A stretch of 64,000 nt of DNA from Sedimenticolaceae bacterium. GTDB taxonomy: Bacteria; Pseudomonadota; Gammaproteobacteria; Chromatiales; Chromatiaceae. The position numbers were made by a program, and so were the translations under genes. The stretch covers positions 7,894 to 71,893 of the forward strand of contig JBNKKH010000035.1 in assembly GCA_050291725.1 (NCBI GenBank), in the 5' to 3' direction. Of this stretch, positions 1 through 64,000 are shown piece after piece. Positions within the stretch are counted from its first letter, which is position 1. Each line of letters starts with the position of its first letter. The notes beneath the pieces are model-generated. The model did not search any database, was not told the origin of the DNA, and worked only from the letters and a program-made list of their open reading frames with translations.

Positions 1-1599
1 TTCGATATTGGCCATCCAGATGTTATGGACTTTATTCGTGCCAAACGTGAGGATGGACGCCTGCGACAGTTCAACCTATCACTGCTGATTACCGAAGAGT
101 TTGTTGAAGCAGTAAAAAAAGATGAGAAATGGGATCTGGCTTTCCCTCTCACTGAAAAAGAGCTTGAGACCGATGATATTAATCTTGAAGACAAGGAGCA
201 GGTGGTATGGCGTAACTGGCCACTAACCGATGGCTATGTCTCCAATAACAGCGGCGAAGTTGCTTGCAAAATCTACAAAACAATCCGCGCCCGTCGTCTG
301 TGGGATGTAATCATGTCCTCAACCTATGATTACGCTGAGCCAGGATTTATTCTCATCGACAAGGTAAATGAGATGAACAATAACTGGTTCTGCGAAGATG
401 TCAGAGCCACCAATCCTTGTGGTGAGCAGCCTCTTCCACCTTATGGGGCTTGCCTGCTCGGCTCAATCAATCTTACAAAGTTTGTGCGTAACCCGTTCAC
501 CTCTGAAGCTAGTTTTGACTGGGAGAACTTCCGCGAAGTTGTGAGAGTCTTTACCCGCATGCTGGATAATGTAGTAGAGATTAATGGGCTTCCGCTTGGT
601 CCACAGCAAGACGAAATTATGCACAAGCGTCGCCACGGCATGGGTTATTTAGGGCTCGGCTCGACCATAACTATGCTACGCATGAAATATGGCGAGCAGG
701 ACTCATTGGAATTTACCGAGCGCGTTACCAAAGAGCTAGCCCTTGAGGGTTGGCGTACTGGACTGGAACTGGCTGAAGAGAAAGGCCCTGCTCCAATCAT
801 GGAAGATGAGTTCATTGTTACACCAGAGATGCTAAGCAAGCGCTCCGAGATGTGCAAAGATGGTTGGAAAGTTGGTGACAAAATAAAAGGCAAAATACTA
901 CATGCCAAATACAGCCGCTATATGCAGCAGTTGGCACAAGAAGATCCAGAACTGGCAGAGAAGATCGCTGAAAAGGGTTGCCGTTTCACCCACCACAGCT
1001 CTATCGCACCCACTGGCACTATCTCTCTATCTTTAGCCAACAACGCAAGTAACGGCATAGAACCAAGCTTTGCGCATCACTACTCACGCAATGTGATACG
1101 TGAAGGCAAAAAGACCAAAGAGAAGATTGATGTATTCAGTCTTGAACTTCTGGCCTATCGCAATCGGATCAATCCAAAGGCCATGCCTTTTACTGACGAT
1201 GAAAGCGAAAAGTTGCCTGAGTATTTTATATCTGCAGATGAAGTGACTCCAAAGCAGCATGTAGACATCCAGGCTGCAGCTCAGAAATGGATAGACTCCT
1301 CCATCTCGAAGACAGCAAATGTACCCACAGACTTTCCATATGAAGAGTTTAAAGACATTTACATATATGCTTATGAAAAGGGTTTAAAAGGATGTACCAC
1401 ATTCCGTTTCAACCCAGAGGCATTCCAAGGAGTTTTGGTTAAGGAAAAAGACCTGGAGAACACCACCTATCAGTTTACCCTGGATGATGGCAGCACCATT
1501 GAGGTTAAGGGCAACGAAGAGATTGAATACGACGGTGAAGTGCACACTGCAGCCAACCTTTTTGATGCACTGAAAGAAGGTTACTACGGCAAATTCTAA
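1..1599 (+). CDS. nrdJa: Class II (adenosylcobalamin-dependent) ribonucleotide reductase, large polypeptide (NrdJa-like); 5' end lies upstream of the window
   Basis: Frame 1 is open from nt 1 (FDIGHPDVMDF...) to the TAA at 1597-1599. It contains the class II RNR active-site string ATNPCGEQPLPPYGACLLGSINL and SSIAPTGTISL. The NrdJb-like ORF follows 36 nt later. Confidence 0.88.
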   Translation, partial: FDIGHPDVMDFIRAKREDGRLRQFNLSLLITEEFVEAVKKDEKWDLAFPLTEKELETDDINLEDKEQVVWRNWPLTDGYVSNNSGEVACKIYKTIRARRLWDVIMSSTYDYAEPGFILIDKVNEMNNNWFCEDVRATNPCGEQPLPPYGACLLGSINLTKFVRNPFTSEASFDWENFREVVRVFTRMLDNVVEINGLPLGPQQDEIMHKRRHGMGYLGLGSTITMLRMKYGEQDSLEFTERVTKELALEGWRTGLELAEEKGPAPIMEDEFIVTPEMLSKRSEMCKDGWKVGDKIKGKILHAKYSRYMQQLAQEDPELAEKIAEKGCRFTHHSSIAPTGTISLSLANNASNGIEPSFAHHYSRNVIREGKKTKEKIDVFSLELLAYRNRINPKAMPFTDDESEKLPEYFISADEVTPKQHVDIQAAAQKWIDSSISKTANVPTDFPYEEFKDIYIYAYEKGLKGCTTFRFNPEAFQGVLVKEKDLENTTYQFTLDDGSTIEVKGNEEIEYDGEVHTAANLFDALKEGYYGKF

Positions 1600-1635
1600 C
1601 CACGCACATTTATTTACCTAGGCATTCATAGATGA

Positions 1636-2358
1636 ATGTCTAAACAAGAGGCAGAACCAATGGCTATTAAAATCGACAAACAGATTGTTGACTATTCAGT
1701 GGCAAAAAACGAAGAAGAGGTAGAATCCCCTTCAGTTGCGACTATAGAGCAAGAAGAGAGCAACATAATTCAGATGCATGAAAAGGTCGAAAGACCTGAG
1801 ATGCTGTTTGGCTCAACTTACAAGATAAAAACTCCCTTATCGGAACATGCTCTCTACGTAACCATAAACGACATAATATTGAATCAGGGAACCGAGCATG
1901 AGGTCCGACGTCCATTTGAGATCTTCATCAACTCGAAGAATATGGACCACTTTCAATGGATTGTGGCTCTAACCAAAATTATATCTGCAGTATTCCGTAA
2001 AGGTGGTGACGTAACCTTCCTAGTGGAAGAGCTACGCTCAGTATTTAATCCTAGTGGAGGTTACTTCAAAAAAGGCGGTAAATATATGCCTTCACTGGTT
2101 GCAGAAATTGGTGATGTTATCCACTGTCACCTAGTGATGATCGGTCTGTTAAAAGAGGATGGACCAGATGAACACCAGCAGAAGTTGATCAATCAGAAAC
2201 GCGCTGAATATAATGAATCAATTAATATGAAGGATGCAGAACACTGCAATGAATTTCCAGAAGGAGCTCAACTCTGCATGAAATGTAACACTAAGGCAAT
2301 GATACAGATGGATGGTTGCCTTACCTGTCTTAACTGTGGCGAATCTAAGTGCGGTTAA
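1636..2358 (+). CDS. nrdJb: Class II ribonucleotide reductase C-terminal polypeptide (NrdJb-like) with a Cys-rich tail
   Basis: 240-aa ORF directly after nrdJa. The core RPFEIFINSKNMDHFQWIVALTKIISAVFRKGGD resembles the C-terminal part of full-length NrdJ. The tail is CMKCNTKAMIQMDGCLTCLNCGESKCG. The split arrangement is known from Pseudomonas aeruginosa nrdJab. The start could instead be the ATG at 1660. Confidence 0.8.
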   Translation: MSKQEAEPMAIKIDKQIVDYSVAKNEEEVESPSVATIEQEESNIIQMHEKVERPEMLFGSTYKIKTPLSEHALYVTINDIILNQGTEHEVRRPFEIFINSKNMDHFQWIVALTKIISAVFRKGGDVTFLVEELRSVFNPSGGYFKKGGKYMPSLVAEIGDVIHCHLVMIGLLKEDGPDEHQQKLINQKRAEYNESINMKDAEHCNEFPEGAQLCMKCNTKAMIQMDGCLTCLNCGESKCG

Positions 2359-2388
2359 AAGTTTACTAAAGACCTTAAGTTAACATTT

Positions 2389-2422
2389 AAAGGGTCGTCC
2401 TTGGGCGATCCTTTTCTGTTTT
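2389..2422 (+). terminator. Rho-independent terminator candidate after nrdJb
   Basis: AAAGGGTCG / CGATCCTTT stem (one G-T wobble) with an 8-nt loop, followed by TTTTCTGTTTT. Confidence 0.45.
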
Positions 2423-2543
2423 ATCCTAATGGCATCGGTTCAAATATAGATATATATTGAAATTGGAACCCTTTTGTCATCAACAGGACCAATGTACTAT
2501 CAGAAATATGAGTGTTTTCGCTTAATCGAAATGGGAATCCAAA

Positions 2544-3218
2544 ATGAATGTCATTCAGTTTATCAGGGAAAAAACCGAGAATATTCAACAAAATAACGCA
2601 GATTTTATCGCTAAACTTGAGCCTAAGTTCCGCAACCTGTCGCACCTGCTAAATGATAAAATAAGCAATACTCTCAACAATCCTTGGATATCAAGATTTA
2701 ATCCGTTTGAGGATGATACTGAGAATAACGAACAGGATTCAGTTGTTTCACTAGCCGCAGAAAACACCTATAGGGAGCTCCAGAATAAACTTGGACAGGA
2801 GATATTTCAGGGTGAATGGCTCACTGTAAACCAGGAGTGTATAAATAAATTTGCTGATATCACAGGTGATAATCAGTGGATTCATACCGACCCGGAACGC
2901 GCAGAAACGGAATCACCCTTTAAATCTACCATTGCTCACGGATTTCTAACTCTGGCGCTGATACCCTCACTTACAGAGACGGTTGATCCTGAAAACAACC
3001 CATATCCGGAAGCTAAAATGGTGGTAAATTATGGACTCAACCGGGTCCGCTTTCCCTTCCCAGTAAAAGCTGGATCCAGAGTACGCGCTAGAAAAAAACT
3101 TGTAAGCGTTACTCCTATGAAGCGCAGTATTGAGGTAGTAAATGAGGTTAGCATAGAGGTGGAGAACCGCGTCCGTCCTGCTTGTGTTGCCGAGACAGTG
3201 TTAAGGCTATATTTTTAG
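2544..3218 (+). CDS. MaoC-like (R)-specific enoyl-CoA hydratase/dehydratase, hotdog fold
   Basis: Motif FADITGDNQWIHTDPERA...STIAHGFLTLALIPSL is typical of MaoC/NodN dehydratases. About 70 aa of N-terminal extension are unassigned, so the start is uncertain. Confidence 0.72.
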   Translation: MNVIQFIREKTENIQQNNADFIAKLEPKFRNLSHLLNDKISNTLNNPWISRFNPFEDDTENNEQDSVVSLAAENTYRELQNKLGQEIFQGEWLTVNQECINKFADITGDNQWIHTDPERAETESPFKSTIAHGFLTLALIPSLTETVDPENNPYPEAKMVVNYGLNRVRFPFPVKAGSRVRARKKLVSVTPMKRSIEVVNEVSIEVENRVRPACVAETVLRLYF

Positions 3219-3234
3219 GACAAATTGAACTTAA

Positions 3235-3687
3235 TCACTCCTGTTTAATAAAAGCAGAGTAATTGCCGGTAAAGACCACTGCAACTCCATCCTCTGTATC
3301 TATCTCTGCTTTCAGTTCAATTCTGGCCTTTTCTCCATTGTTTAAACTATGAATTAATTTTGTGACTGAGCCATCCTTAGGTAACCTACAGCGCGCTTTT
3401 ATATCGCCTTTGACTGGCATTAAATATACAATATCTGCCTTCCCTAACACACAGTGTGCATCAATAGCCTCTTGTTCAAACCGAAGATGCAGCATCCCCC
3501 AGCAGGTAATAGCACAGATACTATAGAGGCTTCCACCAAATGCGGTTCCATGGATATTTATATTTGGTTCTAAATCGGCGTGTAGCAGAAGCTCATTCTC
3601 ATCATGCCCCTCTACCCGCAAACCCATCTGCTCGGTAAGTGGAACTTCGGTATGCAAAGTGCGTTCAAGCGTCTTTATTGTATTCAT
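3235..3687 (-). CDS. Hotdog-fold thioesterase, YiiD C-terminal-domain-like
   Basis: VPLTEQMGLRV...NIHGTAFGGSLYSICAITCWGMLHL matches my memory of the YiiD_Cterm/PaaI-like thioesterase family. The ORF extends to 3747, but the ATG at 3687 (MNTIKTLE...) gives the typical ~150-aa length. Confidence 0.62.
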   Translation of the reverse strand: MNTIKTLERTLHTEVPLTEQMGLRVEGHDENELLLHADLEPNINIHGTAFGGSLYSICAITCWGMLHLRFEQEAIDAHCVLGKADIVYLMPVKGDIKARCRLPKDGSVTKLIHSLNNGEKARIELKAEIDTEDGVAVVFTGNYSAFIKQE

Positions 3688-3821
3688 ATTATACTCATGT
3701 CGGCCATTTTTATGTGGTTTTACAGGGCAGTTTACAGTTAAAATCACACGCTTGTCATAATAACAATCTTACATTTTTCATAAATATATACGACTTATTA
3801 AGGAATTATTAGATATACCTC

Positions 3822-4529
3822 ATGCTGCTCAACAAATATTACTCTGAATCAGACACAGGCATCCAATTTACCCGAGAACAGGCAAGTAACTTTGCCAAAT
3901 TCGTAGCCGGTGACTTTAATCCACTGCATGATCCCGATAACAAGATGTTTTGTGTTCCGGGAGATTTGCTGTTTTCTGTAGCCCTTAGTAAATTGGGTCT
4001 AAGCAAACAGATGAAATTCACCTTTTCCGGCATGGTAAACGATGAGATTAGCATCGAATTTAATAATTCCAGTGGTGACTCTGTTGATGTAGTAGATAAA
4101 GAAGGAAAATCCTATCTATCTATCACCAGGTCTGGCGACAGTTCTCAAAATGAAACCGCTATAACCAGCCTGGCCAAAGGGTATGTTGAATTTTCTGGTA
4201 AAACATTTCCTCATATATTAGTACCACTTATGCAGGAAAAAGGCCTAATGATAAATCCAGCTCGTCCGCTAGTTATCTATGAAAGCATGGAAATTGACCT
4301 GGATAGTCTTGAAATAACCTGTCCTAAACTTGATATTACCGAGACCTCTTTTGAGGTTAATGGCAAAAAGGGACGCGTCAAACTCGGATTCAGTCTGACG
4401 CAAGAAGGAACTATTATAGGTAGTGGCATAAAATATATGTCCTTACGCGGCTTGAAACCATTTGTACAAGAACAGGTCGACACAATTGTAGATGATTATC
4501 TTTCACGTAAAGAATTACTTACATCTTAA
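3822..4529 (+). CDS. Hotdog-like protein with MaoC-type GDFNPLH motif (possibly DUF3581 family)
   Basis: 235-aa ORF with the N-terminal string FAKFVAGDFNPLHDPD. The DUF3581 assignment is from memory only. Confidence 0.5.
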   Translation: MLLNKYYSESDTGIQFTREQASNFAKFVAGDFNPLHDPDNKMFCVPGDLLFSVALSKLGLSKQMKFTFSGMVNDEISIEFNNSSGDSVDVVDKEGKSYLSITRSGDSSQNETAITSLAKGYVEFSGKTFPHILVPLMQEKGLMINPARPLVIYESMEIDLDSLEITCPKLDITETSFEVNGKKGRVKLGFSLTQEGTIIGSGIKYMSLRGLKPFVQEQVDTIVDDYLSRKELLTS

Positions 4530-4639
4530 GCGTTAGTTTCTGAAATTTGTGTATATTGATTAGCAACCTGTCTACTACTACAGTTAGGAAGCTATCTTGT
4601 TATTGATCCATTAGGTGAGGAGTAACCACCAAAACAACA

Positions 4640-5218
4640 ATGGAAAATCTGTTTGAAATTGGTTTGGAGAAACTCCTAGTTGCCCGCAAAAACGGGGATG
4701 AACTGGTACTTGGCTACCTTGATGCCAACGACAAAAATCTTGGATTCTGCCCCCAGTTTCAAAATGTACGTCTGGATGGACCTATATCACCTATAGGAGT
4801 GCTTTCAAGCCCACTACCCACCGACTGTTGGGATACTCTTACCTTCTATGGCGGGGCATATATACCCCAAACGATACCATCTAAAATTAGCGCACAGCTA
4901 AAAAACATAATAAATGATGACAATGTGTCTCTATGGAAAATGAAAAGCTCATACTATAGAGCATATGAATTCCTACTTAGTATAGGGATTACTCCAATTA
5001 TTATAGATAAATGGTCTGATATTCAGGTTCCTGAAAGAAATGGAAGCTTACACAACTTACGCGGCCCAATTGTTTCTAACTTACCGTTATTAAATAAAAA
5101 AAATGATGTCCATCTGTATCTGCAAAACAAGATCAGAGAGGAAATAGAGACAATTAGGGTAAAAGAGAAACAGTTTTCTGAGGAAGAGATCCTAGAACTA
5201 TTCAAAGATTATCTCTAA
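4640..5218 (+). CDS. Hypothetical protein (192 aa), no recognisable motif
   Basis: Clean ORF in an AT-rich stretch, preceded by GGTGAGGAG at a suitable distance. I could not assign any family. Confidence 0.5.
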   Translation: MENLFEIGLEKLLVARKNGDELVLGYLDANDKNLGFCPQFQNVRLDGPISPIGVLSSPLPTDCWDTLTFYGGAYIPQTIPSKISAQLKNIINDDNVSLWKMKSSYYRAYEFLLSIGITPIIIDKWSDIQVPERNGSLHNLRGPIVSNLPLLNKKNDVHLYLQNKIREEIETIRVKEKQFSEEEILELFKDYL

Positions 5219-5257
5219 GATAATACCTATACTTTGTGCTTAGTATGAGAGAGCAAT

Positions 5258-6295
5258 ATGGATCTTGATCTGAATAAATTCCGCACACTAATCCCCATTC
5301 ATGCGCTGTATGAGAATAATCTCATGCTTCTGGCCAAACAATCTGAGACAAGAAAACTTGAAAAAGGTGACATTGTTTTCAGACAAGGTGATGAAGACCA
5401 GGATTCTGTTTTCTTGTTAGCAGGAACGATCGAACTCATTTCTGCAGCAAATGAAGAGAAGAAAATCGTTGCTGGATCAAATGAGGCCAGTTACGCCTTA
5501 GCTGCAGACATACCCCGAAAATATGATGCTATCGTAACCTCTGATACTGCAAGTGTGGTCTGGGTAAATAGAGTGTTACTTGATCGCCTATTGGCATGGG
5601 GAGAGTCAACAATACAAGATGAGGAAGAGGCAGATAGCGACAGAGCTCATTCTGAGCTTGATAGCGAATGGATGATGGCTATGTTGCAAACGGATACTTT
5701 CCAAAAACTCCCATCGCAAAATATACAGAACCTTTTCTCTAGAATGGAGGAGATTAAAGTAAAAAAAGGCGATGTTATCGTAAGTTATGGAGAGGAAGGT
5801 GGTTATTATTACATGGTAAAGATGGGACGCTGTCAGGTAAGCCGTCCAACATCTGATGGTCGTGAAGATATCTTGGCCGAGATTGGACGAGGCAGCAGTT
5901 TTGGCGAAGAGTCTTTAATCTCGGATGCTCCGCGCAATGCAACTATTACCATGCTGTCTGATGGAATACTTATGCGTCTCGCCAAGCAGGACTTTATCGA
6001 ACTTTACAACCAACCAATTCAAAACTTGATAAGTTTTGATGAAGCCAACAATATGGTTTCTGCTGGTGCATGTATGCTAGATGTCCGCCTGGAGAGCGAG
6101 TACCAAAACTCATATATTGATGGTGCTATTAGCCTTCCTCTCAGTGACATTAGAGATCAAGGTCCTAAGCTTGACCGAGAAAGAAAATACATAGTTTATT
6201 GTGACACCGGACAACGTAGCTCAACTGCTGCATTTATTCTTAGTGAAATGGGTCTGGATGTATATGTGATAGAAGGTGGTGTTTCCAGCAACTAG
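5258..6295 (+). CDS. Protein with two cyclic-nucleotide-binding domains and a C-terminal rhodanese domain
   Basis: Two cNMP-binding-like segments (GDIVFRQGDEDQDSVFLLAG...; GDVIVSYGEEGGYYYMVKMG...FGEESLISDAPRNATITM). The C-terminal rhodanese has active-site loop YCDTGQRSS. Confidence 0.8.
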   Translation: MDLDLNKFRTLIPIHALYENNLMLLAKQSETRKLEKGDIVFRQGDEDQDSVFLLAGTIELISAANEEKKIVAGSNEASYALAADIPRKYDAIVTSDTASVVWVNRVLLDRLLAWGESTIQDEEEADSDRAHSELDSEWMMAMLQTDTFQKLPSQNIQNLFSRMEEIKVKKGDVIVSYGEEGGYYYMVKMGRCQVSRPTSDGREDILAEIGRGSSFGEESLISDAPRNATITMLSDGILMRLAKQDFIELYNQPIQNLISFDEANNMVSAGACMLDVRLESEYQNSYIDGAISLPLSDIRDQGPKLDRERKYIVYCDTGQRSSTAAFILSEMGLDVYVIEGGVSSN

Positions 6296-6296
6296 G

Positions 6297-7628
6297 CTAG
6301 ATATTTCTATCCCAGCGCACTGTGAGCGCATCATTTGATACAGAGCTAGTAGCTAATCCAGTGCAGATCCATATATCACCTACAGCTGCCAATTTTCCAT
6401 CGATATTTACCAATGGAATCCTATCCCTCTCCCACGGAGGTATACCATGCTCTTGAAACAGATTCTTTAGGCTTTTACTGCCATCCCTACCGATTGGCTT
6501 GCAGCGTTCGCCACCGCTACGAAAAGTTACTGTTATCCCTCCCCGCTTCCAGCTGTCGATTGGAATGCCATGTTCAGACTTTTCAATAGATAAGGTTCCG
6601 AGCCCTGATGGTAGGGTTAATTCTGATATGCCATCCCACTCCAGCTCAATATTACTATGCATCGGTTCTAGGGCTGACATAACAAACAGTCGGTCACGAT
6701 ATCTGCGCATCTCAACCCCAGGCCACTCAACTACAGGGTTTCTATCCTCTCTTGCGGTCAACATCTCTAACAGCACTCTGTCGAGACGTGTGGTGTCTGG
6801 CAGTTGCAAGCCAGCATCTTTTACCCAGGTGCGGATTACCGCTCTGGCACGCGGAGGAGGTAAAACAGATAGCGCATCAATACTTATACTGTAATCTGTA
6901 TCGATATCTGCTTTTTCTAAATCGACTCTAGCTGCATTGTTTATCAACTGCTGAGCTTCGGCACAGTGGCTGGCACTACGGGATATGGTTTTATCCAGTG
7001 ATGGCCAGCGTTCCTTTAACAGCGGGATAATCTTCTGTCTTAGAAAATTTCTATCGAAAGATATGTCGCTGTTGCTGAAGTCCTCAACCCACTTAAGCTG
7101 GTATTGATGTGCGTATTCAGTTAGATCGGCGCGGGAGTATGCAATTAACGGCCTGGCGTGAAAGCCTGGTCCAAAGCCGTTTATCATCGGCATGGCCGCG
7201 AGCCCACTTGGCCCACTTCCCCGCAGTAGTTGCAGCAGAACCGTCTCGGCCTGATCATCACTATGATGGGCAGTGAGCAGGATATCTCCATCTTGCATAA
7301 GCTCTGATATAGCCTGATAGCGCATTGTGCGGGCAGCAGCTTCCGGACTTTCGCCCTTCTCACTGCTGGCATCTATCTCTAGCACATTAATTGGGATACT
7401 GTTTTCCCTACAGAATTTGCTGCACTGCTCTGCCCACTGTTGGGCAAGGGACTGGAGGCCATGATTGACGTGAACAGCGTGGATTTCAGCGGATAGTTCG
7501 TCACGAATAGCAATCAGCCCATGCAGAAGCACATGAGAATCCATGCCTCCGCTATAGGCTACCAGCAGACGTCTACAGGATGGTAGGTCAGAGATTGTTT
7601 GCAGTAGCTGACCTGGGTGAAAAGCCAT
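6297..7628 (-). CDS. tilS: tRNA(Ile)-lysidine synthase
   Basis: PP-loop LVAYSGGMDSHVLLH and HHSDDQAETVLLQLLRG. It sits next to accA, as in many Gammaproteobacteria. Confidence 0.9.
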   Translation of the reverse strand: MAFHPGQLLQTISDLPSCRRLLVAYSGGMDSHVLLHGLIAIRDELSAEIHAVHVNHGLQSLAQQWAEQCSKFCRENSIPINVLEIDASSEKGESPEAAARTMRYQAISELMQDGDILLTAHHSDDQAETVLLQLLRGSGPSGLAAMPMINGFGPGFHARPLIAYSRADLTEYAHQYQLKWVEDFSNSDISFDRNFLRQKIIPLLKERWPSLDKTISRSASHCAEAQQLINNAARVDLEKADIDTDYSISIDALSVLPPPRARAVIRTWVKDAGLQLPDTTRLDRVLLEMLTAREDRNPVVEWPGVEMRRYRDRLFVMSALEPMHSNIELEWDGISELTLPSGLGTLSIEKSEHGIPIDSWKRGGITVTFRSGGERCKPIGRDGSKSLKNLFQEHGIPPWERDRIPLVNIDGKLAAVGDIWICTGLATSSVSNDALTVRWDRNI

Positions 7629-7636
7629 ATGGGGCT

Positions 7637-8593
7637 CTACCCGCTAAATCTACCGTACTGCATTAACCGTTGATAACGCTGCTCTAACAGAGTATCGATC
7701 GGAATTCTGGAGATGCTATCCAGGGTCTCTATCAGGCTCTGTTTAACGTTATTAATGGTTGTGGGTATATCCCTATGCGAACCACCCAGTGGCTCGTCAA
7801 TGATACCGTCAATTAGCTCCAGCTTTTTCAGATTTTGCGACGTAATGGCCATGGCTTCAGCGGCCAAAGATGCTTTCTCTGCGCTTTTCCATAGAATTGA
7901 AGCACACCCTTCTGGCGAAATAACTGAATAGGTACTGTATTGCATCATCAGAATACGATCACCTACACCTATTGCCAAAGCACCACCAGAGCCACCCTCA
8001 CCCATTACAGTACAGATAATTGGGATCTTGAGACCAGACATCACCTTAAGATTGCGCGCAATGGCCTCGCTCTGACCACGCTCTTCCGCCCCAACTCCTG
8101 GATATGCCCCTGGGGTATCGATAAAGGTTAAAAGCGGCATCTTGAAGCGCTCAGCCATCTCCATAAGACGCAAAGCCTTGCGGTAGCCTTCTGGACGCGG
8201 CATACCAAAGTTACGATGCAGCTTATCTTTGGTATTCCGCCCCTTCTGATGACCAATCAGCATAACTGGCTTACCTTCCAAACGAGCCACACCTCCAATA
8301 ATTGCATGGTCATCTGCATAGGCTCGATCACCATGCAGCTCCTGAAACTCATCGAAAGCACCGTCTATGTAATCCTGCATGTAAGGACGCTGAGGATGAC
8401 GCGCTAATTGGGAAATCTGCCAAGGCGTAAGGTTGGAAAAGATAGATTCGGTTAGAGATTTACTCTTCTTCTCTAGCCGTTGAATCTCATCTTGGATGTT
8501 TATTTCATTATCATCGCCGACCAGACGTAGCTCTTCGATCTTGGCTTGCAGTTCAGCAATAGGTTGTTCAAATTCAAGGAAATTCATGTCCAT
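7637..8593 (-). CDS. accA: Acetyl-CoA carboxylase carboxyltransferase alpha subunit
   Basis: 318 aa; [17 protein letters not shown]...[23 protein letters not shown]; dnaE-accA synteny. Confidence 0.95.
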
Positions 8594-8746
8594 GGGCGAA
8601 AATATACCGGATTCAGTCTAGGAATGACACAGTTGCTTGCCTGTGAGTAAAAAATATTAATAATACTTGTATTATCAATTAGTTAACAACTTTATAGTTT
8701 ATTAGTATATAGGAGGATAAGCCACTTTTTGCTTCACTGCATCTAT

Positions 8747-11700
8747 TTATGGCCTGTTGCCGTAGATCATCTTGACCGCATCTTGATCAAACAGCCGCTC
8801 TAGCCGCCGTAGCAGCTCATCTGTTGGTGTTACCTTCCACTCTGCGCCAAACTCCAATATGCCATAGGAGTCGGGCCGGACCATACGTAGGCGTATATCA
8901 CAGTTTCCACCCCGATATGGTTTAAGTATGCCATCTATTTTGTTTAGAAGCTCTGGGTTAACCGATCCATTAAGTCTAGCGGTATCAAGCTGTATAGCCA
9001 TGGCATACAGTGACCTAGCCTGCTCAAACTCTAATACCTGATCAGCTCGTATAGTTAGCCCGCCGCGATACTCATCGTAGTTGAGGCTACCGGTTACTAC
9101 CAGAATTTTATCCGCCACCAGTAGTTCTCGATACTCCTCATAAGCCTCTGAGAATAGGGTAACTTCGATTCTGGCAGTGCTGTCATCCAGTACAACTGTA
9201 CCCATGCGTCCACGCTGGGTCATACGGTGACTGCAGGAGATCACAAGACCAGCAATCATCACTTTCACACCGCCTTTTTTTCCATAACCTTTGTTGCCAC
9301 TACCACTAGCATTATCCATAGCCAGATCTGAGATACGTGAAATCCCCACCCCAGAAAACTCATTCAGATAGCGGTTTATGGGATGACCGGTGAGATATAG
9401 CCCGAGAGTATCCTTCTCGCCCTGTAAGCGCAGCTGTTCATCCCACTCTTCGCTGGCATCAGGTATTATCTGATCAGGTACCGACTGGACAGTATCATCA
9501 GACATGCCGAACATATCATTCTGCCCCGCCTCCTGCATAGCGAGATGCTGTTCTGCCATTTTGAGGGCCAGTGGCAATTGCGACATAAGGGTGGCTCGGT
9601 TTTCACCCAACTCATCCATAGCACCTGAACGTATTAACGACTCAAGTACTCTGCGATTAGCCTTGCGCAGATCTACTCTGCGACAGAACTCATACAGATC
9701 TTGGTACAGGCCATTTTGCTTGCGCTCCTCAATGATGCTCTCTATAGCGCCTTCACCCACGCCTTTGATGGCACCCAGACCATAGATCACAGTATCGCTG
9801 CCATCTACGGTAAATCTGTACTCAGAGTGGTTCACATGGGGTGGATTGACCTTGAGGTTCATGTGGCGACACTCATCAATCATAACCACAACTTTATCGG
9901 TATGATCCATGTCCGCAGAGAGCACTGCCGCCATAAAGGCCGCTGGATAGTGGGCTTTGAGCCAGAGGGTGTGATATGAGACTAGAGCATAGGCTGCAGA
10001 GTGCGATTTATTAAAACCGTAGCCTGCGAATTTCTCCATCAAATCGAAGATATAGCTAGCTGTATCCTCCTCTACTCCTAACTCCACCGCTCCCTTACGG
10101 AAAATCTCGCCCTGCTTTGCCATCTCCTCCGGTTTTTTCTTACCCATGGCCCTACGCAGCACATCGGCTCCACCCAGGGTATAACCGGCTAGCACCTGTG
10201 CAATCTGCATAACCTGCTCTTGGTACAGAATAACCCCGTAGGTGGATTTGAGGATAGGCTCTAGGGCTGGATGGGGGTACTCCACCTTCTGGCGTCCATG
10301 TTTACGGGCAATGAAATCGTCCACCATGCCTGACTGCAGTGGTCCAGGGCGGAACAGCGCAACCAGTGCTGTGATATCGTCGAAACAGTCAGGCTGCAGC
10401 TTCTTAATTAGCTCTTTCATGCCCCGCGACTCCAACTGGAATACAGCGGTAGTCCTGCATGACTTTAGCAGATCGAAGGCCGGCTTATCTTCCATGTTGA
10501 GTTGGGTGATATCTATCTCCGGGTCACCAGACTCCTTGCGTTGGGCATTGATGGTTTTCAAGGCCCAATCCACAATGGTTAGGGTGCGCAGGCCAAGAAA
10601 ATCGAACTTAACTAAACCGACAGCCTCAACGTCGTCTTTATCAAACTGGGTAACTAGATTATCACCACTGGCTTCGCAGTAGAGAGGAGTGAAATCGGTT
10701 AGGACCGTGGGAGCAATGACCACGCCACCAGCATGTTTACCGGCGTTTCTAGAGAGCCCTTCCAGGCTCAAGGCCATATCAATCAGCTCAGCGACCTCTT
10801 CCTCTTGCTTATAGGCCTGGCTTAGCTCTTCATTCTCATCCAGGGCCTTGCTCAGGGTCATACCAATCTCAAACGGGATTAGCTTAGCTATACGGTCTAC
10901 AAAACCATAGGGATGCCCCAATACCCGACCCACATCACGCACCACCGCCTTTGCCGCCATACTGCCGTAAGTGATGATCTGAGATACGGAGTCCCTGCCA
11001 TAGGTATCCGCCACATACTCTATAACCCGATCGCGACCCTCCATGCAGAAATCCACATCAAAATCAGGCATGGAGACACGTTCTGGATTCAGGAAACGCT
11101 CAAACAGAAGGTCGTGCTCAATGGGGTCAAGATCGGTAATGCCCAATACATAGGCCACTAGAGAGCCAGCACCTGATCCACGTCCAGGACCCACCGGCAC
11201 ATCGTTCTCCTTAGCCCAGCGAATGAAATCCGCCACAATCATAAAGTAGCCAGGAAAACCCATCTGGGTGATCACATCCAGTTCCAACTTTAATCGATCT
11301 TCATACTCTTTACGTTTGGCAGCATAGTCCGGATCTAACTTATCCAGAATCCCCTGCAATCGGTTCTCAAGTCCCTGTTCCGACTGTTGTACCGTAAATT
11401 GCTCTATAGTCATGCCCTCAGGCACTGGGAAGTCGGGCAGATAGTTTTTCCCGAGGGTCAGCTCCAGGTTACAGCGCTTTGCTATCTCAACACTATTGGC
11501 CAGGGCCTCTGGTAGATCAGAAAATAGCTCAGCCATCTCTTCAGGGCTGCGCAGGTACTGTTGCGGACTGTAGTTTTTGGGGCGGCGAGGATCATCCAGA
11601 GTGCGGCCATCGTGGATACACACCCGCACTTCGTGGGAATCAAAATCATCTTGGGCAAGAAAACGTACGTCATTAGTTGCAACCAGTGGAACTCCAGTCT

Positions 11701-12268
11701 CTATGGAGAGTTCAACGCTGGCATGGAGACAATCCTCTTCTTGTGGTCTCCCGGTGCGATTAACCTCAAGATAGTAGCGATCTCCAAATAGAGAGAGCCA
11801 CTGCTCGGTCAACTCTTTAGCCTGCTGCTTGTTGCCACTCAAGAGCATACGGCCTACATCTCCATCACGCCCTCCAGAAAGTGCTATGAGGCCGTCACAA
11901 CTGCCATTGAGCCACTCTCTATCCAGCATCGGCTTACCAAGGTGTTGCCCCTCTTGGTAGCTTCTGGAGATTAGGTTAGTAAGGTTGCGATAACCTTCAA
12001 CACTCTGCACCAGCAGGATAATTCTACTGGGCTGGTTAGCATCCTGCTCATTATGCAACCAGCAATCTGCCCCGATGATGGGTTTTACCCCACCAGCGAT
12101 AGCTGCGCGATAGAATTTCACCATGGCAAACAGATTTGACTGGTCGGTAACTGCCACGGCGGGCATCCCAGCCTCACTAACTGCTTTTATTAGGGGTTTT
12201 ATTCTGACCACTCCATCTACCAGGGAGAATTCTGAGTGCAAACGTAGATGGATAAATTTGGGTTCCAT
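8747..12268 (-). CDS. dnaE: DNA polymerase III alpha subunit
   Basis: 1173 aa with an N-terminal PHP domain (FIHLRLHSEFSLVDG) and GSGAGSLVAYVLGITDLDP; rnhB-dnaE-accA synteny. Confidence 0.97.
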   Translation of the reverse strand: MEPKFIHLRLHSEFSLVDGVVRIKPLIKAVSEAGMPAVAVTDQSNLFAMVKFYRAAIAGGVKPIIGADCWLHNEQDANQPSRIILLVQSVEGYRNLTNLISRSYQEGQHLGKPMLDREWLNGSCDGLIALSGGRDGDVGRMLLSGNKQQAKELTEQWLSLFGDRYYLEVNRTGRPQEEDCLHASVELSIETGVPLVATNDVRFLAQDDFDSHEVRVCIHDGRTLDDPRRPKNYSPQQYLRSPEEMAELFSDLPEALANSVEIAKRCNLELTLGKNYLPDFPVPEGMTIEQFTVQQSEQGLENRLQGILDKLDPDYAAKRKEYEDRLKLELDVITQMGFPGYFMIVADFIRWAKENDVPVGPGRGSGAGSLVAYVLGITDLDPIEHDLLFERFLNPERVSMPDFDVDFCMEGRDRVIEYVADTYGRDSVSQIITYGSMAAKAVVRDVGRVLGHPYGFVDRIAKLIPFEIGMTLSKALDENEELSQAYKQEEEVAELIDMALSLEGLSRNAGKHAGGVVIAPTVLTDFTPLYCEASGDNLVTQFDKDDVEAVGLVKFDFLGLRTLTIVDWALKTINAQRKESGDPEIDITQLNMEDKPAFDLLKSCRTTAVFQLESRGMKELIKKLQPDCFDDITALVALFRPGPLQSGMVDDFIARKHGRQKVEYPHPALEPILKSTYGVILYQEQVMQIAQVLAGYTLGGADVLRRAMGKKKPEEMAKQGEIFRKGAVELGVEEDTASYIFDLMEKFAGYGFNKSHSAAYALVSYHTLWLKAHYPAAFMAAVLSADMDHTDKVVVMIDECRHMNLKVNPPHVNHSEYRFTVDGSDTVIYGLGAIKGVGEGAIESIIEERKQNGLYQDLYEFCRRVDLRKANRRVLESLIRSGAMDELGENRATLMSQLPLALKMAEQHLAMQEAGQNDMFGMSDDTVQSVPDQIIPDASEEWDEQLRLQGEKDTLGLYLTGHPINRYLNEFSGVGISRISDLAMDNASGSGNKGYGKKGGVKVMIAGLVISCSHRMTQRGRMGTVVLDDSTARIEVTLFSEAYEEYRELLVADKILVVTGSLNYDEYRGGLTIRADQVLEFEQARSLYAMAIQLDTARLNGSVNPELLNKIDGILKPYRGGNCDIRLRMVRPDSYGILEFGAEWKVTPTDELLRRLERLFDQDAVKMIYGNRP

Positions 12269-12352
12269 AGTGTGAGTTATGATACCGAAATTGGCTATTC
12301 TCTGTCTCGACTGATATTACAAAAATGGAAGAATTTTACAGCGGAATATTTT

Positions 12353-12928
12353 CTATATATCTATCAGCTTCTTTACCGGCCCAAATGACCTGCGGTGTAT
12401 AGCGGTCACTCCAAGCTGCTGCAGCGCCTCTATATGGGCCTTGGTTGGATATCCCTTATGTTTAGCCAGTCCGTAGCCAGGATATTTTATATCCAACTCC
12501 TTCATCTCTCTGTCTCTAGCCACCTTGGCTATGATAGATGCGGCACTTATAGCCGGTTCGCTGCTGTCTCCACCAACTATTGCCTGCACGCTGCAAGCAA
12601 GATCCGGACATCTATTGCCATCTACTAGGGCATGGGACGGGGGGATGGCTAAGGACTCAACTGCCCGCTTCATGGCTAAAAGAGATGCCTGGAGTATATT
12701 TAAATGATCGATCTCATCCACCTCTGCCCTACCTAGAGACCAAGCTAGAGCACGCTGCTTAATTATCAGCTCCAGGGCTTCGCGTTTTTTTTCTGACAGT
12801 TTCTTGGAGTCCGCCAATCCCTCAATCGGACGACTTGGGTCAAGAATCACCGCAGCAGCGACAACAGGTCCAGCAAGGGGCCCTCTCCCAACCTCATCTA
12901 CCCCTGCAATATTATCTGTTGCCGACAT
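12353..12928 (-). CDS. rnhB: Ribonuclease HII
   Basis: [19 protein letters not shown] and DSKKLS motifs; lpxB-rnhB-dnaE order. Confidence 0.95.
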
Positions 12929-12946
12929 ATTAACTACTGACCCTGG

Positions 12947-14131
12947 TTATTTCTTGGATTCAATCAGTTCAAGTACCGCTTCTGCTGCCCTCGCACTGGC
13001 ATTAAGACGTAGCTCTCTATGTATCTTGTCGCCTATCTTCTGCATGGTATGGGCAATCTCATCTGACTCTAGGATATCAATAAGCGCGCTAGCCAGTGTC
13101 TCAGGCCGGACATCATCCTGCAGTATTTCTGGGGCTATCTTCTCTCCCGCCAGCATATTTGCCAGGGATATATAAGGCGATTTAATTAGTTGAAAACGGG
13201 TAAAGATCCAGTGAGTTAACCAGTGCAGACGATAGGCAATGACCATTGGCCTCTTAAGTAGCAGTGCCTCCAGGGTTGCCGTACCTGATGCCAGCAATAC
13301 AGCATCTGCTGACTGTATAGCATCATGAGCATTGCCATCTACTAGCGCTATCGGCAGATCAGGTGCCACCTGCTGTAGAGTAGATTTAAAGTGATCTTTG
13401 GCACGACTATTAACTAGTGGCACAACAAACTGAAGATCTTGAAATCGTTCATTACAGAGTTTAGCGGCACGTATGAAGTCTTCACTCAGATATCTGATTT
13501 CACTCATTCTGCTGCCGGGCAGTATGGCTATGGTCGTACGCTCTTGCTCCAAACCGAGGCGCTCTCTGGCGCCAGATTGGTCTAATTCAAGAGGAATGAT
13601 GTCAGCCAGAGGATGCCCAACATGGATAGATGGAACAGAGTGACTTTCCAGAAACTGTTTTTCAAAAGGAAAAAGGCTAAGAATTAGGTCTACCGACTCT
13701 CGTATCTTCTTAACTCTGCCAGAACGCCAAGCCCACACAGATGGACAGACGTAATGTACGGTAGTGATGCCTGAACTTCTAAGATCGCGCTCCAGACTGA
13801 GATTAAAATCAGGACCATCTACACCAATAAAAATATCCGGGGGATTATCCAGAAAATGCTTACGTATTTTGCGCCTGATAGATAGGACCTCAGGCAGATG
13901 AGAAAGAACCTCAACTAGCCCCATCACCGACAGCTTTTCAATTGGGCAGAGTGAGTTACACCCCTCATGCAACATTTGAGGACCAGCAATACCCTCAAAT
14001 ACAACATTAGGCACCCTTGCCTTAAGTTCACGCATCAAACCAGCTGCGAGTATATCTCCAGAAACCTCATTGGCGACTATGCCAACTCTCAACTCACATA
14101 CCTCAGCGGACAATACTTCTGTCGCGACCAC
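12947..14131 (-). CDS. lpxB: Lipid-A-disaccharide synthase
   Basis: N-terminal VANEVSGDILAAGLMRELK (GExSGD motif); lpxA-lpxB synteny. The ORF-track start overlaps the lpxA 3' end by 29 nt, so the exact start is uncertain. Confidence 0.92.
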   Translation of the reverse strand: MVATEVLSAEVCELRVGIVANEVSGDILAAGLMRELKARVPNVVFEGIAGPQMLHEGCNSLCPIEKLSVMGLVEVLSHLPEVLSIRRKIRKHFLDNPPDIFIGVDGPDFNLSLERDLRSSGITTVHYVCPSVWAWRSGRVKKIRESVDLILSLFPFEKQFLESHSVPSIHVGHPLADIIPLELDQSGARERLGLEQERTTIAILPGSRMSEIRYLSEDFIRAAKLCNERFQDLQFVVPLVNSRAKDHFKSTLQQVAPDLPIALVDGNAHDAIQSADAVLLASGTATLEALLLKRPMVIAYRLHWLTHWIFTRFQLIKSPYISLANMLAGEKIAPEILQDDVRPETLASALIDILESDEIAHTMQKIGDKIHRELRLNASARAAEAVLELIESKK

Positions 14132-14873
14132 TGAAAAAGTCAGCCATTATGGTGAGTTCTGGACACTCTTTCGACATCTCCTGGATGGCGTCAAAGGCGT
14201 CAGCAAGCTTCATCTGTTTCTTATAGATTATTTTGTAGGCCTGTTTGATTTTCCTTAGCGCTTCATCACTGAAACCACGTCTGCGCAGCCCTTCGGAATT
14301 GATTCCATAAGGCTTTGCTGGGTTACCGTCAGTCAACACATAGGGAGGAATATCTCTTTTTACGGTACTGCCTAGGCCACTAAAACTATGGGCGCCAATA
14401 TGCACAAACTGATGCACACAACAAAAACCGCCAAGGATAGCCCAGTCGCCGACATGCACATGCCCTGCTAAAGATGCGGCATTAGCCAATATGGTGTGAT
14501 TTCCAACCTGACAGTCATGGGCAAGATGGCTATAGGCCATCATTAGGTTGTCGCTGCCAAGACGAGTTACTTTTGAGTCCTGAGTAGTTCCACGATTAAT
14601 AGTTACAAACTCACGGATGGTATTCCGATCACCGATTTCCAGGAAGGTCTCTTCTCCCGCGTACTTCATATCTTGCGGATCTTCGCCTATGGAAGAAAAC
14701 TGAAAGATCTTATTATCTACACCAATTGTAGTGGAACCCTTTATAACGACATGGGGACCGACGGTGGTACCTTTTCCGATCTTAACCCCAGCACCAATAA
14801 TGCTGAATGGTCCTACAGTCACTCCTTCGTCTATCTCAGCCTTTGGATCAATAATTGCCTTTGGATCTATCAC
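14103..14873 (-). CDS. lpxA: Acyl-ACP--UDP-N-acetylglucosamine O-acyltransferase
   Basis: Hexapeptide-repeat protein ending ...[11 protein letters not shown]. The ORF track starts at a GTG (14897). A GTG at 14873 gives [17 protein letters not shown], matching the usual LpxA N-terminus, and overlaps the fabZ stop as GTGA. Confidence 0.92.
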
Positions 14874-15334
14874 TCGTTTGCATCCCGTGAAGTACACATA
14901 ATCTCTGCTGTAGCTACCACCTTTCCATCAACTGTAGCTACACATTCATAAACACCTATACCGCGTTTTAGTTTTGTCAGAACAGCTTCGATCTGTAATT
15001 GATCACCAGGTCCAACCGGTTTTTTAAAGCGGGCCTTGTCGATTCCTACAAATAGATATATTGAGGTGTCGGTAACTGATTCAGGGTTGGAAGCACCAGC
15101 TAATAGCCCAGTTGCTTGCGCCATAGCCTCAACAATCATAACACCTGGCATAACTGGTTTTACCGGAAAATGCCCGGTGAAGAATTGTTCATTGTAGGTT
15201 ACATTTTTAACCGCCAGTAGGCGCTTATCCTTCTCAAATTCAATGACTTTATCTAATAACAGGAATGGATAGCGGTGCGGCAATATGCGCAGTATCTCTT
15301 GAATATCCATAGTAATCAAAGCGTTACCCTCCAC
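14870..15334 (-). CDS. fabZ: 3-hydroxyacyl-ACP dehydratase
   Basis: [13 protein letters not shown]...FTGHFP...[11 protein letters not shown]; lpxD-fabZ-lpxA order. Confidence 0.95.
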
Positions 15335-15370
15335 ACTCCAGCATATATTCCTGGAATTTGATTCATTAGT

Positions 15371-16411
15371 TTATGCGTCACTCTGGTCATTACTTAACTC
15401 AGAGAGACGTTTTTCCAACTGTTTAATTCTCTTAACCATATCATCTAGATTTCGCAGATGGGCAACGGTTTTTCTCCAATCTTTATTTGGCATTGCAGGC
15501 AGATTGCCACTGTAATATCCAGGCTCAGAAAAAGATCTGGTTACTAAGCTTTCTGCTGAGAAATGGACATTGTCTGCAAATTCAAGATGACCTACTACTA
15601 CTACCCCGCCACCAATTGTTGACTGTTTACCAATCTTGGTTGAGCCAGCAATTCCTGTACATGCAGCAATAGCAGTGTTATCTCCAATCTCTACGTTATG
15701 GGCGACTTGAATTTGGTTATCCAGCTTAACGCCATTCCCTATAACTGTATCGCACAAGGCACCACGGTCGATGGTAGTGTTAGCACCTATTTCCACATCA
15801 TCACCAACTTGGACGCTACCAAGTTGTGGCACCTTCACCCAAACCCCATCATCATTGGCTATCCCGAAGCCATCACTACCAATCACTACTCCAGGATGAA
15901 TCAATACGCGACTTCCTATTGTCACTCCATGACAAAGCGTTACATTAGCTACCAACTCCGTCTCTGCACCTACAGTTACATCATTTGCTATAACACAACC
16001 TGGGCCAACTTGAACATTAGGGCCTAGGTTTGCATTCTCTCCTATTACAACACCAGGACCTAACCAGGCAGTTGGATCCACAGATGCGCTATCCGCTATC
16101 GAAGCAGATTCATGTCGCCCGGCTTTCTTTTCTGCTGGAGGATGCATATAAGCACTGATGCGCGCAAATGCTAAATATGGATTATCACACACAAGCGCTG
16201 CCACCGGACACTCACCAAGAAACTCTTTGGCAAGAATCACAGCGGTAGCGCTGGTGTTCGATAAATGCTTTCTATATTTGTTATTGCTGAGAAAGGTAAT
16301 AGATCCAGTTTTTGCATCATGCAGTGTTGCAACAGTTTCTACTGTAGCGTCTGCGTCTCCATGCAGTTTGGCACCTACTAGATCAGCAAGTTCTCTTAAT
16401 CTATAACTCAA
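15371..16411 (-). CDS. lpxD: UDP-3-O-acylglucosamine N-acyltransferase
   Basis: 346 aa with a long left-handed beta-helix hexapeptide region; lies between skp and fabZ. Confidence 0.93.
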   Translation of the reverse strand: MSYRLRELADLVGAKLHGDADATVETVATLHDAKTGSITFLSNNKYRKHLSNTSATAVILAKEFLGECPVAALVCDNPYLAFARISAYMHPPAEKKAGRHESASIADSASVDPTAWLGPGVVIGENANLGPNVQVGPGCVIANDVTVGAETELVANVTLCHGVTIGSRVLIHPGVVIGSDGFGIANDDGVWVKVPQLGSVQVGDDVEIGANTTIDRGALCDTVIGNGVKLDNQIQVAHNVEIGDNTAIAACTGIAGSTKIGKQSTIGGGVVVVGHLEFADNVHFSAESLVTRSFSEPGYYSGNLPAMPNKDWRKTVAHLRNLDDMVKRIKQLEKRLSELSNDQSDA

Positions 16412-16430
16412 GCTGGTATCTCCAGCCCTA

Positions 16431-16943
16431 TTATTTACCCTTCCCTTGAGACAACTGCTTTAATACCTTATCAGATATATCAGATCCTGGACTGGCATAG
16501 GCAACACCTGCACTTAGGACAATATCTATATTTTCCTGTTTGCTCAGGCTCTTAACCACTTCTGATATTTTACGCAGCAGCTTATTAATCTCTTCTGAAC
16601 GACGCAGATTAAGGTCTTCTCTGAATTCAGCACTGGAGGTATTTAGGTCGCGTCTCTGGCGACGAATATCCTGCTCAATATTCTTAACCTCAGACGAACT
16701 CATTACCGCCCTATCTTTAGTCAATTTTTCTTCAAGCGTCTTCAGCTTTTTGCGCTTACTTAGAAGAGAGTTATTACGCTTCTTAAATTCAGCCTCAAGC
16801 TTTTTCATAATTGCTGTTGACTGAGGTGACTTCTTCACAACCTTCTCTGTATTCACATAAGCAATTTTCTGAGCCTGGGCTACGCCGACCCCAAATACAC
16901 AAAATAGGCATGCAGCCACACATATGATTGCTGTCTTTTTCAA
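16431..16943 (-). CDS. skp: Periplasmic chaperone Skp (OmpH)
   Basis: 170 aa with a signal peptide and a charged coiled-coil body; bamA-skp-lpxD position. Confidence 0.85.
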   Translation of the reverse strand: MKKTAIICVAACLFCVFGVGVAQAQKIAYVNTEKVVKKSPQSTAIMKKLEAEFKKRNNSLLSKRKKLKTLEEKLTKDRAVMSSSEVKNIEQDIRRQRRDLNTSSAEFREDLNLRRSEEINKLLRKISEVVKSLSKQENIDIVLSAGVAYASPGSDISDKVLKQLSQGKGK

Positions 16944-16961
16944 AACTATTCTCCAGTATTA

Positions 16962-19262
16962 TTAGAATGCTGTACCAAAGGTGAATTGGAAGTTCTCAGT
17001 GTCATCATCACTCTCATCATTCAGAGGCAACGCAACGACAAATCCAAGCGGACCCATGGGCGATAGCCATTTCAGTGAGAGGCCAGTCGAGTAACGTAGA
17101 TCTCCGATATCCACACTATCATCATCTGTATCGTATACATTACCCACATCAACAAAGGCGCCCAAGCGCACAGTATCTGGGGCAAGTCCTAACGGATCAG
17201 GAAAAGTAACTTCCATACTACCAAAGAGCTTCATATTGCCGCCCAATGGATCATCCAGTGAATCACGTGGACCAAGACTGTAGTCTTTATAGCCACGTAC
17301 CGTCTTTACGCCTCCTCCAAAATAGTTCTTGAAGAATGGCAGTTTTTCCGTATCACCATAGCCGTCGCCATAGCCAATATCACCGTTCAGAGAGAGGGTT
17401 AGAGATTCTGACAAGGGGAAATAACGCTTATGCGAATAGGCAACCTTGTAGTACTCCAGATCGCTACCGGGCAAGGTCATCTCTGCTGACAACTTCTGAA
17501 CACCACCTCTACTTGGGAACAGAGAGGAGTCACGGGAGTCACTGCTCCAGCTTACGCCTAGCTGATAGTCCACAAAGCTGTTGCCATTATCTGTCTCAAA
17601 TTGTTTGACTTGAGTAGAGACGTTACTACCCGTTCCGGTTTCAAACTCAGTATTAACTACCCTGAAGTCAAACCTGACCCGGTCGTACTCATTTAGGGGT
17701 ATACCAAAATTAACCCCGGCACTAGCAACATCGGTTTTGTACTTGGCTGTATCAATATCAGCGAAGTCGGTCTGTTTGTACATCAAATCGAATCCACGAC
17801 TGATGCCGTCCACTGTGTAGTATGGGTTGGTATACCCAACCTGATAGTGGCGTTGGGAATCACTGTTATTGAAGGCAAATACTACCCGCTTACCAGTACC
17901 CAGAAAATTATTCTGAGAGATACTGGAGTTAAACATGATTCCGTCTGATTTAGACCAGCCGATACCGGCCATAATGTTACCGGTCTGCTTCTCTTTAACA
18001 GTAACATTCACATCAACCTGATCGGTTGAGCCTGGAACAGCGGGTGTTTCTATAGTTACTGAATCAAAGTAGCCCAAACGCCGCAGGCGCTCTTTAGAGA
18101 GTTTAACCTGCTCAGATGAAAACCATGCAGACTCCATCTGTCTCATTTCACGGCGTAGAACTTCGTCTCTAGTGTTGCTGTTACCACGGAAATTAACATT
18201 TCTTACGTATACCCGTTTACCCGGATCAACAAAGTAAGTGACAGCTACCGTTTTCTTCTCTTCATTAATTTCAGGGATACTGTTTACGTTAGCAAAGGCG
18301 TAGCCATTTTTTCCAAGCAGACTATTGATACGCTCTGCACTATCGACCACATCTTTACGGGAGAAGATGGTACCGCGACTCAAATGAATGAGTGGAAAAA
18401 TCTGCTCCTTAGGCACCGCCATTCTACCAGCCAATTTGATATCGTTAATGGTGTATACATCACCCTCAGTTATATTGATGGTAATGTATATGTCACTCTT
18501 ATCTGGGCTAATTGATACCTGAGTGGAGTTGACTTTAAAGTTGATATATCCCCTATCCAGATAGTAGGAGCGGAGGGTTTCTAGATCAGCCGACAGTTTC
18601 TGCTTGGAGTACTGATTATTCTTGGTGATCCTGGAGAGCATATTGCTCGTACCCAGCTTAAATGAATCCAGAAGATCTTCCTCTTCAAACGAGGTATTCC
18701 CCACAATATTTATACGCTTAATTCTCGCGGCCGAACCCTCTTTTATTGCTATATCAACAGCAACTCGGTTGCGTTCTAGTGGTGTTACTGTTGATTCCAG
18801 CTTTACGCCATATTTGCCGTTGCTGAAATACTGTCTTCTTAGCTCACGCTCTATTCGGTCTAGAACAGAGTTATTGAATACTCTGCCCTCGGCCAGGCCA
18901 ATATCCTTTAGGCTCATGAGCAACTGCTCTGTTTCCATAGAGTCATTACCGGTGATACCAATCTGAGCAATTGCTGGCCTCTCCTGGACGAAGACGATTA
19001 ATACGTCATCTTCTCTCTCCAGTCTTACATTCTTGAAGAAACCGGTTTTATACAGCTCTCTGATGATGGAAGAACTCTGTTCAGACTGTATACGTTCGCC
19101 TATTTTGACGGGGATGTGATTAAAAACTGTACCAGCTGATATACGCTGTAAACCCTCTACACGAATATCCTTAATCACAAACATATCGGCCAGCACAACG
19201 GCAGGAAGCCAGGAAATGGCCAATATCATTAGCGTCAGCAATCTTTTATTTCGCAGCAGCAT
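16962..19262 (-). CDS. bamA: Outer membrane protein assembly factor BamA
   Basis: 766 aa with a signal peptide and POTRA start IKDIRVEGLQRIS. The C-terminal beta-barrel ends in ...FQFTFGTAF. Confidence 0.95.
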   Translation of the reverse strand: MLLRNKRLLTLMILAISWLPAVVLADMFVIKDIRVEGLQRISAGTVFNHIPVKIGERIQSEQSSSIIRELYKTGFFKNVRLEREDDVLIVFVQERPAIAQIGITGNDSMETEQLLMSLKDIGLAEGRVFNNSVLDRIERELRRQYFSNGKYGVKLESTVTPLERNRVAVDIAIKEGSAARIKRINIVGNTSFEEEDLLDSFKLGTSNMLSRITKNNQYSKQKLSADLETLRSYYLDRGYINFKVNSTQVSISPDKSDIYITINITEGDVYTINDIKLAGRMAVPKEQIFPLIHLSRGTIFSRKDVVDSAERINSLLGKNGYAFANVNSIPEINEEKKTVAVTYFVDPGKRVYVRNVNFRGNSNTRDEVLRREMRQMESAWFSSEQVKLSKERLRRLGYFDSVTIETPAVPGSTDQVDVNVTVKEKQTGNIMAGIGWSKSDGIMFNSSISQNNFLGTGKRVVFAFNNSDSQRHYQVGYTNPYYTVDGISRGFDLMYKQTDFADIDTAKYKTDVASAGVNFGIPLNEYDRVRFDFRVVNTEFETGTGSNVSTQVKQFETDNGNSFVDYQLGVSWSSDSRDSSLFPSRGGVQKLSAEMTLPGSDLEYYKVAYSHKRYFPLSESLTLSLNGDIGYGDGYGDTEKLPFFKNYFGGGVKTVRGYKDYSLGPRDSLDDPLGGNMKLFGSMEVTFPDPLGLAPDTVRLGAFVDVGNVYDTDDDSVDIGDLRYSTGLSLKWLSPMGPLGFVVALPLNDESDDDTENFQFTFGTAF

Positions 19263-19366
19263 ATATCTTAACTTCTTGTTTATTAGTAATTATTTTGCAA
19301 AAAAGACCCATGCAGGCCGATTCTGCTCGTTCGCTTTATCCGCACATTATAGTGGAACTTTAATAA

Positions 19367-20731
19367 CTATCCCAGCACCCTTGAAATATCAACATAAAAT
19401 GCCACTCCCATCAATAGCAACAGGGCAATAATTCCAATTTTTTGTCCCACCATTTGAACCTGTTCAGATGGCGGCGACCCCTTGATTGCTTCAATGAAGA
19501 AAAACAGAAGATGCCCGCCATCTAGCACTGGAACCGGTAGAAGATTAAGCACAGCTAAGCTGATACTTACAATTGCCAAGAACTTGATAAAATAGATTGC
19601 GCCGAAACTAGCACTTTTCCCCGCCGTCTGAGCTATAGATATAGGACCACCCAGGTTATCCAGAGATGCTCTTCCTGTTACCATTTTACCCAGCATTCTA
19701 AGCATGAATACCGACATATCCCAGGTTTTGGATAGAGAAGCACCAACTGCGGCTATGGGATTGAGTTTCACCTCAACCCTATAATCATCAAACAACCCAT
19801 CAGGGACAAGAACACCTGCTCCGATACGGCCAACAACTTGATCTCCAGCCTTGAGCTTGCCAATTTTCAGGTCAAGGGTCTGTATCTGGCCATTGCGCTC
19901 TATGGTTATTATCTGGGTAGATTCAGGATGCTTTTGGATAAAGGCGACCAGTCCCGGCCAATCCTCTACCTCTCCCCCTGCTATGGTCAGAATTTTATCC
20001 CCGGTTGTTAGACCAGAATCCTGTGCAGACTCCCCTGGCACTAGCTCTCCTACCACTGCAGGCAGCTTGGGACGACGCACCTTAAGCCCTATCTTGGAGA
20101 TAAAATCCTTCTCCTCCATTACTGCTGCCATTTTATTAATGGGAAAGACTCTCTCACGCAGGTTATCTCTAATGTCATGTACCTGCACTACAACATCTTC
20201 ACTACCAGCAGACTCAGATATAAGGGCGTAAATGAATGATTCCCAGGAGCTGGTCTTATCACCAGAGGTGGCTATAATCTCGTCCCCTACCTGGAATCCA
20301 GCCTGTGCCGCGATGGTCGCTGGCTGCACTTCGCCAACTACAGGCTTAGTTCCCATATCACCGCTGACAAAAACCATCCAATAGGCGAATACAGCGAACA
20401 GAAGGTTGAACAGAGGACCAGCAGCAACTACAGCAGAACGCACTGATAGCGATTGACGGTTAAAGGCCCGGTGTTTCTCCTCTTCGGCAACCTCTCCTTC
20501 CCGCTCATCCAGCATTTTTACATAACCACCCAGAGGGATAGCCGCTAGCACATACTCTGTTGCATCAACTTCGCCGGTTTTTTTCCACAATGCAGGACCA
20601 AACCCTATGGAGAAGCGCAGAACTTTAACTCCAAGCTTGCGGGCAACCCAAAAATGCCCAAACTCATGCACGGAAATTAGGATAGCAAGGGCAACTACGA
20701 ATGAAATTATGGTAAATAACATCGAATTCAT
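19367..20731 (-). CDS. rseP: RIP zinc metalloprotease RseP
   Basis: [10 protein letters not shown] (HExxH) in TM1, PDZ region and [12 protein letters not shown] motif. Confidence 0.93.
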
Positions 20732-21924
20732 GCCTCAGAGACAGCTATATTCTGAATTAATTCCCTGGCGATAGATCTCGCTTGTTGATCTATTTCCAGT
20801 ACCTGTTTCAAGCTAAAGTTGTCAATTTTCTCCATATTATCCATAACAGACTCAATTAACTGTGCAATTGCAACAAATGGGATTTTGGAGTCTAAAAAGG
20901 CCTCTACCGCCACCTCATTCGCTGCATTCAATGCTGCTGGAGAGCTACCACCTTCCTTAGCCGCCCTGTAGGCCAAGGCCAAACATGGAAATCGATTCAG
21001 ATCTGGCGGCTCAAAATCTAGTCGTGCCACCTTAAAAAGATCTAGCCCCTCTACTCCAGATTCGATTCGATTCGGCCAGGCCAGGGCGTGAGCAATCGGG
21101 GTGCGCATATCTGGATTACCTAACTGGGCCAAGGTAGATCCATCCTTATACTCAACCATAGAGTGAATAACGCTCTGTGGATGTAACACCACCTCTACCT
21201 CTTCAGGTGTGGCGTTGAATAACAGACACGCTTCAATCAACTCAAGCCCTTTGTTCATCATGGTAGCTGAGTCAACAGATATCTTACGCCCCATCTCCCA
21301 GTTTGGATGAGCGCATGCCTGTTCCGCAGTAACAGATGCCAGCTCATCCATTGGAGTTTTCAGGAATGGACCGCCAGATGCGGTGAGGAGAATTCTCTTT
21401 ACCCCAACCTCATGTAAACCACGTCCATAGTCCGCAGGCAGGCACTGGAATACTGCATTGTGTTCACTATCTATGGGTAGAATGGTTGCGCCATTCTGTT
21501 TAGCCTGATCCAGCAACAACCTACCAGACATCACCAGCGCCTCTTTATTAGCGAGCAGGATGCATTTACCAGATTTGGCAGCAGCAATGGTGGGTAGCAG
21601 TCCGGCCGCCCCTACGATTGCGGCCATTACGTAGTGGGCACTCGGAAGTTGCGCCACCATCTCCAAAGCATCTGGACCTGAGAGTAGCTCGGTATCGGGA
21701 CACTCTTGTTTAAATTGTTGCTGAACAGCGTCTGTTGTACTTTGTTCAGATAAAACGGCAAATTTAGGTTGAAACTCAAGGCACTGTTGTAACAGTTCTT
21801 GGGCATTTGTGTTGGCGGTAAGAGCCACAACCTGGAATCTGTCAGAGTGCATACGCAACACATCCAATGTGCTGTTACCGATAGAACCGGTCGAACCGAG
21901 TATGGTTACACCTATCACGTTCAC
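20728..21924 (-). CDS. dxr: 1-deoxy-D-xylulose 5-phosphate reductoisomerase
   Basis: [33 protein letters not shown] and HPNWEMG motifs. Confidence 0.95.
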
Positions 21925-22757
21925 AACCCCGTAGTTAGCTGTAGACCAAGTGCAAATACCGGAGCAGCTGCGATTAGGCTATCAATGCGATCTAACACCC
22001 CACCGTGTCCAGGCAACAGATTGCCGCTATCTTTCATATCCATGCGACGTTTGAGAACGCTTTCAAATAGATCGCCGACTATAGACATGGCCACAGTTAT
22101 GATACAGACAGGAAGCAGCCATAAGAAGGCATCCGTTTCACTCTGCTGATACCACGCCAAGAGAGCACCACAAACCAGCGCTCCAAATAGTGCACCGTAA
22201 ACCCCTTCCCAGGTCTTTTTGGGACTTATTACAGGCGCCAGCTTCCTCTTGCCCCAGCGCATACCGGAAAAGTAGGCGGCGCTATCGGCTATCCAGATCA
22301 ACACCAATAGAAACAGGACGATGAATGGGCCATCATCTCCACCCCCGTGCACTAGCAGAAGCGCAACCCACAGAGGTATAAGAACCAGATAACAGATCAG
22401 TGCAGTCAGCACCCCAACTCCAGAAGCTGCTTTATTTATCTGTTTATAGCTAAACAGGACAAGGGTAATAATCAACCACCAGATTGCAGCAAATACCAGC
22501 ACCCAATCGGTAAACCACGCATAGGAAATCAACCCATAGCTCCAGTACAGAGCTGCTGCCAGCGCAGTTAAGAATACAATTTTTCCAGTATAATTTTTGA
22601 TCCCAGCAAGTGCTGCCCACTCCAAACCAGCCAATAATGCAATTGCTGCTATACCTATAGCCAACTGTTCAGTTTTAAGAAACAGGATAGCTAGAACCAC
22701 AATGGGGATAAGGATGCCAGCAGTAATTACACGCTTGGCTAATGTGCTCAATTCCAT
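21921..22757 (-). CDS. cdsA: Phosphatidate cytidylyltransferase
   Basis: Polytopic membrane protein with the C-terminal [25 protein letters not shown] signature. Confidence 0.9.
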
Positions 22758-22760
22758 GGA

Positions 22761-23540
22761 TCAGCTACCCGCAGAGTTTTGGTTTGAGTTTAGCTGTTCA
22801 GCAACCATGCCATAACGCCTTTGCCTGCTGGCATAAGACGCCAATGCAGCATCGAACTCCTCTTTACGAAAATCGGGCCACAGGACATCTGTAAAATACA
22901 CCTCGGTGTAAGCCGACTGCCACAGCATAAAGTTGCTTAAGCGCTGTTCGCCACCGGTGCGAATAAACAGATCTGGATCAACCAGAGTAGAGAATGAGAG
23001 TTCATTGGAGATATGCTTCTCTTCTATAGCGTCTGGCTTAATATCACCGCTCTCAACTTGCTTGGCTAACTTGCGCACTGCCTGAGTTATATCCCAGCGC
23101 CCTCCATAATTCGCTGCGATTTGGAGGATTAGTCCGCTGTTATCTGCGGTGTCTTGCTCCGCCTGGGTCATGGCGTCCTGAAGTTCTTGGGAGAATCTTG
23201 ATCTATCCCCGATTAAACGGAGTCGAACATTATTTTTGCGCAAGCGTTTTATCTCTTTCTTGAGGACTAGCATGAACAGATCCATTAGCATGCCAACCTC
23301 TTCTCTGGGGCGCTTCCAGTTTTCACTGCTAAATGCAAAAAGGGTTAATATTTCAACACCGGAACGGGCTGCACAATCAACAATCTTGCGGACCGATTTA
23401 ACCCCTTCCCGGTGACCAGCATGGCGTTTTTTTTCATGCTGCTGAGCCCAGCGCCCATTGCCATCCATTACAATCGCTACATGTCGCGGTATGTTATCCA
23501 CCGCTTGCGTACCCTCTTTGTTTGATCCTACCTGTGTCAC
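22761..23540 (-). CDS. uppS: Undecaprenyl diphosphate synthase
   Basis: PRHVAIVMDGNGRWA, FAFSSENWKRP and RTGGEQRLSNFMLWQ. Confidence 0.95.
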   Translation of the reverse strand: MTQVGSNKEGTQAVDNIPRHVAIVMDGNGRWAQQHEKKRHAGHREGVKSVRKIVDCAARSGVEILTLFAFSSENWKRPREEVGMLMDLFMLVLKKEIKRLRKNNVRLRLIGDRSRFSQELQDAMTQAEQDTADNSGLILQIAANYGGRWDITQAVRKLAKQVESGDIKPDAIEEKHISNELSFSTLVDPDLFIRTGGEQRLSNFMLWQSAYTEVYFTDVLWPDFRKEEFDAALASYASRQRRYGMVAEQLNSNQNSAGS

Positions 23541-23553
23541 AGTGGTTCTGCGG

Positions 23554-24111
23554 TCAAACTTCCATCAGGTCAGCTTCTTTCTTCTCCAGCAACTCATCAA
23601 TCTCTTTAATATGCTGGTCTGTAAGCTTTTGCACCTGCTCTTCAGCTCGTCTCTCATCATCCTCGGAAGCGAGTTTTTCTTTTACTAGGTCTTTTAGATG
23701 GTGGTTGGCATCGCGTCGTATGTTGCGTATGGCAACACGAGCATTCTCAGCCTCTTGACGCACGATCCGGATCATATCCTTGCGTCGCTCTTCAGTAAGA
23801 GGAGGCATAGGTACGCGTATAACATTACCGGCAGTGTTAGGATTGAGTCCCAGATCAGAGTTCATGATCGCCTTCTCCACCGGAGCTACCATATTCTGCT
23901 CCCAAGGCGTTATGGTAAGGGTGCGAGCATCCTCTACATTAATATTGGCTACCTGACTTAAAGGCACGTCTGATCCGTAGTAGGAAACCGTAAGATGATC
24001 CAGCAAACTGGGGTGTGCCCTACCGGTACGCAATTTAGCCAAATCAAGAACTAGAGATTCAACACTCTTGCCCATACGTGTGTTTGTATCTTTCTGGATA
24101 TCGTCGATCAT
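23554..24111 (-). CDS. frr: Ribosome recycling factor
   Basis: [20 protein letters not shown]... aligns with the E. coli Frr N-terminus. The ATG at 24111 lies just after the pyrH stop. The ORF-track start at 24141 would overlap pyrH. Confidence 0.95.
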
Positions 24112-24112
24112 T

Positions 24113-24835
24113 TCACTCTCCATTATCGACCAGGGAACCAACCTCTTCCCCTTGCATTAGACGCATAACCGCGCCCTTGTTATTAATATTCATCACCCGC
24201 AGCGGCATATCATGATCTGCGCACAGCATAATCGCAGTGGAGTCCATAACTTTCAGACCCTCTTTGATTGCCCGATCATAACTAAGGCGGGGGTAAAATT
24301 CAGCAGCAGGATTTGATACAGGGTCAGATGAGTAGACCCCATCAACTTTAGTGGCTTTAATCAGGAGTTGGGCGCCAATTTCTATGGCACGCAGGCTGGC
24401 TGCGGTATCTGTGGTAAAGAAGGGACTTCCAGTGCCAGCGCTAAGAATAACCACCTGGCCTTGTTCTAGATAATCTACAGCTTGATCTCTTAGAAATGGA
24501 TCGCATACCTGCTCTATGGCTAGAGCTGACATAACCCTAACTTTCTGACCAATCTTTTGTAGAGCATCTTTCATTGCCAGCCCATTCATAACAGTGGCCA
24601 GCATACCCATATGGTCTCCGGTTACCCGGTCCAAACCGCCCTGGGCCAGACCTGCACCGCGGAAGATATTACCTCCACCGATTACCAGTCCAACCTGAAC
24701 TCCCGCCTGGACAAGCTCTTTAATTTCACCAGCAACACGGGAAATAACATTTGGGTCTATCCCAAAGCTGCCCTCTCCCATAAGTGCTTCACCACTTAGC
24801 TTTAGCAGGATACGTTGACAGATCAATTCAGACAT
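24113..24835 (-). CDS. pyrH: UMP kinase
   Basis: [11 protein letters not shown]...[12 protein letters not shown]; tsf-pyrH-frr order. Confidence 0.95.
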
Positions 24836-24989
24836 AACACCACCAGGTCAATTAGCTTTATTAGAATTACAACCCAAAAACCAATCGGGAGGTTATCACA
24901 ATACCGGCCTTCCTGCTGGAAGACCGGTAAAACAGTTCTTGGCTCACATAACCCACCAGGAAAATACGAACCTGGTGAAAAATACGAAC

Positions 24990-25874
24990 TTAGCCCTTAA
25001 CCTGAGCCATAACCTCTTCAGCGAAGTTTTCCTGCTTCTTCTCGATACCCTCACCTACCTCAAAACGTTTAAAGTCAGTAACGGTAGCACCGGCATCAGC
25101 AAGTAGCTTCTCTATAGTGATATCAGGGTCTTTGACAAAATTCTGGCCCATGAGGGTGATCTCAGATAGGTACTTACGTACCCGGCCATCAACGATCTTG
25201 TCCACGATATTCTCAGGCTTGCCGCTATCTAGGGCCTGAGCCTTAAATATCTCGCGCTCTTTATCCAGCATATCTGCAGGAACATCGGCTGCACTTACAC
25301 AGACGGGGTTAGAAGCAGCAATGTGCATAGCCAGATCTTTGCCCAGAGTCTCGTCACCGCCTTCCAGCGCTACCACAACACCGATCCTGACGCCATGCTG
25401 ATAGCTAACCAATATACCGGTATCGGTCTGAAAACGCTGGAAACGACGTACATTCATGTTCTCGCCTATTTTGGCGACCAGGGCTTCACGTGCAGTGTTT
25501 ACTGTCGTCTCTTCCCCAGCGTGTAGCGGCGCATCCATCAGAGCCTCAACGTCAGCCACATCAGAGTTAAGTACACTGTTGGCGACCGCATCCACAAATG
25601 ATGTAAAGTTCTCATCCTTGGCTACAAAGTCGGTTTCACAGTTAACTTCAACCATAACGGCATTTTTTGCATCGTCTGAATATTTGATGGCTACAATACC
25701 ATCAGCTGCTGTACGTCCAGCCTTCTTAGCCGCAGTGGCCTGACCGGATTTACGCATCATCTCAATGGCGGCTTCGATATTACCGTCAGTTTCAACAAGT
25801 GCTTTTTTACACTCCATCATCCCGGAACCTGTACGCTCACGCAGTTCCTTTACCAAAGAGGCTGTAATGGCCAT
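24990..25874 (-). CDS. tsf: Translation elongation factor Ts
   Basis: [44 protein letters not shown] (UBA-like N-terminus); lies downstream of rpsB. Confidence 0.95.
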
Positions 25875-26012
25875 GGTATAAAATCCTCTTAATTTATGAA
25901 TATGCTATATATGGACAAGCCCCTGCAGCATTCGCCATGCGGAACAGGGGCAGGTCCAGGTTAATCCAATATTTTGTGGATGTTAGACATACGGCTAACA
26001 TCCAAACTGCTC

Positions 26013-26867
26013 TTATTCTGCCTCATCCTTTTTAGCAGCGGGCTCTGCTTTTGCCTCAGGCTCAACTTTCTCTTCTGCTTCAACCTTAGCTTCTGGTTTA
26101 GCTTTGGCTTTGGCCTTAGGCTTGGCTTTAGCCTTTTTTGGCTTTTCTGCACCTTCATCACTCAGTCCAACGCTGGCAGCAGCACTGGCACGTCCTTCTA
26201 GAACAGCAGCAGCAACGCCTTGCACATAGAGCTGAATGGCTCTCATGGCATCGTCATTTCCTGGAATTATGTAGTCGACAGCTTCTGGATCATTGTTGGT
26301 GTCCACCACGCCTACAACAGGAATACCGAGTTTCTTAGCTTCATTTACCGCGATCTTTTCATGACCGGTATCGATTACGAATACCGCATCAGGAAGACCT
26401 CTCATATCTTTAATTCCACCCAGGCTGCGTTCCAGCTTGGCCAGCTCGCGCTCAAGGCCAAGAGCCTCTTTCTTGTTAAAACGCTTTTCAACGCTACCAT
26501 CAGCAAACATATCTTCCAGCTCTTTCAGGCGCTTGATAGATTGCTTAATGGTTTTAAAGTTGGTCAACATGCCACCGAGCCAGCGGTGGTTTACAAAAGG
26601 CATACCACAACGCTCAGCCTCTTCGCGTACTGTTTCTTGAGCGGCACGTTTGGTTCCTACAAACAAAATCTTGCCGCCATTAGCACTCAGGGTGCCAAGG
26701 AAATTCATTGCGTCGTTGAACATTGGTAGCGTCTGTTCAAGATTGATAATGTGAATCTTGTTACGCTGACCGAAGATGTAAGAACCCATTTTGGGGTTCC
26801 AATAGCGGGTCTGATGCCCAAAATGTACGCCAGCCTCAAGCATCTGGCGCATAGATACTGCACTCAT
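26013..26867 (-). CDS. rpsB: 30S ribosomal protein S2 with a ~45-aa Lys/Ala/Glu/Pro-rich C-terminal extension
   Basis: [22 protein letters not shown]... canonical S2. The tail is [43 protein letters not shown]. Confidence 0.95.
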
Positions 26868-27052
26868 AGTGTTACTCCGAATTGTATAGGGTTAGTCCTC
26901 CATGTACCCCGGTCGTCGACTGAACAGCCCCTAATTAGGTCCGATTGAAACCCCTATCAGACCAGCTTTTTGGCTAAAACAGCACCCCGGCAACCGTGTC
27001 GGTACATGTGTGTAATAATATCTGGGACAGCAATTGCCATTCCAGGGCGCGT

Positions 27053-27063
27053 TTTATACCATA
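27053..27063 (-). promoter_or_regulatory. Candidate extended -10 promoter of rpsB (TGgTATAAA), giving a ~175-nt leader
   Basis: The minus strand reads TATGGTATAAA about 185 nt upstream of the rpsB ATG. From memory, E. coli rpsB uses an extended -10 promoter with a long conserved leader. Confidence 0.4.
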
Positions 27064-27141
27064 CGCTGCTTGTTATAACAATCACCTAACGCCGTCCAAG
27101 ATGTTGGTTTTTCCGATTATTTCCGGCCAAGAGAACTAAAT

Positions 27142-27909
27142 ATGAGCATCACAATAAAAACAGCTGAAGAGATAGATAGTATGCGAATTGCCTGCCGCCT
27201 AGCCGCTGAAGTTCTGGAAATGATAGAACCACATGTGAAACAAGGCGTTACTACTGGAGAGCTGGACCGCATCTGTCACGACTATATCGTTAACCAGCAA
27301 GATGCCATTCCAGCTCCCCTGCACTACCGCGGGTTTCCGAAATCTATCTGTACCTCAGTGAATCACCAGGTCTGTCACGGCATACCTGGCGATAAAACCC
27401 TGAAAAATGGAGATATAGTCAACATAGACGTAACTGTAATCAAGAATGGCTTCCATGGCGACACCAGCAAAATGTTCATGATTGGGGAGCCATCCATCCT
27501 TGCCCAAAGGTTGTGCAAAGTAACGAGAGATGCAATGTTCATTGGCATAGATCAAGTAAAACCTGGAGCACGTCTGAATGATATTGGTTCTGCTATCCAG
27601 AAATTTGTGGAACCACACAACTATTCAATAGTAAGAGAGTATTGTGGTCATGGCATCGGCAGAGAGTTTCACGAAGATCCTCAGGTTCTACACTATAAAA
27701 CACAGGAAAAAGGACCAGAGCTACAACCTGGAATGTGTTTTACCATCGAACCCATGATCAATACAGGTAAACGCATGATTAAACTGTTACCGGATGGATG
27801 GACCGTTGTCACCAAAGATCGCAGCCTCTCTGCCCAGTGGGAACACACCGTACTGGTGACCGAAAAAGGTTATGAAATCCTTACCCTACGCCAGGAAGAG
27901 CGAGAATAG
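27142..27909 (+). CDS. map: Methionine aminopeptidase type I
   Basis: 255 aa; ICHGIPGD, DVTVIKNGFHGD, GHGIGREFHE and EHTVLVT metal-ligand motifs; divergent from rpsB as in E. coli. Confidence 0.95.
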   Translation: MSITIKTAEEIDSMRIACRLAAEVLEMIEPHVKQGVTTGELDRICHDYIVNQQDAIPAPLHYRGFPKSICTSVNHQVCHGIPGDKTLKNGDIVNIDVTVIKNGFHGDTSKMFMIGEPSILAQRLCKVTRDAMFIGIDQVKPGARLNDIGSAIQKFVEPHNYSIVREYCGHGIGREFHEDPQVLHYKTQEKGPELQPGMCFTIEPMINTGKRMIKLLPDGWTVVTKDRSLSAQWEHTVLVTEKGYEILTLRQEERE

Positions 27910-27910
27910 A

Positions 27911-30577
27911 ATGAAACGCGTCTTTAACGGAATAGAGTTCGACCAAGCCCTCTCTCAGACCGATAACCAACTAGCTCTGTACCGCAAGACTCTGGCAGAT
28001 AGCACAGCAACCCTGACAGAAGGTTTTAAAGAAGGGGTAGCTGTATCCACCCTGGTCTCACTGCGAGCTAAATTGATCGATTCACTGCTAAAACGGGCCT
28101 GGCAGAAAAATATGCCTGAGGATACCAAAGCAGCCCTGGTGGCTGTTGGTGGATACGGACGGGGCGAACTGCATCCAAACTCTGATATTGATCTAATGAT
28201 CCTAGTGGAACCCAGAGAGCTGAAACGCCTCAAGGGCAACTTGGAACAACTCCTAACCTTCTTGTGGGATATAGGGCTAGAGGTTGGACACAGCGTACGC
28301 TCAGTGAAGGAGTGTGCAAAAGAGGCGAAACAGGATTTAACCGTCATAACAAACGTCATGGAATCACGCCTGCTTGCTGGCGATCATGAGATGTTGCTCA
28401 AAATGCGCGCTGCCATCGCTCCCAACAAAATCTGGCCCAGCGACAAGTTCTTCACGGCCAAATGGCAGGAACAGAAACAGCGTTATGCAAAATATGACGA
28501 TTCAGCCACTAATCTGGAACCAAACTTAAAAGAGGGTCCTGGTGGTCTAAGAGATATCCAGACCGTTGGTTGGGTAGCAAAACGCTATTTTGGCTGTGAA
28601 ACCATGCACGGCCTAGTTGGTCACAACTTCCTGAAGGAGGCAGAGTATGAATCCTTGATGGAGGGGCGTGCCCTGCTCTGGAAAATCCGTTTTGCCCTGC
28701 ACATTCTAACCGGTCGCCGAGAAGATCGTTTGCTGTTCGACTATCAGCGCGCCCTTGCTGAAGAGTTTGGTTTTGTGGATCAGGAACACAGTTTGGCGGT
28801 TGAGCAGTTCATGCAGCGTTATTACCGAACTGTAATCCGCATAGAACGTCTCAATGAACGCCTGCTACAGCTATTCGAAGAGGCCATACTGCTCGAGAAC
28901 CAACCAGCAGAAATCCTCAATATCAACAAGCGATTCCAGGCCAGAAACGGCTTTATCGAAGTAACTGACGACGGCATATTCAAGCGCTACCCCTTTGCCT
29001 TGTTAGAGATTTTTCTACTACTGCAACTCTATCCAGAGCTAAAGGGCGTCCGCGCCAGCACCGTAAGGCTTATTCGCTCCCACCGTCATCTTATCGATGA
29101 TGATTTCCGTGACGATCTGCGGGCCAAAAGCCTGTTTATGGAGATTATACGCCAATCCAACGGGGTAACCTCAGAGCTGAGGCGTATGAACCGCTACGGC
29201 ATTCTCTCAGCCTACCTGCCTAAATTTGGCAACATCATAGGCCGCATGCAGTATGATCTATTCCATGTCTATACTGTGGATGAACACACCCTATTTGTAG
29301 TACGCAATCTGCGCCGTTTTGCCGTTCCTTGGAGAGCAGAAGAGTTTCCCCGCTGTAGTGAAATCATCAATCGTCTGCCAAAACAGGAACTAATCTTTCT
29401 AGCCGGCCTGTTTCATGACATAGCCAAGGGGCGTGATGGCGACCACTCTGAACTGGGGGCGCATGATGCTTGGGAGTTCTGCAAGAAACATGGGCTGAGT
29501 GACTACGACAGTAAACTGGTGGCATGGCTGGTGAAAAACCATCTGCTGATGTCTATCACTGTTCAGAGAGAGGACATCCATGATCCAGAGGTGATCCTCA
29601 ACTTTGCAAAAAAAGTAGGCACCCTGGCCCGACTTGACCACCTCTACCTACTCACGGTGGCAGATATTCGGGCAACCGACCCGAAAAAGTGGAACTCCTG
29701 GAAAGACTCCCTCCTTAAAGATCTCCACACTCTAACCACAAGAGCTATGCTGCGCGGCCTGGAACAACCACTCGACTCTGATGAAGTAATCCGGGAAAAA
29801 CAAAGAGATGCCAGTGAAGAACTGGAAAGAAAGAGTGTCCCACTAGGCGAGATTGACGACCTGTGGAGTACCCTAAGCGCAGACTATTTTCTCTACTCCT
29901 CAGTTGAGGAGATAATCTCCCATACAGAATTTATCCTTTCTCTACCTGAAGATACTGGACCTGAAATCAAGCTGAGAAGCAAAACTGGGCGTGGTGGCTC
30001 AGAGGTGTTCATCTACTCCCATGATCGTTTAGGACTATTTGCGGTTACCACAGCCCTGCTGGATCAACTACGCCTTGACGTGGTAGACGCCAGAATTGAA
30101 ACCACTTCGGATGGACGCTCCCTCGACAGCTACCGCGTGTTGGAGTACGACGGCAACGCCATTGACGACGAAGAGAGGGCGCAGAAAATAATCAAGGCGC
30201 TGAAAAACGGACTTAATAACCCGGATAGAATCAATTTCAATGTTTCCAGACGTATTCCCCGCCAGGTAAAACATTTTAAAATACCAACCAATATAGAAGT
30301 CAGTCAGGACGACGCCCATCAACGCACAATCCTTAAACTTGTTTCATCAGACCGGCCAGGACTTTTGGCTCATGTTGGTCATGCCTTCTCTCTGTGCCAC
30401 GTAAACCTAAAGGCGGCTAAAATTGCCACCATTGGTGCTGAAGCTGAAGATACCTTCTTTATTACCGGGGAAGATAAGAAACAGATAACAGACCCACAAA
30501 AGCTGCAATGCCTACAAGAGAGCATACTGCAGCAGCTTGATGCTGATGAACAGGGGCCAAAAGAACTAACATTCTAA
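27911..30577 (+). CDS. glnD: Bifunctional [protein-PII] uridylyltransferase/uridylyl-removing enzyme
   Basis: NTase motif GGYGRGELHPNSDIDLMIL, an HD domain (LFHDIAKG) and two C-terminal ACT domains. The ATG at 27911 follows the map stop. The ORF-track start at 27872 overlaps map. Confidence 0.93.
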   Translation: MKRVFNGIEFDQALSQTDNQLALYRKTLADSTATLTEGFKEGVAVSTLVSLRAKLIDSLLKRAWQKNMPEDTKAALVAVGGYGRGELHPNSDIDLMILVEPRELKRLKGNLEQLLTFLWDIGLEVGHSVRSVKECAKEAKQDLTVITNVMESRLLAGDHEMLLKMRAAIAPNKIWPSDKFFTAKWQEQKQRYAKYDDSATNLEPNLKEGPGGLRDIQTVGWVAKRYFGCETMHGLVGHNFLKEAEYESLMEGRALLWKIRFALHILTGRREDRLLFDYQRALAEEFGFVDQEHSLAVEQFMQRYYRTVIRIERLNERLLQLFEEAILLENQPAEILNINKRFQARNGFIEVTDDGIFKRYPFALLEIFLLLQLYPELKGVRASTVRLIRSHRHLIDDDFRDDLRAKSLFMEIIRQSNGVTSELRRMNRYGILSAYLPKFGNIIGRMQYDLFHVYTVDEHTLFVVRNLRRFAVPWRAEEFPRCSEIINRLPKQELIFLAGLFHDIAKGRDGDHSELGAHDAWEFCKKHGLSDYDSKLVAWLVKNHLLMSITVQREDIHDPEVILNFAKKVGTLARLDHLYLLTVADIRATDPKKWNSWKDSLLKDLHTLTTRAMLRGLEQPLDSDEVIREKQRDASEELERKSVPLGEIDDLWSTLSADYFLYSSVEEIISHTEFILSLPEDTGPEIKLRSKTGRGGSEVFIYSHDRLGLFAVTTALLDQLRLDVVDARIETTSDGRSLDSYRVLEYDGNAIDDEERAQKIIKALKNGLNNPDRINFNVSRRIPRQVKHFKIPTNIEVSQDDAHQRTILKLVSSDRPGLLAHVGHAFSLCHVNLKAAKIATIGAEAEDTFFITGEDKKQITDPQKLQCLQESILQQLDADEQGPKELTF

Positions 30578-30692
30578 TCTAAGCATGTTAGACACTGTCC
30601 AGACCGCTATCTATGGAATATACTACGCGGCTTTATTGAGTACGCGCCAAGTTAAAAACATTACAGTTTAAGAAGATCGACCGAGGTATCGC

Positions 30693-31913
30693 ATGATCAA
30701 AATTAACGAAAACTTCAATAAGCTCCAGGCATCCTACCTGTTCTCGGACATAGCCAAAAGGGTAGCGTCCCATCAGAATGCCCATCCAGAACAGGATGTA
30801 ATCAAGCTCGGCATCGGTGATGTCACTCGCGCCCTGCCTGACGCCTGCATCAAGGCCATGCATGCCGCTGTGGACGAGATGGCGAACGATGCAAGTTTTC
30901 GTGGATATGGTCCAGAACAGGGCTACGACTTTCTGCGTGAAGCCATCGCCAAAGGTGACTTCCAGTCACGTGGCTGCAGTGTGGATGCAGACGAGGTTTT
31001 TGTCAGCGATGGAGCCAAGTGCGACAGCGGCAACTTCCAGGAGATCTTCTCCAACGACATCACCGTAGCTATACCCGATCCGGTCTATCCAGTTTATGTC
31101 GACACCAATGTAATGGCGGGACGCACTGGTGAAGCTGAGGGCGGACGCTATAACGGCTTGGTCTATCTGGAGGCAACCAAAGAGAATGGCTTTATTCCAG
31201 AGATACCAAACGCACAGGTTGATCTGATCTATCTCTGCTTCCCCAACAACCCGACCGGAGCCACCATCACCCACGACGAGCTTAAAAAGTGGGTAGATTT
31301 CGCCCGCGAGTCCAAGGCGTTGATTCTGTACGATGCAGCCTACGAGGCATTTGTTCAGGACGAAGGCATCCCCCGCTCTATCTATGAGATAGAAGGCGCG
31401 CGTGAAGTAGCTGTTGAATTCAGAAGCTTCTCTAAGACCGCAGGCTTCACCGGTACTCGTTGTGCTTATACTGTAGTACCGAAAGAGTGCATGGCCTATA
31501 CCGCATCGGGTGAAGCAGTATCCGTTCACTCCCTATGGAATCGCCGCCACACCACCAAATTTAACAGCGTATCATATCCAATACAGCGTGCTGCTGAAGC
31601 GGTATACAGTGATGAAGGTCAGGCCCAGGTTAAAGAGCTGATCTCTTACTATCTGAATAATGCCGCCTATATTCGCGAGAAAATGACCGCTCTGGGCTAT
31701 GACTGCATCGGCGGTGATAACTCTCCTTACATCTGGATTGATGGAAAAATGGACTCCTGGGAGTTCTTTGACCTGCTACTGAACAAAGCTGGAGTGGTCT
31801 GTACCCCCGGAGCAGGTTTTGGTAAATGCGGCGAAGGTTATATCCGGATAAGCGCCTTTAACAGCTTTGAGAATGTTAAAAAGGCGATGGACCGGATCAG
31901 CAACAGTATATAA
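30693..31913 (+). CDS. dapL: LL-diaminopimelate aminotransferase (DapL type)
   Basis: [20 protein letters not shown]..., [46 protein letters not shown] and [13 protein letters not shown]. The pattern matches the Chlamydia/plant DapL sequences I remember, rather than DapC. Confidence 0.82.
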
Positions 31914-31929
31914 TTCAAGGTAACTAGTT

Positions 31930-33183
31930 ATGCCAATGTCCCAAGGTTTTACTGACAGGCTAATCCCACGTCTAGATGAGATTGCTGAACATTTCGGAAC
32001 CCCGTTTCATATCTATGATGAAGCAGGTATCAGAGAAACCGGCAACCACCTAAACGAGATTTTTGCAGGTATCGAAGGCTTCCGCGAGTACTTTGCGGTT
32101 AAGGCTCTGCCCAACCCTGGAATCCTCAATATCACCAGCTCCCTTGGCTTTGGTTTCGACTGCAGTTCTGTAGCAGAGCTGCAGCTCAGTCGTGCTGCCG
32201 GTGGCCGGGGTGAAGACATCATGTTCACTTCCAACAACACCAGTCAGGAAGAGTTCAACGCGGCAGAGGCTGATGGTGGCTGCATTCTGAATCTGGATGA
32301 TATCTCCCTGCTGCAGAAGCTTCCGCATAAACCTGATCTGATCTGTTTCCGCTACAACCCAGGGGAGCGCAGAACCGGCAACCACATAATAGGTCATCCA
32401 GAAGAGTCTAAGTATGGTGTCACCTATGAGCAGATTCTAGATGCCTACCGTCAGGCCCAGGAGATGGGTATAGAGCGCTTTGGTCTGCACACCATGCTGG
32501 CTTCAAATGAGCTGAACTACACCTACATGGTGGAGACCTCAGACATGTTATTGGAGATGGTGGAGTTCATCTCTAGCGAACTGGATATCACCTTCGAATT
32601 TATCAATATCGGCGGCGGTCTGGGTATCCCCTATCGTCCCGACGACGCTCCTCTGAATATAGAGGCCATGGCCCGCGAAATTACTGAACATTTTGTCCAA
32701 TTCAGACAGCGCAACGGCTATGCACCTAGGCTGTTTGTAGAGAGTGGCCGTTACATCACCGGACCCCATGGTGCTCTGGTGACTCGCGCTATTAACCGCA
32801 AAGAGATATACCGCACCTACGTGGGAGTTGACGCCTGCATGTCATCTCTTATGCGTCCTGGAATGTATGACGCCTACCACCACATCACAGTGCCAGGAAA
32901 GAGCGGAGATGAGGAGGTGGTGGATGTAGCTGGATCCCTGTGCGAAAACAACGACAAGTTTGCTGTTCAGCGCGCTCTACCGAAGGTGGAAGATGGTGAT
33001 CTGCTGATAATCCACGACACTGGTGCCCACGGCCATGCCATGGGCTTTAACTACAATGGCCGTCTAAGACCACAAGAGCTGCTGCTGCGCGAAGATGGAT
33101 CTGTGGAATTGATTCGTCGCGCAGAGACCCTAGATGATCATTTCGCAACCTTAGATTTCGAAGATAAGGTGTTGGGTATTTAA
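31930..33183 (+). CDS. lysA: PLP-dependent decarboxylase of the diaminopimelate decarboxylase (LysA) family
   Basis: Fold-III decarboxylase pattern: FHIYDE..., YFAVKALPNPGIL (PLP-Lys), FDCSSVAELQ, GGGLGIPY and CENNDKF. Adjacency to dapL supports DAP as the substrate, but specificity is not proven. Confidence 0.68.
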   Translation: MPMSQGFTDRLIPRLDEIAEHFGTPFHIYDEAGIRETGNHLNEIFAGIEGFREYFAVKALPNPGILNITSSLGFGFDCSSVAELQLSRAAGGRGEDIMFTSNNTSQEEFNAAEADGGCILNLDDISLLQKLPHKPDLICFRYNPGERRTGNHIIGHPEESKYGVTYEQILDAYRQAQEMGIERFGLHTMLASNELNYTYMVETSDMLLEMVEFISSELDITFEFINIGGGLGIPYRPDDAPLNIEAMAREITEHFVQFRQRNGYAPRLFVESGRYITGPHGALVTRAINRKEIYRTYVGVDACMSSLMRPGMYDAYHHITVPGKSGDEEVVDVAGSLCENNDKFAVQRALPKVEDGDLLIIHDTGAHGHAMGFNYNGRLRPQELLLREDGSVELIRRAETLDDHFATLDFEDKVLGI

Positions 33184-33379
33184 ACCCACTATGTAGGAGC
33201 CCGCCCCTGGGGCGATTTGTCTGGAATTATTCTCGATCTTGAATCGCCCAGAAGGCTGGGCTCTGACCCACATGGCCATGAATGCTCCAAACATTCATTT
33301 GGGATTACCACCCTCCATGGTGGTCAGATGTGGGGGATGCAAAAAGATTGCTTGGAGCAATCGATGCCTACAGCCAAGA

Positions 33380-33688
33380 TCAGGCAAACATATCCACACC
33401 CAGCATATGGCTGATCTGCTCCCGTTCCGCATCCATAGTTTGGGATTGGTAGGCCTGAACCGCCTGCCGCGCTCTAGTGGTTAAACCAGATAAATCATCG
33501 TCTAGGGTCAAAGCGTTAGCCCGACTGCCTAAGCTATTACGTTCTTGATCACTCAGAGAGGTGGGTTGTCTACCTCGCTCCACACGGGTCTCATCCCGCA
33601 GACGGTCAATCTCCTGCGGAAAAGCCTGCGCACGCTGTTGCTGCGCATTTACCAATGGAATCAAGGCACTACCGACGATAGCTGTCAC
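33380..33688 (-). CDS. Hypothetical small protein (102 aa), weak call
   Basis: This is the only sizeable ORF in the 660-bp gap between lysA and the HIT gene. It has a GTG start and no recognisable motif, and it overlaps plus-strand ORFs of similar size. Confidence 0.3.
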   Translation of the reverse strand: MTAIVGSALIPLVNAQQQRAQAFPQEIDRLRDETRVERGRQPTSLSDQERNSLGSRANALTLDDDLSGLTTRARQAVQAYQSQTMDAEREQISHMLGVDMFA

Positions 33689-33846
33689 GGGATTACCAAC
33701 ATTTCAGTAAAGCTTCATACTTAATCATAGACTAAAAACAGGGCCCGGGTATTAGGGCCAGGGCAACTGATGATGGCCGAGCAATATTCTATATCAAAAA
33801 GTTTTTTTCATCCCTGATACCTCTGCCCTATTCATTAGGCCCTGCT

Positions 33847-34191
33847 CTATCCAGGCGGCCAACCCATCTGCCTGCCACCCAGTAAATGTAGATGAATATG
33901 GTACACAGCCTGCCCACCATCGGAGTTGCAGTTCATTACAGTACGGTAGCCTGGTTCAGCCAGCCCCTCCTGGGCCGCCACCTGTTTTGCCACCTGATAT
34001 AGCTTACCCAAAAGCTCTGTATCTTCATCTGTAATGTCATTAATAGTGCTGATGTGTTTTTTAGGAATAATTAGAATATGGGTAGGGGCTTGGGGAGCAA
34101 TGTCACGAAATGCCAGGACATCATCGGTCTCCATTACTGTATCAGGCTTGATCTCGCCAGATACCATTTTACAAAACAGACAGTCACTCAT
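33847..34191 (-). CDS. Histidine triad (HIT) nucleotide-binding protein, HinT-like
   Basis: CLFCKMVSGEI... and HIHLHLLGG histidine triad. Confidence 0.9.
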   Translation of the reverse strand: MSDCLFCKMVSGEIKPDTVMETDDVLAFRDIAPQAPTHILIIPKKHISTINDITDEDTELLGKLYQVAKQVAAQEGLAEPGYRTVMNCNSDGGQAVYHIHLHLLGGRQMGWPPG

Positions 34192-34220
34192 TCTGGGGTC
34201 CTTATCCTCTAAAGAAAGTA

Positions 34221-34817
34221 CTAGATCTCCTGCCGACCGGCAAAAGCGTGAGAAATGGTGCTACCATCAACATACTCCAGCTCACCGCCCATAGGCACTC
34301 CGTGGGCTATACGGGTGGTGCGAACGCTCCTGGAGTGGGCCATATCGCTAATATAGTGAGCAGTGGCCTCCCCTTCTACTGTGGTATTAGTAGCTAGAAT
34401 CAACTCGGTAACTACGCCTTCGTCCAACCTCTGTTGTAGCTGGTCCAGACCTATCTCTTTGGGCCCAATACCATCCAGGGGAGAGAGATGCCCTCCCAAT
34501 ACGAAATAGCGCCCGCGGTAGTCGATGGACTGCTCTATTACCATCAGTTCAGCCGGTGTTTCCACTACACACAAAAGTGAATCATCCCGGTTGTTATTGG
34601 CACAGAGAGAACAAACCTCCATCTCGCTCAGGGTACGGCAACGGTTACAATTCCCTATCTTCTCCATCGCCTCTGCCAATACATTTGCAAGATTACGTCC
34701 GCCCTCACGGTCTCTCTCCAGCAGGTAAAAGGCCATGCGTTGGGCCGATTTTGGACCGACACCGGGCAGACAGCGTAAGGCATCCATCAAATTGGTTAGT
34801 AGAGTTGGACCAGACAT
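34221..34817 (-). CDS. recR: Recombination protein RecR
   Basis: [17 protein letters not shown] (HhH), Cys4 zinc finger [16 protein letters not shown] and a Toprim domain. Confidence 0.95.
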
Positions 34818-34820
34818 AGC

Positions 34821-35144
34821 TTAGAACGGCATTTTAAACCCTGGTGGTAGACCCATGCCGCTGGTAAGGCCAGACATACTCTCCTTGGTTTTCGCAGCTA
34901 CCTTTTGAACCGCAGCATTTATGGCAGCAGCCACCAGGTCTTCCAGCATCTCTTTATCATCACCAATTAGGCTGTCATCGATTGAGACTCGCTTTACCTC
35001 ATGTTGCCCATTCATCACGATCTTTACCAGGCCGCCACCAGATTCCGCTTCAACCTCTTCCTGAGCTAGCTTCTCCTGGGCCTTCTCCATATCGGCCTGC
35101 ATCTTCTGGACCTGTTTCATCATGTTGCCTAAACCACCACGCAT
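34821..35144 (-). CDS. ybaB: Nucleoid-associated protein YbaB/EbfC
   Basis: 107 aa; [21 protein letters not shown]...; dnaX-ybaB-recR synteny. Confidence 0.93.
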
Positions 35145-35171
35145 ATGTATATCCTCACTATTTCTATATCG

Positions 35172-36797
35172 TTAATCTATCGGTTTGACCGACTCTCTAA
35201 TCAGCCTGGCACCAAACTGCTCTTCAGCCGCCTTAACTATGGGATCATCTGACATAGCCAGCTCCGCCTCTCTCTGGCGCTCCGCCTTGGCCCGAGCATG
35301 CTTCTGAGCAGGAGTCTCAGTTTCAGGTTGTTCAACCTTAATCTGCAGTTTTATCTGTTTTCCTAAAAACTCATTTAGGGCTCTATGGAGATTCTTCTCT
35401 GAACTCTCTACCAGCATATGCTCGTGGGCCGGGTCCAAAGTCAGAGTAATAGTCGAATCGACCATTTCACGATACTGACAGTTTTCTGCAAGTTGGCGTG
35501 AAATACCCCCAAGTTTAAGCCTGTTTACCACTTCATCCCAGTTTGCCAATTCTTGCGCGGTTCCGGTTTGAATTGACTCTGGCGCTATCTCTGGTTTTGA
35601 CGCAGGTGCTGGCTCGTTGATTTTATTGTTAGCTGGTGCGGCCTGCTGCTGTGGCTTAACCGCTGAAGCTAGCGGCTTTTTTCCGCTACTTCCCCCTCCC
35701 TGACTAGCAGCTGGTTCGGGACGAAATGCCAACATGCGCAGCAGAGTCATTTCAAAACCGCTTCTGGGATCTGGGGCTAAAGGAAGATCTCTTTGTCCCA
35801 GCAGGCCAATTTGATAAAACAGCTGTATATCCTCTTTGGAGATTTTATCCGCTAAGGCCTGTATCTGTTCGAAGTCGTTATCACTTGGCTCTACTGCATC
35901 TGGAACTGCTTGAAACAGGGCAACTCTGTGCAGCAGTGATAACATATCCTGCATAACGCTGGAGAAATCTGGAACTCGTTCTGCCAACTCCTCCACACAA
36001 TTTACCACCTGCTGTGCATCCAGATTTGCCAGAGCATCCAGCAGTTGAAATATCTGTTCACTGGCAATGGTTCCAAGCATGGTGCGCACTTCAGCATCTT
36101 TAACTTCCCCGCCGCCGAATGCTATGGCCTGATCCATGAGACTCAGACCATCTCGCATACTGCCATCGGCTGCACGCGCTAACTGCATCAAGGCAGAACT
36201 ATCATGCTCAATCGACTCATCCTTTAGTATCAGCTCTAGCCGATCCTGAATCTGATTCAGAGGCAGACGCTTGAGATTAAACTGGAGACAGCGAGATAAA
36301 ACTGTAACCGGTACTTTCTGAGGATCGGTAGTGGCTAGCAGGAACTTCACATGGGGAGGAGGCTCTTCCAAAGTTTTCAGTAGCGCGTTAAAGCTGCTGT
36401 CTGAGAACATGTGTACCTCGTCGATAATGTACACCTTGTAGCGGCCTCGAACCGGGGCATAGGGTACGTTATCTAGTAACTCTCTGGTTTGATCAACCTT
36501 GGTACGGGAGGCTGCATCTACCTCCAGCAGATCAACAAAACGTCCTTCATCAATTTCCGTGCAGGCCGCACACTGGCCACAAGGTACGGAGGTTATCCCT
36601 TTCTCACAGTTGAGGGATTTGGCAAATATCCGGGCCAAGGTAGTCTTACCTACCCCACGAGTCCCGGTAAAGAGATAGGCGTGGTGCAATCGCTCATTAT
36701 CCAGGGCATTAGTAAGGGCTCGTACTACATGCTCCTGACCAACCAGTTCGGCAAAAAGACGAGGACGCCACTTTCGGGCTAGGACCTGATAACTCAT
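35172..36797 (-). CDS. dnaX: DNA polymerase III subunits tau/gamma
   Basis: YQVLARKWRPRLFAELVGQEHV, Walker A GTRGVGKTT, zinc module CEKGITSVPCGQCAAC and SRC motif LSRCLQF. Confidence 0.95.
   Translation of the reverse strand: MSYQVLARKWRPRLFAELVGQEHVVRALTNALDNERLHHAYLFTGTRGVGKTTLARIFAKSLNCEKGITSVPCGQCAACTEIDEGRFVDLLEVDAASRTKVDQTRELLDNVPYAPVRGRYKVYIIDEVHMFSDSSFNALLKTLEEPPPHVKFLLATTDPQKVPVTVLSRCLQFNLKRLPLNQIQDRLELILKDESIEHDSSALMQLARAADGSMRDGLSLMDQAIAFGGGEVKDAEVRTMLGTIASEQIFQLLDALANLDAQQVVNCVEELAERVPDFSSVMQDMLSLLHRVALFQAVPDAVEPSDNDFEQIQALADKISKEDIQLFYQIGLLGQRDLPLAPDPRSGFEMTLLRMLAFRPEPAASQGGGSSGKKPLASAVKPQQQAAPANNKINEPAPASKPEIAPESIQTGTAQELANWDEVVNRLKLGGISRQLAENCQYREMVDSTITLTLDPAHEHMLVESSEKNLHRALNEFLGKQIKLQIKVEQPETETPAQKHARAKAERQREAELAMSDDPIVKAAEEQFGARLIRESVKPID
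35656..35700 (-). promoter_or_regulatory. Candidate programmed -1 ribosomal frameshift cassette in dnaX
   Basis: The minus strand reads CAGGGAGGGGGAAGTAGCGG-A_AAA_AAG-CCGCTAGCTTCAGCGG-TTAA. An SD-like GGGAGGGGG lies ~9 nt upstream of the heptamer. A_AAA_AAG is in the same codon phase as in E. coli dnaX. A 5-bp hairpin (CCGCT/AGCGG) follows directly, and the -1 frame reaches TAA after 6 codons. Confidence 0.5.
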
Positions 36798-36991
36798 ATG
36801 GATTGCTATTCTAAATCGCCAAAAAGGGTATTCTAACCCTACTGGAAGCAGTAGCCTAGTGCCGTCTTAGAACAGATCCCCTATTTACATCCATTAGGAA
36901 TATAGTGCGAGACCAAATAACTATAAAAAGCACAGGTCACATGACGTAGATGGGCTATTTGGGTTAATTTTAAGGAGTAGAATTTAACAAT

Positions 36992-37106
36992 GGCGGCGGC
37001 CCGCACCAGCCACACCCCGGCACACGTATCCACTATTGCGGCTGCTCCCTTCCGGGCCTGACCGGGTTCACAGTTTCACGTTGCGAGGGGACCGACACAG
37101 GCCACC
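36992..37106 (-). ncRNA. ffs: Signal recognition particle RNA (4.5S RNA)
   Basis: The minus strand reads GGTGGCCTGTGTCGGTCCCCTCGCAACG...CCGGTCAGGCCCGGAAGGGAGCAGCCGC...GTGTGCCGGGGTGTGGCTGGTGCGGGCCGCCGCC. It is co-linear with E. coli 4.5S RNA, including the domain IV core GGUCAGG(U/C)CCGGAAGG(A/G)AGCAGCC. The 5' and 3' ends pair. It lies upstream of dnaX, a common synteny. Confidence 0.9.
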
Positions 37107-37111
37107 ATAAC

Positions 37112-37137
37112 AAAAAAGACCAGGCAGTTCCTGGTCT
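37112..37137 (-). terminator. Terminator-like hairpin plus T-run ending 5 nt before the ffs 5' end
   Basis: The minus strand reads AGACCAGG-AACTG-CCTGGTCT-TTTTTG, a perfect 8-bp stem. Confidence 0.45.
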
Positions 37138-37155
37138 GTATGTACTCGATTTTAT

Positions 37156-37447
37156 ACGTCAAGACGAGAGGATTACTCACGCTACGCGCTCGTTCTGCTG
37201 ACCTCCGGTCCTGGTCGAACCATCTTTTGAGTCGTAGGTTCGAATCAAATGTATTACATCTGATGTATAAAACTCTCCACTCCATGGAGAACTCTATTTA
37301 TTGGTCGGAGCGAGAGGATTACTCACGCTACGCGTTCGTTCTGCGGACCTCCGGTCCTGGTCGAACCATCTTTTGAGTCGTAGGTTCGAATCAAATATAT
37401 TACATCTGATGTATAAAACTCTCCACTCCATGGAGAACTCTATTTAA
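37156..37447 (-). repeat. Two tandem 146-bp units (about 97% identical) immediately 3' of tRNA-Pro, each ending in a copy of the tRNA 3' end
   Basis: Unit 2 (37302-37447) and unit 1 (37156-37301) differ at about 4 positions outside the first 9 nt of unit 1. TGGTCGGAGCGAGAGGATT (plus strand) recurs at 37302 and 37448, a period of 146. Confidence 0.88.
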
Positions 37448-37524
37448 TGGTCGGAGCGAGAGGATTCGAACCTCCGACCCCCACAACCCCATTGTGGTGC
37501 GCTACCAAGCTGCGCTACGCTCCG
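37448..37524 (-). tRNA. tRNA-Pro (anticodon GGG)
   Basis: The minus strand reads CGGAGCGTAGCGCAGCTTGGTAGCGCACCACAATGGGGTTGTGGGGGTCGGAGGTTCGAATCCTCTCGCTCCGACCA. It has a perfect 7-bp acceptor stem, anticodon loop AUGGGGU and an encoded CCA. It is near-identical in architecture to E. coli proL. Confidence 0.93.
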
Positions 37525-37576
37525 AGAGCGCGCATACTAGGCTTAGAAGCCATATATGTCAACGCTATATTCTACT

Positions 37577-37936
37577 CTACCGCTTGAGAATATGCAGAAC
37601 CTCTTCCAGCTCTGTTCTTAGCTGCTTAATGATATCCTGGCTCTGATGATAATCCTCTTTCACTTCGTTGCCAGTCAGTTGCTGCCTGGCACCACCGATG
37701 GTGAAGCCCTGTTCATACAGCAAATTTCTTATCTGACGGATCATCAGAACATCATGCCGTTGGTAGTAACGCCTGTTTCCCCTTCTTTTAACCGGCTTTA
37801 GCTGAGGAAACTCCTGTTCCCAATACCTGAGCACATGTGGTTTAACGCCACACAGATCGCTAACTTCACCAATGGTGAAATAGCGTTTGCCAGGTATTAC
37901 TGGTAGATCTGCTGTAGTGCTACTCGCGTCCAGCAT
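37577..37936 (-). CDS. MerR-family transcriptional regulator (the conserved ihfA-downstream type)
   Basis: [45 protein letters not shown] helix-turn-helix. It occupies the same position as the MerR gene after ihfA in Pseudomonas. Confidence 0.85.
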
Positions 37937-38216
37937 ATGCCTCTACCCTCGCTTTTAGTTTCTGTCCAGGACGGAAAGTTACTACTCTACGTGCTGTGAT
38001 CGGAATCTCAGCGCCAGTTTTGGGATTACGCCCAGGTCTCTCCCCTTTCTCACGCAAGTCAAAATTGCCAAATCCTGACAATTTAACTTGAGAACCTTGC
38101 TCCAATGCCTCACGTGTTCTTTCGAAAAACAGTTCTACCATCTCTTTGGCTTCACGCTTGTTCAGACCAAGCTCGTCGAATAGTCTTTCGGCCATATCGG
38201 CCTTGGTTAGTGCCAT
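37920..38216 (-). CDS. ihfA: Integration host factor alpha subunit
   Basis: [31 protein letters not shown]...[26 protein letters not shown]. Confidence 0.94.
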
Positions 38217-38219
38217 TTG

Positions 38220-40598
38220 TTATTCTCTCAGTTGTGCATTGAGTTTATCTGAGAGGGCATTAATAATCCGAGTCATTACACCCTCTGCATCTTCATCTGT
38301 AAGATTGTGCGAAGTTTCCTGTAAAATCAAGCCCAAAGCGAGACTTTTTCGCCCAAAATCTATATTTTTTCCAGTATAGACGTCAAATAGACGTATTTCT
38401 TGTAAAATTTCCGGTGCAACCTGACGAATGCAGTCAGTGATCTGACCAAATGTCACTGCCTCATCTACCAGGATTGAGATATCCCTCCGGATGGATGGAA
38501 ACTTAGAAAGTGGTGCAAAAGTAGGAAGTTGCTCACCAAACATAAGATCAAGCTTTATCTCGAACAAGAAGGTGTCACCAGCTAAATCCAGCTTGTCTGC
38601 GAGGGCCGGATGCAGCATACCAATCCAACCTACTGACTCACCTTTACGTACAATCTTTGCTGTTTGCCCAGGATGGAGAGATGAGTGCTCCGCAACTTTA
38701 AATTCATACTCCTCGGGAGAGCCTGTCAAGCTCAAAATAGCCTCTAGGTCTGCCTTCAGGTCGAAGAAATCTACGTTTCTACTACCCTCTCCCCACTGCT
38801 CAGACAGATTCTCGCCATATATTAGACCAGCCAGCATTGAATCCTGTTTAATTTCAGAGTCTTGCATAACAAACCTAAGACCTGACTCGAAGATCCGCAC
38901 CCTACTCTGCTGGCGAGCCTGGTTATAGATAGCTGTCTGCAGCAGTCCCGGCCAGAGACTGGTGCGCATAATGGACATATCTGCAGAGATGGGATTGGCC
39001 AGCTCTACAGATTTGTGAGCTGGATCCATCAGCTCTTGCATCTCCTGGCTAATAAAGCTGTAGGTGATAACCTCTTGAAACCCACGATCAACCAGCAACC
39101 CTTTGGCTCGCTGTAGATTGAAATCCAGTTCCCGCTCGCCCCGCAAAATTGTTGCAGCCGCGCTACGATGCATAGGAATTTCGGTATAGCCGTAGATACG
39201 CCCTACCTCTTCAATCAGATCCTCTTCAATACTGATGTCAAAACGGCAACTGGGGGCAACTACTTTCCAGCCTGCATCTACCTGCTCAACCTGCATCTCC
39301 AGACGGGTGAGAATATCTGTGACCATCGCATCATCAATCTCTACACCCAGAATCTTGGCCAGTCGAGTGCGACGCAGAATTACCTCTGGTCTCTGCTCTA
39401 TATGCTCTTCAGAGGAGATACTCTCCACTGGACCTGGCTCACCGCCTACGATCTCCAAGAGTAGCCCTGTGGCGCGCTCAATCGCTCTTACCTGTAGCTC
39501 AGGGTCAACACCACGCTCGAAGCGGTGTGATGAGTCTGTATGCAGTCCATAGCTCCTGGCCTTACCTATAATCTCGGTAGGGGCAAAGAAGGCACTTTCT
39601 AGCAGGATATCCTTGGTTTCAGCACTAACACCTGACTCTTCCCCGCCCATAATGCCGGCCATAGCCAGTGGTTTGCTGGCATCGGTTATCACCAGGGTAT
39701 CTTCCCGTAACTCTTGCTCCTCACCATCCAGCATGGTGAGCTTCTCACCCGCTGTAGCCATACGAACTCGAATCTCTCCGTCCAATTTAGCCAGATCGAA
39801 GCCGTGCATGGGCTGCCCCAGCTCCATCATCACATAGTTAGTTACATCTACCACAGGGCTGATGCTGCGAATCTCGCTACGACGCAGCTTCTCCTGCATC
39901 CACAGGGGTGTTTCCGCCTCTGGATTTATGTTGCGAATAATTCTGCAAGTATATTTAGGGCAGGCCTTAGGAGCTTCAAGCTTAACGGTAAACCTGTCGT
40001 CTACTTGAGCTGGAACTGGCTCGATAGTAGGAGCTGTAACTCCACAGCGGTTAATCACCCCTACATCCCTGGCGATACCGGCAATGCTCAGGCAGTCTCC
40101 CCGATCTGGAGTAAGATCAACCTCTATGTAACTGTCATTCAGATTCAGATAGTTGCGAATATCTTCACCTATGGTTGCATCCGATGGTAGCGGCATAATC
40201 CCTTCGGATGATTCAGCCAAACCAAGCTCGGAAGCAGAGCAGATCATACCCAGAGACTGCAAGCCGCGCAGTTTGGCCTTTTTGATCTTAAAATTACCTG
40301 GAAGCACAGCCCCAACCAGGGCTACTGCTACCTTCATACCTGCGGTTACATTCTTGGCCCCGCATACGATCTGTAGCTGCGTATCTTGTGCAGCATCAAC
40401 TGTGCAGACGCTCAGCTTATCGGCATCTGGATGTGGTTCCCGAGTCAACACCTCTCCAACTACTACGCCCTGAAAATCTCCGGCTACCGGTCCTACGCCA
40501 TCAACCTCTAGGCCAGCCATGCTCAGCTGATCTGCTAGCTGTGTGGTGGTTATATCTGGATTAGCCCACTCCCGTAACCATGCTTCACTGAATTTCAT
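38220..40598 (-). CDS. pheT: Phenylalanine--tRNA ligase beta subunit
   Basis: 792 aa; MKFSEAWLREW..., tRNA-binding, B3/4, B5 and FDX-ACB domains; pheS-pheT-ihfA order. Confidence 0.96.
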   Translation of the reverse strand: MKFSEAWLREWANPDITTTQLADQLSMAGLEVDGVGPVAGDFQGVVVGEVLTREPHPDADKLSVCTVDAAQDTQLQIVCGAKNVTAGMKVAVALVGAVLPGNFKIKKAKLRGLQSLGMICSASELGLAESSEGIMPLPSDATIGEDIRNYLNLNDSYIEVDLTPDRGDCLSIAGIARDVGVINRCGVTAPTIEPVPAQVDDRFTVKLEAPKACPKYTCRIIRNINPEAETPLWMQEKLRRSEIRSISPVVDVTNYVMMELGQPMHGFDLAKLDGEIRVRMATAGEKLTMLDGEEQELREDTLVITDASKPLAMAGIMGGEESGVSAETKDILLESAFFAPTEIIGKARSYGLHTDSSHRFERGVDPELQVRAIERATGLLLEIVGGEPGPVESISSEEHIEQRPEVILRRTRLAKILGVEIDDAMVTDILTRLEMQVEQVDAGWKVVAPSCRFDISIEEDLIEEVGRIYGYTEIPMHRSAAATILRGERELDFNLQRAKGLLVDRGFQEVITYSFISQEMQELMDPAHKSVELANPISADMSIMRTSLWPGLLQTAIYNQARQQSRVRIFESGLRFVMQDSEIKQDSMLAGLIYGENLSEQWGEGSRNVDFFDLKADLEAILSLTGSPEEYEFKVAEHSSLHPGQTAKIVRKGESVGWIGMLHPALADKLDLAGDTFLFEIKLDLMFGEQLPTFAPLSKFPSIRRDISILVDEAVTFGQITDCIRQVAPEILQEIRLFDVYTGKNIDFGRKSLALGLILQETSHNLTDEDAEGVMTRIINALSDKLNAQLRE

Positions 40599-40622
40599 TT
40601 TGTTGTTCCTAAATTAAATCAG

Positions 40623-40769
40623 TCCGCAAATAAACGCGAATTAACGCAAATATACTTCTGATTTACTCTTATAAAATTAAAGTTCAAACTAGTTAAACAA
40701 AATCTGCTTCATTAACGTCAGCCATAGCCAACAAAAAATCATTAGCGTTTATTGGCGTTCATTCGCGGA
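40623..40769. repeat. Inverted-repeat element (25-nt imperfect terminal IRs around ~97 bp of AT-rich DNA) in the pheS-pheT spacer
   Basis: TCCGCAAATAAACGCGAATTAACGC (40623-40647) against the reverse complement of GCGTTTATTGGCGTTCATTCGCGGA (40745-40769): 21 of 25 identical. Each arm is built from three ~9-nt CGC(A/G)AAT(A/T)AA-like sub-repeats. Confidence 0.6.
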
Positions 40770-40779
40770 TAAATTTTTT

Positions 40780-41823
<1,044 letters not shown>

Positions 41824-41911
41824 TTATCGGAAATATATTAAAGGAAATCAAAAACACACTTTTTGCTTTCCATGGTCTCAGAGTTACATAAGTAACGGTT
41901 CAGACCTTCCT

Positions 41912-41950
41912 AAAAAACAAAAAAGGGGGAAAGGCCAGGCCCTTCCCCCT
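41912..41950 (-). terminator. Rho-independent terminator between rplT and pheS
   Basis: The minus strand reads AAGGGGGAAGGGCC-TG-GCCTTTCCCCCTT followed by TTTTGTTTTTT. The stem is GC-rich, ~12 bp, with one G-T pair. Confidence 0.72.
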
Positions 41951-42005
41951 TGCGTATCATTTTATTACTGACCGAGGTCAGTTACATGACAAGCGATGTA
42001 GGACG

Positions 42006-42383
42006 TTAATCCTTCTTCTCTTCTTTCGGGGGTAGCTGGGCCTTTGCCTGCTCTGCTAGCGCGGCAAATGCCGGCTTGTCGAATATGGCAAGATCAGCCA
42101 GTACCTTACGATCAATCTCCACACCTGCAAGATTAAGGCCGTGTATCATACGGCTATAAGAGAGGCCATTCTCTCGGGCACCAGCGTTGATACGGGCAAT
42201 CCACAGAGAACGAAACTGACGTTTTTTCTGACGACGGTCACGGTAGGCATACTGTCCGGCCTTGATTACCGCCTGCTTAGCAACTCGATAGACCTTACTC
42301 CGGGCACCGTAATAGCCCTTAGCCTCTTTCAGCACTTTTTTATGTTTGGCGCGTGCTTCTACACCACGTTTAACTCTAGGCAT
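42006..42383 (-). CDS. rplT: 50S ribosomal protein L20
   Basis: [39 protein letters not shown]... Confidence 0.96.
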
Positions 42384-42402
42384 GATTCAATCTCCAATCC
42401 TG

Positions 42403-42600
42403 TCAGGCGTATGGCAACATGCGACGAGCTGAGGCCACGTCGGACTTGTGCACTTGAGCTGGGCAACGCAGCTGACGCTTACGTTTGGTGCTCTTCTTAG
42501 TCAGGATATGGCTACGATGGGACTGGCCACGCTTGAACGACCCGGAAGCTTTTCTTTTGAAACGCTTAGCCGCGCCGCGATTAGTCTTAATCTTCGGCAT
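42403..42600 (-). CDS. rpmI: 50S ribosomal protein L35
   Basis: [45 protein letters not shown]. Confidence 0.95.
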
Positions 42601-42669
42601 TTCTCATAACTCCGCAATTTGTGGGCCTCTAACAACTGCTGTTGAGGCTCCTCTTTAAGTTAATTACAT

Positions 42670-43188
42670 CTACTTTTTCTTGGGTCCTAAAACCATAACC
42701 ATCTGCCGGCCTTCCATCTGGGCGTGCTGTTCTACCTGGCCATATTCTGCCAGATCGGATTCGATCCTCTTCAGCACTTCCAGACCCAGCTCTCGATGGG
42801 CATGCTCACGACCGCGGAACCGCATGGTTACCTTGGTCTTGTCCCCGTCTGTCAGGAAACGTATCAGGTTGCGTAGTTTTACCTGATAATCCCCTTCACC
42901 CGTCCCTGGACGAAATTTTACTTCTTTCACATGAACCTGTTTCTGCTTCTTCTTCGCAGCCTGCTGCTGTTTCTTCTGTTCAAAAATATATTTACCGAAG
43001 TCCATAACCCTACACACTGGTGGCTCGGCATTTGGTTGTATCTCTACCAGATCCAACCCGGCTTCAGTAGCGGATGCAATCGCCTCTTGGATTGATACGA
43101 CGCCAGCTTGCTCCCCTTCTTGATCAATAAGTCTAACCTCTGGGGCAGTAATCTCGTCATTCAAGCGATTCTTTCTTTTTACAGCGAT
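42670..43188 (-). CDS. infC: Translation initiation factor IF-3, probably with a non-canonical ATC start
   Basis: The body [21 protein letters not shown]...[18 protein letters not shown] is canonical IF3. GGAGGA lies 7 nt upstream of the ATC at 43188-43186. The ORF-track start is a TTG at 43236 without a good SD, and it adds 16 non-homologous residues. Confidence 0.88.
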
Positions 43189-43267
43189 AACAGTTTCCTC
43201 CGAAACAAGCAGAGCCTGCGCCACATATCTGGCCAATCTTTCACGGCCTTTGGCAGCACAAGCTCTA

Positions 43268-45178
43268 TCATTCTTTAATGACCGATGCTTCCTTTTCCAC
43301 CATCTCTATAAAGGCCTCGACACTCATACTTCCAAGGTCTTCACCTGAGCGGCTACGGACAGCTACGGTCCCATTTTCCATCTCGCGGTCGCCAACTACC
43401 AATAGGTAGGGCACCCGACTCAATGTGTGCTCGCGAATTTTAAAGCCGATTTTCTCGTTTCTCAAGTCCATTTCGGCCCTAAAACCATGTTTTTTCACAC
43501 TTTGAGTCACTTTTTCCACATATTCGGCCTGTCGGTCGGTAATATTCATCACTACCAGCTGCAATGGTGACAACCAGAACGGCATTGCACCGGCATAGTG
43601 TTCGATCAAAATTCCGATAAAACGCTCAATGGAACCGAGGATAGCTCGATGCAACATCACCGGAGTCTGCTTGCTGTTATCCTCCGCCACATACTGGGCA
43701 CCTAGACGACCAGGCATTGAGAAATCGAGTTGGATGGTACCGCACTGCCAAGCGCGGCCGATACTATCGTGCAGGGTAAATTCAATCTTAGGACCATAGA
43801 ACGCCCCCTCACCCGGTTTCACCTTGTACTCCAGACCCTTGCTTTTGAGACAAGACTCCAACGCCGCTTCCGAACGATCCCACAATTCATCTTCTCCAAC
43901 TCGTTTTTCTGGACGGGTGGAAAAAGCCAGCGCGACACTGTCAAAACCAAAATCGCGATAGACCTCGAAAATTATATCAATCAGGATGCCAACTTCTGCT
44001 TCGATTTGATCTTCTGTACAGAAAACGTGGGCATCATCCTGTACAAATCGTCGAGCACGCATCAATCCATGCAAGGTGCCAGAAGGTTCGTTTCGATGCA
44101 CTACCCCAAACTCGGCTATACGCAACGGCAGATCACGGTAACTGCGTAGTCCTTGATTGAATAGCTGTATGTGCCCTGGGCAGTTCATCGGTTTGATAGC
44201 GTAATCGCGATCATCCAGGTGGGTGGTAAACATGTCCTCGGCAAATTTTTCCCAGTGCCCGGATTTCTCCCACAAAGAACGATCCAGCAACTGCGGGGTA
44301 TGCACCTCTTCATAGTCATACTCTACTAGCTTGCTGCGCATGTATTCTTCAACCTGGCGATAGAGCTGGTAGCCTTTTTGATGCCAGAACGCCATGCCTG
44401 GAGCCTCATCCTGGAAGTGGAACAAATCCAGCTGCTTACCCAATTTGCGATGATCACGCTTCTCTGCCTCTTCCAATCTATGCAGATAGGTCTTTAGCTC
44501 TTTCTTATCCTTCCAGGCGGTACCGTAGATACGTTGTAGCATCGCGTTATCGGAGTTGCCACGCCAGTAGGCACCAGCCACCTTCATCAGCTTGAACGCC
44601 TTCAACCTGCCGGTATTGGGAACATGTGGTCCACGACAGAGGTCTGTGAATTCGCCCTGCTTATATAGGGATAAAGTCTGGTCTGCTGGGATATCCTCAA
44701 TGATCTCAGCCTTATACTCCTCTCCCAGAGCGCGGAAAAACTCCACCGCCTCATCTCTACTCTTCTCCATACGCTCCACTGGGGAGTTGGCCTTTACCAG
44801 CTTCTTCATCTGGGCCTCTATTGCCGCGAGATCTTCCATGGTAAAGGGGCGTTCGTAGGCGAAGTCATAGTAGAAACCATCTTCAATGGTGGGGCCGATG
44901 GTTACTTGGGCAGTTGGAAACAGCTCTTTAACCGCCTGGGCCATCAAGTGAGCCGTGGAGTGGCGAATAATATCCAGCCCCTCTTCATCTCGGTCGGTAA
45001 TAATGGCAAGTTCGACATCAGCATCCATAACATGAGATGTATCCACCAAATCGCCATCAACACGTCCTGCCAAAGCGGCACGGGCCAGGCCTTCTCCAAT
45101 AGATGCAGCCACATCATGCACGGAAACTGGGGCATCAAAACTGCGTTGGGAACCATCAGGGAGGGTAATTACAGGCAT
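43268..45178 (-). CDS. thrS: Threonine--tRNA ligase
   Basis: 636 aa; [14 protein letters not shown] (TGS), [11 protein letters not shown] editing motif and a class II core; thrS-infC-rpmI-rplT operon order. Confidence 0.96.
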
Positions 45179-45261
45179 ATTCTATATCCTCTATCAGTGG
45201 TGACCCCTACGAAAGGCCACTTGAAAAAAAGCCAGATCAGTAAGAGACCCGGCATAAAATT

Positions 45262-45338
<77 letters not shown>

Positions 45339-45457
45339 AAATTCTAGTGCAGATAACATATCTGCCGTTTACATCCATGTAGTATCTCTCCGGCCCAGCG
45401 TCCATGCTGGGCGTTCGGCGGAAAAATGATTCACAGGATCATTTTTCCTGGCCTCAC

Positions 45458-45480
45458 CCAACTGAGCTACGCGCCTAAAT
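45458..45480 (-). repeat. Orphan copy of the 5' part of tRNA-Val (acceptor 5' strand, D-arm and 4 nt of leader)
   Basis: CCAACTGAGCTACGCGCCTAAAT is identical to 45320-45342, 138 bp away. No matching 3' half follows. Confidence 0.65.
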
Positions 45481-45690
45481 CGTCTACATCACGAAGACGG
45501 CGAATGATACCGGGTTATCCTCATCTAAATCAAGGTCAATGCGGACCAAAGATTGAGCTCCCAAGCAACCTATTCAAAAAATACATATTATTTGCCTTCG
45601 GTCATTACAGTTTTGTTGCAGAGTTGTTAAAGTTCGTGCCACAAAAATAGCGCCACCAACATTAACACACTATTTAAGCAGTTATTCGCA

Positions 45691-47259
45691 ATGGAACTCA
45701 AAAATATTGTCAATCTAGAAAAGGCCGCAAATAAAGGCCGCAAAGAGATATTCCGCATTGGGATGGCTCTCCTCTTCATGGTCGGAATTATTTTATTCAT
45801 CAGCGTACGCGGCATAAACACCGCCGATCATATTCTGCTTATGATTGCCGCCATCATAGGCGGATATATGGCTATAAACATTGGCGCCAATGACGTGGCC
45901 AATAATGTTGGACCAGCTGTTGGCTCACAAGCGCTTACCCTTACGGGCGCAATTCTAATTGCAGCAATTTTCGAGGCTTCCGGAGCATTAATTGCAGGAG
46001 GAGACGTTGTCTCTACCATAAAAAAAGGGATCATTGATCCAGCCTTGATCACAGATTCAGACACGTTTATCTGGCTAATGTTGGCTGCTCTTTTGGCTGG
46101 CGCCATCTGGCTCAATGTTGCCACCGCCCTAGGTGCACCTGTTTCCACCACTCACTCCATAGTGGGAGGTGTTCTGGGCGCAGGGGTTGCAGCAGGCGGA
46201 CTGGAGATAGCCAACTGGAGCACGATGGGGGCTATTGGAGCGAGCTGGGTTATTTCACCAATCATGGGGGGAGCCATAGCAGCTGGTTTTCTCTATCTGA
46301 TAAAGCGGACAATCACATACCAGTCTGACATGATAAGCGCCGCTAAACGTATGGTACCCATATTTGTGGCCATTATGGCTTGGGCATTCATAACCTACTC
46401 ATCATTGAAAGGTCTTAAACATGTATGGAAGATGGATTTTACCTCAGCCTCTTTATTGGGACTGGCCCTATCTGTCATAGTTTACGCTGTGGTAAAACCT
46501 ATTCTTATCAAGACTGCAAGCAAATTACCGAACGAAAAACAGAGTGTAAACCAACTTTTCACTGTACCTCTGATTTTCGCCGCTGCCCTGCTCAGTTTTG
46601 CCCATGGAGCAAATGATGTAGCTAATGCCGTTGGGCCTCTGGCGGCAATCAACGAAACCATTATGAGCGGCGGCATAAAAAGTAAGGCAGGTATCCCCAT
46701 ATGGGTGATGATGGTTGGGGCTATCGGTATAGCACTCGGACTAGCTTTGTACGGACCAAAGCTGATACGTACAGTAGGTTCAGAGATAACAGAACTGGAT
46801 AAGATGCGTGCTTACTGCATTGCCATGGCTGCATCCATCACGGTTATCGTCGCAACCCAACTTGGGCTCCCAGTCAGTTCCACACACATTGCTGTTGGTG
46901 GTGTATTTGGCGTAGGTTTTCTCCGTGAATTTATCAAAGCCAGCTACGCCAAAATGATTGACGAGATCAAACATCACCATAAAGATGATCATCCTGAGAT
47001 AGTCGAAGCTTTTCTGATTGACTTTAAGAAAGCTTCACTGAATGAAAAAAGCCTCATGCTTGAGCAACTCAAACAGAAAAAAGCAGATGCTCAGCTAACC
47101 AAGAAAGAACGCAAGGGCCTGGTCAGTGTCTACAAAAATGAGTTGGTTAAGCGTTCAGCAGTAATGAAAATAGTCGCCGCTTGGTTAATCACCGTGCCTG
47201 CATCCGGCATTCTAGCAGCACTGATCTTTTATACTATCAGAGGTATTATGCTGCCGTAG
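45691..47259 (+). CDS. Inorganic phosphate transporter, PiT (PHO4) family
   Basis: 522-aa polytopic protein with duplicated GANDVAN(N/A)VGP signatures at both ends and a long charged central loop. Confidence 0.9.
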   Translation: MELKNIVNLEKAANKGRKEIFRIGMALLFMVGIILFISVRGINTADHILLMIAAIIGGYMAINIGANDVANNVGPAVGSQALTLTGAILIAAIFEASGALIAGGDVVSTIKKGIIDPALITDSDTFIWLMLAALLAGAIWLNVATALGAPVSTTHSIVGGVLGAGVAAGGLEIANWSTMGAIGASWVISPIMGGAIAAGFLYLIKRTITYQSDMISAAKRMVPIFVAIMAWAFITYSSLKGLKHVWKMDFTSASLLGLALSVIVYAVVKPILIKTASKLPNEKQSVNQLFTVPLIFAAALLSFAHGANDVANAVGPLAAINETIMSGGIKSKAGIPIWVMMVGAIGIALGLALYGPKLIRTVGSEITELDKMRAYCIAMAASITVIVATQLGLPVSSTHIAVGGVFGVGFLREFIKASYAKMIDEIKHHHKDDHPEIVEAFLIDFKKASLNEKSLMLEQLKQKKADAQLTKKERKGLVSVYKNELVKRSAVMKIVAAWLITVPASGILAALIFYTIRGIMLP

Positions 47260-47287
47260 ACAATTGGATTATTTCCGATTGTGTAAC

Positions 47288-47674
47288 CTATTGACCTTCG
47301 TCCTTCAATAGATCCTTGAGCGCAGAAAACGGCCTGGAGGTTGCCGTATTCCCGCGACTGTCAACATTACTGCTACCTCCATACCTCTCCTCCTCCACAT
47401 ACCTTGAATGTTCGTTATCATGGCAATAGATACACAACAACTCCCAATTGGATCCATCCTCCGGGTTGTTATCATGATCGTGGTCACGGTGATGCACCGT
47501 TAGCTCATGCACATTTACCTGGGTGAATTCGCGACGACAACGCCCGCAAATCCATGGATACATCTTCAAAGCCCGCCCCCGGTAGCTACGCTCCCGTTCT
47601 TCCCGTTTGCTTCTGGCCGCTGCAACAACCTGATCTAACTTGGTATTGTTAATTAAACTCTTATCCTGTGACAT
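47288..47674 (-). CDS. yajD: HNH endonuclease-family protein, YajD-like
   Basis: CGRCRREF...LTVHHRDHDHDNNPEDGSNWELLCIYCHDNEH. The ATG at 47674 is preceded by GGAGG. The ORF-track extension to 47719 is unlikely. Confidence 0.8.
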   Translation of the reverse strand: MSQDKSLINNTKLDQVVAAARSKREERERSYRGRALKMYPWICGRCRREFTQVNVHELTVHHRDHDHDNNPEDGSNWELLCIYCHDNEHSRYVEEERYGGSSNVDSRGNTATSRPFSALKDLLKDEGQ

Positions 47675-47845
47675 AGGAAACAACCTCCATAACAAGATTA
47701 TAGAACCTCTAGACAACAATTAATGGTTGTAAGCCAGATACCGCACCACTGCTTAGCTAAGCCATATTTCTGGTAGCAAGCATTCGGAAATAGAATAGAC
47801 TAGAGGTTATACTCATTGAGTAACATCAGAATAGCGGAGGATTTG

Positions 47846-49003
47846 ATGCCCCAACGTCATTTAGGACTGCTCATAACACTGACTGTCATACTTGTCATTA
47901 CTCTTGCCATATGGTTCTCCACCAGACCAAAACCAGTTGCAGTCAAAGTCGAGCCGGTCGAAATCGGCAATGTGGAACAGACTGTGGCCAACACCAGAGC
48001 CGGTACTGTAAAGGCCTGTCGTCGGGCAAAACTCTCGCCGGGGGTTGGTGGACAGATAGCAACTCTTGATATTAAAGAGGGTGATATGGTTAAGGCAGGC
48101 ACCCTCCTGCTGGAGTTGTGGAACAAGGACCTTCGGGCCGATATCGCTCTGAACGAGAGTGAAGCAATAGCCTCTTTGGCAAATGCTCGAGCTGCCTGTT
48201 TTCAAGCCGATGTCTCTGACAGAGAAGCCAAACGCAAGCAGCAATTAAAAGGCACCGGAGCTGTTTCAGAAGAGTCTGTAGATAGGGCAGTTAGCGAGGC
48301 CCAATCCCGCAGAGCAGATTGTGAGTCAGCCAACGCTATGGCGAAAGTATCATCCGCACGGGCAGACGTAGCCAGATCTCAATTGGAGCGCACTCAGCTT
48401 ATCGCGCCGTTTAATGGTGTGGTAGCAGAGATTAATGGCGAGCTAAACGAGTATGTCACTCCCTCCCCTCCTGGTATCGCAACTCCACCTGCAGTAGATC
48501 TAATCGACAACTCCTGCTTCTATGTAGCAGCACCAATTGATGAAGTGGATGCGCCTAAAATTACCATCGGTAAAGTAGCAAGAGTGAGCCTCGACGCTTT
48601 CGGAGACAAACGTTTCCCTGGAACCGTACGCCGCATTGCGGCATACGTTCTGGATTTGGAGAAACAGGCTAGAACGGTAGAAGTAGAAGTCGAATTCACT
48701 AATAAGAAAGATATTGAGCAACTGCTGGCCGGTTACTCTGCGGATGTGGAAATAATCCTGGATGAACATAAAAACACCCTGCGCATTCCCACAGAAGCGA
48801 TTTTAGAAGGAGACAAAGTTTTTGTATTCAACCAGGATGATGAACTGCTTGAAGAGAGAAAGATTGAGAAAGGCATGTCTAACTGGGACTGGACTGAGAT
48901 TACATCCGGCCTAAAGCAAGGTGAACTGGTGGTGACATCTGTGGACAAGGAAGGCGTCAAAGATGCAGCCATAGCCAAACTGGAAACAGAGAAAAACCAG
49001 TGA
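47846..49003 (+). CDS. Periplasmic adaptor (membrane fusion protein, HlyD/MacA family) of an ABC efflux system
   Basis: N-terminal membrane anchor, biotinyl-lipoyl-like GQIATLDIKEGDMVKAGTLLLEL, a coiled-coil hairpin and a beta-barrel. The ATG at 47846 has GGAGG 5 nt upstream. The ORF track uses a TTG at 47816. Confidence 0.85.
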   Translation: MPQRHLGLLITLTVILVITLAIWFSTRPKPVAVKVEPVEIGNVEQTVANTRAGTVKACRRAKLSPGVGGQIATLDIKEGDMVKAGTLLLELWNKDLRADIALNESEAIASLANARAACFQADVSDREAKRKQQLKGTGAVSEESVDRAVSEAQSRRADCESANAMAKVSSARADVARSQLERTQLIAPFNGVVAEINGELNEYVTPSPPGIATPPAVDLIDNSCFYVAAPIDEVDAPKITIGKVARVSLDAFGDKRFPGTVRRIAAYVLDLEKQARTVEVEVEFTNKKDIEQLLAGYSADVEIILDEHKNTLRIPTEAILEGDKVFVFNQDDELLEERKIEKGMSNWDWTEITSGLKQGELVVTSVDKEGVKDAAIAKLETEKNQ

Positions 49004-49665
49004 TTAAACTGGAAGCAATTTCCCGTGAGTTCTTGGTTGGGGATGAGACAGTGCATGCCCTGAATCATATAGACCTGGAACTAAAGCGTGGCGACTACTG
49101 CTCTATCATGGGGCCTTCCGGTTCCGGCAAATCCACCTTGCTGAATATTCTTGGACTACTGGATCGCCCCAACGGAGGTCACTACTGGCTGGATGAGATA
49201 GATACTACATCCCTAACGGAAGAGCTGCGTGCGTCGGTAAGACGCAACAAAATAGGCTTTGTATTCCAATCGTTTCATCTGGTTCCACGTCTAACCGCAG
49301 AGGAAAACGTGGAACTGCCTTTAACCCTAGCCGGCGTTGAACCACATGAACGCAAACAGAGAGTGCACGCTGCACTGGAGCCTCTGGGACTACTGAATCG
49401 GGCTGACCACCGACCAGACCAACTCTCTGGCGGACAGAGACAACGGGTAGCCATAGCTCGAGCCACTATTATGCAGCCCACGATTATCTTGGCTGACGAA
49501 CCAACGGGTAATCTGGACAAGGTCTCCAGCAAAGAGGTCATCGAAACCCTGGAACTACTAAACAGCAAGGGCATTATCCTGTTAATAGTAACTCATGATC
49601 CTGATGTAGGTGAAAGAGCCACACAGCGTATACATATGGAGGATGGCGCCATAATCAGTAGTTGA
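49000..49665 (+). CDS. ABC transporter ATP-binding protein (MacB/LolD type)
   Basis: Walker [10 protein letters not shown], signature [14 protein letters not shown] and Walker [13 protein letters not shown]. Its start overlaps the adaptor stop. Confidence 0.93.
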
Positions 49666-50888
49666 TACTGCCGAGTGAGCACATGCGCACAAATGACTTA
49701 ATACAGTTTGGAGTTCGTTCCATCTATGGCACACCACAGCGCACCCTGCTTATGCTGTTGGCCATGGCTATAGGTGTGGGATCGGTCATGGTCCTGACCG
49801 CCTTGGGTGAAGGGGCCCGCAGCTATGTAACTGGCGAATTTTCTCAACTCGGAACCAATTTACTTATAGTTCTACCAGGACGTTCTGAAACCACTGGCGG
49901 TGCACCTCCAATGATGGGAGAAACCCCACGCGACCTTACTCTGGATGACGCCATAGCTCTAACCCGTAACCGCTCAATTCAACAGGTAGCACCCATTACG
50001 GTTGGCTCTGCCCCTGTCTCGTATAAACAGCTTGAGAGGGAGGTAACCATACTCGGGTCCACCTCTGATCTGCTACCGGTGAGAGAGTTAAAACTTAGCA
50101 GGGGAAAATTTCTACCGGGTGGAGACCCCAACCGAGGTGCGGCAGTTGCTGTATTGGGCGGCAAGTTAAAAAAAGAGCTATTTGGTAATAACAGAGCACT
50201 GGGCCAATGGATACGCATATCTGATCGCAGATACCGTGTAATCGGTATTTTACAAGCCAGTGGCCAGTCCCTAGGGACAGATATGGGTGATATAGCCATC
50301 ATACCTGTTGCATCTGCTCAGTCCCTATTCAATACCAACTCCCTATTTCGCATCCTGGTCAAAGGCAGAGTGCGTAGCGTTCTGTCCCAGGCAGAACAGG
50401 ATGTGCTTAGAACCATTAAAGAGCGACACGATGGAGAGGATGATGTAACAGTAATCACCCAAGATGCCATGCTTTCCACATTTGATGATATTTTTCTGGC
50501 CCTAACCATGACCGTAACCGGAATAGCGGCTATTAGTCTGGCGGTTGCTGGCATTTTGATTATGAATGTAATGCTAGTAGCGGTATCACAACGAACATCA
50601 GAGATAGGTCTACTAAAGGCATTAGGCAGCCCAGCAAAACAGATACTCCGGCTATTCCTGGTGGAGGCTTCGCTACTCTCTGTTACCGGGGCAATTATAG
50701 GTGTGGCTATCGCCTTCTCTGGGGTCTGGGTATTGGAACAGCTATTCCCTGAGTTCCCCCTATCTATTCCAATCTGGTCTTTCTTTGCTGCTATCGGCGT
50801 TGCCCTGTTCACCGGATTGCTGTTTGGGGTGCTACCGGCACGTAGAGCTGCAGCCCTGGACCCGGTATTGGCATTGTCGGGACGTTAA
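49662..50888 (+). CDS. ABC transporter permease, FtsX/MacB-type (permease 1)
   Basis: 408 aa: TM1, a large periplasmic domain, then 3 C-terminal TM helices (FtsX fold). The TTG start overlaps the ATPase stop; the ATG at 49683 is an alternative. Confidence 0.87.
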   Translation: MILPSEHMRTNDLIQFGVRSIYGTPQRTLLMLLAMAIGVGSVMVLTALGEGARSYVTGEFSQLGTNLLIVLPGRSETTGGAPPMMGETPRDLTLDDAIALTRNRSIQQVAPITVGSAPVSYKQLEREVTILGSTSDLLPVRELKLSRGKFLPGGDPNRGAAVAVLGGKLKKELFGNNRALGQWIRISDRRYRVIGILQASGQSLGTDMGDIAIIPVASAQSLFNTNSLFRILVKGRVRSVLSQAEQDVLRTIKERHDGEDDVTVITQDAMLSTFDDIFLALTMTVTGIAAISLAVAGILIMNVMLVAVSQRTSEIGLLKALGSPAKQILRLFLVEASLLSVTGAIIGVAIAFSGVWVLEQLFPEFPLSIPIWSFFAAIGVALFTGLLFGVLPARRAAALDPVLALSGR

Positions 50889-50898
50889 ACCACAAACC

Positions 50899-52098
50899 AT
50901 GTTGACTCGAGATTTTATAAAACTTGCCATCGGCTCTGTGTTTGCCCATCGCATGCGCAGTTTTCTCACTGCGCTGGGTATTGCCGTTGGGATCGCCTCA
51001 GTCATTCTCCTAACCTCTATAGGTGAAGGCATACACCGTTTCGTCTTGGGAGAGTTTACTCAGTTTGGAACCAACCTGATTGCAGTAACACCAGGCAAAT
51101 CTAATACCATGGGCATGTCAGGAGCGGTTGTTAGCAATGTACGCCCCCTGAGCATGGACGATGCAGAAGCTCTAGGTCGAATTCCTAAGGTGCTAGATGT
51201 GGTACCAGTTATACAGGGAAATGCCCAGGTAGAGGCAGAGCGCCATAGCCGTCGAACCATGGTACTGGGGGTTGGCTCAGCAGTACCTAAGGTGTGGTCA
51301 ATGCGTCCCAGCGTCGGGCGCTTTCTTCCCAGTGACGATCCACGCCATGCCCGTCCATTTGTGGTGCTTGGAAGCAAGGTCCGATCTGAGCTGTTTGCAA
51401 CAGAGAATCCACTGGGAAAACGTATACGCATTGGTAGCGAAAGCTATAGAGTCATAGGTGTTATGGAGTCGAAAGGCCAGATGTTAGGGTTTGATTTAGA
51501 TGATGCAGTATATATTCCGGCACAAAAGGCCATGTCTATGTTCAACCGCGAAAGCGTAATGGAGGTTGATCTACTGTATGCCTCTGATGCCAACAGCAAT
51601 GAGCTTGCAGAGAGTATTCGTAAACTACTTATTGCTCGACACGGCAGTGAGGACTTCACCATCATCACCCAAGATCAGATGCTAGAGACCTTGGGATCTA
51701 TTCTAAATATCCTAACCCTTGCCGTTGGTGCTCTGGGTGCAATATCGCTTCTGGTTGGCGGAATTGGCATACTCACGATCATGACTATCGCTATCACAGA
51801 ACGTACCCCGGAGATTGGCCTATTACGGGCTGTGGGGGCAACCAGAAAAGAGATACTCTCACTATTCATCAGTGAAGCCATTCTACTGGCGAGTATCGGT
51901 GGCGCTGCAGGTCTGGTATTGGGCGCAGGTGGGGCCTGGCTACTAGGAGTGGCCGTACCTGCCCTACCCACCCATACTCCATGGAGCTATGCTATTGGAG
52001 CTGAACTGGTTGCTGCTTCTATAGGACTATTTGCGGGAGTAACACCTGCATTTAAGGCGGCTAATTTAGATCCAGTCGAGGCACTACGAGCGGAGTAG
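50899..52098 (+). CDS. ABC transporter permease, FtsX/MacB-type (permease 2)
   Basis: MLTRDFIKLAIGSVFAHRMRSFLTALGIAVG... has the same architecture as permease 1. The ATG at 50899 lies 11 nt after the permease 1 stop. The ORF-track start at 50701 runs inside permease 1. Confidence 0.87.
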   Translation: MLTRDFIKLAIGSVFAHRMRSFLTALGIAVGIASVILLTSIGEGIHRFVLGEFTQFGTNLIAVTPGKSNTMGMSGAVVSNVRPLSMDDAEALGRIPKVLDVVPVIQGNAQVEAERHSRRTMVLGVGSAVPKVWSMRPSVGRFLPSDDPRHARPFVVLGSKVRSELFATENPLGKRIRIGSESYRVIGVMESKGQMLGFDLDDAVYIPAQKAMSMFNRESVMEVDLLYASDANSNELAESIRKLLIARHGSEDFTIITQDQMLETLGSILNILTLAVGALGAISLLVGGIGILTIMTIAITERTPEIGLLRAVGATRKEILSLFISEAILLASIGGAAGLVLGAGGAWLLGVAVPALPTHTPWSYAIGAELVAASIGLFAGVTPAFKAANLDPVEALRAE

Positions 52099-52105
52099 CT
52101 AGTAA

Positions 52106-53110
52106 TCACTTTTTAAACATATTCATATCTGGAACAGATAACCACCAGGTTGGCCCCATACCATAGGTATAGTCATTGCAATTATATTCTTCCGGCTGCG
52201 AATAGAGCAGCTCTACATCTGGATGTTTCTGGCAAAAGGTTACCGCGCCAACAACCTGCATCTTGGTACCATGTAACAGGGCAGTTAAATTATATTGATT
52301 TCTATATAAGGCATATATCCTAGTAAAAACATCATAGACTGCCTCCCAACCATGCGGCTTAACAGACAGTATGTTAGTTATTTTATCTGCATACCTCTCA
52401 AGGATCATTGCGTGGTTTTTAAGATACACCTCGCGCAGACCTTTTCGACACTTTAAAGTGCTCTGCATAATAACAACTATCTTATCTGGATCGACCTCTT
52501 CTATTGTTGAGATTTCACGTTCAGCATCACAACCAAGAAGCAGTATTAGTAGTGATGGTTTTTGTTCCTGTTTATCGCCCAAAAAACCTGGCACAGTTAA
52601 TACATTCTTAACCCCCTTTGTTAACCAGGTAGTACTTACTCCACATTTCTCAGTTGCATATTTTTCCGGGTCGGAATAAAACAGATATAGGGGCTTATCG
52701 CCTTTCTCTCTAAGAATAACATCAAGCAGATAGATCAGTACTCCTCTATTGAAAGTAGAAATATCAATTGCAATATAATCTGCATGATTTATGGCTTCTA
52801 ACATTGTGGGTTTGTAAGATTCAAGCAGTCCATTTTGTACACTTGATTCCACAGGTATTTGAATAGGATCATTACTAGATACAGAAGCAAAATATTGAAC
52901 TAATTTTTTATGGTTCTGCAGGTAAGCCTTAGAGCCTAAGAAGTCATGAAAATGAAAAATAAATACTGACTCAATACCATGACACCTCTCAGTAGTATTT
53001 ATAGATGCAAGAGACCTTGGTTCATAACTGGAGTGGCAAAAGAAAGCTATCTTCCCGCTTTTTCTAAACGGCGGAAAGCTATTTTGTATATTTAAAAAAT
53101 GGTGTGCCAT
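52106..53110 (-). CDS. Hypothetical 334-aa protein; possible tandem Rossmann-like (CARF/SAVED-like) sensor; family not identified
   Basis: Clean ATG-initiated ORF (AGGTGG 3 nt upstream). Two halves each carry a strand-(D/N)x(S/T)..G/F.(K/R)-helix-strand pattern: IAIDISTFNRGVLIYLL...LYLFYSDPE and YNLTALLHGTKMQVVGAV...ELLYSQPE. The region is AT-rich. Confidence 0.6.
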   Translation of the reverse strand: MAHHFLNIQNSFPPFRKSGKIAFFCHSSYEPRSLASINTTERCHGIESVFIFHFHDFLGSKAYLQNHKKLVQYFASVSSNDPIQIPVESSVQNGLLESYKPTMLEAINHADYIAIDISTFNRGVLIYLLDVILREKGDKPLYLFYSDPEKYATEKCGVSTTWLTKGVKNVLTVPGFLGDKQEQKPSLLILLLGCDAEREISTIEEVDPDKIVVIMQSTLKCRKGLREVYLKNHAMILERYADKITNILSVKPHGWEAVYDVFTRIYALYRNQYNLTALLHGTKMQVVGAVTFCQKHPDVELLYSQPEEYNCNDYTYGMGPTWWLSVPDMNMFKK

Positions 53111-53388
53111 ATTCCACCTATACGATAGGTGGGCAACGCGTAAGGCATTCCTACTATATGCTATAACTATTTATCTAATGTTTATTTTTCCACTCATGGA
53201 AACAAACTGCGTTTTCCATGTTGCCCCTAGTGTTCACCCGATCAGAATTATCGTTATAATATTGTATTGTTGTGTTATCTGGCCGGATTATACATTAAAA
53301 CCACTACGTTTTCTGTAGTTATTTTATCGTTGTACTATCTTGAGTGGAAAATATTTGCCAACTATAACTTAATAATAAGTTGTTTTTT

Positions 53389-55158
53389 CTACGAGAAAAG
53401 ATTCCTTAACCAACCCTTCTTCTGATGTTCAACTGACCCTTTCTCATTATGACTATGGCGGACTGGTCGCACTAGAAAATTCTTCATACACTGGTTACAA
53501 ATCTGTCTATACAGATCATTCGATTCTTTGAGTAAGGCTTCCTTATCGTGAATAAAATAGTCTGTCGCGCTATCGGTAAAGGCATCAGCAATCTTCTGAA
53601 ACCCTTCAAATGTTTCTGCAATTACAAACTGGAGAGATTGGTTACCCAGAAACCCCAGATCGTCAATCATCTCTCTGAGACTCTTCTCCTCTTCACTCTT
53701 AACCATAAGATTTTGCAGACGCAACTTTAGAGCCTCATTAAACATAGTAAATTGGGTGACTTTTTCATCATCTGAACTGGTTAAACTTTGATCTATCACC
53801 TCTTTCAGTTGGGCTATATTCAGAATCAGATGGTAAGTACTTAGATCAGATATATACTTACGCATAGTAGTAAAATCTACCTTCTGCTCAGTATATTCAA
53901 GGAATTCGCTATTTGAATAGAGGATAGAGTAAATCCTTATCCAATCAGTTAGGCGCTCTACCCCAACCGATGTAGACAAACCTAGAGAGGTGCGCTCCAG
54001 TTCAAGAAACTGTTTCCCCGCTGCAGCCTTCTGCAATGCTGGGGATATTTCGAACACTCCATCCAAACCGATAATCTTCTCTTGGGCAATCCTGATATTC
54101 TCTTTATCCTCACTATTAATCATGCTGGTATCTTCTGCCAGTTGGCTAAGATACTCTTTAGTTATAGCGAGTTCAGATTGAATTCCATTGTGGTATAGCT
54201 TCATGCGATCTTCAGCATGGCGATACTCGTCAATGAAGGTTAGTGCAAGCTTCTTCAATATCGCCTGTTGATCATGGTTCACTAACAGCATCAGATCTTC
54301 CAATATATCTCGAGCATTCTGCGTTAGTTTTGATGGACACCTATAGCCCCAAATTCTACTAATGATCTTCACATATGCTCGAAAGTTATCATCTAGCAGA
54401 ACATCATGCTCCTTTATATGACGAAACAGACTATTAACCGCCAACCTAAATTTAAGTTGCTGCAGTATAGTGGGCTCAATTCCAGTATTCAGATAGTGTT
54501 TAAACAGGACCTGCTCATCATCCTCACTATCTTTCATTCTGATAGTACTGTCCTGTTCCTCTGGCTCACCACAGGCAAACACTGCCATTAAATATGGCTT
54601 GATGGTTAAATATTTATAGTTTGATTTTATCTCGCGCGTCAGTCGCTCAATCAATCTTGAACAGGTCGTAGCATGTTTCAGAGGAAAATTACTATATTTT
54701 TGGAGTACGGCTGATACGACTTGGCGCCCTTTTTCAATCCTAATCAGATCATCTCGGTATTGCTTTACCAGATCGTCAGACAGTTTTTCCACATCTCTTT
54801 GCTTATATCCAGCACGCACCTTAAGCAAGAACTCTGAAGGCATTTTGGTACTGATGTATATATTTGAGAGTTCTGCGCCAAATTGTTTTTCTAGCTCCGC
54901 AGATATATCCAAATAGGTAACATTAGCAAATTTATCACTGTTATCTTTTAGACTGTTTTCCACATCATCTATTAGAACAGTTGCTATCTCCTCTAGCTTT
55001 GCACTTGCAGAGGCAATTTTGTGTTCATTACACAACTGATTGAAGAAGGCTGAAAACTCTGGAGCATGCATATAATCCTTAATAGTGCGAATTACGGCAT
55101 CTACATCTCTGTTGATATAGAGCTTACGTAACTCCTCTTTGAATTGACTTATCTCCAT
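53389..55158 (-). CDS. Hypothetical 589-aa protein, apparently all-helical and soluble; no family recognised
   Basis: Long uninterrupted ORF in an AT-rich region. It has no Walker A, no TM segment, no signal peptide and no catalytic motif I can defend. It is co-oriented with and upstream of the 334-aa ORF. Confidence 0.6.
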   Translation of the reverse strand: MEISQFKEELRKLYINRDVDAVIRTIKDYMHAPEFSAFFNQLCNEHKIASASAKLEEIATVLIDDVENSLKDNSDKFANVTYLDISAELEKQFGAELSNIYISTKMPSEFLLKVRAGYKQRDVEKLSDDLVKQYRDDLIRIEKGRQVVSAVLQKYSNFPLKHATTCSRLIERLTREIKSNYKYLTIKPYLMAVFACGEPEEQDSTIRMKDSEDDEQVLFKHYLNTGIEPTILQQLKFRLAVNSLFRHIKEHDVLLDDNFRAYVKIISRIWGYRCPSKLTQNARDILEDLMLLVNHDQQAILKKLALTFIDEYRHAEDRMKLYHNGIQSELAITKEYLSQLAEDTSMINSEDKENIRIAQEKIIGLDGVFEISPALQKAAAGKQFLELERTSLGLSTSVGVERLTDWIRIYSILYSNSEFLEYTEQKVDFTTMRKYISDLSTYHLILNIAQLKEVIDQSLTSSDDEKVTQFTMFNEALKLRLQNLMVKSEEEKSLREMIDDLGFLGNQSLQFVIAETFEGFQKIADAFTDSATDYFIHDKEALLKESNDLYRQICNQCMKNFLVRPVRHSHNEKGSVEHQKKGWLRNLFS

Positions 55159-55268
55159 TTATATTTCCATTAATATCCACAAAGTCTATGTCATAAACTA
55201 TTGTCGGCTATTTAGTGGCTAACTTGAGATCAAAACCATATCACCCTATCCAGTTAATCAGATGGTGA

Positions 55269-57275
55269 TTAAACCAATATCCCCTTAGATTGCAACACTC
55301 TAATCTGATCTCGCACTGCTGCTGCCTCTTCAAACTCAAGATCTCTGGCATGCTGGTACATTTTCTGTTCTAACTGCTTGATCTTTCGGCTCATTTCAGT
55401 TGCGGACAGAGACGCATATTCCAGCTGTTCCTCAGCGACCATGGCATACTCTTTGGCGGGTACCGGCGCTCCAGGCCTTGCTCCCTCCATCACATCTTTT
55501 ATTGCCTTCTGTACACTCTGAGGTGTGATGTCATGCTCCAGATTAAAGGCGATCTGTTTATTTCTGCGGCGTTCAGTTTCATCCATTGCCCTCTGCATGG
55601 AGCCAGTTATCCTATCAGCATATAGTATAGCCTTGCCGTTGATGTTTCTGGCAGCACGGCCAATTGTTTGAATCAGAGAGCCTTCTGAACGTAGAAACCC
55701 CTCCTTATCTGCATCCAGTATAGCCACCAGGGAGACCTCAGGCATATCCAGGCCTTCCCGCAGAAGATTGATCCCCACCAGAACATCAAACTCGCCCAGA
55801 CGTAGATCACGGATAATCTCTACCCGTTCTACAGTATCAATATCTGAGTGCAGATAACGCACCCGCACCCCATGTTCATTCAGATAATCTGTTAGGTCTT
55901 CAGCCATGCGTTTGGTCAGAGTGGTAACCAGTACACGCTCTTGCACCGCTACTCGTTTATGTATCTCCGAGAGCAGATCATCCACTTGGGTAGTAACCGG
56001 GCGAATCTCCAGATCAGGATCTACCAGTCCGGTGGGGCGAACCACCTGCTCTACCACCTTACCAGAGCGGTTTAGTTCATACTCCCTGGGTGTGGCGGAG
56101 ACGTAAATGGTCTGGGGGGCGCGCGCCTCAAACTCCTCGAACATTAGGGGGCGATTGTCTAAAGCCGATGGCAGCCTGAAGCCATATCCCACCAGATTCT
56201 CCTTGCGGGAACGATCACCCTTGTACATGCCCCCTACCTGTGGAATAGATACATGGCTCTCATCTACAACTAGAAGAGCATCATCCGGCAGATAGTCCAA
56301 AAGAGTTGGAGGTGCCTCACCAGGACCACGACCAGACAGATAGCGCGAGTAGTTCTCGATTCCAGAGCAGTAGCCCAACTCCAGAATCATCTCCATATCG
56401 TACATAGTGCGCTGTTCCAGGCGCTGCGCCTCCACCAGTTTGTCATTTTCCCTAAAGTGCTTCAGCCGCTCTTTTAGCTCCTCTTTGATCTTATCCACAG
56501 CTCCCAGCAGAGTCTCCCTGGGAGTTACATAGTGGGATTTGGGATAGATGGTGTAACGCGGCATTTTACGCAGCACCTCTCCTGTGAGGGGATCGAACAG
56601 CGAAATAGACTCCACCTCATCATCGAATAGCTCTATGCGTACAGCCTCTCCACTAGACTCCGCCGGATAGACATCTATAACCTCACCTCGTACGCGGTAG
56701 GTTGCGCGGTGCAACTCTACATCATTGCGACTATATTGCAGCTCCGCCAGACGCCGCAGAATAGTTCTCTGGTCTATGCTCTCCCCTCGCACCAGATGCA
56801 GCACCATGCTCAGGTAAGCTCGCGGATCGCCCAAACCATAGATGCAGGATACGGTAGCCACAATAATTGTATCTGGGCGTTCCAATAGGGCCTTAGTGGC
56901 TGAGAGACGCATCTGCTCAATATGCTCATTGATAGAGGCGTCTTTTTCAATAAAGGTGTCTGAAGAGGGTACATAGGCCTCTGGCTGGTAGTAGTCGTAG
57001 TATGATACGAAGTACTCCACTGCATTTTCCGGAAAGAACTCCTTCATCTCTCCGTATAGCTGGGCTGCCAAGGTCTTATTGTGGGCTAGAATAATGGTTG
57101 GGCGCTTGAGCTCCTGAATAACATTAGCAATGGTAAAGGTCTTGCCAGAACCGGTAACCCCCAGTAAAGTTATCCCCGCCTCTCCATCTGTCAGGCCATC
57201 TATCAGCTCCAGGATAGCCTGAGGCTGATCTCCTGCTGGTGCAAAATCGGCAACTAATTCAAAATCTTTTGGCAT
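55269..57275 (-). CDS. uvrB: Excinuclease ABC subunit B
   Basis: 668 aa; [10 protein letters not shown] Walker A, DESH box (VVDESHV) and a C-terminal UVR domain ([13 protein letters not shown]). Confidence 0.97.
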
Positions 57276-57387
57276 AAGGGATTCTTCTTACAGCAAGGAT
57301 TAGCTATCATTAGCTCTTACGAACATGTTGTTAGTCTACTATCAAGGAAGTGTTTTCTACACCGTTAACTACTGGAATCTTTAAATA

Positions 57388-58575
57388 ATGAGCATAAAAC
57401 TTTCATCTCGCGTTCAAGCCGTGAAACCATCTCCAACCCTAGCTGTTACCTCCCGTGCGGCAGAGATGCGCGCTGCTGGCAAAGATATTATAGGACTGGG
57501 GGCAGGCGAACCTGACTTTGACACACCTGATCATATTAAACAGGCAGCCATTAAGGCCATAAATGATGGGTTTACCAAGTACACCCCAGTAGACGGCACT
57601 CCCGGTCTGAAACAAGCCATTATCGAAAAATTTAAACGGGATAACGGTCTGGAGTACACAGCAGAAGAGATTCTAGTCTCATCTGGTGGTAAACAGAGCT
57701 TCTACAATCTGGCCCAAGCTGTTTTAGATAGCGATGATGAGGTGGTAATACCTACCCCTTATTGGGTTTCATATCCCGACATGTCAATTCTGGCTGGTGG
57801 TGTGCCGGTTTTTGTCCACGCAGATGAAAAACAGAGTTTTAAAATCACCCCAAACCAGCTCAAGGCGGCAATAACAGACATGACTCGCCTGGTGGTACTC
57901 AATAGCCCATCTAACCCTACCGGTATGGCCTATACGCTTGAAGAGCTAGAGGCCCTAGGCAAGGTGCTGCGCGAATTTCCAAAGATTGTGATTGCCACTG
58001 ATGATATGTACGAACATATCCTTTGGGATGATAAGCCTTTTGTGAATATCCTCAACGCCTGCCCAGACCTGAAAAATAGATGTCTGGTGTTAAACGGCGT
58101 GTCCAAAGCCTATTCCATGACTGGATGGCGCATCGGATATGCGGGCGGACCTGCCGCGATCATCAAGGCCATGAAGAAAATTCAGTCTCAGAGCACCTCA
58201 AACCCGGTCTCAATCTCCCAGGTTGCGGCCCAGGCTGCACTAGAGGGTCCGCAGGATTGTATCCAAGATATGCTGGTACACTTCAAACAGAGACACGATT
58301 ACGTGGTGGACCGCCTTAACAAGATAAATGGCGTAACCTGTTTACCCACAGATGGGACTTTTTACTGTTTTCCCAACGTTCAGGCAGCAATAGAGCGCAT
58401 AGATGGTGTAAAAAATGATGTGGAGTTGGCGGAACACCTGATTGAACATGCTGGGGTAGCCCTAGTACCTGGCTCTGCTTTCGGTTTATCCGGCCATGTG
58501 CGCATATCAATAGCAACCAGCCAGGAGAACCTGACCAACGCCCTAGACCGCCTGGAGCAAGCTCTGGGAAGTTAA
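57388..58575 (+). CDS. aspC: Aspartate/aromatic aminotransferase, class I PLP-dependent
   Basis: LGAGEPDFDTP, NSPSNPTG and SKAYSMTGWRIGY (PLP-Lys). It is divergent from uvrB, as I recall for Pseudomonas. Confidence 0.88.
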   Translation: MSIKLSSRVQAVKPSPTLAVTSRAAEMRAAGKDIIGLGAGEPDFDTPDHIKQAAIKAINDGFTKYTPVDGTPGLKQAIIEKFKRDNGLEYTAEEILVSSGGKQSFYNLAQAVLDSDDEVVIPTPYWVSYPDMSILAGGVPVFVHADEKQSFKITPNQLKAAITDMTRLVVLNSPSNPTGMAYTLEELEALGKVLREFPKIVIATDDMYEHILWDDKPFVNILNACPDLKNRCLVLNGVSKAYSMTGWRIGYAGGPAAIIKAMKKIQSQSTSNPVSISQVAAQAALEGPQDCIQDMLVHFKQRHDYVVDRLNKINGVTCLPTDGTFYCFPNVQAAIERIDGVKNDVELAEHLIEHAGVALVPGSAFGLSGHVRISIATSQENLTNALDRLEQALGS

Positions 58576-58598
58576 CAGCTGAATCATCCATCATTTAA

Positions 58599-58630
58599 GG
58601 AACCTCCAGATCTGGGGGTTCCTTTTTTTT
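58599..58630 (+). terminator. Rho-independent terminator after the aminotransferase gene
   Basis: GGAACCTCCAGA/TCTGGGGGTTCC stem (one G-T pair) followed by TTTTTTTT. Confidence 0.78.
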
Positions 58631-58727
58631 ACTCTCATAGATAGACTAGCAACAACGCCTAGAGATTAGGCGGAAGCGACAATTAACTGCGCAAGGATAT
58701 GCGCACAAACAAAACGAGGGAACGTAC

Positions 58728-59282
58728 ATGAGCAAGCCTGCCTTCTTGCCACTGGCTGTCAGTGGCTTCACCTTACTTGAGACAATAACCACCCTATCCG
58801 TTGCATGTATTCTATTAGCAGTTGGAATACCGTCGTTTCAGACCACTATCCAGAACAATCGCATGTCTGCGGCGGTATACAGCTTCATGACTCATCTTTA
58901 CCTGGCACGCAGTGAGGCAATAAATAGAGGTATTAGCATTGTACTTTGCCCATCATTAGATGGAGAAAGTTGTGCCGACACAACAGATTGGGATGATGGT
59001 TTTATTATGTATGTCGACAATAATAAAGATAGAAACCTTGATCCCGGAGAGCAAATTCTTAAACACATCAACATGGATTATGACTCGATACGCATAAGTT
59101 CCACCACTGGCCGCAAAAAAACCCTCTACCATCCCAGCGGATACGCATTTGGCTACAACCTTACATTCACTTTTTGCGGAATTAATAACCAAGTAGCTCC
59201 AAGGGCGATTATTGTCAGCAATATCGGCAGAGCGCATGTTTCCCATACAAAATGGGATGGCACCCCACTTGATTGTAACTAG
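58728..59282 (+). CDS. fimT: Type IV pilus minor pilin / GspH-family pseudopilin (FimT-like)
   Basis: Prepilin leader and cleavage/methylation site ...VSG/FTLLETITTLSV, a hydrophobic N-terminal helix, and a GspH-like body (...AAVYSFMTHLYLARSEAINRG...). Confidence 0.75.
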   Translation: MSKPAFLPLAVSGFTLLETITTLSVACILLAVGIPSFQTTIQNNRMSAAVYSFMTHLYLARSEAINRGISIVLCPSLDGESCADTTDWDDGFIMYVDNNKDRNLDPGEQILKHINMDYDSIRISSTTGRKKTLYHPSGYAFGYNLTFTFCGINNQVAPRAIIVSNIGRAHVSHTKWDGTPLDCN

Positions 59283-59339
59283 AATTAACAGAATGCTATT
59301 GACCAGGAGGTGCCAGATGATTAATATACGCGCCTTCAT

Positions 59340-59415
59340 TCCCTGGTAGCTCAGTCGGTAGAGCGGGTGACTGTTAATCACTAGGTCGGCGGTTCGAGCC
59401 CGTCCCAGGGAGCCA
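59340..59415 (+). tRNA. tRNA-Asn (anticodon GUU)
   Basis: TCCCTGGTAGCTCAGTCGGTAGAGCGGGTGACTGTTAATCACTAGGTCGGCGGTTCGAGCCCGTCCCAGGGAGCCA. It has a 7-bp acceptor stem, anticodon loop CUGUUAA and an encoded CCA. Confidence 0.93.
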
Positions 59416-59426
59416 AATGAAATCAA

Positions 59427-59461
59427 GGGCTTAGCTGAAATCAGCTAGGCCCTTTGTTTTT
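59427..59461 (+). terminator. Rho-independent terminator after tRNA-Asn
   Basis: GGGCTTAGCTGA..TCAGCTAGGCCC stem followed by TTTGTTTTT. Confidence 0.7.
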
Positions 59462-59509
59462 GCAGGTAAATTCTGGTTCATCCTGGCCGCCTCAAATGTG
59501 CGGCCTGCA

Positions 59510-62149
59510 TCAAACATTAGGAGGCAAAGCGTCTGAATGCTCTAATGGTGTGGAGTCGGTGGCAGTGTCATCCCTATCATTTTGATACAGATGTGAGTCA
59601 GGAAAGGCACTGATAATCGACAAACAAAATGCTGAAAAATAGGGTAACGACTGCACCAAGAGTACTGTAACCCATAAAATAATATCCCAGGTATCCACAG
59701 GCAACTGTATATAAATTGCCGCAGCAGCCAACCACAGGGCCAGCATAATCAGTGTCTCTTCGGACGCTGCAGCAATTGCCTTAATTAAAGCTGCAGATTT
59801 CTCTTTTTTGGGTGTACGCACAAACGGTCTACCGTCGGTAAACAGGCCAGACCACATAGCTTTAGCAATTGTGTGGGAAAGTGACAAACCAGCTAATGCC
59901 GCCGCAACCGTCTCCCTTAAAGAACCTACAATCTGTGCCCCATGATAGAGGTAAATTACTTTTGCGATCTTAAAGCTGAATAGTGTGAGGGGCAAAATCG
60001 AGAATACAACCAGGGGTGGATCGATATCGTTTGGCATAGTTATAAGCGCTATCGACCAAGCTATAGCTGCAAAGTTGAAAATTATATTAATGCCATCTGT
60101 AATCCACGGCAGCCATCCGGCCACGAAGTGATAACGTTGGCCTGTGGTCAGTTTACTTTTGGTCAGCCCTAATATCTCCCGCGCATGATAACGCAGTATC
60201 TGCATAGCCCCATAAGCCCACCTAAAGCGTTGATTTTTATAGTCTTGGAAACTATCTGGCATAAGGCCTTTGCCATAACTTTTTGATGTGTATACTGCTT
60301 GATAACCAGCAGAAAATATCATAAAACCCAATTGAGCATCTTCAGTAATAGTCTTCTCGCCCCAACCACCTACCTCCTCCAAGCATGAACGTCTAACCAT
60401 AGTCATGGTGCCATGTTGAATAATCGCATTGCGCTCATTACGGGTAACCATACCGATATGGAAAAAGCCGCGATACTCGGCAAAACACATAGCCTTAAAG
60501 CTGTTTTCATTCAAATCACGATAATCCTGCGGAGCTTGCACAATAGCCACATTCTCTTGACTGAACTGGGGAACAAGATCACGTAACCAAGATGGTTTAA
60601 CACAGTAGTCACTATCAATAACAGCAATAACTGTCGCCTCTGACGCAGTAACAGTCAGGGCAAAATTCAAAGCGCCCGCTTTAAAACCAGCTAACGGAGA
60701 TTTATGGAAAAAACGAAACCTATCACCCAGAGTTTTACAGTGCTGTTCAACCGGCTTCCAAACAGATTCATCTTTAGTATTGTTGTCTATAACAATGACT
60801 TCAAAGCGCGGATAATCAAGCTTTGCCAACGCATTAAGCGTTTCAATCAGCATATCGGGCGGTTCGTTGTAGGCCGGCACATGAATTGAAACCATTGGCA
60901 ATTTGTCATCATCAAGAGATAAAGGTACTAATTCACGCCTTCTACCCCTTACCCACAATGTTTCTGCCCATTCGTGCGCTTCGATAAGAAGCACCATAAT
61001 TACGCCCAGCATACCCAACATGAGGAATATGCCGACAATTACTGCTCCGACAGTCATATACTGCCGCGAATAATCGTAAGCAATCCAAACTACTACGGTG
61101 GTCAATAGATAAGCAATCATGGCCAAAAAAGTTCGACCACGACGGTTCAAAGTGATTGAATCGGTCAATAGTATGGTAAATACAATGCCAGCTAACAGAA
61201 TTGAGAGGAGAGCAAGTGTTTGCCACTGTGGCAAGCCAACAATTGGCTTAACAAATTCAAACTTGGCATTTCGTTCAACATCATAAACGCCCCAGTACGC
61301 CCCGACAGATCCCTCCAGAGTACGTTTCCATGGCTGATCAAACGCCTCCATGACATAATATATATAGTTCTCTTGTTCCGCCCTATGTAAAAAACGGCGT
61401 AGAAACTTTGCCTCTGTGGCCACATCAGCAACAGAAAACTTAATTGTTCTGCCATTACTAGGCCATCCCACCTCCCCAATAATTATGGGCTTATCTGGGA
61501 ACGTCTGTTTTAACAAGTTAATCTTCTCAACTACAAAATCAACTGCGGTATCAACATCAAGTCCCTCCCAATATGGCAGCATATGCACCGCTATGTAATC
61601 TACATGTTGAGCCAATTCAGGATGTTTCATCCATACGCTCCATGGCTCTGCAGTACCAACAGGCATCCCCAATTCTGCCCGAACATGGTCAAGGTATTTA
61701 CCTAATTGTTCAACTGACAGCTCATTTCTAAGTATCACTTCGTTGCCAACAAGAACTCTTACCACATTAGTTCGATTTTTATCCGCAATCCTGATTACAT
61801 TTTCGATTTCTTTCTCATTCCGCTCTAGGCGTTTATCTATCCAAGCCCCTAGAGCCACATTGAGATCATATTTCTTGGCCAATTCAGGCACATGAGCCAT
61901 TGGCCCGTCGACTGTATAGGTGCGAATTGCGTGTGTTTTACCAGAAAGGAGCGCCACATCTTGTTCAATTTGTTCAACTGTAGCCACCTTACCAACAATT
62001 GGATCATGCTCAGCACGCATAGGTGAAAAAGAGAAACCTTGAACCCTCTCTGGCCAAGCGGGCTCAATTTCTGGGCGATTCATGTAAGCCAGAAGTCCGT
62101 AGGTAACGGCTGCGACAATAACTGCAATAACTATATTAATTCGGATCAT
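59510..62149 (-). CDS. Bifunctional membrane protein: N-terminal GH17 beta-1,3-glucanosyltransferase-like domain fused to a family-2 glycosyltransferase (NdvB-like beta-glucan synthase)
   Basis: GH17 signatures VLVGNEVILR (acid/base NE) and IIIGEVGWPSNG (nucleophile). GT2 signatures VIVIDNNT, VIDSDY, VQAPQ and QRFRWAYG (QxxRW). Multiple TM helices. The domain combination matches my memory of P. aeruginosa NdvB. Confidence 0.78.
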   Translation of the reverse strand: MIRINIVIAVIVAAVTYGLLAYMNRPEIEPAWPERVQGFSFSPMRAEHDPIVGKVATVEQIEQDVALLSGKTHAIRTYTVDGPMAHVPELAKKYDLNVALGAWIDKRLERNEKEIENVIRIADKNRTNVVRVLVGNEVILRNELSVEQLGKYLDHVRAELGMPVGTAEPWSVWMKHPELAQHVDYIAVHMLPYWEGLDVDTAVDFVVEKINLLKQTFPDKPIIIGEVGWPSNGRTIKFSVADVATEAKFLRRFLHRAEQENYIYYVMEAFDQPWKRTLEGSVGAYWGVYDVERNAKFEFVKPIVGLPQWQTLALLSILLAGIVFTILLTDSITLNRRGRTFLAMIAYLLTTVVVWIAYDYSRQYMTVGAVIVGIFLMLGMLGVIMVLLIEAHEWAETLWVRGRRRELVPLSLDDDKLPMVSIHVPAYNEPPDMLIETLNALAKLDYPRFEVIVIDNNTKDESVWKPVEQHCKTLGDRFRFFHKSPLAGFKAGALNFALTVTASEATVIAVIDSDYCVKPSWLRDLVPQFSQENVAIVQAPQDYRDLNENSFKAMCFAEYRGFFHIGMVTRNERNAIIQHGTMTMVRRSCLEEVGGWGEKTITEDAQLGFMIFSAGYQAVYTSKSYGKGLMPDSFQDYKNQRFRWAYGAMQILRYHAREILGLTKSKLTTGQRYHFVAGWLPWITDGINIIFNFAAIAWSIALITMPNDIDPPLVVFSILPLTLFSFKIAKVIYLYHGAQIVGSLRETVAAALAGLSLSHTIAKAMWSGLFTDGRPFVRTPKKEKSAALIKAIAAASEETLIMLALWLAAAAIYIQLPVDTWDIILWVTVLLVQSLPYFSAFCLSIISAFPDSHLYQNDRDDTATDSTPLEHSDALPPNV

Positions 62150-62715
62150 TACAAATAAGGTTATCCATTACTTCTTGATATTTAACTGTTTTATTCATTG
62201 TTCTGGTTGGTAGCATGAATAACATTGATGCCTACAGATAGAGATGTGCACATAAACTTAGATAGGCAAAATCCATCAACAATCATCTCAATTTTTGCTT
62301 GGTAAATTTGAGCCATTTAGCTGTATTCATGAAGACGGCCTTCCATATTCAACAGGCCATTTTATCAGACTAATCAAATAGCTTATAGGCTTCCTTCAAT
62401 CAAAAACTGGTGTAATTCATAGCCACATTTAGTAGTACTATTTTGCGTTTCAATCACTTTAAGTAGCAAAAACAGTTAAGTTACTTAGAAAACTGACAAC
62501 TTGATAGCATAAACACCACCCCTGTTTTTTTTGCTATTATAATCAATAAGATATGATTAATATGTGTTGTAACTAACATATTGCGCTAAATTTCACGCTT
62601 AGCGATATGTTTTTTGGATAGTTTTAAGGTATGCAGTATGGTTCTATTTCGATTAAACAAAACTCTAAAATCAACCAATATACGGCTTGTCTAGTGTGAG
62701 TAGGAGCAGAAACTA

Positions 62716-63720
62716 GTGCGAACTATTATTGCAGCCATATTGTTTCTGACCCTATTTGCTGTTTGGGCAGTAGTAGAATCTACTTCAGTTGAGAAGTCTA
62801 AAGCTACCGCAACCAACATACCTAGTACGGACAACCGGCCGATAACTCCCATTCCAGTAGATATAGAACTTGATCCACTTAAAGTAAAACTTGGCAAAAT
62901 TCTGTTTCATGACAAACGTCTTTCAAAAGATAATTCTGTCGCCTGTAGCAGTTGCCACAATCTTCAACAAGCTGGTCAGGATGGAATGGCAGTTGCCATA
63001 GGAGTGAAAGGCCTAAAAGGCAGTATCAACAGCCCGACAGTCTTCAACAGCGGATTTGCTTTTCGTCAGTTCTGGGATGGCCGCTCTCCTACTCTGGAAG
63101 ACCAAGTAGGTGGCCCGATCCACAACCCGGTTGAAATGGCCTCAAATTGGCAAGAGGTGATTGGTAAATTAAGCACAGACCCTCAGATAACGACCAAATT
63201 CGTTGAAATATGGAAAGAAGGTATATCTCAAGAGAACATTCAAGAAGCCATTGCAGAATTTGAACGTAGCCTAACAACTCCAAACTCCCCTTTTGACCGA
63301 TATCTTAATGGTGATTACTCAGCCCTTAGCGCAGATGAAATTAAGGGATGGCATCTATTCCGTGACTTGGGTTGTATCTCATGCCACCAGGGAGTAGGCA
63401 TTGGAAATAATATGTATGCAAATCTAGGAGTGATGGGGGACTATTTTGCTGATCGGGGGCGCCCTATAGTTGATAGTGACCTTGGACGATTTAATGTTAC
63501 AGGTAAGGACAAAGATAAACATGTATTCAAAGTACCTGGACTACGTAACGTAGCTCTAACTGCCCCGTATTTCCATGATGGCTCTATTGATAGTTTGGAT
63601 GAAGTTGTAAAAACTATGGCTCTTTACCAACTTGGCATCAATCTAAACCAAGAGCAGCGAGACTATTTAGTTGCGTTTTTAAAGTCTCTAACTGGACGAT
63701 TCAACGAGGATGGCACATGA
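62716..63720 (+). CDS. ccp: Di-haem cytochrome c peroxidase (CcpA/MauG family)
   Basis: Signal peptide; two CxxCH sites (CSSCH, CISCH); FWDGR, FKVPGLRNVALTAPYFHDGS. The start is a GTG with GGAG upstream. Confidence 0.9.
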   Translation: MRTIIAAILFLTLFAVWAVVESTSVEKSKATATNIPSTDNRPITPIPVDIELDPLKVKLGKILFHDKRLSKDNSVACSSCHNLQQAGQDGMAVAIGVKGLKGSINSPTVFNSGFAFRQFWDGRSPTLEDQVGGPIHNPVEMASNWQEVIGKLSTDPQITTKFVEIWKEGISQENIQEAIAEFERSLTTPNSPFDRYLNGDYSALSADEIKGWHLFRDLGCISCHQGVGIGNNMYANLGVMGDYFADRGRPIVDSDLGRFNVTGKDKDKHVFKVPGLRNVALTAPYFHDGSIDSLDEVVKTMALYQLGINLNQEQRDYLVAFLKSLTGRFNEDGT

Positions 63721-64000
63721 AAAAAATAACAAAATCCAGTGCCTTAATTACGTTAACATCTCTATCTATTGTTATGTTATTGGCATTAGTAATGCCTAGC
63801 ATAATCGGAAAAGAGAACCGCCTAGTATTAGCACGAGAACATATTACTGCCTTACGCTCTGTGTCGAGTGGTTTTCGTGAGTTAGTGATTAGCTTACGCC
63901 ATGGAGTTACCTACAATTACGATACCGCCAATAGCTTGGAACAGAGCATTGCTGATCACCAAAAGCAGCTAACTAGGATTATTGAAGACCTCCCGGAATT
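63717..64000 (+). CDS. Membrane-anchored hypothetical protein, 5' part only (runs off the window)
   Basis: The ATG overlaps the ccp stop (ATGA). The frame stays open for 94 codons to the window end (MKKITKSSALITLTSLSIVMLLALVMP...). It is absent from the ORF track because no stop is reached. Confidence 0.5.
   Translation, partial: MKKITKSSALITLTSLSIVMLLALVMPSIIGKENRLVLAREHITALRSVSSGFRELVISLRHGVTYNYDTANSLEQSIADHQKQLTRIIEDLPE

Follow-up and report, generated by a model that had tools for sequence, protein, structure and literature searches.

Two tandem units behind tRNA-Pro(GGG) in a Sedimenticolaceae bacterium as a probable reduced form of the tRNA-linked repeats

The tRNA-Pro(GGG) locus and its repeated units

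The DNA analysed here, referred to as the window, is a stretch of 64,000 nucleotides from a Sedimenticolaceae bacterium (contig JBNKKH010000035.1, positions 7,894 to 71,893 of the forward strand), and all positions below are those of the window. It contains a tRNA-Pro(GGG) gene that is followed, on the same strand, by two tandem units of 146 nt each, and the neighbours of this array are all housekeeping genes: recR, ybaB, dnaX, ffs, a MerR-family gene, ihfA and pheT. The joins of the array to the tRNA and, at its far end, to a terminator are clean. The genome is metagenome-assembled and sulfur-oxidiser-like, of the Chromatiales/Sedimenticolaceae type by the best matches of its MerR-family protein. 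The features of the locus, listed from the promoter downstream, are as follows; R1 is a covariance model that is described further below.

37534–37562, minus strand: predicted σ70-like (sigma-70-like) promoter, TTGACA-17-TAGTAT, 10 nt 5′ of tRNA-Pro (consensus scan, 10/12 matches)
37448–37524, minus strand: tRNA-Pro(GGG) (ARAGORN; Rfam tRNA, 59.1 bits)
37448–37466, minus strand: last 19 nt of tRNA-Pro(GGG), the template of the repeated tail
37302–37447, minus strand: unit 1, a probable tRNA-linked repeat (TLR) of 146 nt (Tandem Repeats Finder; R1 match at 37302–37412; exact 19-mer)
37413–37443, minus strand: hairpin H1 of unit 1 followed by UUUU, weak and terminator-like, directly after the tRNA (MFE fold; genus alignment)
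37361–37389, minus strand: helix P2 of unit 1, UCGAACC ... GGUUCGA (folds; alignment to P2 of R1)
37345–37357, minus strand: hairpin P3 of unit 1, GGACC-GGA-GGUCC, with a GGA loop (genus alignment; R1 alignment)
37325–37335, minus strand: small hairpin P6 of unit 1, ACGC-GUA-GCGU, before GAGUAAUCC (sequence; compensatory swap in relatives)
37302–37320, minus strand: tail of unit 1, a 19/19 copy of the tRNA tail (exact 19-mer)
37156–37301, minus strand: unit 2, a probable TLR of 146 nt (unit comparison; R1 match at 37171–37246)
37156–37174, minus strand: tail of unit 2, degenerate, 13/19 (unit comparison)
37108–37137, minus strand: predicted intrinsic terminator after unit 2, an 8-bp stem then TTTTTTGTTAT (terminator scan)
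37001–37097: ffs (SRP RNA), starting about 10 nt past the terminator (Rfam, 75 bits)

Tandem Repeats Finder reports a period of 146 with 2.1 copies and 97% matches over 37165–37466, and unit 1 begins at the base right after the CCA of tRNA-Pro. The 19-mer AATCCTCTCGCTCCGACCA, which is the 3′ end of tRNA-Pro, occurs exactly twice in the 64-kb window, at 37448–37466 and 37302–37320 of the minus strand, against a chance expectation of 0.02 for such a match. A weak Rfam match to HPnc0260 at the locus corresponds to the tRNA end.

An initial annotation of this DNA had described two 146-bp tandem units behind tRNA-Pro(GGG), with the 19-mer of the tRNA 3′ end repeated at 37302 and degenerate at 37156. 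ARAGORN, Rfam and Tandem Repeats Finder bear out the former, and the two exact copies together with the 13/19 copy bear out the latter. It had also put the differences between the units at about four, which is correct for the body of the unit (four positions), but a further six lie in the distal tail, giving 10 of 146 positions. The palindromes, the opposite-strand GGTTCGAATC box and the hairpin/T-run terminator that it listed are all present, and its remark that no integrase is encoded here agrees with our survey of the ORFs and neighbours of the locus, among which neither integrase nor island genes were found.

The terminator scan places the only strong terminator of the tRNA-Pro unit downstream of unit 2, and a hairpin at this position (37108–37137) is kept in congeners. 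The suggestion that the array is the 3′ trailer of tRNA-Pro and ends at the hairpin/T-run fits the predicted promoter and terminator. The hairpin and UUUU right after the tRNA could halt part of transcription ahead of the units.

Kinship with the tRNA-linked repeats

Taken as a whole, the two units are in all probability tRNA-linked repeats (TLRs; RtT, RF00391), that is, structured non-coding modules in the trailer of tRNA-Pro(GGG). [quoted passage not shown] The units are a new, reduced member of this known family, which has had no established function since it was described in 1978 (PMC8144298). The initial annotation had offered a tRNA-derived repeat or small-RNA family as its second choice, and it is this choice that prevails, in the form of TLR/RtT, on the strength of homology in the core and of the 19-nt hallmark.

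The RtT model of Rfam scores the unit at 16 bits (E 7.2) and does not reach its gathering threshold of 45 bits. Searched against the whole genome it returns eight sub-threshold matches, the best at 36.5 bits, and all eight lie just 3′ of a tRNA (Lys-CTT, Tyr, Gln-TTG, Gln-CTG, Ser-TGA, Arg-ACG, Ser-CGA and Pro-GGG). In a model-free test, the last 19 nt of each tRNA were sought in the 700 nt downstream, exactly or with one mismatch, and a second copy of the tail was found 146–179 nt downstream of Gln-TTG, Gln-CTG, Ser-GCT, Pro-GGG and Lys-CTT. Eight further tRNA genes of this genome are also followed by TLRs, and so is 5S rRNA (C26).

The covariance model R1 was built from 32 aligned TLRs from 25 other genomes and from other loci, with the Pro units of the genus excluded: 22 come from other families of the class, five from other loci of this genome, four from E. 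coli and one from a different genus of the bacterium's own family. Across the 64-kb window, R1 matches unit 1 (37302–37412) with 32.9 bits (E 1.1e-7) and unit 2 (37171–37246) with 21.1 bits (E 2.4e-4), and finds nothing elsewhere. Because RNAalifold, applied to a MAFFT alignment of the 32 TLRs, yielded P2 and P5 alone, the helices were then entered by hand and their pairs counted. P2 is paired in 98.7% of cells. Canonical TLRs have a closing helix, P1, in which the tail derived from the tRNA pairs with its own inverted copy at the 5′ end. This helix covaries with the identity of the tRNA: seven of its 11 pairs show double changes, none of 500 shuffles reaches the observed covariation score, and the covariation collapses when the partner is slid by a few columns.

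Each Pro unit is ordered as a first hairpin, P2, the GGA-loop hairpin P3, the small hairpin P6, GAGUAAUCC and the tRNA tail. The first hairpin lies in the variable 5′ part, which nevertheless still folds with compensatory changes and is followed by U residues in the genus alignment; in H1, four pairs show double changes. Its position is that of the terminator hairpin of canonical TLRs (E. coli proK and other TLRs of the same genome). P2 consists of a 5′ strand that copies the tRNA T-arm in inverted orientation and a 3′ strand that copies GGTTCGA directly. P3 of the unit aligns to the GGGAG loop of canonical P3 in the R1 alignment; its five stem pairs are all standard in six of the seven genus units, with one pair broken in unit 2 here, and the GGA loop is likewise kept in six of seven, the exception being GAA in congener G003. 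P6 is supported by metagenome relatives, which swap ACGC-GUA-GCGU for GGCC-GAA-GGCC, a compensatory change.

Set against R1, the units keep P2 (GAUUCGAACC...GGUUCGAC), the GGAG of the P3 loop, GAACG, and GAGUAAUCC with the tail; hairpins P4 and P5 are gone, as is the 5′ strand of P1. In the R1 alignment the positions that correspond to P1 are non-standard and unpaired in the Pro units. No 5′ strand complementary to the tail is conserved in the congeners, and the distal GGAGUGGAGAG is able to pair with the tail in this genome only. As P1 is not formed, the argument from a tRNA-like minihelix, apt for canonical TLRs, is weaker here. From these alignments, the Pro units of the genus are a reduced TLR variant.

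The family comparison also bears on two details of the initial annotation. A T-arm split by a 26-nt insert had been described, and the letters are indeed present as CCGGAGGT, 26 nt and AATCC, but CCGGAGGT falls inside the P3 hairpin; the split that holds family-wide is GGTTCGA / C...GAGTA / ATCC, with an insert of 42 nt here and of ~85–90 nt in canonical members. The 8-mer GCGTAGCG of the insert had been thought to echo the 5′ acceptor/D region of the tRNA. It lies inside the swappable P6 hairpin, and an acceptor-like minihelix of CG.AGCG.GAG with the tail, which RNAalifold proposed on the genus alignment, was rejected because the GGCC-GAA-GGCC of the relatives cannot pair with the tail; the resemblance to the tRNA 5′ region is therefore coincidental.

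Distribution, conservation and competing readings

Of 151 families sampled in the class, 26 have RtT-like matches (E ≤ 0.001), and so the TLR family extends well beyond the enterobacteria; in only 5 of the 151 genomes do they exceed the Rfam cut-off, which means that most non-enteric TLRs are missed by standard annotation. Among the 29 best matches examined, 26 have a same-strand tRNA upstream, usually 12–47 nt away, and the tail is identical to the last 19 nt of that tRNA in 15 and differs by one mismatch in five more. Within the bacterium's own family, R1 detects TLRs in 19 of 41 genera, at 0–27 copies per genome and often in tandem arrays. Of 80 loci fetched, 72 retain the MerR–tRNA-Pro(GGG) neighbourhood; a copy of the tail follows tRNA-Pro(GGG) in only four of the 80, and model matches are found in two, so that the element is no fixed feature of tRNA-Pro(GGG). 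In this genome, TLRs lie behind nine of the 12 tRNAs whose tail starts with AATCC and behind none of the 28 others (Fisher p 8e-7), an association that is partly circular for model-based matches because the model contains AAUCC; the independent count of tail copies gives 5/12 against 0/28 (p 0.001). The TLR family is old, widespread and patchy, and its core occurs behind different tRNAs with the tail re-matched, which could come about through mobility or through recombination at the GGTTCGAATCC that they share.

Five other species of the genus carry a single unit of 143–170 nt behind tRNA-Pro(GGG), followed as here by the terminator and ffs in three of them (G003, G004 and G007). In a further congener, L022, the terminator comes directly after tRNA-Pro(GGG). 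The 3′ 95 nt of the unit are 88–95% identical to unit 1 in the five congeners, against 56–71% for the 5′ 50 nt of the unit and 41–55% for the four-fold sites of the adjacent MerR-family gene. Such core identity beside silent sites of this divergence marks a selected element and no decaying scar; on sequence comparison, the unit core is under purifying selection within the genus. A scan of metagenome contigs with the P3 region found six contigs, in which the same reduced core stands behind tRNA-Pro(GGG) and also behind a tRNA-Arg(ACG) fragment, there with an Arg-type tail. Two of the contigs (L157 and L161) hold two tandem 142-nt units each, the distal one truncated, and a degenerate last copy is seen in G023, L136 and E. 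coli tyrT as well.

As the five congeners carry one unit, we infer that unit 2 arose by a recent tandem duplication, and the 97% identity of the units over their whole length speaks for tandem duplication rather than independent insertions. The duplication is known from one metagenome assembly. That it might be an artefact of that assembly, for example two strain variants placed in tandem in an organism with a single unit, is a very unlikely reading. It would suit the single unit of the congeners, an assembly in 36 contigs that is 87% complete, and the scan of the metagenome collection, in which no independent contig with the unit–unit junction was found. However, the 10 differences between the units include a distal tail that is specifically degenerate, as in real arrays, the same pattern recurs in the independent contigs and genomes just named, and the joins to the tRNA and to the terminator are clean. 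An origin in repeated rounds of integration and excision at an attB in tRNA-Pro, with the tRNA 3′ end regenerated each time, was the preferred reading of the initial annotation and is contradicted by the conserved family-wide core, purifying selection and the housekeeping neighbours. Integrases do leave direct repeats of tRNA 3′ ends, and elsewhere in the genome a displaced tRNA-Lys 3′ half with its TLR (C25) resembles an att remnant; yet no integrase or island genes lie nearby, the stretch that separates the repeats shares homology with the TLR cores found behind unrelated tRNAs and 5S rRNA, and it is conserved at 88–95% across congeners whose silent sites are near saturation. Of all the arguments against a decaying scar, this conservation is the strongest. 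The full-length identity of the units also points to duplication instead, and integration scars are accordingly highly improbable. A different kind of mobility, in which TLRs are non-autonomous cassettes that insert into tRNA genes at the T-loop, restore the 3′ end of the gene and contain the target sequence, inverted, as an ‘address’, concerns the spread of the family and is compatible with the identification as TLRs, the Pro units then being a fixed, degenerate insertion. It would account for the patchy distribution (a tail copy at 4/80 loci; 19/41 genera with 0–27 copies), for the same reduced core behind tRNA-Pro(GGG) and tRNA-Arg(ACG), both with GTCGGAGGTTCGAATCCT and each with a tail matching its host tRNA, for the confinement to AATCC-tail tRNAs in this genome (9/12 against 0/28) and for the 5′ arm of canonical units, which repeats the tRNA 3′ end in inverted orientation. 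On the other hand, no signature of a transposase, a recombinase or a target-site duplication was found, the unit is vertically inherited at one site and under purifying selection within the genus, and the AATCC association is in part circular; the cassette reading is rather unlikely.

Two further readings concern what the units might encode or bind. A small basic peptide per unit, by comparison with tpr inside E. coli RtT, is barely credible: there are Arg/Lys-rich sense ORFs of 45 aa in unit 1 (37294–37431, minus strand) and of 69 aa in unit 2, but the start codon lies within the variable first hairpin, the longest sense ORFs of the five congeners differ in start, frame and length, with the frame common to one only, and conservation tracks the hairpins and not the codons. 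CsrA/RsmA-binding trailer RNAs, whose GGA hairpins would titrate CsrA at a level that follows the transcription of stable RNA, are an unlikely explanation for the units, albeit one with several observations in its favour. GGA is found in the P3 loop of 17 of 28 non-enteric TLRs and in the P6 loop of 17 of 28, the stems covary, the Pro units retain GGACC-GGA-GGUCC in P3 and have four GGA each, two of them in predicted triloops, and csrA is present in this genome. The tRNA-Gln TLR of the genome contains GGACAGGAUGUCC, which we take to resemble the SELEX consensus for CsrA. On the other side, the AGGA-loop P6 has been lost from the Pro units, the G-C-closed GGA triloop of P3 corresponds poorly to the CsrA sites that are known, and in one congener the P3 loop reads GAA. 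In E. coli, 5S-linked TLRs bind Hfq and CsrA in vitro, but tRNA-linked TLRs score < 0.01 in a CsrA–RNA predictor and deletion of rrA, rrB and rrF has only modest phenotypes (PMC8144298).

Proposed working of the array and comparison with known systems

If the units are TLRs, as is favoured here, transcription from the tRNA-Pro promoter would run on through the weak first hairpin and cover the array as well. Each unit, with its tRNA-like 3′ end, would then draw the enzymes of tRNA 3′ maturation, with an RNase E cut just downstream followed by exonuclease trimming, and each unit would be released as a small RNA of ~110–146 nt ending in ...CUCCGACCA. Release of unit-length RNAs by this machinery is proposed by analogy: the 3′ end of RrB maps 3 nt past its repeat and the same processing has been proposed there (PMC8144298), and the annotated E. 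coli RttR RNA ends exactly at the TLR tail, which fits the model.

The second unit may have been born of unequal recombination or replication slippage between the tRNA 3′ end and the tail of the unit. Either event would take a fresh proximal tail from the tRNA while the distal tail, being older, decays, and would explain why the tRNA-proximal tail is exact and the distal one is not. Exact proximal and decayed distal tails, both here and in independent contigs, point to growth of the array by recombination with the tRNA 3′ end.

The retention of a reduced unit at ~90% identity beside nearly saturated silent sites favours function over junk, and the natural reduction in this genus narrows the selected part to ~95 nt, comprising P2, the GGA-loop hairpin, the small hairpin and the tRNA tail. 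As to the role of the predicted released RNA, the best lead is a protein that recognises GGA, such as CsrA. The fuller proposal, that the selected part of a TLR is this ~95-nt module, the closing minihelix being dispensable, and that TLRs present GGA hairpins to a CsrA-type protein and so report the rate of tRNA and rRNA transcription to post-transcriptional control, is unlikely; if true, it would give the repeats of 1978 a function. For annotation, TLR-type repeats should be labelled neither as attachment sites nor as tRNA pseudogenes.

The closest known counterparts are the TLRs of the E. coli tyrT–tyrV locus (178-bp repeats, RtT/RttR, RF00391). In both cases the units lie directly 3′ of a tRNA on the same strand, are arranged in tandem, end in the last 18–19 nt of the tRNA and have a degenerate last copy, with a terminator-like hairpin between the tRNA and the unit. 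The core motifs of the E. coli TLRs are shared as well, namely GAU.CGAACC ... GGUUCGAC, GAACG, and GAGUAAUCC followed by the tail. In contrast, the host here is a Chromatiales-type gammaproteobacterium and not an enterobacterium, the match to RtT, at 16 bits, is below the gathering threshold, and the Pro unit is without the 5′ strand of P1, P4 and P5, its core being ~110 nt long as opposed to ~130 nt. The Pro units have a GGA loop in P3, which is absent from the tRNA-linked TLRs of E. coli.

E. coli K-12 has 18 RtT matches, which lie behind tyrT/tyrV, proK, the lys/val clusters, serX and the serV–arg cluster. The TLR behind proK (tRNA-Pro CGG; K-12 positions 3708448–3708581) resembles the arrangement here in having a terminator hairpin followed by a structured unit that ends GAGUAAUCCUCU...CCGACCA, but it belongs to the CGG and not the GGG isoacceptor, has the full canonical structure, with 101 bits on RtT, and is a single copy. 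RrA, RrB and RrF, found behind the 5S rRNA of E. coli rrnA, rrnB and rrnD, are likewise placed between two terminators, of which the first is leaky and is read through to produce them; their end copies the 3′ end of the upstream stable RNA and is proposed to direct RNase E (PMC8144298). They differ in being 5S-linked and in binding Hfq and CsrA in vitro, whereas the Pro units are tRNA-linked and known from sequence.

The attL and attR repeats left by integrases are also direct repeats of a tRNA 3′ segment. They flank kilobases of foreign genes together with an integrase, whereas the repeats described here flank a conserved, structured 127-bp core that is shared with other tRNA loci.

Genomic neighbourhood of the tRNA-Pro(GGG) unit

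The tRNA-Pro(GGG) gene and its tRNA-linked repeat (TLR) lie between the following genes of the window:

37577-37936, minus strand: small gene of the MerR family, preceded by ihfA and pheST
37001-37097, minus strand: SRP RNA gene ffs (75 bits)

The neighbourhood of the MerR-family gene and tRNA-Pro(GGG) is very stable, with the tRNA following the small MerR-family gene in 72 of the 80 loci counted (L076-L155; Chromatiales, Woeseiaceae, Steroidobacteraceae and others). Downstream, a gap of approximately 10 nt separates the terminator of the tRNA-Pro/TLR unit from the start of ffs, and the order tRNA-Pro, TLR, terminator and ffs is conserved in three congeners (G003, G004 and G007). A promoter scan found none for ffs on its own, so the gene may be expressed by read-through or from a promoter overlapping the terminator.

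The sole Pro-linked unit of congener G007 (locus L006, 1423-1592) contains an internal 31-nt tandem duplication (two copies of ACAAATGATTCGAATCTCCGATTCAAACGTT), which spans the 5' strand of P2, the UCGAACC...GGUUCGA helix of the unit.

A reduced core behind tRNA-Arg(ACG)

The reduced TLR core, the genus variant that lacks the 5' strand of the closing helix and hairpins P4 and P5, was also found in metagenome contigs:

L159 (SWBX01001376) and L162 (SWBY01010130): tRNA-Arg(ACG) 3' fragment, terminator and reduced TLR core

In both, the core behind the tRNA-Arg(ACG) fragment is the same as that behind tRNA-Pro(GGG) and carries the GGACCGGAGGTCC hairpin; the reduced core is therefore common to Pro and Arg tRNAs. 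The T-arm 5' half is identical between the Pro and Arg tRNAs concerned, and the start of the TLR tail resembles that of the Arg tRNA tail.

Other TLRs of the same genome

Further TLRs are located outside the window, on other contigs of this genome (C25, C13 and C26):

C25, 19327-19560, minus strand: tRNA-Lys(CTT) 3' half, terminator and TLR
C13, 19502-20411, plus strand: csrA, tRNA-Ser(GCT), TLR, tRNA-Arg(ACG) and TLR
C26, 1-900, plus strand: 5S rRNA gene and repeated units

The C25 piece, which extends from the anticodon loop through CCA and is followed by the terminator and then the TLR, duplicates the end of the tRNA-Lys(CTT)/TLR locus on contig C36. It has the appearance of the side displaced when an element integrated into tRNA-Lys.

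The C26 units, which follow the 5S rRNA gene, are 5S-linked TLRs. Each closes with a repeat of the 3' end of 5S (AAGTAAGTCACTGCCAGGC) and a terminator, and one contains a TLR-type core (746-835) matched by R1, a covariance model built from 32 TLRs, none of them a Pro unit of this genus. This 5S linkage resembles that of rrA, rrB and rrF in Escherichia coli. The C13 array, in which the tRNAs and TLRs directly follow csrA in the order listed, has the same neighbourhood as E. coli csrA-serV-argV, where TLRs are also present.

Follow-up and report, generated by a model that had tools for sequence, protein, structure and literature searches.

The two genes between uvrB and an ABC operon in the 64,000-nucleotide stretch of DNA analysed here (the window) are probably a composite, vertically inherited locus. 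It would consist of two genes of different histories, one of which, gene B, encodes a domesticated, orphaned CARF6-like sensor; the probability of this reading is put at about 0.6. The locus is not a mobile two-gene defence cassette and, on present evidence, it is not a new kind of system.

Genes A and B, both on the minus strand, occupy positions 52099–55268 (Table 1). The stop codon of B is 7 nt from the stop of the ABC permease (52098), the stop codon of uvrB ends at 55269, and the spacer between A and B is 278 nt long. A first-pass annotation had described two co-oriented ORFs in an AT-rich segment, and its coordinates and stop distances were reproduced exactly on recomputation. Computed GC content is 0.386, 0.377 and 0.398 at 52–55 kb, against 0.495–0.507 at 49–52 kb and 0.526 at 56–57 kb, so the visual estimate of AT-richness was correct (0.38–0.40 versus about 0.50). 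Gene B has both the lowest GC (0.376) and the lowest GC3 (0.322) among the 47 genes of the window. The GC of gene A is 0.396 and its GC2 0.293; uvrB has a GC of 0.505 and the ABC genes 0.49–0.51.

Table 1. Coordinates of the genes and of the conserved non-coding elements, as positions in the window
Feature	Position	Strand	Description
Gene A	53389..55158	-	589-aa ORF, start 55158, stop 53389
Gene B	52106..53110	-	334-aa ORF, start 53110, stop 52106
Conserved structured 5' leader of B	53111..53244	-	about 135 nt; alignments of 5 and 8 loci
Putative extended -10-like promoter of B (TGTATAAT)	53287..53294	-	alignment columns; conserved in the clade as TGnTAnnAT-like
Putative promoter-like block of A (TCAAGT-16 nt-GACAAT)	55200..55227	-	alignment of 8 loci

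Among the traits of a genomic island, the interval has the deviating composition, while presence/absence polymorphism, mobility genes and bordering tRNA genes or repeats were not found. As the first-pass annotation had noted, there is no integrase ORF in 52099–55268, no tRNA gene adjoins the interval (those at 45.3 and 59.3 kb being closest), and no flanking direct repeats exceed matches of 14–31 nt, which are at chance level. A scan of the window found no tandem or CRISPR arrays. The window genes scanned are housekeeping genes with no cyclase or cas genes among them, and no defence island surrounds the locus.

Gene A encodes an old, lineage-specific all-alpha protein of Sedimenticola-type gammaproteobacteria. 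Its AF2 model (pLDDT 83.6) has about 25 helices and no sheet. Neither the single sequence nor a 47-sequence family profile matched anything above noise in Pfam, PADLOC, NCBIfam, PHROGs or the PDB, and no fold match was found in the PDB or BFVD, where the best E-values were 0.5 and 0.2. The description of the larger protein as helical and without a recognisable domain therefore holds. There are 92 homologues, with identity down to 33%. At three loci in sister lineages such as Sedimenticola, A is present without B in varied housekeeping contexts, and A is therefore older than B at the locus. It was not found on viral contigs or on plasmids. In every lineage, even in genomes of about 59% GC, the GC of A lies 4–9 points under that of the adjoining DNA and follows an amino-acid composition that is rich in FYMINK (0.27–0.34) and poor in GARP. 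Low GC had been taken as a sign of recent transfer, an interpretation that this pattern does not support.

Walker A motifs and transmembrane segments are absent from both proteins, as had been reported; the maximum 19-residue Kyte-Doolittle hydropathy is 0.93 in A and 1.38 in B. Two candidate identities for A were tried and rejected. As a HEPN RNase it would rely on four Rx4-6H strings, none of which falls at an invariant or near-invariant column of the 47-sequence alignment, and no HEPN profile matches A. As a degenerate ORC/Cdc6 helical region it was compared with the ATPase described below, and hhalign gave a probability of 0.1%.

Sequence and predicted structure indicate that the product of gene B is of a sensor type, has two CARF-like Rossmann domains in tandem and belongs to a defence-associated superfamily. 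The protein matches curated PADLOC CARF6 models significantly and over its full length (E=9.8e-29, with further models at 3.8e-22 and 1e-20). Its AF2 model (pLDDT 78, pTM 0.82) consists of two b-a-b-a-b-a-b-a-b-b domains, residues 21–172 and 186–326. This modelled topology agrees with the core of the CARF superfamily, which is Rossmann-like and has six strands, the fifth and sixth of them paired as a beta-hairpin (Makarova 2014, PMC4012209). The CARF signature comprises a polar S/T that closes strand 1 and a K/R right after strand 4, often within [DN]X[ST]XXX[RK] (PMC4012209), and both elements are present in B. The N-terminal domain has ...CHS27-S28 at the end of strand 1 and an exact CARF signature, D116-I-S-T-F-N-R122, after strand 4. 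The C-terminal domain has H-G-T-K283 after strand 4, and after strand 1 a G193-x-D195-x-E-R198 stretch that is not of the S/T type. The first-pass annotation had found no Walker A and no defensible nuclease or NTase motif in the two proteins; B does, however, carry motifs, namely D116-I-S-T-F-N-R122 and G-T-K283. Its guess that the small protein is of a sensor type was a good one.

Weaker similarities point the same way at the level of the family. B alone scores 17.1 bits against Pfam HFX_2341_N (residues 189–309), below the 30-bit gathering cut-off, but 59 of 105 family members match HFX_2341_N (best 1.7e-12), three match Csa3_N and one CARF_Card1. Searched against the PDB, the family profile of B finds the Card1 CARF domain (E=5.8e-4). 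Whole-chain Foldseek matches to the PDB (top 50) are generic tandem alpha/beta proteins (KaiC, the KCC C-terminal domain, USP) at a TM-score of about 0.25, with no CARF or SAVED structure among these 50. Neither A nor B is a member of a housekeeping family, in line with expectation. The B family has 1109 cluster representatives at 50% identity, as counted by an exhaustive HMMER search; a word-indexed profile search for distant relatives retrieved B's own clade only.

B keeps the family-invariant R32 and R198, as well as E30, D116 and K283, each of which is conserved in at least 90% of members. The clade to which it belongs is a long, isolated branch whose nearest relative is 35% identical. Over 20 clade sequences there are 74 invariant columns, pocket residues included, and the N-terminus is a clade-specific, invariant, disordered peptide, MAHHFxNIQNSxPPF. 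A few homologues in the database are shorter (221–313 aa). The clade was not found on viral contigs, and the plasmid matches were to distant family members only. CARF proteins bind a nucleotide, such as a cyclic oligonucleotide, at a dimer or pseudo-dimer interface, and conservation of fold and motifs makes B a candidate ligand-binding sensor as well.

Outside the clade, B-like genes have a constant neighbour. The sample comprised 19 non-clade loci with 20 B-like genes, from several phyla and including plasmids; 18 of the loci (19 genes) had upstream sequence. An ORC/Cdc6-like ATPase gene (PF24389) lies directly upstream of the B-like gene in 18 of these 18 loci, for 19 of 19 genes, and the nearest outgroup of B (the relative at 35% identity) is likewise downstream of the ATPase. 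ATPase and B-like genes overlap or adjoin each other, a sign of coupled synthesis. A C5 DNA methyltransferase is present in 12 non-clade loci, and the effectors are a fused, calcineurin-like metallophosphoesterase (6), HD-CE (5) or PRTase-CE (1). The canonical B-like gene closes a methyltransferase-linked conflict operon and is translationally coupled; the ATPase and the B-like protein form the constant core of this operon, and the effector is swappable. As far as we found, the ORC/Cdc6-ATPase and CARF6 operon is known from computational prediction only.

At the locus studied here these partners have been lost. The gene upstream of B, in the window and in all clade loci, is A instead of the PF24389 ATPase. 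No ATPase, no nucleotide-targeting effector and none of the C5 methyltransferases that usually share its operon were found between uvrB and the ABC operon, or in the flanks of the clade loci (up to 6–8 kb per side). Conversely, no A-like ORF occurs in any of the non-clade B-like loci. The layout had been read as typical of a two-gene system of sensor and partner; A without B, and B relatives that follow an ORC/Cdc6-like ATPase and never adjoin an A-like gene, do not support this reading.

The A–B locus is probably inherited vertically, and both genes are under purifying selection. The order uvrB-A-B, continued by the ABC genes, is found between the same flanks in nine of nine distinct clade loci examined, all of which have full-length, intact ORFs for A and B. 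The dN/dS ratio of the two genes is 0.05–0.16, with synonymous sites saturated for B. Divergence correlates with that of uvrB (Spearman 0.75 for A and 0.70 for B), with the A and B proteins evolving 3–4 times faster than uvrB. A horizontally acquired, small variable islet, as first proposed, does not fit these data. At two loci, B is followed by an ordinary histidine kinase and response regulator, which are not defence genes.

The leader of B is conserved in the clade and shows covariation. It has a closing helix (GGGCA/UGCC), an internal hairpin (53220–53195) and an extended 3' stem (53139–53104) that reaches 6 nt into the coding sequence; its conserved 5' part is AUCGGGYGA...GGGCAAC plus the covarying hairpin. 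In the predicted structure, two pairings of the 3' stem, CCACCU/AGGUGG (53132–53114) and GCGUUG/UGGCAC, cover the AUG along with the Shine-Dalgarno sequence, and the leader may gate translation of B. RNAalifold gave 29 pairs, 7 of them with compensatory changes, from eight related sequences, with clear covariation in one helix only and a weak single-sequence folding z-score (-1.0). Cells in the leader alignment were paired at a rate of 92%, versus 32–43% with the partners slid, and the covariation score was 0.255, versus 0.167 in shuffled alignments (0/500). The covariance model matches solely upstream of B, and Rfam has no match to the leader, either at gathering thresholds or at E<=10. A leader peptide encoded by a 14-codon ORF was considered and rejected, as its ATG is lost at two loci, while compensatory changes keep the hairpin.

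The promoter-like block upstream of A is the sole conserved block in the uvrB–A spacer (8 loci). Together with the -10-like element of B, it suggests that each gene has its own promoter. Shared transcription of the two genes is not supported, given the length of the gap and a conserved promoter-like block for each gene.

A history that accommodates these observations would begin with A, already present in a Sedimenticola-type gammaproteobacterial lineage and working independently of B. The clade ancestor would have kept only the B gene, downstream of A, while the ATPase, the effector and the methyltransferase were lost. B would then have acquired a promoter of its own, along with a structured leader in which the ribosome-binding site and the start codon stay base-paired. 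The pockets that follow strands 1 and 4 in each CARF-like domain have their conserved residues intact, and B may still bind a ligand of nucleotide type there. It would be a stand-alone, tightly translation-gated ligand binder that sequesters or turns over its ligand or serves as an adaptor. The disordered N-terminal peptide could contact a new partner, for which A is the obvious, though unproven, candidate.

A true sensor-effector pair of A and B is possible, at odds well short of even. One form of it, a self-contained two-gene defence or abortive-infection system in which B senses a nucleotide or the infection and A is a novel helical effector, is unlikely. The adjacency and co-orientation kept in all nine clade loci would be expected of a functional pair, the family of B is of a defence type, the disordered, invariant peptide unique to its clade might serve to dock a new partner, both proteins evolve fast relative to uvrB, and A has no housekeeping annotation. 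Yet A occurs alone, among housekeeping genes, in sister lineages, and the relatives of B outside the clade have no A-like neighbour. The locus is fixed rather than patchy, it sits among housekeeping genes outside any defence island, and its genes have no viral and, distant relatives of B aside, no plasmid matches. The long spacer with one promoter-like block per gene also argues against a two-gene unit, as do the lack of a signal-generating enzyme and of any recognisable effector chemistry in A, whose Rx4-6H motifs are unconserved. Quite unlikely, too, is a newly evolved pair, in which the CARF6 sensor, freed from its ORC/Cdc6-ATPase, was rewired onto the pre-existing helical A, a protein of novel fold, through the N-terminal peptide, with a riboswitch-like or protein-titrated leader through which the same nucleotide signal gates translation of B. 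If true, it would be a case of a defence module domesticated into the host physiology of sulfur-oxidising or symbiont-type gammaproteobacteria.

Two further explanations treat A as a bystander. B might act in trans with an ORC/Cdc6-like ATPase and a nucleotide-targeting effector, as well as a methyltransferase, whose genes lie elsewhere in the genome. All other family members examined share the core of ATPase and B-like protein, B keeps the family-conserved residues, and the view taken here is that of a 64-kb window, beyond which an ATPase or a signal-generating enzyme may lie. Set against this, canonical B-like genes overlap or abut the ATPase gene, while this one has a putative promoter and a translation-occluding leader of its own; the partners are missing from the flanks of the clade loci; and the long isolated branch of the B clade fits a changed function. 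We regard action in trans as improbable, much like the self-contained defence system. That B is the decaying remnant of a lost defence operon, close to pseudogenisation and functionless as a unit with its neighbour A, would suit the loss of the operon partners, the lowest GC and GC3 in the window and the few shortened homologues. It is highly improbable, and largely refuted by the selection data: a dN/dS of about 0.07–0.16 at saturated synonymous sites, intact ORFs at every clade locus and invariant columns that include the pocket residues, to which a promoter and leader conserved with compensatory changes can be added.

CARF and SAVED sensors are almost always treated as signalling parts of type III CRISPR or CBASS. 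The family of B, with about 1100 clusters, is a stand-alone tandem-CARF family that has a constant ORC/Cdc6-like ATPase partner, swappable nucleotide-targeting effectors and a C5 methyltransferase. On the preferred reading, that of a composite locus with an orphaned sensor, the sensor subunit of a defence operon can persist alone over the long term, kept by purifying selection and equipped with a new promoter and a structured, RBS-occluding leader. The B locus would then be a concrete case of defence-gene domestication and a tractable handle on the CARF6 ligand. A is of interest for its confident all-helical model, which lacks a fold match, and for its conservation throughout a family of chemosynthetic and symbiont bacteria. 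Two unknown genes in an AT-rich stretch need not be a mobile defence cassette, tempting as that reading is.

Among known systems, the closest is the CARF6 family itself (PADLOC 'CARF6--CARF_CARF_CARF'), whose members are, like B, two-domain proteins of about 320–340 aa that align with B over the full length. The invariant arginines and most near-invariant positions of the family are kept in B. The operon partners of the family are ORC-CDC6-like (PF24389), HD-CE (PF24391) and PRTase-CE (PF24390) proteins, and the calcineurin-like fusion matches PADLOC PDC-S60. The B of the window differs from the other members examined in having no adjoining ATPase, effector or methyltransferase, and in being an isolated branch with its own N-terminal peptide, putative promoter and structured leader. 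The A–B pair corresponds to no named system in PADLOC-DB v2.0.0, as had been suspected; A matches 0 families there, and B matches CARF accessory-type models only.

The CARF sensors and ring nucleases of type III CRISPR-Cas (Csm6/Csx1, Card1/Can1, Csa3, Crn1) are related to B through profile similarity to Card1, Csa3_N and HFX_2341_N. Unlike them, B has no fused effector (HEPN, PD-DExK or HTH) and carries both CARF-like domains in one chain rather than forming a homodimer, and its ligand need not be cyclic oligoadenylate. Nor is there the association expected of a type III ancillary module: cas10, other cas genes and a CRISPR array are absent from the window, and cas families are absent from the neighbour lists of clade and non-clade loci. 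The SAVED domain of CBASS effectors is a fused pair of CARF-like units, and B shares this idea of a tandem pseudo-dimer in a single polypeptide, but has neither a CD-NTase neighbour nor a fused effector. Pfam SAVED matches neither B nor any of 105 family members, and a CD-NTase was found at 0 loci.

The C-terminal domain of B (189–309) resembles the HFX_2341_N domain of HFX_2341/Csa3-type CARF-wHTH regulators at a sub-threshold score (17 versus 30 bits), but DNA-binding domains, HTH included, are absent from B. In Haloferax, HFX_2341 acts as a global repressor (PMC11434293). The leader of B has no Rfam match and is confined to the region upstream of B in the clade, which sets it apart from known riboswitches and SD-sequestering elements. 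In its predicted design it is like the SD-sequestering translational operators, RNA thermometers and riboswitch expression platforms, with an anti-SD CCACCU that pairs with the SD AGGUGG, and it adds an outer helix over the AUG.

The 589-aa ORF (A) and the 334-aa ORF (B) lie exactly where the first-pass annotation had placed them, on the minus strand, between the end of uvrB at 55269 and the stop of the ABC-permease gene, convergent to B, at 52098. The AT-richness it had claimed is real: the three 1-kb windows between 52 and 55 kb have a GC content of 0.386, 0.377 and 0.398, compared with 0.495–0.507 just upstream of this block and 0.526 in uvrB. By gene, B has a GC content of 0.376 and a GC3 of 0.322, the lowest among the 47 genes of the window, and A has a GC content of 0.396 and a GC2 of 0.293, versus 0.49–0.51 in uvrB and the ABC genes. 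Checking also bore out that neither protein has a Walker A motif or a hydrophobic segment of transmembrane strength, that no tRNA gene adjoins the interval, and that flanking direct repeats are chance-level matches only; neither tandem nor CRISPR arrays were found. The stops of B and the permease gene are 7 nt apart (52099–52105) with no terminator-like hairpin seen between them, so the convergent transcripts probably overlap.

Elsewhere in the window, a second low-GC block at 1636–6295 (gene GC 0.38–0.42) encodes a TSCPD-domain protein, a MaoC dehydratase, a YiiD_C thioesterase, DUF3581, an unannotated 192-aa ORF and a cNMP-binding/rhodanese protein. At 37165–37466, a 146-nt unit is repeated 2.1 times at 97% identity, overlapping a tRNA gene (37451–37524) and adjoining the SRP RNA (37001–37097); it looks like a partial duplication of the tRNA region, possibly an old integration scar.

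Coordinates of the features in the window and in related loci (L numbers)
Feature	Position	Strand	Remark
A	55158..53389	minus	ORF, 589 aa
B	53110..52106	minus	ORF, 334 aa
Extended -10-like element TGTATAAT	53294-53287	minus	conserved as TGnTAnnAT
B leader	53244-53099	minus	~135 nt, into first codons of B; conserved in clade alignments
A homologue and neighbours, Sedimenticola thiotaurini	L001:8001-10787; L002:3706-6492		
Recurrent MTase/effector/ATPase/CARF6-like operon	L013:6043-10951; L015:6023-10927; L014:6036-10912		
Recurrent MTase/effector/ATPase/CARF6-like operon	L032:3040-7963; L035:2603-7552; L033:3781-7675; L018; L019; L026; L027		
HNH-domain gene	L003:15479-15865; L028:11472-11858; L030:11653-12045		

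The A–B interval is not a strain-variable islet, as had been proposed. The order uvrB–A–B is found in all 9 of the 9 distinct loci examined from the clade, the group of B sequences to which the window belongs (the window, L003/L004, L005, L009/L010, L011/L012, L028, L029, L030 and the contig of the relative P0021). Across these loci identity falls from 85% to 63% for A and from 69% to 56% for B, and pairwise protein divergence tracks that of uvrB (Spearman correlation 0.75 for A, 0.70 for B). Both genes evolve 3–4 times faster than uvrB (mean dN 0.21 and 0.27 vs 0.07), and dN/dS values of 0.05–0.16, where synonymous sites are unsaturated, fit long-resident genes under purifying selection. An aminotransferase gene precedes uvrB in the clade layout and the ABC permease gene faces B, except in L009 (9328–11418) and L010, where a histidine kinase and a response regulator (with DUF3369) follow B in its place, so the B/ABC junction has been rearranged at least once. 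The kinase and regulator had no defence-model matches.

In some relatives a small HNH-domain gene (128–130 aa) separates the ABC operon from the gene that follows; the counterpart of this site in the window is a gap of about 550 nt (47260–47815), flanked by PHO4 and the ABC adaptor gene. The P0021 contig (JGI 3300072015) has a giant gene, absent from the window, upstream of GspH/aminotransferase/uvrB, about 4.8 kb upstream of A and about 2.6 kb upstream of uvrB. Its 4693-aa product combines InPase, Eco57I, helicase and ART-PolyVal domains and is a polyvalent protein of the conflict type.

The large protein is, as had been suggested, of no known family. A had no match in Pfam, PADLOC, NCBIfam, PHROGs or PDB sequences, as a single sequence or as a family profile. 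Its confident AlphaFold model (47-sequence alignment; pLDDT 83.6, pTM 0.74) is all helical, with about 25 helices, and found nothing in fold searches of the PDB (best E 0.5) or of predicted viral structures (best E 0.2). Since neither sequence nor fold has a match, A is a genuine orphan family. It was excluded as a relative of the ORC/Cdc6-like ATPase described below (hhalign probability 0.1%), and no Rx4-6H string in it is conserved. There are 92 homologues, down to 33% identity, in Sedimenticola spp., Candidatus Polarisedimenticolaceae, a lucinid-type symbiont and Gammaproteobacteria MAGs. In Sedimenticola thiotaurini the homologue has a divergent CheW-receiver gene before it and a histone-deacetylase-family gene 58 nt after it, neighbours that might hint at the native functional context of A. 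In two further lineages its neighbours are chaperone, RNase and sucrose-synthesis genes or AMMECR1, APH and dsr genes. No B-like gene adjoins it in any of these lineages.

B alone had no significant match in NCBIfam, PHROGs, PDB sequences or, above threshold, Pfam. Nine PADLOC-DB models named 'CARF6--CARF_CARF_CARF' match it over its full length (best E=9.8e-29), and its AlphaFold model (pLDDT 78, pTM 0.82) has two consecutive domains, at residues ~21–172 and ~186–326, each arranged b-a-b-a-b-a-b-a-b-b. CARF domains are defined by a Rossmann-like core of six strands that ends in a b5-b6 hairpin (Makarova et al. 2014, PMC4012209), and both modelled domains show this core topology. In the N-domain, S27-S28 closes strand 1 and D116-I-S-T-F-N-R122 follows strand 4, an exact match to the published [DN]X[ST]XXX[RK] signature; in the C-domain, G-T-K283 follows strand 4. 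These models and the fold agree with the earlier view of the small protein as a sensor type.

The clade profile, run in an exhaustive HMMER search, gave 1109 cluster representatives at E<=0.001, and nearly all of the best 150 of these matches are stand-alone proteins of 310–340 aa. Among 105 diverse family members, 59 match the Pfam CARF-type domain HFX_2341_N (best 1.7e-12), 3 match Csa3_N and 1 matches the Card1 CARF domain; in the PDB, the family profile also matched the Card1 CARF domain (E=5.8e-4), in an alignment that spans the GTK motif. A whole-chain Foldseek search returned generic two-domain alpha/beta proteins only (KaiC, the KCC C-terminal domain, tandem USP; TM ~0.25), and B by itself scores under the Pfam cut-off; for these reasons it is filed, on profiles and model, as a divergent tandem-CARF-like ('CARF6') protein. 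B keeps R32 and R198, invariant across the family, and E30, D116, F120, Y145, Y151, G166, G178, G193, P208, N274, K283 and Y309, each conserved in at least 90% of members. It departs from the family at two positions only, both conservatively (E195D, S315T). The clade is isolated: word-indexed searches found only 24–26 sequences, all of at least 54% identity, and the next relative, P0119, has 35%.

Outside the clade, 19 loci with 20 B-like genes were compared: three from reference genomes (Undibacterium, a Marinomonas MAG and an Ignavibacteriota MAG), the contig of P0119, 11 from metagenomes and four from plasmids (Yoonia, Rhizobium, Spirosoma, Agrobacterium). An ORC/Cdc6-like AAA+ ATPase gene (PF24389) is directly upstream of the B-like gene in 18 of the 18 loci with upstream sequence (19 genes), usually with its stop overlapping the start of the B-like gene; even P0119 is preceded by a 97-residue fragment that is the C-terminus of this ATPase. 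In 12 of the loci a C5 cytosine DNA methyltransferase gene comes first in the operon. In six cases the effector, a calcineurin-like metallophosphoesterase, is fused to the ATPase; in five it is a separate HD-CE gene and in one a PRTase-CE gene. 'CE' stands for 'conflict effector', a name that Nicastro, Burroughs, Iyer and Aravind (NAR 2023) gave to these domains as predicted nucleotide-degrading immune effectors, according to the preprint PMC12871103. Because the ATPase is always upstream and the effector varies, the constant core consists of the ATPase and the B-like protein, to which exchangeable effectors are added, a classic layout for a conflict system. This operon spans Proteobacteria, Bacteroidota, Ignavibacteriota and plasmids, and is AT-rich relative to the host genomes; several plasmid-borne copies adjoin AbiEii, SIR2, Vsr/Dcm and transposases. 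One locus (L017:4975–14979) has two differing versions tail-to-tail – a metallophosphoesterase-fused ATPase in one, HD-CE, ATPase and methyltransferase in the other – with the B-like genes converging 190 nt apart. No experimental study of the ATPase and B-like operon was found in the literature. The PUA-Cal-HAD system is reported to sense methylome-derived m6-dAMP (PMC12871103), and the canonical operon parallels it in combining a Dcm-type methyltransferase, a nucleotide-pocket sensor and a nucleotide-degrading effector; this parallel suggests, speculatively, modified dCMP as a candidate ligand.

At the window locus, B has lost the ATPase, the effector and the methyltransferase, partners that are retained by every other member sampled. 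In the most economical history, A was resident first, B arrived once in the clade ancestor, presumably within a canonical operon or excised from one, and both have been vertically inherited since. As a sign of recent transfer, AT-richness is a weak argument for A, because in every lineage, including genomes of ~0.59 GC, A runs 4–9 GC points under its flanks and is FYMINK-rich (0.27–0.34 vs ~0.22) and GARP-poor. The very low GC3 of B fits a foreign origin better.

Expression signals point to separate transcription units for A and B. The 110-nt uvrB–A spacer has one conserved block only, TCAAGT-16 nt-GACAAT (55227–55200), which reads as a promoter of A. The A–B spacer is 278 nt, and its first half is unconserved. 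Next comes the extended -10-like element, with a transcription start predicted near 53280. The B leader that follows was folded with RNAalifold from eight loci. The predicted fold has a closing helix (GGGCA/UGCC) and an internal hairpin (53220–53195) in which four pairs have changes on both sides, for example CAUGGAAA/UUUCCAUG in the window and CAUCGGGG/CCCCGUG in L003. In the predicted 3' extended stem, the Shine-Dalgarno AGGUGG and CCACCU pair with each other (53132–53114), and GCGUUG (53139–53134) pairs with the UG of AUG and the next four bases (53109–53104). In a control count, 92% of leader cells were paired, vs 32–43% with the partners slid. The covariation score was 0.255 vs 0.167 shuffled (0/500), from eight related sequences only, with the two 3' helices almost invariant, and the single-sequence folding z-score was -1.0; the case for a structured, covarying leader is modest. 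Its covariance model matches only upstream of B in clade loci (~400 kb searched), and no similar Rfam family was found. A leader peptide was rejected – the hairpin contains a short ORF, but this is not conserved. On this predicted structure, translation of B would be off by default and released by a ligand, protein, sRNA or temperature.

B is a divergent tandem-CARF family member maintained by purifying selection, and is predicted still to bind a nucleotide-type ligand. Lacking an effector domain, it would sequester the ligand, turn it over, or serve as a ligand-gated adaptor. The N-terminal peptide M-A-H-H-F-x-N-I-Q-N-S-x-P-P-F, clade-specific, invariant and disordered (pLDDT 35 for residues 1–10), resembles a motif for docking a new partner, for which A is the obvious candidate. 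The expected co-occurrence of the pair held within the clade and failed beyond it: A and B are paired there by position, A occurs independently of B in sister lineages, and no A-like neighbour accompanies B relatives in the non-clade loci compared. Functional coupling of A and B is doubtful, and a self-contained A+B defence system, for which adjacency throughout the clade would speak, is improbable. The undescribed mobile defence module first proposed would be more exciting; with A alone in sister lineages and the locus fixed in the clade, that proposal gives way to a reading of B as an orphan sensor, domesticated and equipped with a new regulatory leader, beside an orphan helical protein. This reading offers three testable points: the CARF6 ligand, the leader RNA and the fold of A.

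Among known systems, B is neither a type III CRISPR accessory nor a SAVED/CBASS component, and as a system it matches none of those named in PADLOC. It does not count as part of a canonical ORC-ATPase operon, since a check for the neighbours that define this operon showed them to be absent. Its place is in the 'CARF6' family of the CARF superfamily, of which it is a member and like which it would work.

Follow-up and report, generated by a model that had tools for sequence, protein, structure and literature searches.

[quoted passage not shown] SAVED proteins (Cap4/Cap5 of CBASS, CalpL and the viral AcrIII-2) fuse two CARF-like units in each chain, and such a two-unit pseudo-dimer can read an asymmetric ligand (PMC12751052). 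Csa3 and HFX_2341 regulators join one CARF domain to a wHTH and form homodimers, and HFX_2341, a Csa3a-like regulator, is vertically inherited and occurs in species that lack CRISPR as well (PMC11434293). The cA4-activated nucleases Card1 and Can2 (6WXW) carry a fused nuclease and act in type III CRISPR signalling, while single chains of 1200 aa that combine a Zn-ribbon, a Ser/Thr kinase, AAA+, CARF and wHTH parts (PADLOC 'CARF6--CARF_STK_AAA') have an arginine in the P-loop (Makarova 2014). Calcineurin-CE and HD-CE systems combine a sensor, a nucleotide-targeting effector and a link to the methylome; among conflict effectors, PUA-Cal-HAD is described in PMC12871103, which cites Nicastro et al. 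2023, as sensing m6-dAMP and depleting dNTPs.

The gene analysed here encodes a 334-aa protein and lies in a 64-kb stretch of Sedimenticolaceae DNA (the window; Table 1). A preliminary description had read the protein as a stand-alone SAVED/CARF-type sensor with an internal duplication; the open reading frame and all of the peptides quoted in it are present, on the minus strand. Like SAVED proteins the 334-aa protein has two CARF-like units in one chain, and like AcrIII-2 it stands alone, but it has no association with CD-NTase or Cas10 and its motifs differ, namely ExR after strand 1 and YxxPxxY after strand 5. In contrast with Csa3 and HFX_2341 it has a second CARF unit and lacks a DNA-binding domain, and it shares neither the fused nuclease nor the type III CRISPR signalling of Card1 and Can2. 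The window holds only the CARF part of the kinase-containing fusions. Calcineurin-CE and HD-CE systems, although comparable to the operons in which relatives of the 334-aa gene are found, use a PUA-like sensor rather than CARF, and the window encodes no such effector.

Table 1. Features of the 334-aa gene and its surroundings (window coordinates; residue numbers refer to the 334-aa protein).
Feature	Position	Strand	Basis or remark
334-aa stand-alone two-CARF-domain protein, CARF6 family (by profiles)	52106..53110	-	ORF, ATG start
N-terminal CARF-like unit, about aa 18-175	52586..53059	-	six strands/helices alternating; homology to C-half
S27-S-Y-E-P-R32, strand-1/helix-1 loop, N-half	53015..53032	-	AlphaFold2 model, alignments
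D116-I-S-T-F-N-R122, directly after strand 4 (112-116), N-half	52745..52765	-	CARF signature
Y145-S-D-P-E-K-Y151, end of strand 5, N-half	52658..52678	-	
C-terminal CARF-like unit, about aa 183-327	52130..52564	-	HFX_2341_N, PADLOC models, Card1 alignment
G193-C-D-A-E-R198, strand-1/helix-1 loop, C-half; family consensus GxExER	52517..52534	-	
G281-T282-K283 after strand 4, C-half	52262..52270	-	K283 nearly invariant; aligns with Card1 GGTK
Y303-S-Q-P-E-E-Y309, C-half twin of Y145-Y151	52184..52204	-	
Conserved 5' leader of 334-aa gene	53114..53240	-	
Predicted leader long-range helix GGGUGA/UUGCCC	53239-53234 with 53136-53131	-	
Predicted leader long-range helix GGGCA/UGCCU	53226-53222 with 53147-53143	-	
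Predicted leader hairpin CCACCUAU/AUAGGUGG, pairs Shine-Dalgarno	53132-53125 with 53121-53114	-	
TGTATAAT, putative extended -10-like promoter element of 334-aa gene	53287..53294	-	
589-aa all-alpha neighbour, context only	53389..55158	-	AlphaFold2

Evidence for an internal duplication

We compared the two halves of the protein as profiles drawn from a family alignment of 72 diverse members (A2). With hhalign, the N-half and the C-half aligned over 128-148 columns at a probability of 96.4-96.8% (E about 1e-9 to 4e-10, score 55-58), and they did so in the register proposed earlier from a common rhythm and motif placement, with FFCHSSYE-PR opposite LLLGCDAERE, DISTFNRG opposite LLHGTKMQ and LFYSDPEKY opposite LLYSQPEEY. 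Reversing or block-shuffling the C-half lowered the score against the N-half to 15-29, compared with 58. An alignment of close homologues only (A1, Neff about 2) yielded just the 9-residue match of LFYSDPEKY to LLYSQPEEY, which at about 47% was not significant.

The AlphaFold2 model of the protein (pLDDT 78, pTM 0.82) predicts two consecutive beta-alpha-beta-alpha-beta-alpha-beta-alpha-beta-beta units of six strands each, at residues 21-26, 46-54, 83-87, 112-116, 141-148 and 169-172 in the N-half and 186-191, 210-216, 244-250, 274-279, 300-305 and 318-326 in the C-half. By the AlphaFold2 secondary structure, strands 5 and 6 are adjacent in each half. The suspected beta1-loop-helix start is borne out by the model, in which KIAFFCHSSYEPRSL at the N-terminus spans strand 1, a loop and helix 1, and a strand ending in Y-S-(D/Q)-P-E is found in both halves, as had also been noticed. 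Taken together, the profile comparison and the predicted structure indicate that two homologous Rossmann-like units are fused in the 334-aa protein; a non-Rossmann fold, a fold with no duplication and a confident match to an unrelated enzyme were all absent from the model and the profile searches.

Profile matches and CARF signatures

The PADLOC model 'CARF6--CARF_CARF_CARF' matched the protein at E = 1e-28 over residues 21-323 (model positions 16-299 of 308), and the C-half also matched the Csx1/Csm6, CARF1, CARF3 and CARF4 models, more weakly than CARF6. Within the family, CARF6 models matched 72 of 72 members and a CARF3 model 26. We take these PADLOC-DB v2 CARF6 models to derive from the CARF/SAVED census of Makarova et al. 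2020 (NAR). In Pfam, HFX_2341_N was found in 44 of the 72 members (best 1.7e-12) and Csa3_N in three (2e-6); these models, which are built on the Csa3/HFX_2341 regulators, match the C-half and in one member, P0253, the N-half, which Csa3_N matched directly. The window protein scored 17.1 bits against HFX_2341_N at residues 189-309, below the 30-bit gathering cut-off. When the family profile was searched against the PDB, the CARF domain of Card1 (6WXW) was the only sequence match (E = 3.6e-4), with C-half strands 2-5 aligned to Card1 CARF residues 30-123, GTK motif included; the shallow A1 profile found nothing there.

The two halves carry the CARF signatures to different degrees. S27 and S28 directly follow the first strand of the N-half and supply its strand-1 serine/threonine feature, whereas the C-half has G193 there instead. 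After strand 4, the N-half segment D116-I-S118-T-F-N-R122 is an exact match to [DN]X[ST]XXX[RK], while in the C-half (N274...G-T-K283) the basic residue lies three residues beyond the classic spacing.

These profile and motif matches support the presence of CARF-type units, which was one part of the preliminary assignment. The SAVED part did not hold by sequence: no SAVED profile matched the window protein at E up to 10 (Pfam, PADLOC), none matched the 72 members in Pfam (E up to 0.01), and none was among the 25 most-matched of 40 PADLOC families for those members (E up to 0.001). What the protein shares with SAVED is the presence of two CARF-like units in one chain, as seen in the hhalign comparison and its controls, so that the likeness is architectural and only an analogy. 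The duplication appears to have been an independent event within the CARF6/Csa3-like branch.

In the N-half, S28, E30 and R32 are invariant in alignment A3; in A2, R32 is again invariant, E30 is conserved to at least 90%, and D116 and F120 are nearly invariant across the 72 members. The C-half GCDAER loop, which hhalign pairs with the N-half SSYEPR loop, has an invariant R198 and a nearly invariant G193. Y145 is invariant in the family alignment, and Y151 and Y309 nearly so. The window protein keeps the family-wide residues E30, R32, D116, F120, Y145, Y151, G166 and G178 as well as G193, R198, P208, N274, K283, Y309 and Y314, and departs from the family by two conservative changes, E195D and S315T. 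Clustered at 50% identity, the family has 1109 representatives, and almost all of them are 310-340 aa long.

The operon of related genes

Related loci were sought with a 6-member alignment (A4) as the query, and the neighbours of loci other than the window, L003, L031 and L032 were compared with the operon proteins. Outside the clade of the window gene, the family gene was the last gene of an operon in all 14 systems (L008, L009, L010, L016, L018, two in L019, L022, L023, L024 and L029-L032). Its partners are a C5 DNA methylase (Dcm-type), an ORC/Cdc6-like AAA+ ATPase and a phosphoesterase of the calcineurin-like or HD-CE type. In 14/14 systems the gene immediately upstream of the CARF6 gene is that of the ATPase, and of the 13 with upstream DNA, 11 have the methylase gene. 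In eight of the 14, the CARF6 start codon overlaps the 3' end of the ATPase gene, and in the other six the gap is 7-36 bp. Partner domains in Pfam are Metallophos (PF00149) or HD-CE (PF24391), beside the ORC-CDC6-like PF24389; the ATPase Walker A motif reads GxRGTGK[ST], and in these canonical systems the motifs of both the ATPase and the phosphoesterase are intact.

The kinase-containing CARF fusions touch this operon at two points. Their CARF part matches the window C-half (E = 1.6e-4), and their AAA+ P-loop region matches the operon ATPases, both having an arginine inside the P-loop; PADLOC PDLC01925 (kinase-AAA+-CARF) likewise matches the P-loop region of the operon ATPases and also the window C-half. 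In L016, a 595-aa ORC/Cdc6-like ATPase is encoded at the position that matches that of the 589-aa gene in the window.

Our literature search found no naming of CARF6 and no account of the methylase/ATPase operon, hence no experimental work, and it found no ligand, binding assay or structure for any family member. CARF6 and the CE/ORC-Cdc6 systems are reportedly described, probably in Makarova 2020 (NAR) and Nicastro 2023 (NAR).

An orphan locus in Sedimenticolaceae

The window protein has the same size (~330 aa), two-unit architecture and conserved residues as the rest of the CARF6 family, but it and its clade differ from the 14 non-clade systems in lacking the operon and in having a leader and termini of their own. 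The gene has a macB-type transporter operon on one side and, on the other, the 589-aa gene, which adjoins uvrB. A tblastn search detected no homologues of the canonical operon partners in the window, and the methylase/ATPase operon was absent from every clade locus examined. The locus is fully syntenic in relatives at 60% and 57% identity, whereas the closest outgroup of the clade (the P0117 group) has the canonical operon. Thus, in Sedimenticolaceae MAGs the 334-aa gene has been inherited vertically as an orphan, at the level of the locus and not of the cell.

The claim that neither effector, cyclase nor CRISPR locus lies nearby is supported. No Cas10, cyclase or effector gene was seen among the 10 non-obvious window ORFs that we scanned or the Pfam-annotated syntenic genes, all of them housekeeping; the genes annotated in the window, L003, L031 and L032 include no cyclase; and no CRISPR-like repeat array was found in the 64 kb. 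Neither profiles nor the AlphaFold2 model gave a fused effector domain in the 334-aa protein. Its locus also lacks the placement of a type III ancillary gene, its flanks being macAB, uvrB, aspC and thrS. Since the usual partners of the family are the methylase, phosphoesterase and ATPase, the missing partner is likely to be the ATPase-effector rather than Cas10 or a CD-NTase.

A conserved leader upstream of the 334-aa gene

The 334-aa gene has a good Shine-Dalgarno sequence, AGGTGG, 3 nt (AAT) 5' of its ATG, and its leader contains DNA blocks that are invariant among nine loci whose synonymous sites are saturated. RNAalifold and pair counts gave 95.8% paired, compared with 31-52% when the pairing was slid, with one covarying pair, and the same helices appeared in seven of nine single-sequence MFE folds. 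The leader motif is unique within the window, and an Rfam search of the leader returned no credible match. On the basis of these predicted structures, the conserved leader can sequester the ribosome-binding site of the 334-aa gene. A block TGTA(T/G)nAT is conserved in all of the leaders and corresponds to the putative promoter element TGTATAAT, which a consensus promoter scan that needs a -35 element did not report.

The leader of L034, the most divergent clade member, could not be fitted by eye to the P1/P2 scheme. We rejected an upstream ORF (MPY...) in the leader, which meets a stop at codon 3 in L003, L013 and L021 and is out of frame with the 334-aa ORF in the window, and the upstream extensions of P0004, P0007 and P0019 were dismissed as gene-calling artefacts.

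Function of the orphan protein

We consider it probable that the 334-aa protein is a pseudo-dimeric CARF6 sensor that was orphaned from a methylase/ATPase-effector operon and kept alone. The strand-1 and strand-4 loops (SSYEPR and DISTFNR; GCDAER and GTK) would jointly line a single asymmetric pocket that takes a nucleotide-derived ligand. In the canonical relatives, the CARF6 protein would most likely act as the ligand-gated regulatory subunit of an ATPase-effector, in which the ATPase carries or adjoins a calcineurin-like or HD-CE 'conflict effector' phosphoesterase and to which the CARF6 gene is translationally coupled. In Sedimenticolaceae, with the methylase and ATPase-effector absent from the locus, the sensor gene alone occupies a fixed chromosomal site, apparently with a promoter of its own and with a structured leader able to sequester its ribosome-binding site. 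The orphan protein may still bind a small nucleotide ligand, and its output could be to regulate in trans an effector encoded elsewhere, or to buffer or degrade the ligand.

CARF6 has been catalogued already; the present analysis links it to a recurrent operon of Dcm-type methylase, nucleotide-targeting conflict-effector phosphoesterase and ORC/Cdc6-like ATPase, and so suggests a role that can be tested, in which CARF6 would be the ligand-gated subunit of a defence module resembling restriction-modification. The window copy amounts to a natural experiment in which a sensor has been kept long in evolution without its system. If it still binds ligand, it would provide a small soluble protein for finding the signal of the whole family and would illustrate how a defence sensor can be kept for a different use. 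A new cis-regulatory RNA may be present in the conserved leader. Current ideas are not overturned, as one would expect to find orphan CARF proteins and orphaned defence genes.

It seems unlikely, although not far-fetched, that the 334-aa protein is instead a stand-alone ligand sink or ring-nuclease-type enzyme for a signalling nucleotide and not a transducer. It has neither an effector domain nor a linked effector, and both of its strand-1 loops hold invariant acidic and basic residues (E30/R32; D195, E197, R198). There is also precedent, since AcrIII-2 is a stand-alone protein with two CARF-like domains and ring-nuclease activity (PMC12751052), and PMC11417357 describes the CalpL SAVED domain as a ring nuclease too. 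However, the locus has no known cyclase or Cas10 to make such a ligand, no relatives were found in a viral sequence collection, and the translational coupling to the ATPase-effector in relatives points to a regulatory subunit and not to an off-switch.

Somewhat more doubtful is a new two-gene module in which the 589-aa protein replaces the ATPase-effector as partner, generator or effector, a role that the preliminary description had held open for this neighbour. In every clade locus examined (the window, L003-5, L011, L013, L020, L021, L028 and L034) the two genes are same-strand neighbours, both have a low GC content (0.376 and 0.396, compared with about 0.50 in the flanks), and the clade-specific conserved tails of the 334-aa protein (MAHHFxNxQNSxPPF and VPDMxxFKK, both poorly modelled) could be partner-binding motifs. 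However, the adjacency is explained by descent because the whole region is syntenic, low GC is typical of the 589-aa family in every genome examined, and the 278 bp between the genes hold a separate conserved promoter-like element and leader. The 589-aa protein had no match in Pfam, PADLOC or NCBIfam, its AlphaFold2 model is all-helical (pLDDT 83), it matched nothing in the PDB by sequence or fold, and it shows no catalytic or nucleotide-related domain, Walker motif or beta-sheet. Its homologues in other genera (44-48% identity) occur in four housekeeping contexts without any CARF gene (L001/L002, L006, L007 and L035), and the partnership is therefore unsupported. We also rejected the idea that it is a degenerate ORC/Cdc6-like ATPase, since it has no BLAST similarity to one and is all-helical, without a sheet or Walker A motif.

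A related long shot is that the 334-aa orphan has been domesticated to sense an endogenous nucleotide signal as a chromosomally encoded receptor. Its expression would be controlled by a previously undescribed riboswitch-like leader made up of the P1/P2 helices and the hairpin that sequesters the Shine-Dalgarno sequence, and its output would pass through a new partner, possibly the lineage-specific 589-aa protein engaged through the conserved N- and C-terminal tails.

We regard it as very improbable that both halves are generic Rossmann-like domains, tandem USP-like or kinase-like, and that the CARF label is a profile artefact. A Foldseek search with the whole 334-aa model against PDB and BFVD did return generic tandem alpha/beta matches at the top, namely USP-like KCC C-terminal domains, the tandem USP 3loq and KaiC, and no CARF or SAVED entry was among its top 50, but these matches were weak (TM 0.2-0.28 (TMq), rmsd 17-22 A). 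Moreover, no USP, kinase or PRTase profile matched in Pfam or NCBIfam, the protein has no P-loop or USP ATP-binding motif, and every specific profile match of the family is to a CARF family.

Hardly credible is a decaying, functionless remnant of a lost defence operon, for which the missing partner genes and low GC might speak, given that the frame is intact in at least 20 homologues (55-99% identity), the family-conserved residues are kept, and the leader and Shine-Dalgarno sequence are conserved. Among these homologues 75 positions are invariant, and gene pairs gave dN/dS values of 0.13-0.15 (about 0.14), dS being saturated in the other pairs; purifying selection acts on the 334-aa gene.

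CARF-like duplication in the 334-aa protein

When the N- and C-terminal halves of the 334-aa protein were compared as profiles built from 20 close homologues (55-78% identical), only a nine-residue match was recovered (LFYSDPEKY with LLYSQPEEY, ~47% probability). Searching 1.84 billion representatives exhaustively with HMMER defined a family of 1109 representatives at E <= 1e-3 (486 at E <= 1e-10), nearly all of which are stand-alone proteins of 310-340 aa that match end to end. Profiles drawn from 72 members of this family (mean identity 29%) aligned the two halves over 128-148 columns with a probability of 96.4-96.8% (E ~1e-9), placing the strand-1 loop FFCHSSYE-PR of the N-half opposite LLLGCDAERE, the post-strand-4 loop DISTFNRG opposite LLHGTKMQ, and the same LFYSDPEKY and LLYSQPEEY segments opposite each other at the end of strand 5. 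Reversed and block-shuffled controls scored 15-29 compared with 58 for the real alignment, and the AlphaFold2 model (pLDDT 78, pTM 0.82) consists of two units in succession, in each of which six strands alternate with helices. Given this alignment, its controls and the two-unit model, the internal duplication is real. It follows the register put forward in the preliminary description, whose quoted peptide motifs were all found in the protein.

At the level of sequence, each specific profile match of the protein or its family points to CARF, the domain type originally suggested. PADLOC models named CARF6--CARF_CARF_CARF match residues 21-323 of the protein (E = 1e-28) and all 72 family members (best 2e-97), and the protein is a member of this already catalogued CARF family. 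The C-half also weakly matches the PADLOC Csx1/Csm6, CARF1, CARF3 and CARF4 models, with a CARF3 model matching 26 of the 72 members. Pfam HFX_2341_N falls below threshold for the window protein alone (17 vs 30 bits) and is matched by 44/72 family members (best 1.7e-12), HFX_2341 being a Csa3a-like regulator (PMC11434293); Csa3_N is matched by 3/72, and directly by the N-half of one of the family members. When the family profile was compared with solved structures, the one match was the CARF domain of Card1 (E = 3.6e-4), with the GTK motif among the aligned positions. CARF domains were defined by three features (Makarova et al. 2014, PMC4012209), the second being an S/T that ends strand 1 and the third a K/R past strand 4, often within [DN]X[ST]XXX[RK]. 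The N-half carries S27/S28 past strand 1 and an exact copy of the signature past strand 4 (D116-I-S-T-F-N-R122), while the C-half carries G193 and GTK283 at these positions, the latter with a spacing that differs from the signature.

Judged from the predicted model, the three-dimensional evidence is the weak point of the CARF assignment: when the full-length model was searched with Foldseek, PDB and BFVD yielded only generic tandem alpha/beta proteins (TM 0.2-0.28, TMq), including the KCC C-terminal USP-like domains and KaiC, with no CARF or SAVED entry among the top 50 matches. Since no SAVED profile matched the window protein or, in Pfam and among the 25 most-matched of 40 PADLOC families, the 72-member family, the initial label of a SAVED/CARF-type sensor holds for the two-CARF-unit architecture, which is SAVED-like, but not for SAVED membership.

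Operon context of the canonical relatives

A six-member alignment was used to scan genomes and metagenomes, and together with look-ups of the closest outgroup this gave 14 systems outside the Sedimenticolaceae orphan clade. Their sources are Marinomonas, Ignavibacteriota, Undibacterium macrobrachii, Thiocapsa bogorovii, a gammaproteobacterial MAG that is unclassified (L016) and metagenomes. Each of the 14 operons closes with the two-CARF gene, whose start codon overlaps the end of the preceding gene in 8 systems and follows it after a gap of 7-36 bp in the other 6; the gene directly upstream always encodes an ORC-CDC6-like AAA+ ATPase (Pfam PF24389). This ATPase either carries a fused N-terminal calcineurin-like metallophosphoesterase (~945 aa) or follows a distinct gene for a Metallophos or HD-CE (PF24391) protein, where "CE" denotes conflict effector. 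Upstream DNA was sufficient in 13 systems, and 11 of these begin with a gene for a C5 cytosine DNA methylase (PF00145). CARF6 proteins are usually partnered by a methylase of the Dcm type and an ORC/Cdc6-like ATPase that bears a phosphoesterase.

The canonical phosphoesterases retain DxH and GNHD motifs, and the ATPases have a Walker A of GxRGTGK[ST] and a Walker B of hhhhDD. The arginine inside the P-loop is shared with kinase-AAA+-CARF-wHTH fusion proteins, in which it was noted previously (Makarova 2014, PMC4012209), and PADLOC PDLC01925, the model for these fusions, matches both the P-loop region of the canonical ATPases and the C-half of the window protein. Thus, CARF6-type domains are connected with this AAA+ clade through fusion in one family and through a shared operon in another. 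Several canonical loci sit in defence or mobile islands; L031 includes an MvaI/BcnI-Vsr R-M system, and L032 includes reverse transcriptase, toxin-antitoxin and IS66 genes. No experimental study of the canonical operon was found in the literature searched. In PUA-Cal-HAD, a related Calcineurin-CE module, the signal sensed is m6-dAMP derived from the methylome, and the response is depletion of dNTPs (PMC12871103). It is reasonable to infer that the canonical operon encodes a defence module of R-M-like character, with the two-CARF protein as a putative ligand-gated regulatory subunit of the ATPase-effector.

One metagenome contig (L019, Ga0302315_10001393) carries two complete methylase/effector/ORC-Cdc6/two-CARF systems back to back, convergent and adjoining, one with an ATPase that includes the calcineurin-like domain and the other with a separate HD-CE protein; a single adjacent methylase was detected for the two. 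In one canonical subgroup, an unannotated ORF lies directly 3' of the two-CARF gene.

Features of the window and of related loci
Feature	Location	Strand	Remark
334-aa ORF	window 52106-53110	minus	two-CARF protein gene
589-aa ORF	window 53389-55158	minus	same strand as 334-aa gene
Conserved 5' leader	window 53114-53300	minus	~190 nt upstream of CARF gene
Extended -10-like element	window 53294-53287	minus	TGTATAAT-like; conserved block
Shine-Dalgarno in pairing hairpin	window 53119-53114	minus	CCACCU-loop-AGGUGG
345-aa ORF	window 5258-6295	plus	cyclic-nucleotide-binding/rhodanese
HNH-domain ORF	window 47288-47719	minus
146-bp tandem repeat	window 37165-37466		2.1 copies, 97% identical
tRNA-Pro(GGG)	window 37448-37524	minus
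Paired canonical systems	L019 5086-14973
214-215-aa ORF	L022 3832-4476; L024 8981-9625; L027 883-1530		directly past two-CARF gene

Descent and selection of the window copy

The window copy is orphaned within its locus, conserved and probably regulated separately. In the 64-kb window, tblastn with family partner queries found no homologue of the usual methylase, phosphoesterase or ATPase, no CRISPR-like array was found, and the remaining ORFs that were scanned are housekeeping, consistent with the stand-alone setting without CRISPR that had been described. Only 24 close homologues (55-99% identity) were present in a 5.8-billion-cluster collection, and all clade loci examined share the layout thrS, PHO4, HNH, macAB, 334-like, 589-like, uvrB, aspC and gspH. 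Between the window and clade locus L003, identity is 87% for UvrB, 60% for the CARF protein and 65% for the 589-aa protein. This constant layout and these identities indicate that the 334-aa gene is an old, vertically inherited resident of its locus. Together with the 589-aa gene it occupies a stretch of low GC content, the two values being 0.376 and 0.396 against ~0.50 in the flanking macB-like and uvrB genes.

The gene is under purifying selection, with a dN/dS of 0.13-0.15 for the two pairs with estimable dS and saturated synonymous sites in the other pairs (pS 0.75-0.84 vs pN 0.11-0.27). Family-wide conserved residues are kept, with two conservative changes (E195D and S315T). Outside the clade, the nearest sequences form the P0117 group (~35% identity) and are found in canonical operons. 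The simplest history is either loss of the partners from a canonical system or capture of the sensor gene by itself. The protein termini (aa 1-17 and 326-334; MAHHFxNxQNSxPPF and VPDMxxFKK) are invariant inside the orphan clade, missing from canonical members and of low confidence in the model; they may be short linear motifs gained once the gene was solitary.

A conserved leader upstream of the orphan gene

The 334-aa gene is the downstream one of the pair, separated from the 589-aa ORF by 278 bp, with a Shine-Dalgarno sequence (AGGTGG) 3 nt (AAT) before its ATG. This spacer is not neutral, as it contains blocks that are invariant among nine distinct clade loci with saturated coding synonymous sites. 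Its leader contains two long-range helices, GGGYGA/UYRCCC, in which three loci have U:A in place of C:G, and AGGCA/UGCCU, and immediately past them a hairpin that pairs the Shine-Dalgarno sequence and shows compensatory differences between loci at the top of its stem. In the leader alignment, 95.8% of cells pair compared with 31-52% for slid partners, most pairs being invariant and the covariation resting on few events. The helices were reproduced in 7 of 9 single-sequence MFE folds, the window's own MFE containing the hairpin only. The leader had no match in Rfam; its motif occurs once in the window and elsewhere was found only in front of CARF genes of the clade. It is a candidate new cis-regulatory RNA. 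In contrast, canonical members are without the leader because they are translationally coupled to the ATPase gene. Public gene calls for three homologues (P0004, P0007 and P0019) extend the ORF 12-13 codons upstream into the leader (MPY...GWNMAHHF); these starts are likely mis-annotated, since the MPY ATG is out of frame in the window and followed by a stop in other loci.

Putative function and alternatives

The initial observation and core interpretation stand, in a changed context, and on balance the 334-aa protein is probably still a pseudo-dimeric putative ligand sensor. By analogy with SAVED, its two non-identical halves would together form one asymmetric pocket, fed by the strand-1 loops SSYEPR and GCDAER and the post-strand-4 loops DISTFNR and HGTK of the N- and C-half, respectively. 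The putative ligand would be a nucleotide derivative, which the context suggests is more likely a product of DNA/methylome turnover or ATPase-effector chemistry than of Cas10 or a CD-NTase, and the output would necessarily be in trans. Within this sensor frame, a serious alternative of rather low probability is that the protein is a ligand sink or ring-nuclease, for which the stand-alone two-CARF-like protein AcrIII-2 (PMC12751052) provides an example. The protein would be of value chiefly as a way into a defence module that is uncharacterised, along with its leader RNA.

It is somewhat less likely that the 589- and 334-aa genes form a new module. The 589-aa neighbour had been raised as a possible signal generator or effector, for which we found no positive support. 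It has no match in Pfam, PADLOC or NCBIfam; its AlphaFold2 model is all helical (pLDDT 83), and PDB contained no relative by sequence or by fold (best E 0.6). Its family of 92 proteins extends to Sedimenticola and relatives, with a GC content below that of the host genome everywhere examined, and homologues at 44-48% identity occur in four different housekeeping neighbourhoods (L001/L002, L006, L007 and L035), none with a CARF gene beside them. Since 589-aa homologues occur elsewhere without a CARF gene, the adjacency of the two genes in the window's clade is explained by descent. The 589-aa protein has no similarity to the ORC/Cdc6-like ATPases. This all-alpha family is confined to Sedimenticola-like gammaproteobacteria and lacks a detectable Pfam or PDB relative; in Sedimenticola thiotaurini, a histone-deacetylase-family gene follows the homologue. 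That the 334-aa protein is a non-CARF Rossmann enzyme is very unlikely, and that its gene is a dead remnant more unlikely again, both being disfavoured by the profile and selection evidence.

Other features of the window

The window encodes another nucleotide-sensing protein, of 345 aa, in which two matches to cyclic-nucleotide-binding domains are fused to a rhodanese domain; it has no relation to the CARF gene. A gene for a small stand-alone HNH-domain protein, labelled from the Pfam annotation of the syntenic L003 gene, separates the PHO4 transporter gene from the macAB operon, a synteny kept clade-wide. The 3' end of the tRNA-Pro(GGG) gene overlaps the 146-bp tandem repeat by 19 bp, and the repeat unit includes a tRNA-like GGTTCGAATC segment. 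The arrangement may have been left by an integration event at the tRNA.
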